Origin: Gekko japonicus
Taxonomy: Eukaryota
Assembly: GCF_001447785.1 (NCBI RefSeq)
Contig: NW_015166428.1
Span: forward strand, 733,280 to 797,279
Length of the DNA: 64,000 nucleotides
Direction of reading: 5' to 3'
Shown: positions 1-64,000 of the stretch, piece by piece
How positions within the stretch are numbered: the stretch's first letter is position 1
Layout of the letters: each line of letters begins with the position of its first letter
The notes under the pieces: model-generated
The model's database searches: none
What the model was told of the DNA's origin: nothing
What the model saw: only the letters and a program-made list of their open reading frames with translations
Program-made: the position numbers and the translations under genes

Positions 1-755
1 TTGCAAGCGCCTACCAGATATAGCTTTTGATAAATAATATATATTCCAAGGGGAAGGGGTCAAAATGAATATTTTCAGTTATCTGAAAGGATTAGTGTTT
101 GATGCTATTCAGATCTTCAGAAAGAAAGAGCTGTATAAGGCTACCTGTGTCCCAGTAGTAACAGCCCTGCTGTTTAAGATCATTGGCTTGTTTTGTAAAA
201 TTTACCTTGTTCTGGATGGTGTGCAACACTCCATCTCCAGGAAGACGGAACATAATTTTCATTTTAAGGAGGAAACCAGATGCAGAAAAATCATTTCCCT
301 TTAAGGAAGTATTCCCCCCTCTTTCCTTTCTCACATTTGCACAAGTACTAGCAGCTAAAGGTCAAATTAGATGTGATGGAGATTGAAGATCCCAGTTAGC
401 CATTTAAAGACAAATTACAGCGGCAGTTTTGGATTGGGCCACGTGGGAGAAATACAGTGGGTTGTGTTTTGGTTTTGCTAATAGAAAATGAGGCAGCTAT
501 TCTGTAGTTAGTGTTTTAAAGGGGAGGGTGGGGGGAAGACAGGCATATGCCTGTCTCTTTCTCTAAGAGGCTGTAACAGTACCGTGAAACCAGTTTTCAT
601 TTGGGAAACAGTGTGGGGAATGCAACCACTAACCACACACCCCATCTTCACATGGCCCTGATCCAACTTTGGAACTGCACACATCTATAATTAATCTTTA
701 AAAGATGCTGGGAAAGTCCAGTCATGACTCTCCCAATATCTCAGCAAACTGAGAG

Positions 756-970
756 AAAAATGCCAGGTGTTAAGGGACTGGTTTATTATCATACAAGGCT
801 CCTACGCGTTTTGCTGTGCAGGCTTCATCAGGGGGATCACAGAATTCACCTAGTGCTGGACCTTTCCACAGCAATTAGGTCCAGCACTAGGTGAATCCTC
901 TGATCCCCCTGACGAAGCCTGCACAGCCAAAAATGTAGGGGCTTTGTATGATAATACACCTGGCATTTTT
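756..970. mobile_element. Inverted-repeat Penelope-like relic with two decayed minimal hammerhead motifs
   Basis: Arms 756-863 and 877-970 are reverse complements; cccc-CTGAYGA-agcctgcacagc-(A)AAA-cgcg-TA-ggrg in each arm. Confidence 0.7.
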
Positions 971-2675
971 TTCCTTTTCGGTGGCACAATTCTGGGTATA
1001 GCCCAATTTTTGTTTCTCCTAATATCTTCCCTGTTTGTGCATTGTTGGTCTTTGTCAAATGCTCGAGATAACGGATTCCTTGAAGGATTGTTTTTTTAAA
1101 GCACTTAAAATATAAGGAAGAACTTGGCAGTAGTAACATGGATCATCCTAGCAAGAATAGAGTGGTGGGTTCTGCTGTTCTGAAATTTTTCTTGTCTTTA
1201 AGCTGTGCAGTTATGAACACCTATAAGTGAATTGGTCTGGGCAGCCAAAATTAGCCGAAGGAGAAATGAGCATTGCTTTGCCTGTTATTTTAAGTAATTA
1301 CAGCATCCTAATCCATCCACAGACCAAGTGTACTGAGTAACTGGTACTGCGGTCCCTGCCAGTGTGTAGCTGATCTGCAACTGTAAAGCTCCACAGATAA
1401 CTAGGGGAAGTCTTCTTTTTTTTAACTTGCCCCTCTGTACAGGCAGCAGCAGGAAATTGTACGAATGAAGTTTATATATATATTTATGTCCGCCACTATG
1501 TTTTCTTCCACGTTGGAAATAAGAGGTCTGTTTCTCTTCTGTTGAAATAAATATCTCCATGCATGTGATGAGCATTCGTTTTCGGTAAGAGGAAATTGCC
1601 TCTACCACAGATAAAAACAGGGTTGCAAGCGTCAATTTGTGGAGTAATCACCTAAAGCTTTAGGCGATTAGTCAGTGGGGTCAATCAGTGGGGGCGTGCA
1701 TGTAAGGCTATACTTAGTTTCTGAGTCTGTTTTTGTCAAGGTACATTTCTGTAATAAGGAAACATGAACCATTGCCTTTCCTTCCAACAACGAATGCAAA
1801 GTTTAGTTTTTACATCGTTTATGATCTCATGCTTTTTGCAGAATTTCAAAATGGCACTAGTACTGGATTCTGGCAATATGAATGTAAATTAGATAAGTGC
1901 AGTTGATTTAAAAGGCAGATAATTAATTAGCTAAACGTTTTTTAATCAGCCCTAGTAAAAAGGTAACCAAAAAGGAAGGAAATAATTTGAAAGTCCAAAC
2001 GTGCTGCAGGTACATTTCTACCCTTGCCAGGCCTCCACAACGCCACCCACCCAAGCACACACCCCCTACCATGGATGCTGGCCCCCTAGGGCCTGGGACT
2101 GCAGTAGGTGGAAACGAGTGGGGGTTTTACTGTGTTGTGGTTTTCAAAATATGTTGTGCTTTCAGGCTTGAAAAGTCTTTAAGAAGCATGCAGGAGAAAG
2201 GGAGGATTATCACACATCCAACAGGCTGCCCTATATGGCCAGCGGGTATTATGTGCCAGCTCTCTCATACTCCTCCCGTTGCAGTCACCACCTCCATGTA
2301 TCCACTGAGTTAGAGCAGTTGCCCACTAAAGCTCTTGCCATAGTGTAGCTCCTAGCCTCTCACACGCTGCCACATATTTTGTCTTCACCACTTTCTGCAG
2401 TGCAGTCTTGTCGAGAGGATGGGACAGATTTTTTAAAAGCTTTTAATAATTGTACATTGCCTTGAGTTCTTTTTAGGCCCCAGAGGTCCAAATTCCTTAT
2501 ATTGAAGATGAAAACCACTGCAACTTGTTTTTGGAGCACAACTGCGGGATGTATTACCGCAAGAGATACAACAAATGCCGTAATTGTATTGTTCACAGTC
2601 TGCCACCACTTCCCCCCATCAGCTCAGATGATTTGAAAAATGAGCTTATGTAAATTAGAAGAAACTGAAAAACTA

Positions 2676-2804
<129 letters not shown>

Positions 2805-3306
2805 TTAAGCAGCTTACAACAGAGTAAAATGACAAAAACTGGGGGGGGGGTTCAAAAGACCCACTTAAGCAGCAATCAATATGCAACAATTCTAGGTGGC
2901 ATAAAAATGAAAAAAATCATAGTCCCCAAACTAAAATTAGAATTCAGATTGCAACCATTATTAACAATGACCCCCTCCCCCTGGTCTAAAACCAACATTT
3001 TGGCCCAATACTTGTAAGCAAGAAAGAATGGAGTAAAAGCTGTTAATTGCACATGTCTCTGAGGAGAATCAGTTTAGTGACTGGACTTTTGTTTCCTCAG
3101 CACATAGGCCAAGCAGATGGCTGCACTTGGCCTGAGATAATGGACCTTATTTGACTGGGACCTCTAAAGATATCATGTCTAGTTAGCAGACAAATAGTAT
3201 TATATAAATGTTGCAGAAATTTGAGAGATCATAGCTATGTGAACAAAGATATATGTGGTTGAGCTTCCTTGACCAAGCCTTCTGATAGACATGGTGTTTC
3301 TGATAT

Positions 3307-3790
3307 TGTAAGGAAGAAACCAGCTCAGCTGCAAAACTGCAACCCTGAAGAACTAAGTGAAGAGTAGCGGGGGAGGCCTGACCTTGTAAGTTGTTACAGG
3401 AACGGCTGCTTTTCATCTCACTAGGAGCCATAGGGCCAAACTACCTTAATCAACAGCTGGCCCTGCTGGATAAAATGCTCAGCAGCTCATTATGACGTTA
3501 AGCAGGATAAAGAAGGGGGGAGAATAGCTGAAGGAGGTGCCATCATTTTAGGGAGGATGCTGTCCCTTTGGACTAATACATTTTAACTGCAAGCGCCATC
3601 TGATTTTAATTGTTTGTTGTATTCTGATCAGCCATAGACTTTTGCCAGCCATTCTTTTTGCTTTTGTTATCCATTCTTGGAGTGATACTGTTTCTATTTT
3701 GTCTGGATAATAAACCTTGCCTTGATTATTGAACTCAAGTGTGGAACCTGACTCTGCACCTGGAGGAGGACCCTAAGCCTCAACCTTACA
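3307..3790 (+). mobile_element. Solo LTR (484 bp)
   Basis: TGTAAGG...CCTTACA inverted termini; 5-bp TSD gatat; AATAAA near the 3' end. Confidence 0.8.
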
Positions 3791-4024
3791 GATATGGTTT
3801 GGTTTTGGGCTGAATTTGTGCTGGGCATGCTTTATACTGTTGGACATGAAATGTATATGGCTGCCCCTGAGCACTTCTGTCAGTTAGCAACGAAAGAGAC
3901 AGAGTGACACAGCAGGCTACCATTTATGGGCTACCATTGTAAATGGCTGTTAATCAGGAACAGTATCATTAAGAAATGTCTTAAATTTAAGAAAGAAATG
4001 AAGACTGTATTTTCATTTTCAAGA

Positions 4025-4556
4025 TCAAAGTTTGAGTCCAGTGGCACCTTTATTCTGGGTATAAGCTTTCGTGTTCATGCACACTTCTTCAGATCTGAAG
4101 AAGTATGCATGCACACAAAAGCTTAGAATAAAACTTTGTTGGCCTTAAAGGTGCCACTGGACTCAGACTTTGTTCTACTCAGGGCCAGCTCGCTCACTAG
4201 GCGAACTAGGCATTCGCCAAGAGTGCGCCGGCCCTTAGGGGCGCCAAAGTGCACCCGGTGCCTCCCGCCAAAAGCCCCCCTGCTTCCCGGGAGCGGGAAA
4301 AGCTGCAGCCCCCAACGCTGCCCTAGCGGGCGGTGGTCTTGGGCGGTGGGCTGAGGCCGGGGGCGCCGGCTGCTGCAGTGGTGGGCGGTTCCATGGGCCA
4401 TTCCCAACCCCAGCCCTGCCTCTGTGGCTGGGGGCCGATGGTCAGGCCAGTTCATTGACGGCCCAGCTGGTAGCCTCGCCTAGTGTGTAAAAAAACCTGG
4501 GGCCGGCCCTGGTTCTACTGCTTCAGACCAGCATAGCTACCCTCCTGAAACTATCA
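4025..4556. mobile_element. Palindromic Penelope-like terminal fragment, interrupted by a hAT MITE
   Basis: Inverted arms centred on ttcttcagatctgaagaa (about 4093). Related pieces at 4940-5045, 18990-19082, 22262-22420, 57265-57520, 62660-62792. Confidence 0.7.
4180..4511. mobile_element. GC-rich hAT-type MITE (Tip100/MER45-like termini)
   Basis: TIR CAGGGCCAGC / GCCGGCCCTG; perfect 8-bp TSD gttctact. Confidence 0.85.
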
Positions 4557-4566
4557 TTTTCAGGAA

Positions 4567-4783
4567 GTGTGTGTGTGTAAAGTGACATTAAGTCACAGCT
4601 GAGTTACGGCGACCCCTCATGGGGTTTTCAAGGCAAGAGATATTCAGAGGTGGTTTGCCATTGCCAGCTTCTGCACAGACACCCTTGGACTCCCTTGGGG
4701 TCTCCCATCTGAATGCTAACAGTGCCCACCCTGCCTGGTTTCTGAGATCTGCTAAGATCAGGCTCGCCTGCCCCATCCAGGTT
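4567..4783 (-). mobile_element. 5S-rRNA-headed SINE with RTE/BovA-like tail
   Basis: Reverse complement of the family at 5818, 27713 and 42209. Confidence 0.75.
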
Positions 4784-5817
4784 GGACGAGAAGTACTTGT
4801 ATATTTTCAAAATGTACTTTGGAGGTGCCCCAGTATGTCTGATGTGATATCTTGGTTGAGTAAATTGCCTCCTTTATTTGATTTAGAGCATATTGACCCT
4901 CATAATACGTATCTCAGCCACAGTTACTTCCCCCATAGATTTCTGGGTAGCCATGTTAGTCTGTCTGTAGCAGTAGAAAAGAGCAAGAGTCCAGTAGCCA
5001 CAAAAACAGTCTTTAAGGAGCTACTGGACTCTTGCCGTTTTCTACCAATAACTTTCTGTTAGAGTTCTATAACCCTGGATGTTGAAGGAATATTTGCATT
5101 CATTTTATATGTCGTTTACTTAACTTCTTTCCCCCATTTTGTAAAACTCTACATTTTTAGTACAAAAAGAAGAATTATTGTCCTGTTTGTCCCTGGACAA
5201 GAGGTCACTTGGCAGCGGTGGCCAAAGAGGGAACTAGATGCCAGTTTAGGAACTGCTGTTATGGTATGCTCTAAGTCACCACTTCATGATTTAATTCTGA
5301 ATCAAGGCAGAAATAGTTTGTGCCACAGTAAATGCAATGCATTTTTTTTAGTAGAAAGGAGTTTTCTGAAGTCTCCTTTGAAGAGAATGGTGCAGGGTAT
5401 GCACCAAAACGTGTTTTGTTTTGTACAGTGACAAAGCATCTTGTATTCAGAATATAAAACCATTTCCAAAGATAAATGCCAGAAGCTCGAATAAAACTAT
5501 GATCAGATGAGAAAAATTGTTGCTGAAATCTCCTAGGGTTTAGTTGTGTGAACTTATTATGAAGGCAGGCAGAATTCATTGTTCTGACACTTTGGAACAG
5601 AAGACCTTTGATTTAAGTATGCTTTTAAAAAGAAGCAAGCAAGCAAAACTAGACTTTATGCTGTACTGAAAGACTCTCATGGAAGCACTTTGAAAGGCAT
5701 TGGCTTTGTTTCTTAAGTCTGTACGGAAGATCATCATCGAGACTTTTGACATTTCTTGGATTCTCTTACCATGCTGCTCAGTAGAATGGTTTGTTCCTTT
5801 TTCCTGTTAGGATAATA

Positions 5818-5988
5818 GCCCTGACCTGGTTAGCCCGGGCTAGCCCAATCTCATCAGATCTCGGAAGCTAAGCAGGGTGTCGGCCTTGGCTAGTATTTGG
5901 AAGGGCAACCTCCAAGGAACACCAAGGTGTGATGCAGAGTCAGGCAACGGCAAACCGCCTCTGAAAACATCTCTTGTCTTAAAAACAA
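5818..5988 (+). mobile_element. 5S-rRNA-headed SINE (3' truncated)
   Basis: gatctcggaagctaagcaggg..tagtatttggaaggg resembles the 5S internal control region, followed by ggcaacggcaaaccgcctctgaa. Confidence 0.78.
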
Positions 5989-6504
5989 GTCTAGCTCACT
6001 ACCTAGTGGTGCATAATGCTAAAAAAGAGCTAGAATTTCTGGCTGCCAAACAATCTTAGGACCTCCTGGCTATACAACACACAATGCAGTATGATAATTA
6101 ATTAATTAATGAGACCCATGCTGCTGTCCTAAAATGTACTTGTGTTAAGCCTTGTATACCCCCAGAATCCCTATTATCCAAGGGTTCTTGTATCTGGAAC
6201 TATATGTAGACTTTTATTGTGAGATATAGTTCTAGTGTAGCCTTCAGTACTGGAACAGTTTCCCCCTTTCTCGGTAGCCCAGCTATATTAGAGCACTGCG
6301 GACCTTATTAGGATGTGTCTGCCAAACATCCAGCACCAGCTGTTGTGTGAGGCAAACTCTGTTGAGTGCCAACTATGGAGCAGGAAGTTACCCGCAAACT
6401 TCTAGCCAGCCTGGCTAACATGGTACAGGTGCTGCAACATGGAGCCTCTGCACAGCTCTCTCGTGGCCTGAGTGTACACAAACAATTGCAGTCACAAACA
6501 ATTA

Positions 6505-6833
6505 CTGCGGTGGCTCAAGTGGTTAAGACACTGAACTGCAGGCTGTGGAAGGTCAGTAGTTCAGAAGTTCGAAACCCGAGTTGCCGCATGACGGAGTGAG
6601 CTCCCGTCTCTAGTTCCAGCTCCTGCCAACCTAGCAGTTTGAAAGCAAGAAATTGCAAGCAGATAAATAGGTACCATTTCGGTGGGAAGGTAACAGTGTT
6701 CTGTGCGCCTTGGCCACATGACCACGGAAACGTCTTCAGACAGCGCTGGCTCTTCGGCTTGGAAACGGAGATGAGCACTGCAACCCTAGAGTCAGACTTG
6801 ACTGGCTTTCGAGCAAGGGAACCTTCACCTTCA
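6505..6833 (+). mobile_element. Sauria SINE (Squam1)
   Basis: tRNA-like A box ggtggctcaagtggttaag; ccagctcctgccaacctagcagtt core; acctt tail; 4 copies in the window. Confidence 0.85.
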
Positions 6834-7056
6834 CAGCCTTCTGCTCACGTGTAGCCTTTCCATCACTGAGGCCTGGCCTGACTGGGCTCCCCCCCCCCCC
6901 AAGCTCTTCAGCCTCTATGCACAAGTGGCTGTTGATAAATTCACATTCCCCTTTCTCAGCAGCTTCATGTCGTTGGCAACCAAGTAGCACACTACAGTCT
7001 AGTCCACTGCTTTCAGTCATTTGAGTGCCACTACTGCATCAGTCAACCATAAGTGG

Positions 7057-7968
7057 GAGAAGAAGAAGAGATTGGATTTATATCCCGCACTTCACTCAGA
7101 GTCTCAGAACGGCTTACAATCAGAACGAGCTTCCTGCAGAGATTAGAGTCCTGCGGGACTTGTCACAGTTCCGCAGGGCTGTGAAAACAGAACTTTTCAG
7201 GCAGGCGTTCCGATAGGAGAGATGGCGTACCAGCAGCGCCCTGTGTGAACTTTGATCCAATACGATCTAACGTGGGGGCACCGTTGAATGTGTCTTTATA
7301 CTGCACTTTAGTTTTTTCGCCATCTAATGAATGTTTTATATGGATTGTTTGTGTTTTAACTATGCCTTGTATTTATGTTTTATTGTGTATGTATACTGCT
7401 TGTCAGTTTTGGAAGCCGCCCTGAGCCCATTTGCAGGGAGGGCGGGGTAAAAGTGGAATAAATAAATAAATATAAATAAATCTCCTTTTCTTCCTCTCCC
7501 CACAATGGATGCCCCATGAGGTAGATGGGGCTGAGAGAGCTCTGACTGAGAACTGCTCTTGCGAGAACAGCTCTGAGAGAACTGTGGCTTGCCCAAGGTC
7601 ACCCAGCAGCTACATGTGGAGGAGTGCAGAAGAAGAAGAGATTGGATTTATACCCCGCCCTTCACAACCCAAAGGTGTCCCAGAGCATCTTACAAACTCC
7701 TTTCCCTTCCCCTCCCCACAACAGACACCCTGTGAGGTGGGTGGGGCTGAGAGAGCTCTTGACAGAGACTGCTCTTTTTCAAGAACAGCTCTTATCAAAA
7801 CTATGGCTTGCCCAAGGTCATCCAGCCAGGTGCAAGTGGAGGAGTGGGGAATCAAACCCGGCTCTCCCAGATTAGAGTCCACGCACTTAACCACTACACC
7901 AAACTGGCTGGGGAATCAAACCCAGTTCTCCCAGATTAGAGTCCCGTGTTCTTAACTGCTACCAAACT
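7057..7968 (-). mobile_element. Squam3-like SINE carrying an L2 3' end (about 7121-7480, +) and a second Squam3-like copy (about 7627-7909)
   Basis: gaagaagagattggatttata.. tail and ..accactacaccaaactggct tRNA head; the outer copy resumes after each insert. Confidence 0.8.
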
Positions 7969-9268
7969 GATTTTTCCAGTATCCCTGGAAAAGGCAGACA
8001 CTCCTCTTCACACTTCCCCTCCCCCAGCACTGACTTTAGCAGTCACCCCCCAAATTTAGGAGCCAGAGTTATTTTTCAGCCTTCAGGGTTTTTATATTTT
8101 CATGACCATACTTTCTCATTATCACTACCAGAAAATCCTGTCCTAAACTCTTCACAGGTCCTAATTTTTAAAAACACCTGTAGATTGTATATAAATATAT
8201 GTTGTGTATCCCTAGTTGTCTCGGTTTGTAAGACCTGAGCAAGGAGCCTCTGTTAATGATAGGATATTTTGGAGGTTGTACTGCCCCCAGCAGAATATGT
8301 AGCTAGCAGATTGTTTTAGAGTAGGAAAATGAGTCCTTTGCCTTTCAGACATGGCACCATGGGAAATGTAGTTTAAGGATTCTTTAGGTCCACAGAGATC
8401 ATTAATTCATATGGTCGCCGTAAGTTGGAAGCAGCTTGGTGGCACTAAACACCCACACAGCCCTAGTTGTTATCACAACAAAAATTTAACCTGTATCCCT
8501 CACCTAAATAAACATTATACTTCTCCAGAGAATCACCAAGAGGCACTTCCAATAAGTGACTGATGAAAATGCTTGGTACCACAGTGAAATTTCTAGACAC
8601 ATGGGCTTTGGGGTTTGTCGAGTCCTGCAGTAGCCCAGGCAGCTGTTGTGTGTGGAATTAAGATGCACTGCAGTAGCACATAACTTCTGCTAGCTAAACA
8701 CACAGGTATTATTTTAGTTACTAGATATTCAAACAGCATCCGAGAAATATGTTTGTGTGTATGGGGACTGGTTGATTTGTCTGTTGTCTTGCATGCATGC
8801 TCTTGTGGAGTTATGGGAAGTGGGCCATGGTCATAATAATAGCAAGGACTGCATCGTAACCTTAAATCTCAGTTCAAAACTAACGTGTGGCCATAGCAGC
8901 CTAATCTTGATTGCTTCCTCTGGCTTTGATTAACGGCTTGAAAAAAAGTTGCATTTGTTTGTTTTTCTCATTTTCAAAAAGATTTTATTAAAGTTAAAAT
9001 CACAGCACAATCATGAAGAGGATGAAACAGAACATCAAAAAATTTTAAAGCGAAGGAACCATAGCCCTTTTAGAGTATAGGAAATAAAAGTTTGCAAGCA
9101 CTGTAAGACAACCACAGCATTTGTCATCAGTGGCAGCAAAAATGTATTTCCTCCTTTTCATATCTTTCAGTGGTAGTAATGGCAATCTTTCCGAAAGCTG
9201 GAGGAATGGCTTATTTTTTTTGGGGGGGGGGGAGGTCTAGGGGAGAATTTTAAAAGCTGTATACTCAC

Positions 9269-9392
9269 CAATCAAAATAAAGGCCATAGCAATGAAGAAA
9301 GTAAGGATGTATCCTCTGATCGGTTCGTTGTTTTTCCCGTACCCTTTGGCAAAAAAGTGGAGGGCTCGGTAGATGTTATCCTTGCAGAGGGC
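9269..9392 (-). CDS. SLC12A1: NKCC2 exon 13 (124 nt)
   Basis: caacag|GCC..ATTG|gtgagt; [41 protein letters not shown]. Confidence 0.96.
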
Positions 9393-9699
9393 CTGTTGAA
9401 AGAGCAGAACTGATTTCAGAATGCAGTGCTTCCAAGCATGTTACTACCATGTAATGAATAAAGCCAAGTTTGCCCTTGTAAGTTTTGAAATGGGGAAAGT
9501 GTATGAGAAGGACAGGTGACACGATTACTCTGCACTCCAAAACGTCTCTTCCCTGCAAGCCAGCAATGCTGATTGGGAGAATCATCATCACCATCCATAG
9601 CTTCTGTGTTTCAGAGACTAGGAACGAGCTTGGGATGCAACCACTGGAAGTGGCAAAACTACTGTGCTCTGGTATTGTAAGGATTAGCCAGCCATGTGG

Positions 9700-10930
9700 G
9701 GGGAGGGGAACAACAACAACTGGGGATCAGGCTTCCAGCATTCAATGGGGCGCCATGGGTGCCAACGTCAAGGGTGAAGAGCCTGGGGGTGTTCCTGGAT
9801 GCCTCCATTTCTATGGAGGCCCAGGTCACCGCCATTGCCAGGTCTGCCTTTTTCCATCTGAGGCAAATCAGGCAGTTGGCCCCATATCTCACGCCCTGGG
9901 ACCTGGTTACGGTGACCCATGCAATGGAAGAAGAGAAGAAGAAGAAGCGATTGGATTTATACCCTGCCCTTCACTACCCAAAGGAGTCTCAGAGCAACTT
10001 ACAAACTCCTTCCCCTTCCCCTCCCCACAACAGACACCCTGGGAGGTAGGTGGGGCTGAGAGAGCTCTTGACAGAAACTGTTCTTTTTCAAGGACAGCTC
10101 TTGTCAGAACTACAGCTTGCCCAAGGTCATCCAGCCAGCTGCAAGTGGAGGAGTGGGGAATCAAAACGGGTTCTCCCAGATTAGAGTCCGTGCACTTAAC
10201 CCCTACACCAATGGTCACTTCCAGGCTGGATTATTGTAACTTCCTCTGTGTGGAGCTGCCCTTGAATCTGCTCTGGAAGTTGCAGCCAGTGCAGAATGTG
10301 TGCCTGTGTGGGCTCACATCCACCCAGTACTGCTTGAACTGCACTGACTGCCTATTGAATACCAGATCCGTTTCAAGGTGCTGGTGCTTTCCTTTAAAGC
10401 CCTATGCGGCCAGGGGTCAGCATACTTTCAGGACCTGCCTCTCTCCATATGAGCCCCATAGAGCACTGAGTTCTACAAATCAACACCTTCTGGTAGTCGC
10501 CGGCCCCAGGGATGTCTGACTTGCCTCGGCCATAGGGACATCCCACTTGCTAAAAAGGCCCAGGCCCCTACCTGGTGGAATGAGTTCCCGTATGAGATCA
10601 GGGCCCTGCGGGACTTATTAAATTCTGCAGGCCCTGCAAGACGGGACTCTTCCGCTGGGCTTTTAGTTGAGGCAGCAGACATACTCCCCCCCACCCCAAG
10701 TTGGTCTCCCATCAGTATCCTAGATTTGGACAGCCACTACTTTCCCACCTTAACTGCTGAGACATTTGATTAGATATTGCATGGTATTTTATAACGTTTG
10801 TACTGTTTTAATTTTGTTGTTTTAAATTAGTTATAATTGTTATTGTAAATGGTATTAATATTGATGGAACCTGCCCTGAGCCTGCTTGCGAGGAGGGTGG
10901 GATACAAATCTAATAGAATAAATAAAAATA
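9700..10930 (+). mobile_element. L2-clade LINE 3' fragment interrupted by a Squam3-like SINE (9928-10208, -)
   Basis: VKSLGVFLD..AFFHLRQIRQLAPYL..THAM / VTSRLDYCN RT C-terminus; TSD caatgg around the SINE; gccctgagc..aataaa tail. Confidence 0.85.
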
Positions 10931-11302
10931 CCTCAACTTTGCACCTCTTAATAGGATGCTTTTATCATAGATCTGCATCTTGCCTGCCATTTGGGTAGAC
11001 GGGACATGTATCCTCCTGCATACTGGGATCCCATACAGAAGATGCCGTGTTATGTTCCATCAGTACTGCCCCTTGTCATAACTTTGTGCATCAGACTCAG
11101 CTAGCCCAATGTTTTGGTAGTTCAACATGGGAGAGAAAGAAGCAGTGGGTCTTGTGTCGTGTCTGGGGGCTCTTCTGACAAGGGCATTCTCACATCCTGA
11201 ACTGGGAAGTATATTCGGACTGGTGGGAGGAGAGGAGTCTAAAAACATTGTCTGTTGCCCGTATGCGCCACCAAGCCAGGGTACATGCAGTTCAACAAAT
11301 TA

Positions 11303-11491
<189 letters not shown>

Positions 11492-11950
11492 TCAGCTAAT
11501 CCTAGGTACAAACAGAATCATAAATCCCCCATGCTTGCTGCACTGAATCATAATAATACTGATAATGATATGCACTACTATTTGTCACCTCTCCTCTATT
11601 TATCTTTTCTGTCACCTATTAAAAACCTCCTGAACAGCTCTGTATTCAGCACAGCAAGCTCCTTTTGTTGTCAAGAAAACAAGATGCTGCTAGTGGAGGA
11701 AACTATTCTGTAATTGAATCCTGTCCTGTTCCCACTGAAGTCAAAAGGATAATCTCTGTATTTCCTTTGCAAGTACTGTCATTAAGAACAGGATGTCAAA
11801 AGAAGCAATTACACTTTAAAAGAAAGTAATCTCTGTACCTTCCAAAGAGAAATTTGTACATGTAATAGTCTCCATTATATATATATATACACCAGTTATT
11901 GGGGTGTATTGTATAGTTTTGGAAAGTTTCAGGAGCTGTACAGGTTTGTT

Positions 11951-12010
11951 TGAAACGTCAGGTACTACAATGCCAAGACCACGGCCATACAGCCCGGAAA
12001 ATCTACAACT
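11951..12010. mobile_element. Short Penelope-like terminal relic (another family)
   Basis: gaaacgtcaggtactacaatgccaagaccacggccatacagcccggaaaatctacaac resembles recalled lizard Penelope ends. Confidence 0.55.
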
Positions 12011-12977
12011 AATGAACTCTACATTCTGCTGCTTAGACCCAAAGCCTTCTTTATTCTCCAGCGTGCCCATGGAACTCTCGAGGGTGCCTCCTTTGCTTGT
12101 CCCACTCACTTGGGCAGTGGTAGCAGGCTCTTCTTGCAGCCAGGTAGGGTGGCCTCCTCCAATGAAGCAAGTGTAGAAGCCCTGGTCTGCTGTATAGGAC
12201 TCTCTGTGAGAGCAGTACTATTCAGGTGTACTGATCGTGGCTTGCTCCCAGGAAAGTGTTCTTAGGGTGGCTCTGTGTGTGCATAGCTAGTATAGCATCG
12301 TAAGAACACATGGCAGAAAGTAAGGTGTCACAAACTTTCTTTTTAACAATGATGCTCTAGTTTGGGGCTTAGTCCATGCATGAAAAGGAGGCAGGTCCTG
12401 AGGTGGTAAAGTGGACTGTACTGGTTCAGTTGGGTGGTGCTTCCCTGCAAGTGAAAACTAGCACATTAGGGAGAAAGTTGGAGCCCAGCTTGCTTCCTTC
12501 TATGTTAGTTCTCTACTTGTAGGGATGTGGGGTTTTTTCCCTTGTAGAGGAGCATCAAAACTTTGACCCTCCCCTTTGCTGCGACCTCCTAAGTCCCACC
12601 TCATTCTATAGACCAGGCTTCAGAGACAAAGAGTTGCCCAAGTAGTTCCGATCCACGCCCAGCACTTTCTTTACTACTGCATGCTTATCAGCCAATTCAT
12701 CCTCAAAAAAGACTGAATAAAGTCTTGCTTCTTGGCGCTTTGGATGAGGTCATGTCAGGGTGACTGTCCTGGTTACTATTTCAAAGTCTACCTATATAGG
12801 TCATATACCTCAGCTGGTCAGTTAGTACAGATACCGAAAATATCCCCAGCCAACGCATGCTACTGCTTGCTTGTGGGTGAGTGTATTGGCTCTGGTTATT
12901 ATATACAGTGCCTCTTTTGCTCATTTGTACAACGCACATATGATTACACAAATTGCATAATTAGAGCTCTTTTGAAC

Positions 12978-13129
12978 CTGGAAATTATTCATCAGCCCAT
13001 AGCCACATGTCTGGGCTTTACAGCTGGAGAAATCATAGCCTAAGGCACAAGCAGATGATCCATTGCAATTCATTCCATAGACAACTGTATCATTGACATT
13101 CCCGGTAGCATCACGTACGACGCAAGCAG
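12978..13129 (-). CDS. SLC12A1: NKCC2 exon 11 (152 nt, glycosylated extracellular loop)
   Basis: ccacag|CT..CAG|gttcaa; [51 protein letters not shown]; NDT and NGS sequons present. Confidence 0.95.
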
Positions 13130-14376
13130 CTGTGGAAACAAGAGCATATTATTATTCCTGTTCCTTGTGACAAGAGGCAGATATTCTCACAGCACCACAC
13201 ACTCGTAGGTCAGCTATGTTCTGTATGTATTTCCACTCCTGTTATCTTGGGATGGGGGAGTTTTCTCACATCTCAAATAATGCCACCATTTATTAAGGAA
13301 TTATTGATCTGGACTTTGCATTTAACCTCCTGTATTTGTGGCAGTCTCGAATATGGATGAAATGTACAAATGGCTCAAATTCAGACACATTTATTTAATC
13401 ATGAGGGAAGTCGGCAGCATCTGAAAGATACAGCCGGGATCAACAAAAGCCTTTAAGAAACAATGAACTGATGCAGGGTTTGACACTGGTTTTAAGACAA
13501 ATCTTCATGGATCCTGCTCATGCCACTGATTGCAGAAAGCAGGGCTTGTGGGGCTCGAACCTCGTCCTTTGCGCTACCTCCGGGTGTCTGTGTTCCAGGC
13601 AAAGAAAGGCACAGAGAATAAGTTGATACAACACCGACTCCTGCAGTTGGCTGCTGTTTTACAGCTTCTGGGTTGGCTGGTTGTGAATACCAGGAGCCTG
13701 CTTTGCCTGGTCAACAGAACAGCCTCTGGCTCTGGCAGGAGCTTTCTGCTTCAGCCGGGATCTTGAGTTGGCAGCTGTCCTCCTGGATTTGGACTCAGCC
13801 AGCCCTGACCCTGAGTGGTAGCTAGCCAGTCAGTCTGACCTAAAATCTCTCCTGAATCCAAACACGGGGGATTCATGAAGCCTCTGAGTCAGAAGAGCAA
13901 CCCTGGTTCCTCTTCCTTGTCGAATTGCCCGACCTGCATTTCATCTCAGTGGCAACAACACAGCGGAAAGAGGCAACCTGAAACGGGGAGACAGGAAGAG
14001 TGCTGCACCACAGCTGCCCAATAATGACCTTGTGTTAATGACCACTAGGTTTCCACATGCCAATCCACATAGTGAGATCACCTGTTTGGCGGTGTGGAAA
14101 TACGTTTTGAGTCTGTGACCCTTCCCTGTCAAAGGGATCCCATCACCTGACTGCAGATTCTCAGCCGTCCCAGTTGCACGCCACTGACAAATGGGGATTG
14201 TTCCTGCAGCCTGTGTTTTCAGTTGCTAGCGTACATCTGTCTCACAGCACAGCAAATCCGCAGGATCAAAAAATAATGAGGATGCTAAGTGCCGATCTGA
14301 GCACAGAGCTTTGAACATGCTCAACGGTATTAATTATGACACCAGACTGTAATGCAAATGTCTGCTTCTTACTCAC

Positions 14377-14461
14377 CTGCACAGATGGCTACACCGACAT
14401 AAGCAACAGTTGTTAGCAGTATGGCCAACATGGTTCCTTTGGGTATAGCTCCTTGTGGGTC
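14377..14461 (-). CDS. SLC12A1: NKCC2 exon 10 (85 nt)
   Basis: ttccag|GAC..CAG|gtgagt; [28 protein letters not shown]. Confidence 0.95.
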
Positions 14462-16412
14462 CTGGAACATTATAAGAGCAAAAGCTACAGTGAAATCTCA
14501 CTTTGTTAACATGAAAAAGGACTGTCCATCCTCTGCGTTTTCACACTCACTCACAGATCTGGTGCGGAAGACTCTTCACAATTGTTTTCTTAACAAACTT
14601 TCTTGTCCTTATGGTAATGTGGTACGAAGTTTGAAAATGTCTAGACAGTCTGGTGCTTTTGTGTGTTGCTTCGCATGGGTTATTTTTTTTATAGGCGTTG
14701 TCTACTATGCCATATTAATTTCATAGAAATGATATAATCCATGCAGGCCATTAAAAATTCCACTAAAAAGTCAAAGATAAAGGGTGTGGTATGATTTACT
14801 AAACACTGCTGAAAAATTGGCACGGCTCTGACAAAATGTCAAAATGCAGGAGCATGGTGGTACAAAGATGACATTTAGAATTCCGTCAGGAGTTTTGCTC
14901 CCAAAGGCAGTTAATGTTACTAACCGTATGACTTTACTGCAAAGGTTATAAGCGCTGTATTTTTCTTTATGAGGCTTGCAGCATTTGGACTCATGTTAGC
15001 ATGTGACCATGTCTACATCTTTCATCATTTAATACAAAAACTTGGAAATGTCATCCTCTAGAGGCTCAAATGCAAGAATACCAATACAAAGAACCACATT
15101 TGGAACAAAATGTTCTAAGTTATGCCAGCAAGGGGGTTTCTTGGCTGCTTTTTTAAAGGCTATCCAAAAAGATTGGTGCATGACTCTCAATTTCTCCAGT
15201 TTTAGAAAAGCATTTAAAATCATCTCCACAATATCTGGGCTTGGTCTTACTCTTAAATTAATATTTAATTCTGGGAATTGTATGATCCTATGTTTGCACA
15301 GCAACCACCAGTCAGACAAGATACAAGATAGTTAGAAGACCACTGCTTCTTTTTAACCATTGTAATGGATTTTATTCTAGCAACGTATGTTTACACTTCT
15401 AATTAACTAATTCAGATATGTAGCAATGTATGCTTAACCTACCAATCGACTTGTTCAGACATGTAACTAATATATATGTTTACATAATTGCTGATATATA
15501 TACACATACTGATCTTGGATCACACAAGATACAGAGAGCCTGTTTGGGGCTCATTTTTTATTTCATCCCATATAGCCTTGTGTAAAGGAGTCTTCTCCTT
15601 TAGAACAAGGCAGAGCCACTGGTGCTGGCAATGACCATAGCAGCCTCTATGAAACAGGCACCTTAAACAGTAGCATATCGTGTAGCATAGGCCTTTAATG
15701 TGCTAAAATGACCAGTCCTCTAGAATGTATGAAAAAGGAAATATGTTTTCATGTATTTTCTTATTTTGTGTAATATTCTGCTTCTGTTAGTTGTGAGATA
15801 GGGCACTGAAGCACTTTTGAATCCAAGGAAGTTGTACTTAGATTTTTTTTCACACATGCCACTGATTCTGAATTACTGCCCATGCATATTCAAGCTTTTT
15901 TTTTTTTTGCTATCCAGAGGGCTAGGAACTTGCTTTGCTGGAAAAGAAAGCTCAGATCCCCAGGATGCTGAATTCTCTACACAGCACCACACTCTGAGCT
16001 TGCTTAGCACTTGTGCAGACACTTAGCATGCACCTGCCTCTAATCATGGCTTGTCTCAGCAATTCTTATTTCAGAACACTATTTTGGTTGCTTGTTCATC
16101 ACCATTGGCCTTGTTATGGCTGTCATAGAGTGAAAATTAAATGCATGCCAGTGTAACCAAAAGACTAAACATGAAGAATCAAGGGACAGGAAAGGACTTG
16201 CTAAGTATTGTCAGTCAGGCATTGCTAAATTGTTGCCTGTCTTGTACAACGGGCTACAGTGGAAAGTTTGAAAACCCCTGTAGCAATGTAGCATGTTCTC
16301 ACTCTTGTAGTGGTCTCCCAAGCCAAACACACAGCCGCCGGTTTAAGAACTGCTGTGCCCTCTAATAGTGTCAGTGTTGCAACTTGCCACATTCCCACCT
16401 TTGAAAAGTCTT

Positions 16413-16463
16413 TGTGTGTGCATGTGTGTGTGCATGTGTGCGTGCATGTGTGCGTGCGTGTGT
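16413..16463. repeat. (GTGTGTGCAT)-like purine-pyrimidine microsatellite
   Basis: Read directly. Confidence 0.85.
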
Positions 16464-17241
16464 TCATGACAAATTGGGGGCATGAACAAGACTTGCTTCC
16501 TGTCAGGACCCTACCAGAACTCAGTAAAGGGCAAAAGGAAAACTGCAGGATTGATTCCTCTGTCCAATTCAGCCCATTTTAGAGAAAAGAAGACTGTGCA
16601 TTCTCCCCCTCCAATTATAAATTTCACTTTCACCATACGTACAGCTTTTCATGAATTAGCAAAGCTGTGGTAATAGGGATTACGTAGCTCATTTCCAAGT
16701 GCAGTACCCTGATAATGGGTCCATTAATATTGTGCTACTAGAGTTATTGGTGGCCTTTTAAAATTTCATAGTCTGTTTCTATAAGATAAATTTTGTCCAG
16801 CCAGCTCTGTTCTATCAGATTATGCAAGTGGGGTATTAGCTAGGGGGCCTGTCCTCACATGATTGTGATAGAGCACTATGCAACTATCCAATCCACAGAT
16901 GATGGTCTGATAGTATAAGAGCTTGTGTAAGAATTTGCACCAGCAGCGCATGGGAGCTACTATAGAATGTAATGCACAGCGCGTGAACTTTTAAGTGTTT
17001 GCAGAACAGTTCTAGCTAGTATTTTCCTTCCAGTCATTGTTCTTTGGATCCAATGACTTGTTTCAAATATCATGTTTGTCATTATTTAGTGTATGTATCT
17101 GTTTCACTTATTAGGTGTTGCATAAATTATGATAATAAAACATTTATGCATTGTCATCTAAAAGAACATTAGAAACGCTTTCTATTCTGGCAATGTTAAG
17201 GTGTAATGATACATATTCATTCAGTCATTTGAAAGACACAC

Positions 17242-17369
17242 CTCCAAGTCTCCAGAGATATTGGCCCCAGCAAGAATACCAGTGGCTGCTGGGAAGAAAA
17301 TGGCAAATACAGAAAAAAAACCTTCTCCATCTCTGAATGCTGGTCCAAAGTTTTCAGCAAATATTGATG
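17242..17369 (-). CDS. SLC12A1: NKCC2 exon 9 (128 nt)
   Basis: ttgcag|CA..GAG|gtgtgt; [43 protein letters not shown]. Confidence 0.96.
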
Positions 17370-17807
17370 CTGCAAAAGAAAGGAGAACAGTCTTGTGAGT
17401 TTTTAGGGAACATATAAATCTCACAGAGTCACTTTGCCCCTCCCCACCTTGGAGAGCTCTCCTAGAGGAATATGACCCCAAATGCATAATGGAGCATCTA
17501 GAGCAGTTTGCCATAGACGTCTTCCTGACTGGATGGAGTCAGGCACTGGAATGAAAACCCGGCATGCAGTCAGCAGGTTCTATATGGCAATCTGCTCTAG
17601 ATGGTACTTGAGTGTTGCTAGCGTATACACAATATCCTGCAGTTGTAATGTAATGGTAGCCGGCTGGAAACATGGTATCATGAACCTGCCCAGTTTTGAT
17701 TTGTGTGGGATGCTGCTGGGCTCTCCCTGCTGTAAATTGCTCATATTTACTGCAGTATCTCTTATGTATAAGACAGGGGTGAGGAAAAAAATAAGCAGAA
17801 AACTTGC

Positions 17808-17919
17808 CTTGGTAATTGAAAAAGCCTCTGGCTTTCTTTTCACCGTTGCTTGGAATGACTGTCCCAATGAAGAAGTTCAGGATAGCAATAAGAAGGATAA
17901 TTAGAAGAACAACTTGGGC
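17808..17919 (-). CDS. SLC12A1: NKCC2 exon 8 (112 nt), GC donor
   Basis: tacag|GCC..CAAG|gcaagt; [37 protein letters not shown]; phase fits exon 9. Confidence 0.93.
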
Positions 17920-19210
17920 CTGTAAAGATGAAAAAAGCAGCAATTTAAGCTGTGGATTTGCTTTGAGTATTTGCTCTTTATTTATCCACAGGCCATTTTT
18001 AAACTAGTGTTTTTCAGAGTTTTGGGCCTAAATCCAGAGAATATTAGATACGTCAGTGAGATCAATGGGACTTCTTAGTAGTGGCTAAGGTCTCGTTGAT
18101 TTCAGCTGCATTTAGGCATGACTCATTTTCTTGCATTCAGGACGCTGGAGTTCTTCCACATACTCTTGTACTGAACGGCATTTAAACAGCTAGTAATGAC
18201 AGCCACTGAGCCAAATTTTTGTGAGTCCCTCTTTTTATGTCAACATTAGCATATTTGACCAGATAACAGTTCAAATTTGATCTGCTATTTTTTATCTAAG
18301 TCCTAGATATAAAGTATTGCTTACAGGAAACTATGCAGGATGTCCAAAAGGAATGCTTTTAAATATTTCAGGGAGGTACTATCCACTCCCCCAGTGGTGG
18401 CCCAAGAATCCACACTTCCTTTTTTCTCCTTGACTTTTTGTACTGAAATGTACATTCCTAAGTACAAATGTCAGGCATATCCCACCATATATGGGTTAAT
18501 TATTGTTCTCTGTGTGTGTATTTTCTACCATTTTCTTCCCCTTTATTGAACAGAGACCTGTTCCAATGTATTTGAAAGCAGAACCAGGCAAAAAATGAAT
18601 GCCCGCGTCTTTTATATTGAATGGGACACATGTACGTTGTGTACTCAGATATGTATATTGAATAAAAAGTAGATGGGAATGAGCTCGCAAATCCAAGAAA
18701 TGACCATTTTACCAGTGGTTCTCAGACTTTTTGAAGCAGGGCTCCCGTCTAAATTTACTCTGCTTGTCTTGACCTACTTGCAAAGGAACTTTACTTTACT
18801 TTTGTCTTCCACCAATGAAAAAATGCATGCTGCTCACATTTAACTCTGAAAAAGCTTAGTCATTTTCTAGTATTTCTAAATAGATAGTATTACTGATGCA
18901 ACAGGCTATATTTCAGAGGCAAACCCAAACTTGCCAGTAAGCCTCTCAGAGCCTTCCCTATAAGTTCGAACCTTACCTACCATTCCACTGTATTTGGGAA
19001 AGTGTGCATGTACAAGAAAGCTCATACCTTGAATAAAACTTTGTTGGTCTTAAAGGTGCCCACTGGACTCTCAATTTGTTCTGCCTTCCTGTTAGAGTCA
19101 CACTGATCCTCAGACTTACTCTATTGAGCAACATCGACTCCTAGTGGTTATGAAACAACCTCTTGTGTGTTCATTTTCTCTAAACACTTATTTTTAGTGC
19201 GGTGTTTTAC

Positions 19211-19321
19211 CTTTGCTTCCCATTCCATGCCAGCCACAGAGACGCCCAAAAGAACCACAACAGTTATGGCTCCTATTATCCTGATGGCATTGGATTCATC
19301 CACCATTATGGCATTACTGCT
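19211..19321 (-). CDS. SLC12A1: NKCC2 exon 7 (111 nt)
   Basis: ttccag|AGC..AAG|gtaaaa; [37 protein letters not shown]. Confidence 0.95.
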
Positions 19322-19716
19322 CTGGAAAAATATGGTGAGAAAGAAAGGGCTTAAGAATACCAGCGTTTGTGCAAGATAGCTCCGGCAGCTACATAAAACA
19401 GAAGGAAATGGCCAAAGAGGGATTCTTGACATTCCATGGGTAATGAGCCCTGAGTTTCACATGTTTTATGCTGGTTGGGCCTCAATCGCCAAGGTTATTG
19501 GCAGGCTAATTAGAACCTTAATTCCCTTTAGTGATTCTGAAATTCTTACAGCAATGTAAGAAGCATTCCCTCAGCCTGGCAGAAGGGAAGAGAAAGCTTA
19601 TAAATTAGAATTTATGTTACATTTAGAGACTTCTAATTCACTAATAAAGTTGATACTTATTGCATTTATTAAACGTGTGCTCAGTATGAATAAAAAGTTA
19701 TTAAAACAAGGTTTTA

Positions 19717-19923
<207 letters not shown>

Positions 19924-20747
19924 TTACCATACAAACAAAGTTGGCCCAAGGCATTTTGCTTCCCCCAGTAGATGCAGCTGGTACTCCAAGAAGATATGCA
20001 TTAGCTTCCGTTGCATAGTCACAGAAGCTGCTGGAATTGTATTGTGCATATTTGCATGGGACTGGAGTTTTGAGTCTTAGAATCTTTTATAATTCTGCTA
20101 ATGATCCTGCTTCATTGGTGCAGGTGCCCTGAAGAATACTCCTGCCCCAAGCTACTGAAATGTGAGCAGTTGAGCTGGCACTATGTATGAAAATCCCGTT
20201 AACCCAAATGATCTAGATTGCAGCTTGGTATACTCACTTATTCCATTAAATTTATTTAAGGCTTTTCAGAAGATGACATACGGGCGCAATCCTACTGTCT
20301 TGGAAGCAAGTCCCACTGAGCTGAGCGGAATATACTTTCCAACAAGGTTTGAGCCATGTGTATAATCTGCCCTGTCCTGAAGGCTTTCATAACCCTACTG
20401 AAACCACAGTTATCCCACAAAAAGCCAGCTGAACTGGTGATAGCATAATACATTGAAACCACAACTGTCTTGCAGTGCTTAAAAACTAATGCTAAATCTG
20501 AGCAATGTTATCCTGATAAGATCATAAACTCTGCTGGGTCAGACCAAAGCACCATCTAGTCTAGTCTCCAGTTTCTCACAATGGACAGCCAACCTCATAA
20601 CAAAAACTATTTGGTCCAATATGCCTTCCAGTAGTGTAATTTGACTCCTGTTTTCAGAAGATACGGAAGGGGAAAAAATTAGATCCTTCAAAGATGCTAA
20701 ATACCAAGAAAGCATCAACATACCTTCCTCTTCTTTCTAGGCTAAAC

Positions 20748-20998
20748 CAGGGGTCATTTCCTGCAGGAGCGCACAGGAGCGGAGCTCCGGCAGTAAAGAG
20801 CCCAGGGGGCAGGCACATGCAACAAGCTCCACCCCCCAATAGCTAGCAATCCAAAACAGTCCAGTCAAGCCTGAGTGGTGGGTGTTGCCTTCTGACACAC
20901 TTCCAGTGATGTCAGGGTGTGTGGCATATGCAAATAAGTTATGCTAATGAGTTATGCTAATGAGCTCCTGCACCTCTTTGTCTACTAAATGACCCCTG
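20748..20998. mobile_element. hAT MITE, family with CAGGGGTCATTT TIR (short form, 251 bp)
   Basis: TIR caggggtcattt / aaatgacccctg; perfect 8-bp TSD ggctaaac. Confidence 0.88.
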
Positions 20999-21168
20999 GG
21001 CTAAACTAATAATTTAATATTAGATTATCCTCTTTCCCGCTAACACAGATGCATGTTCCTCCATCCAAATTATTTCCCATGGCATGGATCGTGATAGTTG
21101 TGTTTTGGAAGAACACAGCTATTGTTTCTCGACAAAGATTTGTATTCTCTTATCGAAACAATACTCAC

Positions 21169-21264
21169 CTCCTCTTACCACTCCATTTGTACATATGGCA
21201 GACATGGAGATACCTGTTAAAGTTGTAACTACCACACTCAGGCAAATAACTACGACTCCAAGAC
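21169..21264 (-). CDS. SLC12A1: NKCC2 alternative cassette exon, F type (96 nt, TM2/ICL1)
   Basis: ttccag|GTCTTGGAG..GGAG|gtgagt; GLGVVVICLSVVVTTLTGISMSAICTNGVVRG matches the recalled F variant. Confidence 0.93.
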
Positions 21265-21834
21265 CTGGAAAAAATCCCAAAAAAGATGTTTGACCCAAAT
21301 ACCTTGGTCGGATCATTTTGTGCTAAAATCCTGCTAGTAAGAAGCCACCATCATGGATCGAGAAAGGTCTGACTGGATCTGTAAATACATGTGATGCACT
21401 AAGTTGTCAAGATAAAGAAAATACCAGTAAGGTACTGGACACCGGTCCTGAATCCCAGAATGACTTGCCCCACGTCTTCAGAAGACTCTGCAATCAAAGT
21501 ATTCTACAGATAAAAATTACGAGAGTCATGTTCATTAGCCCTTAAATGTTTAAGAACAGGCAGTCCGGACCATCCATGGAAACGCAACCTGCAATGTTCT
21601 GAATAAGAAGGGTATTTTTTTAATTAAAGAGGAAAAGAACACAAGAATCTCCAAGAAAAACTGATTCAAATCCTCCGTCAGTCCCAGATAGGGTTATCCG
21701 CACTTCGTGAACTGAGCTGAACTTTGTGATTCACAGGAAGGTTAAGGATCAAAATAGAGGTCATGACTACCGTTGACTGTATGGCTTACCTTTTAATTCC
21801 CTGCAGGTCTAATGTCCATTGTGTTATTACTTTA

Positions 21835-22104
<270 letters not shown>

Positions 22105-23013
22105 TTAAACTGGAATCCAGGCTCTGTCTTAACCAAAGCTTCATTATCGAAAAAACTACTATTAAATTAATTCCTCCCCTCTCCATTTTGTCTATGTGAG
22201 TTTTTGGAATGGGTGGGGTTAAACACCTTCCGGCTATTCAATAACTCTGTTGGAATAGATGGAGATGGGTAGCCGTGTTAGTCTGTCTGCAGCAGTAGAA
22301 AAGAGCAAGAGTCTGAAGAGTTTTCAGATCTGGAGAAGTGAGCAGTGACTCATGAAAGCTCATCCCCTGCCACAAATTTTGTTAGTTTTTAAGGTGCGCC
22401 TGGACTCTGGCTCTTTTGTACTGGAATAGAATACAGCAGATGCAAATGCATTTGGTCACACGGCCCCCTTGCCTGGCTCATTCCTTTCATCTCTGCTTTG
22501 CTTTTCCTCTCTCTCTGCTGTCTCCTCCACAGTCAAAATTCATGGGAGAAAGCTGGAGGAAGTTTCAGACTAGGCTAAACAGAGGACTTCTATGCATGCT
22601 TTGGATTATAAACTTTCTTTCATGTTACCCTGTATAGTGCCATGTTCATTGATGGCAATGCAGTAGGGTTAATAATGAGATAATATAATAGCATTGGTAG
22701 TAAATTTCTCCTGGGTGGACCTATCCCACATTCAAGAAAAACAGATTATGTTAGGAAGAAAGTAGAATCCTGTTTTGCCCAATATTATTTATTTATTTAT
22801 TTAGTTAGTTAGTTAAAATATTTGTTAGCAACCTTTCTTTTTTATGGAGCTCAAAGTGGCTTAGAGTATAAATAAAATACATGAAAGAGAGTACATAAAA
22901 ATACATAAAATCAACATTTTGAAACCACAGTTTTGGACTCCTTTAATCAGAGACAGTAGTAAATAAAACTGTCTTCAGCTGGCCCCTAAAGATGGAAAGT
23001 GAGGGGGTCAGGC

Positions 23014-23184
23014 CAGGCCCATAGCTAACGTGGGGTCCACGGGGCCTGGCCCCCTAGAGTTTCTTTTGAGGGCCCTCACTCCCAGGTTGGCCCCAAATTG
23101 AATTAATGTAATTAAATGTGATTTAATGAGCTGCACCTCCCCAAGGCCTCCTCCTGAAAAAAAAAATCCCAAGCTACAGGGCTG
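23014..23184. mobile_element. Small hAT MITE inside a minus-strand L2 fragment (about 22790-23310)
   Basis: Imperfect TIR caggccccatagct / agctacagggctg; TSD ggtcagg(c/t); the flank encodes an L2-like APRLWNSLP motif. Confidence 0.65.
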
Positions 23185-24359
23185 GGTCAGGTGCACCTCC
23201 CTGGGGAGGCTGTTCCATAATCGTGGGGCTGTCGCCAATAAGGCCCTGTCTCGTGTACCCACCAGACAAACTTCTTTGATTGCTGGGACAGCCAGGAGGG
23301 TCCCTCCCTGTGGTGTTACTCTCCTTTTTACTCTCCTTTGCCTTCTGCCTTTGCTTGGTGGGGGAGTGAGATCATACCTTCCCTCCCCACAGCCCTTGGG
23401 CACCTTTGTCCTACCTCCAAAAGAACTGGACATCCACATGTGAGTGTAATGGTGGAACAGAATGTGCAAGCATAAGATCAGGTGTAACCCCCCACACACA
23501 CACACACACAGGAACTGGCCGTGCATATTGGATTTAAAACATTTAACCCGTAGGTGGCCATCTGGGTAGATGCAGAAAGGCAAGATCTTGCCCCCCCCAC
23601 ACACACATATCATAAGCGGGGAGAAAGACAGGAAAGAGTATCTATGCTTCAGTGACTGCAGAGTGATAATTGTACACTTAAATGTAAAAACTAAGGCCAT
23701 TTTAACTGCTCTTCTAACAAAGTAATGCCAAGATCTGATTAAAGTTTAGATTAAAGCCCCAGATGTAAGGACGTTAACTAACATTAAAATGAATTACTCT
23801 TGCCCGTGGCTATTTTCACACCCTGGAACAAAGTAATGCTTCCTGATGATGGCAATAAGTTACTAAACTGCCCTTAAAAAAAAGGAACTAATTTTGCATG
23901 AAACCCCAAAGCAAAGTCTTGGCAATATTAAGATGCAGAGTTTTCATGGCAAGGCATATACTTATATGTGCTTCCAGCTGCAGGGCCTCATTTGGTATGC
24001 ATCATAAAACCCATGAGCACCCTTTTGTCAGGCACGGTGCCAAATGCAAACATGTAATGCTGCATAGATGGGCAAAAAAACCCCAACCTTTATGTTAGCA
24101 AGTTTTTTGCCTATTAACTCTTGTCAAAAGCAAAAAAATATATATCTTTTTTGAGTTTTAACATTCAAATACATAGAATCCCCCCCCATTCAGAAACATA
24201 CCTAATTCGAACAAAATGCACCTGAATGGATGCTAGAGAGTTGAACAGGGAATTTAGGAAATATAGGATATGGTTTATGCGTGTGTGTAGATTCTCATTC
24301 AGTCTCCACAAAATAGGAAGCTTGGATCTTAAGAGGACGTCCACAAGCATTTTCAGGAG

Positions 24360-24639
24360 AGAAGGAGGAGGAGATTAGATCTATACCCCACCCTTCACTA
24401 CCTGAAGGAGTCTCAGAGCGGTTTACAAATCTTCTTTCCCTTCCCCTCTGCACAACAGACACCCTGTGAGGTAGGTGAGGCTGAGAGAGCTCTCTCAAGG
24501 ACTGTTCATGAAAGAGCAGCTCTGAGAGAACTTGTAACTGACCCAAGGTCACACCAGCAGCTGCATTTGGAGGAGCAGGGAATCAAACCCAGTTCACGCA
24601 GATTAGAGTCCGCACTCCTAACCACTACACCAAACTGGT
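24360..24639 (-). mobile_element. Squam3-like SINE
   Basis: Same family as 7627-7909. Confidence 0.85.
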
Positions 24640-25588
24640 TCTTAGTATAGTAATGGTTGTGTTCTTAGTATAGTAATGGTTATAGCGGGAAACACTGCTT
24701 GCTGGGAGATGTAGGGAGCAAGCCTAAGCAAGATCTACTCAGAAGTAAGCTCCATTGTATTTACTGGGGCTTACTCCCAGGATAGTGTTCTGAGGTCTGC
24801 AGCCTCAGACTGATAGGACAGGAAACAGGAGTGAGGAGATTAAGCCTGGTCTTAGTCTCACTTAGCAAGTGATGCAGCAGTTTCAGTTTAAGCTATAGAA
24901 GAAACCTAGTTTGGAACTTAAATTGCATTCCTTGGCTTGACAGAACAACAGGTTGTAAGGTGTGTGTGCAAAGGTCCTGTGGTTGAACCTCTGGCATACC
25001 CAGACCCTATAGAGAAAACAGTGAGCTTTATGTTGGTCTGTAATCCAGATGGGGAGAAAAAGGTACAAAACCTTGTTCTTTGTTGCACCTCCTTTTGGCA
25101 AGCATATAAATCTTCCCCGCTTTTCAGGTTGTCTTCTATGGCACTGAAACACGAGCGCAGGGAACTCCAGTATGAACCTGATCCCCGTGTACACCGTGAA
25201 GGCACTTAATGCAGAGACAAGCTGAAGGAGATCTGAGGTGCCTGTACAAGAGACTGCTTGAGAATCCTACACACAACACCTTGAATTCTATGGTGAGCTA
25301 TTACAAATATTCCTTAAAGTTAGGTTCCTTTGCTGCATTCATTAGCCATAATCTTTTTTTTAAATAACATTTAATTAATAAATGCAAAAAGAAAAATAGC
25401 AGTTAACAAAACAGGTAAGTTGGAGTATACAGGAAAAGAGTGCTAGAGTCATTAGCCATAATCTTGATGCGTGCAGAACTCACTGCTCCTGGGAAATTCT
25501 TTTGGAGCAAAACATGCATAACCCCTCCCAGGCACTGCCTTTCACCATAAACTGCAGTCTAGCATACAACACTTTGGAAACTGACCAT

Positions 25589-26242
25589 GGCCATTTCCAC
25601 CTTACTGTTCTACACCAGGTGTTATTTGTTGTTGTCCCGATTTCAAGTAAAGTGATACGGGAATGAGGGTTTCATACAGCAAATTTCCATCAATTAATTA
25701 GCTGTCTCTGAAGCACTATGGTCATTTCAACCAGTGCTGCTTTATTCCATGCCCTTTTTGGCTGCACGATCTTCCTTGGACTTTTTTTTGGAATGTTTTA
25801 AGTTGAGTGCTACAACGCTAAACCGCTATAGCACTTCAGTGCTATAGCGGCACCACTGAGATGCCACTATAGCACTGGGTTGCTGTATCTGTTTAGGGCT
25901 ATAGCGCTCAACATAGAATGTTTTTTTGAAAAGGTCAGAGGAAGATCATGTGGCAAAATGGACAGGGGAAAAGCGGCATTGTAGGAAGTGCTATGGACAT
26001 TTTAAGCAGCACACCACAGCGATTCAGAATTGCAGCGAAGGGTCTGAAAAGGGGGGAAAGTAGTTTCCCTCAAAAGTGGCTCAACCACACTTTGCTAACC
26101 TGACACAAGCGGATTTGTGTGAACGGGTAAATAAATTCTGCTAGCAGCTGGTTACTAAATCGAGTCTGTCTGAAATGGCAGGAAAAAACCCATTAGCAAC
26201 CAGTTACTAAAACGGAATACAAAGGCAGTTTGAAAAGGTTCC
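25589..26242. mobile_element. Harbinger-like non-autonomous element with a central imperfect palindrome
   Basis: ggccatttcc.. / ..gaaaaggttcc termini; gctatagc-rich inverted repeat at about 25770-25950. Confidence 0.5.
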
Positions 26243-27190
26243 TATATCTTCCCTTTTTCTGTAAGAGACAATGTATGTATGCGTCATTGCCCTATGGTTG
26301 GTTCGTATCAGTTATGGATTTGAGTTACTTAATCAGACAGTCAATTCATTTTAGTCTTGACGGTATATTATAGTAATGGTTAAACCATTAATTACCTAGA
26401 GGAAAGCACCTTGAGTGAGCCTAGAATTGGTTGATATTTAGACCATACTATTGGCACTTGGCCCTGCCTTTCTCCCCAAATGGGACCCAAAGCAGCTTAC
26501 ATCGCTCTCCTCTTCTCTATTTTATCCTTACAGCAACCCCGTGGAGTAGGTTAGGCAGAGTTTGTGTGACTACCCCAAGGTCACCCAGCAAAGCATCCAA
26601 GGCAGAGTGAGGATTTGACCCTGGGTCTGACTCTCTAACCACCACACCACACTGGCTTTTAAGATGTCCCAGGATTTCAAATGCAAGACCAAGCAAGTGA
26701 AGTCCATCTGAGTCATTTTAAGGGGTAGTGCATATCAATTAGCTTAGGGAGTACGGTTTAAAATGTATTCTCGATGACTGGAAATGACAGGGTTTTGTTT
26801 TGTAAACATGACAAGGATGCACCATGCAAGGTTTCTTTCTCTGAACATAAAGAGCAGCTCTCCGTGACCAGAGAAAGGAAGATGGATTTGCACCAGCCCC
26901 TCATGCTATTTTCTTGGATACAGTGTGCAGAAAAGCACTGGTTCAGGTCTGTCCTAAACCACAGGAAATATCACACGTGCTTATTGTGGCTACGGAATCT
27001 GAGATTTCTGTTCAATCCATTAAAAACAAATGAACAGTATAATAGTTATGTACTTTGGCTCCCAAGCTTTCCTTTTAATGGCATCTTACTTCTTTCTTTC
27101 CATGTCAAAACTGATCACATAAAAAAGCATTATATTGCTTTGTATTGTAACTTGGAAGAGAAGAAGAGACATAATAATCCAGTTCTTAGG

Positions 27191-27526
27191 TAAAGGTAAA
27201 GGTTTCCCTTGCTCAAAAGCTAGTCAAATTTGACTCTAGGGGGTGGTGCTCATCTCTGTTTCCAAGCCAAAGAGCCAGTGCTGTCTGAAGACGTTTCTGT
27301 GGTCATATGGCCGGCATGACTGAACACCAAGGTGCACAGAAGCCTGTTACCTTCCCACCAAAGTGGTACCTATTTATCTACTTGCAATTTCTTGTTTTCG
27401 AACTGCTAGGTTGGCGGGAGCTGGGGCCAGAGACCGGAGCTCACTCCATCACGTGGCACTCAGGTCTCAGACTGCCGAACTACTGACCTTCTGGTCTGCA
27501 ACTCAGCGTCTTAACCTCTGAGCCTG
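27191..27526 (-). mobile_element. Sauria SINE
   Basis: Reverse complement of the 6505 family; TSD gttcttagg. Confidence 0.85.
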
Positions 27527-27712
27527 GTTCTTAGGTTAATAATATAACTGATAAATAATATCAACATAATTAATCATAGTAATCAATAATAAGCTGGTTC
27601 TGTCTTTGAAGCCCACTCTAAAGTGACACAGTGGACCTTTGCATGAATATGGTACAAAGAGTACTTGGGTTTCAGAGAAGGGGGGGGCTGACCTCTGTAA
27701 ATGCATAACCTT

Positions 27713-28072
27713 TGACCTGATCTACATGGCCCAGGCTAGCCTAATTTCATCAAATCTCAGAAGCTAAGCAGGGTTGGCCCTGGTTCATATTTGGATGGGA
27801 GACCACCAAGAAATCCCAGGATTGCTACATAGAGTAGGGTTGCTAGGTCTGGGTTGGAAAATACCTGGAGACTTTGGGGGTGGAGGCAGGAGAGGGCGGT
27901 TTTTGGAGAGGGGAGGGGCCTCAGCATGGTACAACGCCATAGAGGCCACCCTTCAAAGAAGCCGTTTTCTCCAGGGGAGCTGATCTCTGTCAGCTGGAAA
28001 TCAGTTGTAAAAGCGGGAGATCCCCAGGCCCCACCTGGAGGCTGGCAACCCTAACATAGAGGCAGGCAATGG
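27713..28072 (+). mobile_element. 5S-headed SINE interrupted by a hAT MITE
   Basis: 5S-like head at 27713-27834; the SINE resumes gcaggcaatggc after 28061. Confidence 0.75.
27835..28053. mobile_element. hAT MITE with TAGGGTTGC TIR (219 bp)
   Basis: TIR tagggttgc / gcaacccta; perfect 8-bp TSD acatagag. Confidence 0.88.
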
Positions 28073-29077
28073 CGGGGACGGTGGGGCACACATTTAGATA
28101 AATAAATAAATAATAAACCACCTCTGTTCATCTGTTTCCTTGACAGACCTACTGGATGTACTTTGGCCATGACTTGATGGTACTTTCCACCATTGAATAA
28201 TTCTTACTTAGGCCCTTTCCGCCCTGTCCTTTTCATCCATGTTCACCGTGGTGTCCTCCAAGCAATTCTGCACTAAAATCAAATCCAGCCTTCTTTTTAA
28301 TCCAGGCTTTTTTTCACATTCTGCACTAAAATAGCGTTAAACCTCCTTTTTATTCCTGTTTTCCACCCCCGTTCTGCATTATGTTACCTCCCTTCAGTGG
28401 TCAGCCAGGTTTCAGCCTGCCGTTGCCCCGGGTTATTTGGATGCTGTTTTGCTGTGGACTTAAACTGCCTCGACTCGAACACTGAGAAAAACTGTAGTGG
28501 CAGGCAAATGCGGAAAGGATTGGTTAGGGCAGATCAGTTTCCTTGAGTGCGTGCTGTTAGGTGTTGGTGCTGGGGCAGCCAAATGCTTTAATAGTTTGTA
28601 ATTCCACTTGTATGTGTTGATTTTCCTTTCATCACAAATATATAGCATGAAATGATTGTGCACACCAATGGTTTTAAAACACTGTACTTTCAGAGAACAA
28701 CCAGATTTTATTGTTCCAATATTAGCTAGTTTTTAGAATATAGAAATTTCTTCCAAATGCCTGACTTTTGCATATAAATATTTTGTGCAAAGGCTGTATC
28801 CAGCACAGTTAGACGTGCTTAAATCCCATTGATTTCAGTGGCAAAGAAACTGGCATGGATGTGTGCTAGATCTGGGCTGTTTGTTTAACAGCCTGGAAAA
28901 TTCCAGTGTTGGTTTTGTTAACTTTGCCTTTGGATACAATGGAATATATTCTAGAAAGCCTGAATGCATGTTCCACGCCAATACACACTTCAGTTTAAAG
29001 ATTAATAGTGTTTCTGTAAAGTTTCTCCTGTTTTTCCTGCATGGCGTAAAAAAAAAAAAGCACTTAAAAATGCATAC

Positions 29078-29153
29078 CTATTCCAGCTTGACCTATAATC
29101 CAGGACAGGCGAATGAAAAGCATCACACCCCAGATATTCAGCATGCACCTCAC
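29078..29153 (-). CDS. SLC12A1: NKCC2 exon 4 (76 nt, TM1)
   Basis: tttag|GTG..ATAG|gtatgc; VRCMLNIWGVMLFIRLSWIIGQAGI. Confidence 0.96.
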
Positions 29154-29619
29154 CTAAATGGTGAACAAAGAGTCGTGTTACCATGTCATTGCAGAATGCA
29201 AGCAGTGTTAGTAATTAAGAGGCAAAATTGGCTGGTTTATTATCAGATCAGATAAAAATTATTACACAGCCAACAGGCCATGGCACTATAAAATAATAGT
29301 CAGTGAACAGTGTTGAATAATATCTAAAAATAAGAGTGAAGGAGCTAGAATAACATTTCCAAAATGGAATTTTTTTAAAAAAATAACGTTTGAAAATGGA
29401 ATTAAAAACAAGATACAACTTTCAAGCAATATACTGGTCCTAATCCAAACCACCCTATGCATATGCATCACAAAGCATGAAAAGTTGATATGCTAATCAT
29501 GTTGTGTTCTCTAGCGGAAGCAAGTGCATGTTTCCCCCCTCCTAAAAATGTGCATTGTGAATTTTTTTTTAAATAAAGACAGCAGAATTGAATTGTAACA
29601 CTAGATATGTTCTGCTTAC

Positions 29620-29748
29620 CAGGACACCCTTCACCCAGCCAAATTTCACAAAGCCTCCTTGGGTTTCTTCTTCTTTCTTGGGTGCTGCTTCTCCTCCTGT
29701 AGTGCCATCTGCTTTGGTGAATTTGTCCACTGAAGTAACTGCTATGTT
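29620..29748 (-). CDS. SLC12A1: NKCC2 exon 3 (129 nt)
   Basis: ttgtctag|AAC..CTG|gtaagc; [22 protein letters not shown]. Confidence 0.95.
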
Positions 29749-29860
29749 CTAGACAATAAATATTTAGAAAGCACTGCAATATATCCTGTGTTGTTGACTT
29801 TCACCATACTAAAGGGGAAGAAGGCCTGTGCATCTGCTGGGAGTGCAGAAACGTTGTCGA

Positions 29861-30507
29861 TAGGGGTGTGCCAAATAATTGTATTTTGGGGGTTTGGGTA
29901 TATTGAACCCAAAAAATATCAGTATTTTCTGATTTTCCTGAATCCCAATGCTAGTATGGTATTCAGATTAGGATTTTTTGGGAAATCTCAATTTTTCCTG
30001 GCTCCATTATACCCTATGGGGACTATTATAGTCAATGGTCCCCATAAAGTACAATGGGGAATCCATCCAGGGGGTATCCAGGGGTCGGGGGGAGTGTCTG
30101 TTTTTTGAGGTAGAGTCACCAAATTTTCAGTATAGCTGCTGGTGCTTCTTCTCAACCCCCCCCCCCAAGTTTCAAAAAGATTGGACCAGGGGGTTCAATT
30201 CTATGGGCCCCCAAAGAAGGTGCCACCATCCTCCATTGTTTTCAACTGAGAAATAAAAAGGCTTTTAAAGGGATTGTGAGTTCACCTGGAAGGCATTTAA
30301 ATGGACCTTAACACCTTTTAACTTCAGCTATCTGGTGGTCCCCAAAAAACCCTGAATATTGTTGGCATTTTTTGGGGGGCTTAGCTATTTCAGATAGCTG
30401 TAAAGATACTCAAACAAATATTTGGCTGACAGAATAGCCGAAAAATACCAATATGCTATTTTTTTGCTATTTGTTTTGGCTAGGGTATAGCCGAATGCAT
30501 GCCCCTA
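29861..30507. mobile_element. hAT-Ac-like non-autonomous element
   Basis: TIR taggggtgtgc / gcatgccccta; shares an internal unit with 50856-51829. Confidence 0.7.
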
Positions 30508-31020
30508 GCTGCAGAATGTGGCACTGGACACAGATCTAAGGATCTGGGGTTTCTTTCCTATTTTAAAGACAAATTTCTAGTGTGTGAAGGGCAGGCAATG
30601 CCTGCTGATATTCAGCTGCTGAAGTAGGAGCTGAACAAAATCTCCAGTGGGAGGCCGTTGCAGTGACCTAAGTAGTTCCTTCCCACTCTCCACAACTAAT
30701 GAAACCAGAATAGATTATGCAAAATAGTGAACATGGCAGAATCAATTACGCAAAAACAAGTGAAACTATAAAAATATCTAATTGGCACCAACATGATGTC
30801 AAATGTAACTTTTTCTGGTGCCGCAATTTGTATTGTACAAATGTACATTATTTTTTGCTCCCAGAATATAAACAACCATTTTTAACATAGGAGGATTTAC
30901 TTCTGAATTCATCTGCACGTCTGGAGTATTATAAGCACACTTGACTCCTTTTGGATTGAGGGCATTATGTTACAAATAAACAGCCAATAGTATATTTGTC
31001 TTTTAATATTTCTGACATAC

Positions 31021-31425
31021 CTTTGCTAACTGTTCATGAATGTCCATCAGGCTTGGCCTAGTCATTTTGGCGCCACTGATGCTGCCAGTGTTTCGGTAAT
31101 AATCAATTTTAGGTATGGCATCCACTGTATTGTGCCCAAAGGTTTTCAGATAGTATGTGTCACTATGTGTATCATAGGGATGAAAGCTTCCATCTGTTTT
31201 AGCCATATCCCCATTTTGAAATAAATTATCGTACAGCTCTCGGTTCCCAGGTCTGTAGCTAACTCGTAGTCTGTTATTTGCCTCGTCAGCAAAAGATGTT
31301 TCTTCGTAACACTGAGGGCTGGGATCTCCCGTTGAGGATACTGTACTGTCATGGCTCTCATTAATGACATTGACCTGAAATCTATTCGGACTCGGGTCCG
31401 AAAATACATTTGGAGAATTATTCAT
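31021..31425 (-). CDS. SLC12A1: NKCC2 first coding exon (human exon 2), N-terminal regulatory domain
   Basis: Translates [54 protein letters not shown]. Contains the SPAK/OSR1 RFxV motif and the phospho-Thr cluster. Donor AAG|gtatgt at 31021/31020. Confidence 0.96.
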
Positions 31426-31587
31426 ATTTGCGGATGTTAGGTTTTATTTTCAAAAATCGTTCTGCTCCTTTGTAGTCAGATCTTCAGTGTATGACAGTTG
31501 TGGCTCTGGAGTGATTGCCGCCTCTCATTCATTGGAGACTTCTTTGAACTCTCTTATGCAGTCGTCACAACGTGGTGTCATTCAACT
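31426..31587 (-). other. SLC12A1: Probable 5'UTR part of SLC12A1 exon 2
   Basis: Pyrimidine-rich acceptor atttccttcctatgtttgatgacag| ending at 31588; boundary inferred. Confidence 0.5.
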
Positions 31588-31808
31588 CTGTCATCAAACA
31601 TAGGAAGGAAATAGGCTATATTTCAACCAGCTCACTTGGTGTCTTACAACTAAAGCCAGCCTTGTCTGCACAAGAGCTTCCAAAGCAGCTGATTCAGAGC
31701 TTTTGTGCTAAACCACAAATGCAAGGTTAGTGCAGCAGTTGTGAGTTGGGCTCAGAAAACTGGGCTCCCTCCCTGCCCTTAGTGGGAGTGTCTTGTTGTA
31801 CTCAGGGT

Positions 31809-32026
31809 GAGAAGAAGAGTAGGATTTGTACCCCGCTCTTCACTCAGTGTCTCAGAGCAGCTTACAGTCGCCTTCCCTTCCTTTCCCCACAACAAACACC
31901 CTGTGAGATAGGTGGGGCTGAGAGACCTCTGAGAGAACTGTGACTGACCCAAGGTCACCCAGCTGGTTTCATGTAGAGAAGAGTGGAGTTTCTCCAGATT
32001 AGAGTCCACCACTCTTAAGCACTGGC
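31809..32026 (-). mobile_element. Squam3-like SINE
   Basis: Family similarity. Confidence 0.75.
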
Positions 32027-32053
32027 TTCTCTCCCATAGGACATGGTGAAAAA

Positions 32054-32455
32054 CAGGGTTCATTTCCTGCAGGAGCGCACAGAAGCGGAGCTCCGGCAGT
32101 AAAGAGCCCAGGGGGCGGGCACATGCAACAAGCCCCGCCCCCTGCTCCCAGCAGCCCTCAGTTAGAGCAAGAAGTAGCCAGGTAAGTTGCAGAGCCCCCC
32201 GCCGCCGCCCCCGGTCCAAAAGAGTCCAGTGGCACCTTTAAGACCAAGTTGTATTCAGGTACAATCTCTCCCTCCTCTGCGAGGATAGATCTGCACATCC
32301 CCCCCCCCATAGCTAGCAATCCAGAACAGTCCAGTGGAGCCTGAGCAGTGGGTGTTGCCTTCTGACACACTTCTGGTGATGTCAGGGGGTGTTGCATATG
32401 CAAATAAGTTATGCTAATGAGCTCCTGCACCTCTTTTTCTACGAAATGACTCCTG
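32054..32455. mobile_element. hAT MITE, CAGGGGTCATTT family (long form)
   Basis: Near-identical to 33651-34052; TSD degenerate. Confidence 0.85.
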
Positions 32456-32465
32456 GGAAAAGACA

Positions 32466-33558
32466 TCAAAATGTCATATAGAGGATGGTACAGAGTTCTG
32501 TTCTGTTGCTCCAGAAGGTTGGACCAGAACCAACAGGTTGAAATTAAATCAGAAGAGTTTTCAGCTAAATATTAGGAAGAACTTTCTGACAGAGTGGTTC
32601 CTCAGTGGAACAGGCTTCCTTGGGAGGTGGTGGGCTCTCCAGTTTGGTGTAGTGGTTAAATGTGTGGACTCTACTCTGGGAGAACCGGGTTTGATTCCCC
32701 ACTCCTCCACTTGCACCTGCTGGATGACCTTGGGCAAGCCATAGTTCTGGCCAGGGCTATTTTTCGGCAGGAACACACAGGAACAGAGTTCCAGCTGGCT
32801 TCAGAGTTGGCCACGCCCACTACAGCCAAAACCTCTGCATGTGTGGCTACAGATGGAAGGCCTGGAGAGCGACCCCCCCAGCGACTCCAAGGCGGGCAGG
32901 CCAGGGGCCCCCTGGAAGGATCGGGGAGGTATTTAAATGCCTCCCTGTGCCTTCCCCAGCCTGTCCAACGGCTGGCTTGCCCGGGCACCCCACAGCTGCG
33001 GGTCACCTGGGCAAGCCAAGGGAAGGCATGGGGGTGTGGCCTAATATGCTAATGACTTTCTGCTCTTGGGTGTGGCCTATTATGCTAACGAGTTCCTGCT
33101 GGGCTTTTTCTACAAAAAAAAGCCCTGGTTCTGGCACAGCTGTTCTTGAAAAAGAGCCGTTTCTGTCAAGACCTCCCCCCTCCTCCTCCCCTTCCTCCTC
33201 CTCCTCCTCTTCTTCTTCTTTTGAGGTTTTCAAGCAGAGGCTAGGTGGCCATCTGACAGCAATGCTGATTGTGTGAACTTAGGCAGATCATGAGGGGGAG
33301 GACAGGAAGGGCTGCACCCGTGCTTAGTTCTTGTGGCCTTTTCTTACACGCCAAGGGAAATGCTGATGGCCACTTTGGGAAGCAATTTTTCTCCAGGCCA
33401 GTTTGGCCAGGGAGCCTGGAGGTTTTTTATAATCTTCTGGGTATTGGAACAGGGGTCACTGGGGGTGTGGAGGGGGAGGTATTTGTGAATTTCCTGCATT
33501 GTGCAGGGGGTTGGACTAGATGACCTTGGAGGTCCCTTCCAACTGTATGAGTCTATGA
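32466..33558 (+). mobile_element. CR1 3' fragment containing a Squam3-like SINE (about 32639-33220), which contains a hAT MITE (32752-33127)
   Basis: CR1 ORF2 end (LNIRKNFLT.. / FEVFKQRLGGHL) and ttggactagatgacc..cccttccaac tail. MITE TIR cagggct / agccctg with perfect TSD gttctggc. Confidence 0.85.
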
Positions 33559-33650
33559 AAATGAAACAAAAGCATGAGTTTAAAATCACAGATACAAAGA
33601 TCCAATAAAAATGTACCTGTCAACCACAATGATAGTAAAATAATAAGAAT

Positions 33651-34052
33651 CAGCGGTCATTTCCTGCAGGAGCGCACAGGAGCGGAGCTCCGGCAGTAAA
33701 GAGTCCAGGGGGCGGGCACATGCAACAAGCCCCACTCCCTGCTCCCAGCAGCCCTCAGTCAGAGTAAGAAGCAGCCAGGTAAGTTGCAGAGCTCCCCCCG
33801 GCCCAAAACAATCTAGTGGCACCTTTAAGACAAAGTTTTATTCAGGTACAAGCTCTCCCTCTTCTGCGAGGACAGATCTGCACGTCCCCCCCCCCAAAAA
33901 AATAGCTAGCAATCCAAAACAGTCCAGTGGAGCCTGAGCGGTGGGTGTTGCCTTCTGACACACTTCCGGTGATGTCAGGGGGTGTGGCATATGCAAATAA
34001 ATGAGTTATGCTAATGAGCTCCTGCACCTCTTTTTCTACGAAATGACCCCTG
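33651..34052. mobile_element. hAT MITE, CAGGGGTCATTT family (long form, 402 bp)
   Basis: Perfect 8-bp TSD ataagaat. Confidence 0.88.
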
Positions 34053-34342
34053 ATAAGAATAGACCGCAAACACCAGAAAAAGAACTTGGGGCATGTCTCG
34101 TAAAGTGCTCACTGTGATAGCTTCAGGTGGCAAAATGTCTTGGGCCCATCATGCCACAGGGGAGCCTAACTTGCTCCACCCCCTTCTTTCCCAGTGTCTG
34201 TCAGAAATACTGGTTTGTGTGCACTGGCTCTAGAATGGGGAGAGAGAACATGGAAGAGGCTGGTCACTGGAACCAAGATTTCCCTTCTGTTGCTCTTGAA
34301 CTTTGGTGCTCAGTGCCATGTGGGAGCCAGCGGGGGGGGGGG

Positions 34343-34545
34343 GTTAGCATACAGAACTAGGCTCTGGGAGAACCAGGTTCGAATGTGGACCTTGCTCTGG
34401 AAGCTCACTGGGTGACCTTGGGCCAGTCACTCTATCTTGGCCTCATCTACCTTAGAGGGTTGTTATTCCTGTTCAGTGGAGAAGAGAAGGCTGTCGTAAG
34501 CCGCCTTGGGTCCCCGTCGGGGAGAAAAGTGGGGTATAAATAAGA
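34343..34545 (+). mobile_element. Older tRNA/CORE-type SINE (Squam3/MIR-like)
   Basis: B box ggttcgaat; gggtgaccttgggccagtcac core. Confidence 0.65.
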
Positions 34546-36585
34546 TAAATTAGAATAACGAGGATACTGGGACAGTGGATGATTTCTGGACTCAGGTCCC
34601 TATCTGAAGTCTGGGAAACCCTGGCTTTTCTCTACAAGAACATGAATTGACCCCCTTCTGTGCTGCAAAGTTGGTTTAAATATTCCAAATGGTGTTTTTT
34701 CCAAACCCATCATTTTTTTTGGGGGGGGGGGTTGTCAGTGACATAAGCATGGCAAAGAATTCATTGTGGGGATGAGAAGAGCAGCACAAAGGAATGCATG
34801 TGATAATACCGCTATGCACCCAATAAGAGTGTGCTAACTTGGACTGGATGAAATAAGTGAGCAAATGACTAAGGGGCAGAGATAGCTATGGACTGGTAAA
34901 GTCCAGGAACTGATTTTGCATTCTCTTCACATGGTTTATAGACATGTTGAAATAAAGAGCAGCAGATGGTCAAAATTTAATGTATGTGGAATGCAAGATT
35001 GGGTCCCATTAAAGATAAACGTGAGTCAATATACAGATATTTCCTGCCAAATTTAGAAGAGTCATATCCTGGTCCCTTAAAGACAGTGGCAAGTTTGCCA
35101 TTGATTACCAGATGGAGAAGGTCAGAATTTCTGAGAACGTTGCAAATCTTGAAAATGCACTATATTCTAATTGAGATTATTGCTTGCATCAAATGATGGC
35201 TTGATGGCTACAAGACATTAGGATTGTAGTCTACAATCAGTTCACATGGCAGATTAATCTATTTAGCTGATTAATTAGTGAAGAGCAATTTTAATTGGAG
35301 AGGCTACAGGCTAAGGGCACAGTCTGAAGCTACTTTGCTTCTTGTGAGGTACAGTTATAGGCAATGAGAAAATATGGGATCCCTTTCTAGGAAGACTGGG
35401 AGTTTTTGTTTGTAAAATTGTAAATTATCTTTTGCTTTCTTCAATAGCTTAAAATGAGGGATGCTACTGAATTTTATGACCACTTTGTTTTCATTCAAAA
35501 ATTTCATTCAAAAGTCTTCATTTGGTCAAATTTGCAGTCATCTTTCCCAACCCAAAATAATGAAAAACTTGATGGTAAAATTGGAATTAAATTTGATGTC
35601 TGGTTTTGCATATAAATGACATTAAAGTGATGTAAAAGAAGTGACTGAAATTGACAAACTAGAAAATAAAATTGGTGGGAGGAAAACACAACAAATAGAA
35701 ACAAAAAACTAAAAGAAACAAAACATCGAATTTTCATGTATCCCTTGTCAAATTGAACCCTCTATCGAGGTTTTAATAATATTCAAAATAATGAACATTA
35801 AGGTAAATGCCTCATCAATTAACATTCAGCATTTTGAAGAAAGGCAAAGCTGCCTTCAGTTCAATGCAAATATGCTTGTTGGAACCCCCCTAAACCCACC
35901 TTTAAAAAGAAAAAACAACTGGCAGAGCTGAGAAATCTTCTTTGTCAACAGCACCCTCCTGACGTGCCTTTTTAAAAAACACACACAGAGAGAGAGAGAG
36001 CAGATTTGGGGCGTCTTTGTCTGATACATGCACTTATACTGAACTGGGCCATTGGTTATCTAACCTAGTATGTGTACTCCAACTGGTAGCCAGAAAAAAG
36101 CTCTTTTGAGTTTTGAGTCTTATGCAATTAGGTTATTTACATTTAAGGCCCTCCTATTAAAATCAAGGGTTGTGAATAGCTGTGCTAATTTATAATAGTC
36201 TAATCTGAAATGTATAATCTTTTAATGTGGAAGGAATGTGATTCAGCCTGACAATCAGCACATCAGTGCACAAGTTCAAAGAATAGTAGCCTTATTTCTG
36301 TGAATGCAATGCACAAGTGTTCTTGTGCAAAATAGGCTCCAGTTTCTCACAATTCTGTTTTATTTTTCTATACATTTTTTTTCTTTGAATGCACACTGGT
36401 GAATATATTCCCCCCGGTTCATTCATATTTAGTGCTTTTGTTACTTAGGAGAAAACATAGGCAAACTCTATCCAGATAACGTTTTCTGCTTATTATGGAC
36501 AACACTTCCAAATTAAAAACGATCCATACAGACAGTTAATGAATATCCATTCTAGTATGGGAATACATTTAAAACAAAAACTTAC

Positions 36586-36931
36586 CTCTTACAAATGACC
36601 TCAGTGGTACCTTGAGGAAAAAAATTGGTGGAATCTGTCAGCTTTGGCTGGTTGTCTTTAAGCGTACTAAAACTCTGTTTAAAGAGAAATGGATGCTGTC
36701 CAGGTGGTTTAACCTGCCACTTGTTCCCTTGTTTTGAACAAGCATCAGTTTACTTCCTATTTTCTGATGTGCAGAGTTGATTCCACTCTTGTCACCACAG
36801 AACTCAGTGCTTGGAGCCTTTTGTTCTCTATCAAACACTTGTCGAATCAGCCAGTCCCAAAGTCTGAAGTGGAATCTCTGCTACCCCTAGCCATATGTTC
36901 AGAGGAATATTTTAGTTTGTTAAATATTAGC
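36586..36931 (-). promoter_or_regulatory. SLC12A1: Candidate SLC12A1 non-coding exon 1 and promoter with HNF1-like site
   Basis: Strong minus-strand donor GAG|gtaagt at 36586/36585 in a repeat-poor stretch. GTTAAATATTAGC at 36919-36931 has 2 mismatches to GTTAATNATTAAC. Confidence 0.45.
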
Positions 36932-38176
36932 TAGTAAGGAGCCTGTTAATTCCTGGACGGAAGGAGATAGAATTGGCACCTACCTCTTGCTGAATGTCAG
37001 CGGATCCAGGAAAAGTAAATGAGGTACTCTTCAAGATCTTGACCTCTATTTCCTTGAGTTTACAGAATATGGTTGTAATGGTAAATGGCCTCACACAAAT
37101 ATGTGCAGGACTGTCATGGACTATATTCCCAGAAAGTCATGTGCTACTTAAATAGGTGTATACCATTTAAAAAGTTCTTACATATGCATGCCAATATGCG
37201 GGGTTGTTTTATTGCCTGAAGCTTTACAAGGTCATTCTTTTACTTTATGCACTGGGCCTAATCCAGCTAAAGTTAGTTGCTGTGATTAAGGCAAGAAGCT
37301 TGTGCAAATGCTTCTCCTTAGATAATATCCAATAAAAAGGTTAAGTGCAGATAAATGGCAGCAACAGATCAAATTCTGCCCTTTTTCTCTATCCCAAGGA
37401 CAATATAGGATGATAATTTAAAATACTTTTGTGCTTAATTATTTGCACTGTTCATTTGACTGAGCTTGAATATTAAAACTTTAAATTAAACTCATATGGA
37501 CAGATATTGTCACCCTGGGTCTCAAATTATGTAAATGTTTTAGTGCCTTTTCCCCCAACCAGTGGCTCCAACATTTGCAGAGAAAAGAACATTTGGAAGA
37601 CACCAGTTACGAAACAACAACAGGATCAAACTGATGTCTTGTCATTAGGACGACTAACAGCATGTGTCATCGCTAATGACTTGGAAACTGGAGCTGATGA
37701 CAACACAGACAAGTTACACTTTTAGTAACAACAACTTTATTGGCATCCTACAAGAAAAGGCTGATCTTCTGCAAAATGGCCAGAAGCCATTTTGTCCTCT
37801 GTCTTTAGGTCCGATTGCAAAAACTACACTCAAGGAGGGAAAGATCTTCCATTGTTGCCTAGCTTCTTGCCTCAAACTGCTTTTTGCTAAAGCCGCTTGC
37901 TAGTTCCTCTGTATCTGGAAGCTTCAGGGCTCTGAGAGATCCCCTTTTCTGATACCTACATTTCATCTTCTAAACGGATACGAAGTTTGATGTATAAGGG
38001 AAATCCTTAGGTCAAATTAACTGGATGCCCAATATCAGAAAGAACAAAGAAGGCACAGGAACAAAGTCGTGTATGGGTGTGTGTGTGTGTGTGGGGGGGG
38101 TCCCAGATGGGATTTTTGTCCATGGAGCCATGGTGGCTTCTCAGCAGCCCTGGTAGTTCTGCGGATGGGCCTAGCC

Positions 38177-38394
38177 TAGGGTTGCCAGGTCTGGGTTGGA
38201 AAATACCTGGAGACTTTGTGGGTGGAGCCAGGAGAGGGCGGGGTTTAGGGAGGGGAGGAGCCTCAGCATGGTACAGTGCCATAGAGTCCACCCTTAAAGC
38301 AGCCATTTTCTCCAGGGGAGCTGATCTCTGTCAGCTGGAGATCAGGTGTAAAAGTGGGAGATCTCCAGGCCCCACCTGGAGGCTGGCAACCCTA
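38177..38394. mobile_element. hAT MITE, TAGGGTTGCCA family
   Basis: TIR tagggttgcca / tggcaacccta; perfect TSD gcctagcc. Confidence 0.9.
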
Positions 38395-39781
38395 GCCTAG
38401 CCTTTATTCCTGAAGGTAACTTGTCGCTTCCTCAGACCAGAAGAGATTGTTCTGCCTTTCTTTTGCCCCAATACCAAACATCTGCAGGGAGTGGAGGGGC
38501 ATAACTTGGATGTCCAGAGGACCTTGAGTTTTTAATATTCATAGGACTTAGGCCATGATGAGATCTGACTCCCTTTTTGTCTCCCTCATTCTATGGGTTC
38601 TGGTGCTGTGGTGTCCACCCTAGGAAAGTGAGTCTGGGGGTTGTGTTGCTCTGGCCTAAAAAGCTGGTGGGTGGAGGGAATCATGACTAATTTCTTTAAG
38701 GGAATAGCTACCTCTGAGGCACTTAGGGCATTTCCTTCCTTAGAGGGGGCCTGCTGGGCAACTGTGTGGAAGTCAGTGCAAACCTTTACCCAGCCCTACT
38801 ACCTTGACAAGGAGGCCTGCACTAATGCCTCCTTTGGAAGGAGGGTCATCCAACAAGCTCTGACAGGTTGGTTTTCAAGTAGCCCACCTTGGGATACACG
38901 GCTTTTGTACATCCCATTGGTTGTGATTCCCCCACCCTGGACCACTGGAGAATGGGAAGTTTGTTCAGTTACAGTGAAGTGCCTTTCTTGATGGTCCTAG
39001 GGTGGGGCAGTCAATCCCGCCCTACTCTCAGAGTCCCAGGGAGACAATCTTGGAGCATGGACTCCCCTCTGCCATTTTCTTGCTGTTTCTATTAATTATG
39101 GGCTGTTGGAGTTAGTGTGTTCTTATAGTTATTGGGAGTTGTACAGCTTCTGGACTGGTCTTGGAGATGGAGAGAAGCCCCTCCCACGAGGAGTAATCAA
39201 AAAGTGAACTGCCTTGACTGCCTTCAGGGAGGAGCTTCTTCCCATTGGTTGTGACTGCCCTACCCCTAGGATCACTGAGAGAAAGAACTTGATGGTCAGT
39301 GAACAAACTTTCCAGTCTCCCTCCAAATACTGCAACTTGGGGTCATGTGATCAAAATTTCATTAGCACATTACAGATAAGAAGAACACAATCTTTCTTCA
39401 TGCAAGGCTTACTTAATGTACTGAATTTATTGCCACAAGATAGGGTAGTGGCCACTAGCAGAGAAAATGGTCTTAAGGAGGCTGAACAGATTCATGGAGG
39501 GAAGCCTTATCAACGGCTATTAATCATAATAGCTACAAATGGAGTATCCATATTCAGTCCTGTCAGCTTCCTGGTCCTTGATTGAGAGTAACTGTATTAG
39601 ACAGACCTTTGCATTAATCCTGCAAAAAGCAATCTTCATTTTGTCCTCACCGTCTCCCCAGGGGACTTCATGCATGGGGACCCGAAGTGGAGAGGGCACA
39701 CGCTCTGGACCTTTGCTGCCCTCTCCCACTTCAGCTTAGTGTAAAGGAGGAAAGCTGTCAAAAGGCCTCCTAAGAGTAGGA

Positions 39782-40090
39782 GGTGGGGCTATGGTGGCTC
39801 AGAGGTTAAGATACCGAGCTGCAGGCCAGAAGGTCTGTAGTTCGGCTGGCCCCAGCTCCTGCCAACCCAGCAGTTCGAAAGCAAGAAATTGCGAGTAGAT
39901 AAATAGGTACCACTTCAGTGGGAAGGTAGTAGTGTTCCGTGTGCCTTGGCATTTAGTCATGCCGGCCACATGACTACAGAGATGTCTTCGGACAGCACTG
40001 GCTCTTCAGCTTGGAAACAGAGATGAGCACTGCTCTCTAGAGTCTGATTCGACTGGCTTTCGAGCAAGGGAAACCTTTACCTTACCTTTA
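39782..40090 (+). mobile_element. Sauria SINE
   Basis: TSD ctaagagtagga; accttt tail. Confidence 0.85.
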
Positions 40091-40212
40091 CTAAGAGTAG
40101 GAATGGTTTGACGCAGAATTCTTGCTGCTGTCACTCCTGGTGGGGGTGCTGATTCTCTGTTTCTGCATCACCATCTTTAAAACCATTCCCAGCCAAAGGT
40201 GGACATAGTCTG

Positions 40213-40571
40213 TGTAGTGTATTCAAAAAAAGGTTACGGAATCGGCTCATTGACTCTCCATGTTAAGCTTCGAGCCAGAAGAAGCTCCTCCGAGCTAACA
40301 TCCTATTGGTTGCTCCACAACCGTGACCTATCAGAACTATGCCTAGTCCCTGAGAGGGAAGAACTCTCATTGGTTGTTATCCGCACAACCTCATTGGTTG
40401 CTTGTTGTAAATAGGCGTGGCTACAGTAACCCGGGAGTGTTTAAAAGGAACCTAGCTCCTGCTTGTGTTCTGTTCTGGTTATGACTTATTTAAGCGCTTG
40501 TTCGTACCTACAATAAAGCTAATCTCATTGCTGAAATCACCCTCCTACAATTTGTTAGCGGCGATCTAACA
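40213..40571 (+). mobile_element. Solo LTR (359 bp)
   Basis: TG...CA ends; 5-bp TSD gtctg; three attggttg (inverted CCAAT) boxes, then tttaaaa, then AATAAA. Confidence 0.78.
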
Positions 40572-42058
40572 GTCTGGCTTGCAGATTACATGTGCACCAA
40601 ACCACGGGCCACTGTCAGATCCTATTCCGGGTGTCCATGGCTGAACACGGGCTTGACTGTGATTCTCCCCAAGCACTGGTCTGCTCTGCTGCCAATGGCC
40701 CGCTGAGGTTGTGTGCCAGGGTCTTTGCCGTCTTGCTACCCAAGGTCCTCCTATGCGTGGATGGGACAAAGCATCTGCCTTGTCACTGAGCCGGGCTCCA
40801 CAGTGATGTACCACGGCATGCACACTTCTTGCAATATTTGAACCTTCCTTTGAACTCTGGCTTTGTGAGGTTCTTCTTCTTCTTTTTGGATTTCCCTTTT
40901 AAAAATCCAGTGTAGCCTGAGTGACATTTCATTTAGTTGACAGATCCACAATTATTCCCTCAGCAGTCATTTGTCTAGATTATAAAGCAAATGGTACAAT
41001 ATGAAATTACAGAGATGAATGAATGACCTATCTGTGCCAACTGGCTTATCTCTGCACTTCTCAAAGCACCTTTCTAACAAAAGCCGCAACACTGAGATGG
41101 AATCCCGATTCCAACATTTCTTTAAACGCAATCGAACGGCTGTCAAACATTGTCATTCTTGCTCTTGCCACTTGAGTCAAGAGGTGACCTTGAAGAGAAA
41201 CTTGTTGCACTCTCTTAGCACATTCTTAAGAGCTTTGCCATATAGCTTCATTACCTCGGAGCAAATCTTAGTGCCGTTCTTAGTTAAAGCCCCCAACTGG
41301 TCCCTCATGGATGCTTTGAGAATTCTTACAGGATACATAAAAAGTAGGATTTATGTGGCAGTGCTTGATCAGTGTACCTTTGGCTACAAACAGAACCTGT
41401 TGCATTAGCATTTCCCAAAGAATTTCCCCCGTTTGACTGGCTGGCTATCCGAATGACCCCATGTTACTGATGACAAACTGTCTCCAAACACCACCCCCTC
41501 CTCACCTGACAGCCTCCTCTCTGTTACAGAATTTGGAATGCTCTCCAGGATCCTATCCCACCCCTTCTCCCCCACTGACCAGCCTGGTTACATACCTAAG
41601 CACCATCCTTCCTTCCCCTAGAAGATCAATATTCTTGTTTTTGAACTGTGAATGAGCCAAGAGTGATCTTCCTCTGCATGCTCCTGCTTGGCACTTCGGT
41701 TGACACAAAAATGTGTCCACGCTTGTCGTCCCCTTTTAGATTCAGTGCCTCATTTGGATCCCTGCCTCAGCACTGGGCTCCCCGTTGAACCTTCCCTGAT
41801 AGGCAGCTGTAGCCATTCCTACCTTTCTCTTCTGCTGTCTTCAGCCTCCCGCCTCCCAATGTTGAGTGGAGTAACCTGCATAACGTTTGGATGCTTACAG
41901 CGATGAGCTCTTTAGTGTGTTTTTTTTTAATACCAGATACTGATAGTGAGTGCTTAACATTATTTAACTGCCTGAGATCCACTGATTCCCCAGCTGAGAT
42001 ATTTGTTTTATTTGCATTATTCCAAAAACTCTCATTGGTAAATTTTAAGTTTCGACTT

Positions 42059-42106
42059 NNNNNNNNNNNNNNNNNNNNNNNNNNNNNNNNNNNNNNNNNN
42101 NNNNNN
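42059..42106. other. Assembly gap
   Basis: N run. Confidence 1.
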
Positions 42107-42208
42107 GTGCAGCCCTAAGCAGGTCTACTCAGACTTCTACTGAAGTCTGCTCACTAAGGCTTACTCCCAGGAAAATGTTCTTAAAATTGCACTGTTTAGT
42201 CACAGATC

Positions 42209-42430
42209 TCCCTGACATGGATAGCCCAGGCTAGCCTGATCTTGTCAGATCTCGTAAACTAAACAAGGTCGGTCGGTCCTGGTTAGTCCTTGGATGGGAG
42301 ACCAGCAAGGAAGTCCAGGGTTGCTACGCAGAGGAAGGTGACGGCAAACCACCTCTGAATGTCTCTTGCCTTGAAAACCCTACGGGGGTTACCATAACTT
42401 GGCTGAAATTTGACGGCACTTTCCACTACC
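42209..42430 (+). mobile_element. 5S-rRNA-headed SINE, apparently full length (222 bp)
   Basis: 5S-like control region, RTE-like tail, TSD agtcaca(g/a)atc. Confidence 0.8.
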
Positions 42431-43371
42431 AGTCACAAATCCCTTAGCACAGTTGTGTAGGTTATTCTACAGATCTGAGAGTTCCTTCAGGCCTGGCCTA
42501 AGCAGTCGGCCACTTCTTCGGCTTGCAGCAGGAAGTGGCAGAAACAAAGAATCTTAGCTAGGTGATACAGAACTTTGTCCAATAAAAGAAAGTTGAAATC
42601 ATATGTCCAAGGCATAATGTATCAGATAAATATGTGGATTTGAAATGGATTTGAAAAAAATACAAAATAAAACTGACCTCTAAATATATTTCTCTCCTAG
42701 CTGGGGTGTAGGTGTTTCATGGTCTGCAGTTTCGTAATGCTTATTGTCAATGGGATTTTTTTGATTTATGTAGCATTCTCACTCCTGCCCTTTCATGTAC
42801 ATTTCTTCTGTGTTTTTATTATTTTGTCTTTTGTTTGAATATGATTTTATTAATGTTCCTCCTATGTCACATTTCAGTTCCCCTGATGAAGCTGCCTTCA
42901 AAAGGCGTAGGGACTTGTGTGTGTATTAAGTGCTGTCAGGTCACTTCTAACTTATGGAAACCCAATGAATAAGTCAATTTTCACTTTCCCACCGGCATCA
43001 TCAGTATTTGTCTCGGTGACTTGTGCAGCCCTCTTGTTTGGTTTGCTGCCATCATTGACTTTACATAAGCCAAGTCAAAGGGACTGGTATTTCATGCATG
43101 ATGAATCTGTAAATCACCCTAATGACTGAAACTTTCCCCTCTGGTGTGATTTCTTTTTTAAAAATCTGTACTATTTTTTTAAAAAAGTCCCAAGCAAATG
43201 CTGCATGAAAATTTTCGTATGAGTCTAAAACAAAGATTTATTTAACAAAAAGAAAGATGCCATCCCCCTATCATTAAAACATACGTCTCTGTTACAAATG
43301 TCTCCTTAGTCGGATCCCCCCCCCCCCATGGAAAATTTCAGAATTAAGGCAGGGTCCTCCTTTGGGGTTCC

Positions 43372-43626
<255 letters not shown>

Positions 43627-44736
43627 TCATATCATGATGGGCCTTTGGAATTTTCACTTCTTTGCCTGTACACAGAAAGAACAGGCAGTGTTAGCTGGGT
43701 TAAAACAAAAACAAAACTCGCCACACTAGCTTCAGAATATCAATGGCCAAAAGAATTCGAATCCCAAAGGCACCTTAGTCATCTGAATTCACCATGTTCT
43801 TGCAGTATTAATGAATGTGAATACTACCACAGATATCTTAATATTCTGGGCACCCCCAGGCCATTCGGATAAATGAGGCAGCATGCACCAAGCCAGGTAA
43901 ATCTATTCGTTGTGTCCCGATTCAGGGCTTTATGTTTCATACAGTGTCCTATGTGGAAGGAGTATGTAAATGGTATTATTGGAAATGTGACATAAGGCAC
44001 ACTGCCTGTCTAATCCATGACAGGGAAACACTCTGCTCCATACATTGCAATGTACTCAGACCAGGGAACCAATTCTACATACTCAAGGTGACTTTGGAAG
44101 GCAGCCCTCTCTGATATCACACAGCAAACTGATTTTGGAAATGACAGGAGTTTCAAAAGTAGTTTGTTAATTGCTGTGTGAAACAGGATGCTGCACTAGA
44201 TGGACCATTGGCCTGATCCATCAGGGCAGCTGTGACGGTCTCCTGTTTGGATTTTAAAAAGTCAGTGGCTCTTTGGATCCCATTAATCATCTTAATCAAC
44301 TGATTAAAATTGGTGACTGCTCAAAATTAACTGGCTGAATTTTTGAGGCTAATTGGTTTTAGTGTATTATTGTAATGACAAATGGAAAACAAGATATTAT
44401 ACAATGACTTTCTAACAATGAGGGGCAGTTTTTGATTAAAAGCACTATAAAAATGCTAAGAATCATTGTAGGTGTTATGATGAATCATTGGGCAAGTCAT
44501 AAAACATATTCCTTTAGAAATGAACAGCGAGGCAAGTAGGTTTAGTCAAATCATCATAGCAGAGGAAGTACTTATGTACTGTAAGTGATAAAAACTACCT
44601 GATGCTTTCAAGTAAGGCACACTTCCAGGCGTCCCTGAAGCTTGAACAGCTGTAGGAAACAGTACAAAAATAATGGGATATTTTAGCAATGATACAAAAA
44701 CATACATGTTGAATTGAATCAACTATCTCCCACAAA

Positions 44737-45490
44737 AGAATGAGGATTTATACCCCACCCTTCCCTCAGAGTGGCTTACAATCTGTTTCCCTTCCTCTCT
44801 CCACAACAGACACCCTGTGAGGTAGGTGGGGCTAAGAGAGCTCTTTCAAGGACTGATCTTGAGAGAACAGCTCTGAGAGAGCTTGTGACTAACCCAAGGT
44901 CACCCAGCAGCTGTATGTGGAGTAGGGAATCAACCTAGTTAACCAGATTACAGTTTGCCGCTCTTAACCACTACATCAATGATTCAACACCAAACTACAT
45001 ATACAAGAAGTATGCATCTCAGAGAGGCCAGCGTGGTGTAGTGGTTAAGAGTGGCAGGACTCTGATCTGGAGAACCAGAGTTTGATTCCCCACTCTTCCA
45101 CATGAAGTTGCTGGGTGACCCTGGGCCAGCCACAGTTCTCTCAGAACTCTCTCAGCCCCACCTGCCTCACAAGGTGCCTGGTGTGGGAAGAGAAAGGCAA
45201 GGCAATTTGTATGCTACATGGAACTGCTGCATAACAAGAGCCCCGCTGGACCAGATCAAGGCTCTATGTAGCCCAGCATCATGTTAGAATAATAATAATA
45301 ATATTGGATTTATACCCCGCCCTTCATTTGGAATCTCAGAGCGGCTTACAAACTCCTTTCCCTTCCCCTCCCCACAACAGACACCCTGTGAGGTAGGTGG
45401 GGCTGAGAGAGCTCTTGACAGAAACGGCTCTTTTTCAAGAACACCTCTGACAGAACTATAGCTTGCCCAAGGTCATCCAGCAAGTGCAAG
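44737..45490. mobile_element. Cluster of three Squam3-like SINE copies (-, +, -)
   Basis: About 44737-44976, 45026-45215 and 45302-45490. Confidence 0.8.
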
Positions 45491-45729
45491 ATGCCTCTGG
45501 GAAGCCCACAAGCAGACCATGACATCAACAGCAGCTCCCCCTAACAAATGACGTTCCTAAGAACTATCTGCTCTATGTACCTCCAAGCTAATCTGCAGGT
45601 GGTCACTGAAAAGCCACATACTCCGCAAAGCTCCTACAACCTGTTTAAGCTGACATGATTTATTCAGAGCACTCTCGGAAGACATGTAGAGGTCTTCACT
45701 GCATCCAAATATCATCTTATCATTGCACA

Positions 45730-45930
45730 GGACATATGAACATATGAAGCTGCCTTATACTGAATCAGACCATTCAGCCATCAGAGTCAGTATTGTCTAC
45801 TCAGACTGGTCTCAGGCAGAAGTCTTTCCCATCACCTATTGCCGGATCTTATAACTGGAGATGCCGGGGATTGAACTTGGGACCTTCTGCGTGCCAAGCA
45901 GATGCTCTACCACTGAGCCACAGCCCCTCT
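45730..45930 (-). mobile_element. tRNA-headed SINE with CR1-like tail; second copy at about 47745-47960
   Basis: gggattgaacttgggaccttc..ctctaccactgagccacagcccc head; gaagctgccttatactgaatcagacc tail. Confidence 0.7.
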
Positions 45931-46103
45931 CCCAGCATTATGGTGTTGACTTCCTGCCTGGTGTTGGTCCCTAGCCCTGGTATTCAGAGGTATACGGCCT
46001 CTGTAACCAGAGTTTCTGTCTAACTGCCACGGATAAAGGCAGTTGATAGACCTATCCTCTATGAATTTGTGTTCTTTGCTGCTGTGCTATGCCAATAAAG
46101 GTG

Positions 46104-46139
46104 TATGTATGTATGTATGTATGTATGTATGTATGTATG
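46104..46139. repeat. (GTAT)n microsatellite
   Basis: Read directly. Confidence 0.9.
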
Positions 46140-47109
46140 AATTTGTGTTTTAAACATCTTCCAAGTTAGTGGCCATCATCATGTCTCGTGACAAAAATGT
46201 CAAAAAACCAGAGAAGCAAATTTTGAGTGCTTTTAAGGCCAGTGTCGTCTTTCTCTGGAGACCAGTATATCTGTTTCAACTGAGACTTCCTTATCATTCT
46301 TAGGACCAAGCTAAGCAATATACTGGGAGTTTTATTTCCATCATGCATGCATGTGAAAGAGGAGTGTGGCATGAAAGGATGGGACGATTTCAGCCTTTGC
46401 CCCCTTCTAAAATGGCTGGATTCTCTGTTTTATCCATCTGGGGGGAACATCAAATTCTGTTTTAATAGGGTTGTAACTTAATATTTTATATTGTTTTACT
46501 GTTTTATCTGGCATTATGCCCTGTAAGCCGCCCTGAGCCTCCGGGGAGGGCAGGATAGAAATGCGAATAATAAATAAATAAATAAATAATAAATATACAG
46601 CTCCAAAAACATATGTGTTTGGAGATTCTTCAGTGGCCTGTTCCTCTAAAGGAAACAAAAGCCACAAAGGCTTCTCTGAACTTCTGACTGCTTATGGAAA
46701 CAAGATTAAAATACAAGGAAAATATTTCATCATAACTACCATCATATTTCATCATTACTTGGTTCAGGAAGCCTGGATTGGAAACAACGTGTGACTGCGA
46801 TGGGCAGACTCTTCTACCATACCCCTTGTTCCAGTTCATCTGTATATGAAACCTAATTTTTTTTTTAAACAAAATCACTCCAGACCTTTCAGAGAATTAA
46901 GAAAGAAATATGCATACGTTTTGCCTTGGCTGAGGGACTGTAATGTCTGTTGGAAAATCTCTGGTTCAAAATCTCAGGGGCTATAGGCAAAATACTGTTT
47001 CTATGCCCAGCACTTTCCTACTCTCTGTCATTTAAAGACTACTGTTTCCCTCCCTTGCATGGGTGTTGTATGTGTGTGAAATACTTTGATCACTAAAATG
47101 TGTCATATA

Positions 47110-47230
47110 GGCTGCCGTCACACACACTAAATAATCCACTTGCAGTGCACTTTCCAACTGGATTTTGCCAGTAAAAATCCAGTTGGAAAGTGCACTGCAA
47201 GTGGATTATTTAGTGTGTGTGACCTCAGCC
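47110..47230. mobile_element. Hairpin MITE (Harbinger-like); older relative at about 53355-53492
   Basis: Perfect 50-bp stem 47117-47166 / 47174-47223; ggctg / cagcc termini. Confidence 0.8.
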
Positions 47231-48399
47231 TTAAAGTTGCTATTACAGATCTTATTTATCATTTCTCACTGGCCTGATCCAGCATCGGTCTCTCCCCCAC
47301 ATAATCAAATGAGTGACATAATTTTGCTGCAGTAAATAATCCGGTCATGTTTGCCATTTAAACAAAAAAAATTATGTATGTGTATCCAGCTTCCCATAAT
47401 GTAATTGAATTAGGGTGATGATATGGGCATGTTCCAATGACAGCTGCACAGCCACAGTCAACACTGCAACAGATGCACCGTGACAGACCATTTTGCCGGG
47501 ATAATGCAATATTCCAGCAACTGAAAATGCTGCCTTAAGCAAAGATGGCCAGGTTTCCAGCAACAAATGAGCTCCTGAATGGCTCAAAGAGGTTGTTACT
47601 TCTCTCATGCAGAAGAGTTCTGATTCCACCCCCCACCTTCCAACATTAACAAAATTCTGAGCAGGGAGAGGTAATACAGTGCAGGTTTGAGTGTGGACTC
47701 TTGAAGAGCAGACCTTCAAAGAAACTTCTGCAAGGATGTTGCTGGAACACATGAAGCCGCCTTATACTGAATCAGACCACCAGTGCACCAAAGTCAGTAC
47801 TGTCTACTCAAACCAGCAACTCTCAGACTCCAGGGTCTCAGATTTGGTGATCTTTCACATCACCAAATGCCTGGTGCTTTTTAACTGGAGATGCCGGGGA
47901 CTGAACCTGGGACCTTCTGCATGCAAAATAGATGCTCTACCACCAAGCCATGGCCCCCTCCCCCACCTGCCTCTTCTTTCCCTGTTTCCTTTGATTTTCA
48001 AGTAGAGAAGGTTGCGTTCCTCCCAACAACCTAAAAACCTCGCCTTGCCCATCTACTTATTCCAGCCTACTGAGATCTCAGAAGGCTTGGACTGGAGCAA
48101 CTCTGGATTAGGATTGCAGTGTAAATTCTGCAGGGAGCCACTGTTCTCTGTTGGCAGGTGGGAGGTGTATGCGGAGCATGCACTTGCTCCACGGGAGGGC
48201 CTTCCAAATGCAGGTAGAGAGTTTGTGCCCCTGACCAACAGAACACAGGAAACCGTGTGGCCATTCCCCCGAGGCACCTGCCAAGCAGCGGTATCACAAG
48301 GAAGCCAGTGGCTGACCTTCCCGGGCATCCCTCGCTCACCAAAGGCTGCAATCCTGCCGCGCTGGCATCAGCTGGGCTCCCTTCCTGGACAGGCAAGGC

Positions 48400-49530
48400 A
48401 ACAAGCAGCCGCCTCTTTACCAAAAGGCTCCCGGGGCAACGTGGCGCCGTGCAAGGAAACCAAGGCGCCCTCCCGAGGTCTGCCGCTCGCGGGCGGCCTC
48501 CTTACCTGCTCATCCTGCGGGCGGCCACACGCGCCACCANNNNNNNNNNNNNNNNNNNNNNNNNNNNNNNNNNNNNNNNNNNNNNNNNNNNNNNNNNNNN
48601 NNNNNNNNNNNNNNNNNNNNNNNNNNNNNNNNNNNNNNNNNNNNNNNNNNNNNNNNNNNNNNNNNNNNNNNNNNNNNNNNNNNNNNNNNNNNNNNNNNNN
48701 NNNNNNNNNNNNNNNNNNNNNNNNNNNNNNNNNNNNNNNNNNNNNNNNNNNNNNNNNNNNNNNNNNNNNNNNNNNNNNNNNNNNNNNNNNNNNNNNNNNN
48801 NNNNNNNNNNNNNNNNNNNNNNNNNNNNNNNNNNNNNNNNNNNNNNNNNNNNNNNNNNNNNNNNNNNNNNNNNNNNNNNNNNNNNNNNNNNNNNNNNNNN
48901 NNNNNNNNNNNNNNNNNNNNNNNNNNNNNNNNNNNNNNNNNNNNNNNNNNNNNNNNNNNCGGCTGGGTCGTTGTCCGGCCGCCAAAGGCTCCTCCCCGCC
49001 CCACCCCTCCCCAGTTGCTCCGGTGACTCCGGAGGGCGCGTGGAGGCGCCCTGCAAGGAAGGCGACGTGCGGGGCATTCGTCCGCAAGGCTCCCGCGCTC
49101 TCCCACCCCGCTGCAGGCGCCGCCTGGCTCGGGAGCTGCCGCCTTCCCCGTGGTTCTGGGGGAGCGGCACAGGCTCCCCCCCGGGAAGCGGGCACTGAGC
49201 AGCATCGTGCTTGCCGGGAAGCGCGGCGGCGGCGGCGACGGGCTTCCCCACACCTCTCAAGTTGGCTGCCCCCAAAGAGAGCCGAGCGGCCAAGGGGGGC
49301 TGGGGGGGCGCACGTTTTGTGCCGCGGTTGCGTGTCTGTTCGGCGGCGCGCATTCGAGACAAAGCCGCAGCAGGTTGCAAGCAGCAATTGCGGGGCTCCG
49401 CCTGCAAGACTCGCAAATGTTTTCGGCGCAAAGCTGAATCCCTCCCTTCGCCCACTCACGGTGAGAGGCCAGAGGATGGGCCCTGGTCTGCCTACGGCGC
49501 AAGACCGACGCTGGGTTCACCGCCGCCCCG
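48400..49530 (-). promoter_or_regulatory. CTXN2: CpG island, probable CTXN2 promoter and non-coding first exon
   Basis: GC/CpG-rich on both sides of a gap; minus-strand donor GCAG|gtaagg at 48506/48505. Confidence 0.7.
48540..48959. other. Assembly gap inside the CTXN2 CpG island
   Basis: N run. Confidence 1.
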
Positions 49531-50011
49531 CACCAGGCTTATTGTCTTGCGAATGCCACCCAAAAAACCAGCCCCCCCCCCCCATTAAGTTCAACAGGAT
49601 ATGGGTTGCGCCCCTTGAGTCTTTACCTTGCAAAAAAGTCTCCTTCCTTCCTGCCAGGAATTTTGTGAGAACAATAGTGGCGTTTCCAGAATCCATGCCA
49701 GGTTCCCGAACCTACGCGGTTGATGGCAAGTAAAGTGAGGCTGCGTTTGACCTTAGAGTATAAACGCCTCTCATTATTTTATCTCCTGGGGTGAAGGACA
49801 GTTTGTAGCCAAGTGGCAAGTGAAACTCTCTATATCAAGCAGCACATAACTGGTCGTTTAATGGTCAGGGGCCCAGGTACCTTCCCACCGCCTCTCCCAG
49901 TATGCCCCTGGAAGAGCAGTACGCCTAGGGAATAAGAACCTCATGGTGGTCCCCGGCTGTCCCCAACCAGAGAACTCTCTGCAGGAACTGGCATCTGTGC
50001 CCTGTGCCATG

Positions 50012-50253
50012 TAGGGTTGCCAGCCTCCAGGTGGGGCCTGGGGATCTCCCACCTTTACAACTGATCTCCAGCTGACAGAGATCAGCTCCCCTGAAGAAAA
50101 TGACTGCTTTGAAGGGTGGACTCTATGGCACTGTGCCATGCCGAGACCTCTCCCCTACCCAACCCCTCCCCTCTCCCCTACCCAACCCCCGCCCTCTCCT
50201 GGCTCCACCCCCAAAGTCTCCAGGTATTTTCCAACCCAGACCTGCCAACCCTA
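50012..50253. mobile_element. hAT MITE, TAGGGTTGCCA family (opposite orientation)
   Basis: TIRs present; no clean 8-bp TSD. Confidence 0.85.
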
Positions 50254-50855
50254 CATGCAAGAGATGTTCTGCCAGGCCTTTGGTTGAGGACAGCAATGGA
50301 GCATTCTCAACCATTTCCCCATTCCTCAAAACCCCTCCCCCCATCTTATTTGTTGTTCAGTCGCACAGTTGAATCCGCGTTGCATCGATGACACTGTCTA
50401 ACCATCTCATCCTTTGCCGTCCCCGTCTTCCTTGACCTTCAATCTTTCCCAGCATCAGGGTCTTCTCCAGTGAGTGCTCCCTTCTCATTTGGTGGCCAAA
50501 GTATGTGAGCTTCAGTTTCATTATCTGGCCTTCCAGGGAACAGTCAGGGTTGATTTCTTTTAGGATTGACTGATTTGATCTTCTTGCAGTCCAAGGGACT
50601 CTCAAGAGTCTTCTCCAGCACCATAGTTCAAAAGAATCTATTCTTCGGCGCTCGGCCTTCCTTATAGTCCAACTCTCGCAGCCATACATGACTACTGAAA
50701 GACTATTGAAAGAGGTAGTCAATCTTTAAAGGTACAATTGTGGTCTTAGGGTACTGTCTCAGTGATGATCTGGTTCTTATAGATCCACATGGGTCAATGC
50801 AGGGGTAATTCATGAGGACAACCAGATGGATTTCACCTAGAGAACTGGTGTTGAG

Positions 50856-51829
50856 TAGTGATGGGCATGAACTGGGAAAATGTGGTATGGTTCATGGTAT
50901 GCCAGCTTCATGAACCATGAAACATCACAAATAAACCAGTTTCATTTGTGAGGTTTGTGACATGGTAGAACACCCCTCAGCATGATAGAGACACCAAACT
51001 CACAAGGGATATCCGGCTAACCCACCTCTACCTACATGCCAAGGTTGGTGAGGATTGAATTTATGGGGTTCGAGTTATGGCTCCCCCAAAGAAGGTGTCC
51101 CCAGGAAAGCATTTTCTGGGGAAATGACAAGCACAGGTTCATGAGGGTCAGGATTGTATAGAATGGATCCTGTGCAAATTAAAGATGCCAAACATGCAAG
51201 AGATCTCCAGATGACTCTCCTCTACTTGCCCTCCAAGTTTGATGAGGATTGGATTTATGGGGTCCAAGTTACAGCCCCCCAAAGAAGGTGCTCCTATGGA
51301 GGGAAAAACAGCAAAAAAGCAAGGACAACAGAAGCCATGCAGAACAGAATCGAAGTCCCAGAGAATCTCTGCAGTAGAAACTGAAGGTTGGAGGCATTTT
51401 TGCAAGCCCAGCAGAACCAGTGCAATGTGCCCAGCAGAACTAGTGCCACTGTGGCACTGTGAACCCAACAGGACTAAGGTCAAGTCAGGGAAGTGTTTTT
51501 TGGGGGGACATGTCAGACACAGGTTCAAAAGTATATAGAATGGACCCCCTGCAAGTTACACACACCAAATGCACAGGGAACCTCACCCTGCCACCTGCTC
51601 TTTTACAATCTCTTCAAGTTGGGGGTGGATTACATTTCTGGCGTCCCAGTTACAGACTCCCCCAAAAAGTCTCTCCAATGCTCTTTCCAGAAAAGACAGC
51701 TGCAGTTACAGGAGTCTATGGAACAGCTCAGAAATAAGACAGCAAACTCACAGGGAAAGTTCACCTGGGCAGACCCCCCCATCAGACAGTGGAACCAAGG
51801 CAAGCATCCCCCCTATGCTTGCAACCCCC
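50856..51829. mobile_element. hAT-like non-autonomous fragment with three diverged internal repeats, running into a gap
   Basis: tagtgatgggca terminus; caagttt..ggatt..atggggtccaagttacagccccccaaagaagg units at about 51040, 51235 and 51615. Confidence 0.55.
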
Positions 51830-52002
51830 NNNNNNNNNNNNNNNNNNNNNNNNNNNNNNNNNNNNNNNNNNNNNNNNNNNNNNNNNNNNNNNNNNNNNNN
51901 NNNNNNNNNNNNNNNNNNNNNNNNNNNNNNNNNNNNNNNNNNNNNNNNNNNNNNNNNNNNNNNNNNNNNNNNNNNNNNNNNNNNNNNNNNNNNNNNNNNN
52001 NN
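51830..52002. other. Assembly gap inside the BovB locus
   Basis: N run. Confidence 1.
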
Positions 52003-52883
52003 CATAGACTTGGATTACTGTGATGTTGAATGGTTTGCCTTGGAATTGGACCGAAATCATTCTGTTGTTTTTGAGATTGTATCCCAGTACTGACTTTGCA
52101 CTCTCTTGTTGACTATAAAGGCCACACCATTTTTTCTACGAGATTCCTGGCCACAGTAGTAGATATAATGGTCTTCTGAGTTAAATTCGCCCATTCCTCT
52201 CCATTTTAGTTCACTGATTCCTAAGATATTGATGTTCAGTCTTGCCATCTTATTTTTGATCACGTCAAGCTTACCTTGATTCATAGATCTTACATTCCAG
52301 GTTCCTATGCAGTATTGTTCTTTGCAGCATCGGACTTTCCTTTCACCATCAGACACATCCACAACTGAGCGTCCTTTCGGCTTTGGCCCAGCCGCTTCAC
52401 TCTTTCTGGGGTTACTTGTACTTGCCCTCTGCTCTTCCTCAGTTTCTGACTTGAGGGGCTCATCTTCCGGCAGCATATCTTTTAGCCTGGGGTTTTCTTG
52501 GCAAAGATACTGGAGTGGGTTGTCATTTCCTTCTCCAGTGGATCACACTTGGTCTGAGTTCTTCTGTGGCCTGTCCGTCCTGGGTGGCCCTCCACGATTC
52601 TCTGCTGTGGCCTGTCCGTCTTGGGTGGCCCTCCACGGCATAGCCCATAGCGTCATCGAACCACGCAAGCCCCCTCGCCATGACAAGGCAGTGATCCATG
52701 AGGGGGACCCCCCATCTTATACTTGTACATATATACTGTTTTATCTTTTGATGCCTGTTGGCTGGCTTTAATTTAGATTTTAAATTGGGAACTTGTATAT
52801 CATCTTGTAAGCTGCCCTGAGCCCTACTGTAGGGAAGGGTGGCCTAGCAAATCTAATTTAATAAATAAGTAAATAATATTAGT

Positions 52884-53240
52884 GGAGCTGCGGTGGCTCA
52901 AGTGGTTAAGACGCTGAACTGTAGGCTCTGGAAGGTCGGTAGTTCAGCAGTTCGAGACCCGAGTGTGCCGCATGACGGAGTGAGCTCCCGTCTCTGGTTC
53001 CAACTCCTGCCAACCTAGCAGTTCGAAAGCAAGAAATTGCAAGTAGATAAACAGGTACCACTTCGGTGGGAAGGTAACAGCGTTCCGTGCGCCTTGGTGT
53101 TTAGTCATGCCGGCCACATGACCACGGAAACGTCTTCGGACAACGCTGGCTCTTCAGCTTTGAAACGGAGATGAGCACCGCAACCCTAGAGTCGGACTCG
53201 ACTGGCTTTCGAGCAAGGGAACCTTTACCTTTACCTTTAA
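52884..53240 (+). mobile_element. Sauria SINE, full length, young
   Basis: 13-bp TSD aaataatattagt; (accttt)3 tail; CpGs retained. Confidence 0.9.
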
Positions 53241-53901
53241 AAATAATATTAGTATGAATAAACACCAGCTCTATTTTGAATGCTGTTGTAGTCTCCATAG
53301 CATCCTGGTAGTTAACTCACCCATTGGGAATGCATTTTCTATTATGCTGGATGAAACTATTCACACATGCTAAAATAATGCAGTTTCAATCCACTTCAGT
53401 GTCTATTTGAAAGGGGATTCTGCCACTTCACACAGTAAAATCCAGTTGCAAAGTGGATTGAAAGTGCGTTATTTAGTGTGCGTGAAAGTGCCTATAGCTT
53501 CGTCATTCATATTTATCTGCTATTCTGCATCAGTCACTTGCTATGACTTTAAAAATGCCTTGAGAAAACAAATATTTAACTATTGTGGGAATTCCAGATA
53601 ACAGTCTCTATTAGTCTTACAATTATAGGAACCCAAGCCAACATTAACATGTTTGTTTTTTGAAAAAATAAAGTTCCTAGAATTTATCCACGTTAAGGAC
53701 AAACAATAAGGAATTAGTACTCAGGGCAGAGCTATGCAAAATCCAGGACTGGTTCCAATTTCAAAGACTCCCTTTGTATTTTACGGGACAGGCACCACCC
53801 CCACCCCTGGAACAGACTCTGCTGTTGTGCTTTGACAACAGCCGCACCAGCAACGGAAAATGTGCAAACCCATCCTCGTGAAAAACCACCTCTCTCTCCA
53901 C

Positions 53902-54110
53902 TAGGGCTGCCACCCTGCCAGGCAGGGGTTGGGAAATACCTGGAGATTTTGGGGGTGGAGCCTGAGGAGGGCGGGGTTTGAAGAGGGGAGGGACTTCAAC
54001 GGGGTATAATGCCATAGAGTCCACCTTTCAGAGCAACCATTTTCTCCAGGTGAATTTATTCCTGTTGACTGGAGAGCAGTTGTAATAGCACCTGGAGGTT
54101 GGCAATGCTA
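53902..54110. mobile_element. hAT MITE, TAGGGTTGCCA family (older copy); another at about 55678-55890
   Basis: Family similarity; degenerate TIRs. Confidence 0.75.
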
Positions 54111-54910
54111 TTTCCCACCCGAATCTCATCCATTATATTGCTGGGCATTTTGATTTATGCTCTTTCTCTCTCTCTCTGTAGCAAGGCCTTGTTAACTTAT
54201 TGACAGGTGTTTCAAAATGAATACAGTACTTTCACCAACAGATGGAAAACTAAATTTTAATGCACGTATAGTAGACCAAAGCATCCGTGCCCCTTTCCAG
54301 CTAAGGAGAGCCATCTTAGCAAACTTCCACGCAAGGATCTAGGCCAGGAATGTGTTGCCAGTTCAGTGAGCATCCAAATGTGGATAGGAACATTAATCCA
54401 AATGTAAATGTAGTCATATTTGTTTCAGGGGATACATCACAATCAACTTTATAATGTATAACAAGATACGTATTGACAGCTTAAAGGAAGGACGAGAGCT
54501 GGATTAGCTCAGTTAGTATAAACATATGAAAATGGGGTATTTTCATGTTGGAGGGATTTGGGAATTCTCCCTTTGCTAAATGAATGTAATTTGGGCTATG
54601 CAGTGCTGACTGTGATGTCTGATTATATTTACTAGTCAGAAATAACTGCCAGTTCATTTCAGTGACTCATTGGGAGAAAGCAGGTGTGGTTTTACTCTGA
54701 TGGATTCAAAGCAGGAATCCATTGCTTACAGTAAGAGGATAGCACCAAAGCAAAAGTGAATGATCACAAAACTACACAGCTGGAGAGGGTTTGGTAAACA
54801 TTTCCTGGGTGGTGGGATGCAAATATCCCTCTTTCTTCTGCAAATTCTCAGCTGAAATTAGGTAGCTGAAGGGGGGAAATGTAAGCGTGTAGTTAAATAG
54901 TCCTTTAGTG

Positions 54911-55318
54911 CAGGGGTGACAAACATGTGGCCCGGGGGGGGGTAGATCAGGCCCGCAGTGGAACCGGCTGTATTCTGCTTCTTCTTACAGTTCTGCTGTG
55001 TCATTGTAGGTTTTCAGCTTACAGATACACACCTGAACAGCATACTCAAGATTGCAACAGCACAGACATTTTGATGTAATAATTCAGAGCAAGAGGTGTC
55101 AGTTATCAGACACTGTTAAATAAACAAAATGTTGCAAGAGTGCTAATGTTTTAAGCATGTTTTTATTTTAAGGGGGGAAAATCCTTTGTGTTTGTGTCCT
55201 TTATAAAGTTTATAGCTTCGCTACTTGGCATTCCATTTTATGACACACATGGTCCAGCTCAACAAGGTCTCATTTATGTCAGATCCAGCCCTCATAACAA
55301 ATGAGTTCCACACCCATG
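54911..55318. mobile_element. hAT-Charlie-like MITE
   Basis: caggggtgacaaac terminus; 3' end shared with 58405-58958. Confidence 0.7.
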
Positions 55319-57781
55319 GAAGGTGATTCTCACACCAGTAGCGTTTGAAAAGTTGTGTATGAGAGTCACACAGAGAATCACACAGCACATTCAGTTGGAG
55401 ACTTGACAGCATGAGACAGTCAAGACATTAAGGCTGCAGTCCTGTGCACACTTGCTGGGACTTCCTTCCAAGTAAACCTGATGCTGAGAGCTTGCTGCCT
55501 CCTAAATGCACCTTAACGCAGCCAGACTGCTGGTGGGAAATCATCTGGTTCAAATACTAGCAAAAGTAATTTAAGAAACAATTCAGAACAATGACTGTAA
55601 AGAGCAACTATTAATAATTATACACAATCTCTTTCCTAAAAATAACTAAAGACCTAAATCAGAATATTACATAACAGTAAGGTTGCCATTCTAGGTTGGG
55701 AAATATCTGAAGATTTTGGGGGTGGAGCCTGAGGAGAGTGGGGTTTGGGGAGGGAAAGGACAACATCAGTGGGGAATAATACCATAGAGTCCACCTTCCA
55801 GCGCAGCCATTTTCTCCGGTTGATCTCTGTTGCCTGGAGTTCAGTTGTAATTCCAGATCTCCAGCCACCACCTGGAGGTTGGCAACTCTGGGGATTCCTT
55901 ATCTTCCCTAGATGGGTAGGGATGGATAGGGGCTAACTAGGAGTCTACTAATCTCAGGAAGAAGACTAGGCTAGATTAGGCCCCACTGGTGGACCTCCTG
56001 TTGGCACCTGGTATTTTTGGCCACTGTGTGACAGAGTGTTCGACTGGATGGGCCCTTGGCCTGATCCAACACTGGCTTCTCATATGTTCTTATGTTCTTA
56101 GAGCTCGAGTCCCTGACATGCTATCTTTTCATGGAAGGAGACTATTCAATCACACTTCCTCCGCTTGCATTCTGAAGTAGTCCCCGTCCCAGGAGGTCTG
56201 TAACCCGAACTTTTTCTAGACTTTATGGACAGCCCCTTAATTTCCCAAAGGACGGCATCTGAAGTGAATTGAGAGTGGGGGAAACAAAGACAATGAAAAT
56301 GTTTTTTTCCCCCTAAAAAGAAGGAAAGGAAGACTGATGACAGTGTCCAATTACAATGGGAGTACTGAGCTTGTATTTTTGGGGTTTCTTTTTTACTGCT
56401 TTGAAAAAATTGCCTGGAAGAGAATACGAGCTGTAAAATATGTGGAAATGACAGCGAAGATGGGTGGAAACAGTTTGCGGCGCAGCTGCAGGTATGCTGC
56501 TCAGCAGCAAGTGTGTTGGTGGATTTCAGCTCTGAATTTATTAGTCTGCCAGTGTGTTGCTTCCAGAAAGCCTCTGCCAATGAGTGAGGTGACATATTTT
56601 GCCATTTCTCTCTTGTGAAGTACTTGGGATTGCCAGAACAATAAACATCCAGATGATTCTTCTGTGAACAGAGGCAAATCTTGCTTAATTTAAGGGGGTT
56701 AGAATAGTGACTGGGACTGCTTGGGTGCTGTCAAGTAAGATTCTTTCTTTGGGTTAGGGTTAAATGTCACTTCCTCTAAATTCAACAATTAATTTTTTTT
56801 AAAAAAACAACACTATAGCGTTTCCAGTATTCAAAGAAATCCTCACAACAGCTCTGTAAAGTAGGTCAGTGCTATGAAATCTGAACCAATTACTACCCAA
56901 ACTGCAAATAATCCTGTATTGCACGCCTTTTGATTTTTGGCTGTTAGGGGGGGAAAAGATTAAAAAAAAAAAAGCTCAGACTCACTGAAAATAATTCCTC
57001 TACAAAGACCAAAGCAATCATTTCCATCCAAACAGAAAATAATAGTATCTAGAGAATTGGCTGTCCCCGTACCAATGCATAAACAAGTGGTGGTTGCCGC
57101 CCATGTCAACAATTGACGTGCAGTTTTATTGCTGCGATTTGCACATGGTCTGGAGCGGTGCTGGCACCAGGTCGAATGTGGGGGGGCATAGTCACTGAAT
57201 GTCAACTCTATCCCTACTTCTGCTTTATATGTATGAACTGGTAAGTTCTATTTCACTGTGTGTAATGAAGTGTGTGTGCACACAAAAGCTCATACCTTGA
57301 ATAAAACTTTGTTGGTCTTAAAGGTGCCGCTGGACTCAAACTTTGTTCTACTGCTTCAGAAAAACACAGCTGGTTCTATCTATCCCTAGTTAAATTTCAA
57401 GAGTGTAGCTGTGTTGGGCTGAAGCAACAGAACAAAGTTGGAGTCCAGCGGCACCTTTAAGACCAGCAATATTTAATTCTGGGTATAAGCTTTTGTGTGC
57501 ATGCACCCTTCTTCAGATACATTGAAACAGACTTAGACAACCATTACATATAGGTAACACCACACATGCTAAGTCACTCATCGCATCTGTTTGTTAACTC
57601 TTTTATTATCTGTATGCTAATTTGCTACTATTCACAGGTTTTACCAACTATACTTATTGGTCAGTTACTTGTGCATCTTGACTCCATTTATTTATTTATT
57701 CAACTTGATATACCGCCCTAACCCCCGTAGGGGTCTCTGGGCGGTTTACATGAAGGGTGCTAGTCACAACTTTAACCCTAA

Positions 57782-58296
57782 GGCCACATTTTTCCACGGG
57801 GAATGGGACAGCCTACCGGCACCCCAGGTAGAGATAGATGTTTCTTTATTCCGGTCTGGCTGGCTTCCTTCCCGGCGGTATCGAGCTGTTGTTCTTCTGG
57901 CGCATTTTTGCGATCCGGTGCGCCGGCGGCGTCCTCCTCAGGTCCCGGCTATTTCCCTTTGGCTCCGCCGCGCCCTCGGGTGACGTCACGCGCCGTTGCT
58001 CCCCGGCACGATCAGATGCCAGGGAGGAAGAGACGAGTGGGAGGGGGAGGCTGCCGAACTGCGCATGCTCGAGCATGCGCAGTACGGCAGGGGGCAGGGG
58101 ATGCGCTGGCGAAAAGTCGCGCCGGCGATCCCACGGCATTTGCCGCGCCCATTCAATTGATGTGCGTTTCGGGCGGTTGGGACGGATCGGGGACGGCCAC
58201 GGCACGATTGCCAGATGTTGCTGTGTGATCGTGCCCGTTTGATGCGGCCCCGATCCGTCCCTCTCTCAGCCCAAAACGCCTTGTGTGAACAGGGCC
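57782..58296. mobile_element. CpG-rich Harbinger-like non-autonomous element
   Basis: ta|aggccacatttttccac .. gtgtgaacagggccc|ta imperfect termini; sharp GC boundary; central 26-bp palindrome. Confidence 0.55.
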
Positions 58297-58404
58297 CTAG
58301 TTAAATTTCAAGAGCATAGCTGTGTTAGTTTGCTGTGGCCAAAATAACAAAGAGTCTTATGATGAAAGTGTATGCACCATGGTAAATTTGTGAAGTCTTT
58401 AGGG

Positions 58405-58958
58405 CAGGGGTGTCAAACATAAGGTCCATGGGCCAGAACTGGCCCATCCAGGGCTCTTAGATGGCCCACCAACAACTGGTGTAAGGGAGGGAACAGGCAG
58501 CTTCTCGGGGTGGTGGTGGTAGACAACCTCATCCTCAGCGGTCAAACCGAACCCCTTCACTTTAGGGACAGCCTCACTGGTAAGTTGGGAGCCACTGCAG
58601 CCACATTCAAGCCTCTCCACTTGACCTGCATCTCCAGGGATGCTGTCCTGAATGGCCATAGGGATCAACGTTTGCACGTGTGTGTGTGTGCAGACAATCC
58701 TCTGTTGGGGCCTTCTGACAGCCATCTCTGCTGCCATATACACACCCCCGCCCCCACATGTGGCAGCTGTGCTTTGGCCCACGAGGGGGCATTCTTTGGC
58801 AGTTTCTTCCACACATCAGGGGCCTAGTCCTGCCACGGAGCATGTGACTCGGCAGACGGGCCTCCCTCTCCCATGGACCACCCAGTACATGGCTCGGCCC
58901 GACAAAGTGAAATTTATGTCAGATCTGGCCCTCATAACAGATGAGTTCAACACCTCTG
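58405..58958. mobile_element. hAT-Charlie-like element
   Basis: TIR caggggtgtcaaac / gttcaacacctctg; perfect TSD ctttaggg. Confidence 0.85.
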
Positions 58959-59171
58959 CTTTAGGGTGTCACAAAACTCTTTTGACATCTTCATTAGTTT
59001 CTATGTTGCATGTGAAGCAACACTTGCAGACTGTGAGCCAAGTATAACCACAGCAGCGAAATCCACCATGAAGAGAGTTTTTGCAGCAGTGAACATGCTA
59101 CAAAGAAGGACGGTCATGCAATTTCTGTTTAGTAGAAACCAAATGCAAAGTGAGGCCTGGGGCTCAGACTT

Positions 59172-59643
59172 CAGGGTTGCCAACTCTGGCTTGGGAAATG
59201 CCAAGAGATTTAGGGGTGAAGCCTGGGGATGTAGGGTTGCCAACTCTTGAGTTTGGAAATACCTGGAGATTTGAGGGTGGAGCCTGGGAGAGTGAGATTT
59301 AGGGAGGGGAGGGACCTTGGTAGAGTCTAATGACATTCAGTCCATCTTCCAAAGTAGGCATTTTCTCCAGGAGAAATGGAATACATGTTTCAATTAAATA
59401 AATAACTAAATAAATAAAATAAGTGATTTATGTAGTCTGGAGACCAGTTGTAATGCTGGGAGATCTCCATCCCTTACCTGGAGGTTGGTAATCCAGTTGG
59501 GGAGGGTGGAGTTTGGGGATATGATTCCTTAAAAACTGCACTCTGAAGCTGCCATTTCCTCCATGGGATGTGGTCTCTTTAATCTAGGGATCCCTTAGAA
59601 TTGCAGGAGAACTCCAGGCCCCACCAGGAGGATGGCAACCCTA
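59172..59643. mobile_element. Two nested TAGGGTTGCCA-family MITEs
   Basis: Inner copy 59232 to about 59497 flanked by tggggatg / tggggagg. Confidence 0.72.
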
Positions 59644-59897
59644 ACAGAAGAGCATCCTTCAACAGCTGAGGGGCTAGCCAAAGAGCATTTCCCTGCCATT
59701 TCTCAGCCCAGCCTCCTGCACGGGATTTTCAGGAGGATCAAACAAAGGGGGCAAGTGGCAGAAATCCCATCTGCAGCTGCTTTCCCCTCTTTCAAAGAAG
59801 CGTGGCATAACTATTATTTGTAGCTAATAAATGTAGCCCTGACAAAGAGACAGCAGTATGTGTGTGGGTATGCAACAAGGTTATGGTAGATGAAGGA

Positions 59898-60922
59898 TGG
59901 ATAGCCGTGTTAGCCTGTCTGTTGCAGTGGAAAAGAGTAAGAGTCCAGGAGCAGGGAGGAGCTTCCGTGAATCACTGCTCCCTTTTTCAGATCTGAAAAG
60001 AGCAAGAGTCCAGGAGCACCTTCAAGACTAACTAAATCTGTGGCAGAGTAGGGAGCTTCTGTAAGTCACGGCTCACTTCATAGAATCACGGAGTTGGAAG
60101 GGGCCATACAGACCATCTAGTCAAATTCCCTGCCCAATGCAGGACCAGCCTAAATCATCTCTGACAAATATTTGTCCAGTCTCTTCTTGAAAGCTGTCAG
60201 TGAACGGGAGCTAACCACCTCCCTAGGCAGCTGATTCCACCTTTGAACTACTCTGACCGTGAAAAAGTTTTTCCTAATGTCCAGGTGATACCTTTCTGCA
60301 TGTAATTTAAACCTGTTGCTTTGGGTCCTATCCTCTGCAGCCAACTGGAACAGCTCCTTGCCCTCCTCCAAATGACAGCCTTTCAAATATTTAAAGAGAC
60401 CAATCATGTACCTCCTCAAACTAAACATTCCCAAGGCCCCCTTAGCCTTTCCTCGTAGGGCTCAGTCTCCAGACCCCTGATCATCCTTGTTGCTCTCTTC
60501 TGCACCCTCTCGATTTTGTCCACATCCTTTTTGAAGGATTCTTCAGATCTGCAAAGAGCAAGAGTCCCCGAGCGCCTTAAAAGCCTAACCAAATCCGTGA
60601 CAGGGTAGGAGCTTCCATGAGTCACTGGTCACTTCTTCAGATCTGCAAAGAGCAAGAGTCCCCGAGCGCCTTAAAAGCCTAACCAAATTCGTGACAGGGT
60701 AGGAGCTTCCATGAGTCACTGGTCACTTCTTCAGATCTGCAAAGAGCAAGGGTCTGGTAGCACCTTAAAGACTAACCAAATTCGTGGCAGGGTAGGAGCT
60801 TCTGTGAGTCACTGGTCACTTCAGACGGAAGTGAGCAGTAACTCAGGAAAACTCCTACCCTGCCACAGATTTTATAAGTCTTTAAGGGGCTACCGGACTC
60901 TTGCTCTTTTCCACTGCAACAG
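59898..60922. repeat. Tandem array of about 94-bp Penelope-like units with a terminal inverted unit, interrupted by CR1
   Basis: ttcttcagatctgcaaagagcaag at 60539, 60633 and 60727; related units at 59898-60079; inverted unit at about 60828-60922. Confidence 0.82.
60080..60538 (-). mobile_element. CR1 LINE 3' fragment
   Basis: FKKDVDKIERVQKRATRMIRGLE..YEERL / GMFSL..FKYLKGCH..IRKNFFTVRVVQRWNQLP; attctat tail. Confidence 0.92.
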
Positions 60923-60949
60923 AGCTCTGTTATATCTCCAAGGCTGCCA

Positions 60950-61870
60950 TTTCCATCGTGTTGTTCATCCGCGCCCCTTACAAGCATGGCGTATTAATCC
61001 GATGGACTGGCTTCACCGGCCGGGAGCCTTCCGGCCCCTTCCCTTCTCCACCTCCCAGGGACCGGCGAGGGAAACAAACACCGGCGCTCAACAGGCCCAG
61101 GCCTCGAGACAACTCGTCGCCATGGCAACGGGAGCCGTTTCCTCCGCGACGGCCGGGGGAAACCCCGTTCCCCGCCGCCACTTCTCGCGAGAGTCTGACG
61201 GGAGGCCGGCGCGGAGCACAGAGGCCGAGGCGCTGGCGGAGGGCCCTTTTCAAAACCCGGCGAGAGGAAATGGCGGAGAACGACAAGTTCGAGGCCGCGG
61301 CGCCGTTGGGGGAAGGCGAGGAGGCCGCGGCGGCGGGGGCCTCGGCGGGCGCCACCGACAACAACCACGAGCAGCCGCCGTCGCAGGAGGAGAGGCGGGC
61401 GGCGGAGCAGCAGCAGCAGCGGCGACGGCGGCCATGCCGGAGAGCGGTGACGGCAGCGCCAATGGCGTCAAAATGTGTGTGCGCGAAGGGGGCGTGGGTG
61501 GGCAGGCAGGGCCCGGTACCCGAGCGCCGGGATGCGGGGGGCTGCGCAGGCCGCGGGCTGGGCGGAGTGTGGAGAAGAAGGAGCGTCCATTCGCCGGGCG
61601 CGGGGATCTCTCTCTCCCCCCCTGTCAAAACTCCACACAGGGAGGCTGGTGAGGATCGCTCTGAAGAGACCAGCCGGTTTACTGGCGGTCATCATTACGG
61701 GCAAGGTTAACCGTTGAAATGATAAGCATTATCGTCGTTAGTAGTCAGAGGGGACAATAGAGAGAGCCTTCTTGTGGCGCACCGCTTCAGTCGATTATCG
61801 CCCGGTTACTGTCGCTGATAATGATGCGTTGCTACTGTTGATGGCCGTGCTTACCGTCGTGAGCGGTAAA
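60950..61870 (+). promoter_or_regulatory. MYEF2: MYEF2 CpG-island promoter with RFX X-box-like GTCGCCATGGCAAC (61116-61129) and TCTCGCGAGA BANP/ZBTB33 motif (61183-61192)
   Basis: High CpG density; motifs read directly. Confidence 0.8.
61270..61474 (+). CDS. MYEF2: Myelin expression factor 2 exon 1 (apparent 1-nt frameshift in this sequence)
   Basis: Starts MAENDK (human MADANK) and ends ..GSANGVK(M) AAAAT|gtgtgt (human SSNGVKM), but the two motifs are in different frames; synteny supports the call. Confidence 0.82.
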
Positions 61871-62061
61871 TGTTAATTCTAGGGTGTGCTTCAATGGAGC
61901 CCCGTGAAAATTGATGCTAGAATATATAAAAAAGGTGTTAGACCGACAGGTGCTGCAAGACTTTCAAGGGAGTATTAGAGAACTGACAACCACAGGTATG
62001 CTGCCATGGCTCCTGAACTTGAAGAATTAAACAAGAGCCAGCATGCTGGAGTGGTTAGAGT

Positions 62062-62628
62062 AAAAAATTTTTTTGATAATAAGTATTGATGTTTTGGCTC
62101 TTATTTGTTTCAGAGTCTCCTCACATCAACATAAATGTCTCAACAGTTATTTGATTTAAAGTCTCCTTATGTTAATAACCATGTAGACGACCCTCAGTTC
62201 CATAAGTGGCATAATATGCATCACAATACGGTTCAAACTACAGAAAAAATTCACAATCGTATTGAACTATAGCAGCAGTCCCACACAACAAATACTATAT
62301 TTGCCGTGTGGGACTGCTGCTATTACTTATTTATTTATTTTATGTATTAATTTCATTTTATATTCTGTCCTCTCTGTGAACGGGCTCAGAATGGATACCA
62401 AAAAAGTAAAAACATTTCACAGTAAGAATTAAAACACTTCATAAATATTATGAACACTTCATTAAAACATAATGCTGATGTGAAGAGATTTTCAAACAAG
62501 AGCCAAAACATCAATAATTATTATCAAAAATTATTTTATTCAGTTGATGATTGTAAAGAGAGGAGCCTATTTCACGACATTTGTTGTTTACCTTTGGTAT
62601 ATTGTCCTGTGAGCCTTATTGTTGATTA
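62062..62628. mobile_element. AT-rich insertion with inverted repeats inside a tRNA SINE (about 62036-62980)
   Basis: 14-bp TSD ggagtggtta(g/a)agt; arms at about 62062-62138 and 62467-62535. Confidence 0.6.
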
Positions 62629-64000
62629 GGAGTGGTTAAAGTGTCAGACTGGGGTCTAGATTAAGATGGTTGGCTGTGTTAATTTGTCTGTAGCAGTAGA
62701 AAAGAGCAAGAGTCCAAGAGCACCTTAAAGTCTAACAAAATATGTGGCAAAATATGTAGTTTTCACGAGTCACTGCTCACTTCTTCAGATACTAGGTCTG
62801 AGAGACACATGTGTTTGAATTCCGCTGCTGTGAAAGCTGGCTTCAGTGACCTTGGGCCAGACATACACAATCAGCCTAATCTACCTGACAGGGTTGTTGT
62901 TGTGAAAATAAAATGGAGGAGGGAAGAACAGTGATGTAAGTCTGTTTATGTCTATATTGGGGAGAAAACCAGGGAATAAAGCTTTTTAGAACAAGGATTA
63001 GGGGATTTGCTACCGTGGGATATTTTGAAGGCTCCCATATTCATAGAGTGGCCTAGTGGGATTGCTGTAGTAGTCTGTTACAGCAAATGCTCCTGTCGAA
63101 AACCAAAAGCCCCATTTGTTTATCATTATTGTTATTTCAGTTGTAATTAATACATTTCTAGTGTAAGCTTTCGTGGACTAGAGCCCTCCTAATTTCTAGG
63201 CTATGAAAGGGTTTTCCAAAATAAAAATGTGTTGATGTTTCAAGTGCTGTGGGGTCAGAAAGTCATGTACCACGTGTAGCAATCCTGTATGTGGACGTAT
63301 CTCCAGGCCGCTATGCTCGTTAATTCCTCTGTCTCAGTTTGTTTTACTGTAAACTGTAACCACCTTCAGTCTTATTTTGGTGCCATTTCTACTGAAATTC
63401 TTTCATCACCGGGTTTTTTTGAGAATCAGATGGAGAAGGGGAGAATCTTGTAAACTGCTTTGGGTTTCCATTGGAGAGAAAAGTGGAGTATAAGGAAGTA
63501 AAATAAAGCACAAGCAGGTTCCTGTAGAAAGGCCCTAATATTCTTAGGGGTGTTTTGGCATTTATTTATTATATTTGCATCCTGCCCTTCCTCCAATGAG
63601 TTTGAGATGGTGCATGCAGTTCTCCCAGTTTTATCCTGCAAACATTCCTGTGAAATGTTAGGCTGAGAGACAGTGTGAGTGTTGACTTTGATACTAGCAG
63701 CATTTGAACCTGGGTCTCCTTAGGCCTTGTCCAGAACTCTAAGCAGGCTACCACCCTTGCTCGCCATGTGGCCTTTATTGCTGGATTATTAAAACTAAAT
63801 AGAATGTTGATGGCTTGTGTTGATGATTAAGAATGGAGTTTGATGTGTTATAATCTGTTAAAATCACTAAGGTTTTATTTGCTTTCTGTTTCCTGTGGTT
63901 TTACCAAATTTTGTGATGGCCAGTGGCTATATACAGTATACTACTACTACTTCTAGTATGTAAATCACCCAAGGAGTTTGGCTCAGACAGAAATCCCTTT

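What the first reader, a model, noticed from the sequence alone, without database searches (positions are those of the whole stretch)
756..970. Inverted pair of minimal type-I hammerhead ribozyme motifs in SLC12A1 intron 14
Seen: an inverted repeat with arms of about 95 bp and a 13-nt loop. The minus strand (799-835, sense to NKCC2 pre-mRNA) reads cccc CTGATGA agcctgcacagc AAAA cgcg TA ggag. The plus strand (905-941) reads cccc CTGACGA agcctgcacagcc AAAA atg TA gggg. Known: Penelope-like retroelements carry minimal type-I hammerheads (stem I-CUGANGA-stem II-GAAA-palindromic mini stem III-UH) that cleave as dimers, and they often leave inverted termini. Inference: this is a separate Penelope-like or retrozyme-like family with ancestral core ccccCUGAUGAagcc..gcGAAAcgcgUAgggg. 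Both copies lost G12, consistent with CpG decay, so they are probably inactive here.
Basis: partly seen in the sequence, partly recalled or inferred. Interest (0 to 1): 0.7.

Follow-up and report, generated by a model that had tools for sequence, protein, structure and literature searches.

The report
Spliced Penelope stub, dead hammerheads
This hairpin in a kidney salt-transporter intron is an old, intron-less stub of a Penelope-type jumping gene whose two tiny ribozyme motifs are broken and predicted to be locked shut; it is likely inert, but its family suggests that such stubs are copied from the front end of the element's own spliced message.

Summary
Observation confirmed, with corrections. 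The insertion spans 742-1014, not 756-970. It has a 13-bp target-site duplication (TSD) and two head-to-head arms, each with a minimal type-I hammerhead; only the right arm has the ~35-nt tail. Longer copies carry a decayed Neptune-type RT + GIY-YIG frame, then a ~215-nt GT-AG intron, then the hammerhead, so this is a Penelope-like element (PLE), not a MITE or retrozyme. GAAA is ancestral (CG 35, CA 36, TG 30 of 109 arms). Left-arm G12>A is CpG decay; right-arm G12>C is a recent transversion (a relative's ortholog keeps G). Each strand holds one ribozyme, predicted paired to its antisense arm. Intron-less copies stop within 65 nt upstream of the junction (29 of 29); intron-bearing ones run into the ORF (7 of 9). 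A younger family here repeats the pattern, with one long exception. Likely mechanism: reverse transcription starts inside the spliced mRNA's 5' leader, twice, into one staggered cut. This argues against the published antisense-template idea. The scan reached this reading earlier on other genomes (e1-9506236, e1-10287404).

The parts
729..741 (+). Left copy of the 13-bp target-site duplication
   Evidence: 12 of 13 identical to 1015-1027
742..876 (-). Left arm: intron-less pLTR copy without the tail; about 44 nt of first exon, splice junction, hammerhead, about 100 nt of 3' part
   Evidence: nhmmer hit of the family model at 837-734; extents; relatives restore family letters at 750, 751, 753
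799..835 (-). Left minimal type-I hammerhead, sense to the host pre-mRNA; G12>A at 812, one stem II and one stem I mismatch; stem III palindrome intact
837..838 (-). Exon-exon junction of the left arm (intron absent)
   Evidence: matches the GT..AG boundaries of intron-bearing copies
864..877 (-). Unpaired 'loop': extra first-exon sequence of the left arm; head-to-head junction at about 877 with 1 nt of possible microhomology
   Evidence: read from the sequence
877..1014 (+). Right arm: intron-less pLTR copy with the tail; about 26 nt of first exon
   Evidence: nhmmer hit 903-1020; extents
902..903 (+). Exon-exon junction of the right arm (intron absent)
905..941 (+). Right minimal hammerhead, antisense to the host pre-mRNA; G12>C at 928, stem III palindrome lost
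   Evidence: G at 928 in the ortholog of organism C
981..1019 (+). About 35-nt PLE 'tail', on this arm only; its last 5 nt overlap the right TSD copy
   Evidence: bimodal 3' ends of the family, about 100 and about 136
1015..1027 (+). Right copy of the target-site duplication
2678..2779 (-). Host exon upstream of the intron (13th coding exon of the SLC12A1-like gene)

Best explanation
This is a 273-bp, intron-less, head-to-head insertion of a Neptune-type Penelope-like retroelement, likely made when the element's enzyme copied the front end of its own spliced mRNA twice into one staggered DNA cut, and it is predicted to be an inert passenger whose ribozymes do not cut. Shown: family membership, TSD, one-sided tail, exact intron loss in both arms, short 5' reach of intron-less copies, broken cores, presence at the same site in two relatives. 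Inferred: a promoter in the pLTR starts the RNA about 55-62 nt before the donor; the cap-proximal intron is spliced; the GIY-YIG nuclease nicks both strands about 13 nt apart; RT starts at the two internal sites that bound the tail, one on each nick, runs to or near the cap, and the two cDNAs are joined at their 3' ends. Long copies come from RNA in which the downstream pLTR intron stays unspliced. In the host pre-mRNA the single sense hammerhead is predicted to be paired to its antisense twin in an ~85-bp hairpin and is removed with the host intron.
For: PLE identity: tblastn of an intact 763-aa RT + GIY-YIG ORF from this genome (Pfam RVT_1 and GIY-YIG over cut-off or E 3e-6 or better) hits all 9 family loci tested (best E 9e-26, L114) and L167 (E 2e-35), upstream of the hammerhead on its strand. 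Intron: 27 copies with both ends, 203-231 nt, GT in 23, AG in 25. Splice state and length: among loci chosen only by junction pattern, 1 of 30 'spliced' against 6 of 8 intron-bearing reach over 100 nt upstream (Fisher p 7e-5); the one exception, L145, has the intron with a mutated donor, giving 0 of 29 against 7 of 9; none of 69 arms called spliced exceeds 65 nt. A TATA-like run lies about 84 nt before the donor (by eye). TSD of 11 or more matching letters in 17 of 32 arm pairs against 1 of 990 mismatched flank pairs; exactly one tailed arm at 30 of 31 loci. Arms of one locus are closer than arms of different loci (0.12 against 0.16, 0 of 5000 permutations) but do not share CpG states (p 0.13), so they were alike at insertion and decayed apart. 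A younger family repeats it: a full-length copy has intron + hammerhead upstream of ORF1; 10 of 30 copies lack intron 2, 6 of them lack both introns and begin 56-62 nt before donor 1 (four at 61-62), and one spliced pair is a clean palindrome with a ~15-bp TSD. Published support: both-strand nicking, two internal RT starts bounding the tail, and hammerhead cleavage not needed for insertion in the anole PLE (PMC11167929); D. virilis intron 46 nt after the start site (PMC2377424).
Against: L191 of the young family lacks intron 2 yet runs 530 nt upstream and keeps intron 1, so the rule is not absolute. No copy of the window's own family was found with the 5' pLTR joined to ORF1; that layout is seen only in sister subfamilies (L174) and the young family (L111). 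No start site was mapped and no RNA of this family was shown spliced. No empty site was seen, as the relatives carry the insertion. 15 of 32 pairs lack a clear TSD in the search window. Only 30 of 40 junction matches were fetched, and at least one arm (L018+) was mis-sorted by the regex. Short copies could also come from a separate intron-less master (rival 1).
Confidence: 0.8

Rival explanations
1. The short intron-less copies are a SINE-like non-autonomous subfamily: one spliced retrocopy became a master that was transcribed and spread in trans by the PLE enzyme.
For: Intron-less arms are common (69 of 109 sampled; 40 junction against 8 donor pattern matches), and L191 shows that intron loss can sit in a longer copy.
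Against: Both sequence variants at the diagnostic site occur in spliced and unspliced form (spliced A 34, G 31; unspliced A 26, G 9), and an unrelated family shows the same forms. That needs several independent masters, each a spliced cDNA anyway.
Confidence: 0.12
2. The palindrome arose by self-priming fold-back of one cDNA or of an antisense transcript (model of PMC3846280) rather than by two primings.
For: The two arms of a locus are more alike than random pairs; head-to-head palindromic junctions are the argument in PMC3846280; L202/L203 is a perfect palindrome.
Against: An antisense RNA cannot lose a sense GT-AG intron. The two outer ends differ by the tail at 30 of 31 loci and in both directions relative to the longer 5' arm, which fits two RT start sites. 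Fold-back of a sense cDNA is not excluded and remains a live variant of the inferred step.
Confidence: 0.25
3. The hairpin has been kept for a host role, such as a double-stranded RNA that is edited or affects NKCC2 splicing.
For: Present at the orthologous site in organisms A, B and C; about 85 bp of predicted duplex.
Against: Differences from relatives fall inside the element as in the flanks; it lies 1.1-1.7 kb from both splice sites; the arms decayed independently.
Confidence: 0.05
4. It is a DNA-transposon MITE or a microRNA precursor.
For: Long terminal inverted repeats; Rfam miRNA models score the hairpin (best E 9e-12).
Against: All Rfam hits lie far under the gathering scores (54.9 against 330; none); TSDs are long and variable; the arms are unequal; the family is joined to RT + GIY-YIG and has lost an intron.
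Confidence: 0.01

Closest known systems
Inverted-pLTR insertions of EN+ Penelope-like elements (Pen2a_Av, PMC3846280; scheme in PMC8557442)
   Same: Head-to-head pLTR copies, TSD, 30-40-nt tail on one end only, 5' truncation.
   Different: No ORF between the arms; both arms are precisely intron-less, whereas PLEs are described as keeping introns.
Minimal type-I hammerheads of metazoan PLEs (PMC4209133)
   Same: Core boxes, extra nucleotide between 9 and 10.1, G10.1-C11.1 pair, palindromic mini stem III, intron end next to helix I as in D. virilis; opposite-strand pairs 100-700 bp apart are mentioned there.
   Different: Stem II of only 3 bp; this copy has lost G12 in both arms; the spliced form exists as genomic DNA.
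PAc / Poseidon_Ac of Anolis (PMC11167929)
   Same: Two 3' ends about 35 nt apart; hammerhead in the pLTR; both-strand cutting would give two-armed inserts.
   Different: This family has the CxxC linker that Penelope/Poseidon lack (PMC8557442) and an upstream ORF1, so it is Neptune-like.
Non-LTR retrozymes (bioRxiv 10.64898/2026.07.22.740005)
   Same: Non-coding, hammerhead-bearing, pLTR-derived.
   Different: Retrozymes are tandem same-strand arrays; this is an inverted pair with a TSD.

Membership tests
EN+ Penelope-like element | RT followed by a C-terminal GIY-YIG endonuclease in the parent element | tested here: met
   tblastn to an intact ORF of the same genome. Direct Pfam scans of 7 short decayed fragments found no RT or GIY-YIG.
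EN+ Penelope-like element | Direct or inverted pLTRs with a 30-40-nt tail on one end | tested here: met
   one tailed arm at 30 of 31 loci
EN+ Penelope-like element | Target-site duplication of variable sequence | tested here: met
   17 of 32 pairs against 1 of 990 controls; 12 of 13 here
EN+ Penelope-like element | Spliceosomal intron in the pLTR, retained in long copies | tested here: met
   27 copies, GT 23, AG 25; absent from this copy
Neptune clade | Cys-rich CxxC linker between RT and endonuclease | tested here: met
   CGHCKRC in L116 and CGHCKCC in L112; feature from PMC8557442; Nematis shares it
Neptune clade | Placement in an RT phylogeny | not tested
   no named reference PLE proteins were held
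Minimal type-I hammerhead (family ancestor) | CUGANGA, GAAA, UH core with stems I and II and a palindromic stem III | tested here: met
   majority or CpG-reconstructed state at every core site; 29 of 109 arms keep the core, 9 keep core and all tested pairs
Minimal type-I hammerhead (this copy) | G12 present | tested here: not met
   A at 812 (minus strand), C at 928
Minimal type-I hammerhead | Stem covariation | tested here: inconclusive
   within the family changes look like neutral decay; a sister subfamily keeps core and stems with another loop 2 (L176); no covariance model was built
Minimal type-I hammerhead | Self-cleavage as a dimer | not testable with these tools
   needs in vitro assay
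Non-LTR retrozyme | Two or more same-strand hammerhead units in tandem | tested here: not met
   one motif per strand; no tandem array at the locus
MITE | Equal terminal inverted repeats and a short fixed TSD | tested here: not met
   unequal arms, variable 12-16-nt TSDs

The most novel reading that the evidence does not exclude
Penelope RT starts inside the 5' leader of the element's own capped, spliced sense mRNA, and two such RNAs, held together by a protein dimer and perhaps by the hammerhead's self-complementary stem III, prime the two strands of one staggered cut. This would explain head-to-head inversions, the one-sided tail and intron retention at once: only the cap-proximal intron is spliced, so any full-length copy must come from an unspliced downstream pLTR. 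No antisense template is needed.
Probability: 0.45. Interest if true: 0.65.

Novelty: new variant of a known kind. Interest (0 to 1): 0.38.

Why it matters
The locus itself is very likely inert. The family pattern bears on an open question: why PLEs keep introns and form head-to-head ends (PMC8557442 calls the significance of intron retention unknown; PMC3846280 proposes antisense templates). Precisely spliced inverted stubs show that sense, spliced RNA is a template, and they map the likely start site and both RT start sites from DNA alone. A young intact family in the same genome offers a system in which to test this.

Tried and rejected
Rfam: no hammerhead model matched 500-1300 at E up to 10, only sub-threshold hairpin hits; only two tRNA-like hits in the window at gathering score. 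Pfam did not recognise the decayed ORF fragments or five long window ORFs. One Pfam accession was not in the library. One search printed hammerhead labels shifted by one position; one search has the corrected counts. Sequencing runs: no RNA holder listed. Two RNA runs gave 14 and 5 reads, none 99% alike and nearly all running on into other sequence, so they are sister copies and say nothing about this locus. No empty allele was seen in four runs. The ortholog of organism B did not pass the 91% cut, so its G12 state is unknown. A search for the family's 5' pLTR joined to ORF1 found only sister subfamilies. Unconstrained folding of either arm alone did not give a hammerhead fold. The look-up of earlier findings by sequence was blank. 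Rejected: MITE, miRNA, retrozyme, working dimeric ribozyme at this locus.

Full report
Observation. The inverted repeat is there: 780-863/877-960, 88% complementary over 84 nt, with a further pair at 753-770/956-973; the RNA folds 18 SD better than shuffles. Both motifs read as quoted. The host gene is an SLC12 transporter on the minus strand; I count 13 coding exons upstream, one of them a duplicated cassette. SLC12A1 and 'intron 14' rest on recalled features of NKCC2, since the best PDB hit is SLC12A2.

Family. A DNA search gave 82 matches from 40 scored of 286 candidates, a lower bound. A profile of the element end found 125 distinct arms in the loci fetched up to then, 109 covering the hammerhead. 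Five CpG sites show the usual two-way decay; at C11.1-G12 the counts are CA 36, CG 35, TG 30. The ancestor therefore had an intact core: CUGACGA, an extra A, a 3-bp stem II, GAAA, the palindrome of stem III, a GUA cleavage triplet and a C/G stem I. This is the metazoan minimal type-I design (PMC4209133, parts 1-2 of 4 read). 29 of 109 arms keep the core and 9 keep core plus pairs; among 69 arms found without using the motif, 12 and 1. Non-CpG core sites differ at 5.1% against 6.9% elsewhere, which is no clear sign of selection after insertion.

Parent element. Searching with a longer copy led to loci with decayed frames for RT, thumb, a CxxC linker and GIY-YIG upstream of the hammerhead on its strand. 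All 9 loci tested match an intact 763-aa RT + GIY-YIG ORF of this genome; L167 adds E 2e-35. L086 has an inverted 3' copy at its front, the usual PLE layout. The linker points to Neptune rather than Penelope/Poseidon (PMC8557442, passages); no tree was built.

Anatomy of this insertion. It runs from 742 to 1014 between 13-bp direct repeats, 12 of 13 identical. Across the family 17 of 32 inverted arm pairs have such repeats against 1 of 990 mismatched controls, and at 30 of 31 loci one arm is about 35 nt longer at its outer end (the last count read off the table). This is the known inverted pLTR + tail + TSD structure (PMC3846280, passages and Discussion). The '13-nt loop' is simply the part of the first exon that only the left arm has.

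Intron loss. Long copies carry an AT-rich insert of 203-231 nt just before stem I, starting GT in 23 and ending AG in 25 of 27 copies with both ends; 11 further arms had no donor in range. Both window arms join the flanking exons exactly. Among loci picked by junction pattern alone, 1 of 30 intron-less and 6 of 8 intron-bearing copies reach more than 100 nt upstream (p 7e-5); the exception proved to hold the intron with a mutated donor. None of 69 arms called spliced passes 65 nt. A TATA-like run sits about 84 nt before the donor (by eye), and the D. virilis intron lies 46 nt after the start site (PMC2377424, passages).

Replication in a second family. A young family with identical ORFs at three loci has 35 exact matches to its hammerhead. 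Its full-length copy L111 has intron and hammerhead upstream of ORF1 and again after the ORF. Of 30 copies fetched, 10 lack intron 2; six lack both introns and begin 56-62 nt before donor 1, four at 61-62; L202/L203 form a spliced palindrome with a ~15-bp TSD; L211 is uninformative; L191 lacks intron 2, keeps intron 1 and runs 530 nt upstream, against the simple rule.

Mechanism. In the anole PLE the protein nicks both strands, RT starts at two internal sites that bound the tail, and hammerhead mutants still insert (PMC11167929, parts 1-2 of 4 read). I infer that the pLTR promoter makes a capped RNA whose first intron is spliced, that RT starts at these sites within the leader and runs to the cap, and that this happens once on each strand of a cut staggered by about 13 nt. 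Arms of one locus are more alike than arms of different loci but do not share CpG states (18 pairs), so they were alike at insertion and have not been homogenised. Fold-back of one sense cDNA is not excluded. An antisense template, proposed in PMC3846280, cannot give precise loss of a sense intron.

Activity here. Each strand has one hammerhead, so no same-strand dimer can form in cis, and the motif is predicted to be paired to the other arm. The sense motif has G12>A and mismatches in stems I and II. The antisense motif has G12>C and has lost the stem III palindrome. The insertion is shared with organisms B and C, and the orthologous contig of C, identified by equal length and depth, keeps G at 928, so that loss is recent and not CpG deamination.

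Novelty. Every structural element is known. I found no paper describing precisely spliced genomic pLTR stubs in five searches. The library lacks most subscription papers; the 2003 and 2005 PLE intron papers cited in PMC2377424 were not seen, and no supplements were read, so such copies may be in print. The retrozyme preprint (part 1 of 5 and passages) deals with tandem arrays. Two earlier notes of this scan on other genomes state the same reading; I had noted mine before, and they are not independent support.

Verdict. An old, very likely inert PLE stub; interest 0.38, carried by the family-level clue to PLE copying rather than by this locus.

Noticed in passing
L109/L110/L111 (G000:C3894, C4962, C7827); L186-L215: A young Neptune-like family with identical 763-aa RT + GIY-YIG frames and an intact ORF1, two leader introns (104 and 92 nt, GT-AG) and a hammerhead with the U3-A8 core variant right behind the acceptor; likely recently active and a good test system.
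   Followed up: partly
L191 (G000:C3471:59294): Long copy lacking leader intron 2 but keeping intron 1: a partly spliced template or an intron-less lineage.
   Followed up: partly
L053 (G000:C16780:473964) and L087: Same-strand tandem units of the window's family (335 nt apart in L053), the only arrangement that could form a cis dimer; cores are damaged.
   Followed up: no
L014 (G000:C9470:821905): The two arms are identical at all 61 non-CpG and 5 CpG sites compared, which suggests gene conversion or a recent fold-back.
   Followed up: no
L038/L114 (G000:C2892:22829): A long family copy with decayed RT ends directly against a C2H2 zinc-finger coding stretch.
   Followed up: no
window 21161-21268 and 21931-22032 (-): Two related cassette exons (62% identical) of the transporter; a third, recalled for mammals, was not found by tblastn.
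   Followed up: partly
window 45856-45927 and 47886-47957 (-): Two tRNA-like matches (56.6 and 29.5 bits); tRNA gene or SINE heads.
   Followed up: no
window 48006-49733, 60675-61652, 9482-10519: Long stop-free frames with no Pfam match; not examined further.
   Followed up: no
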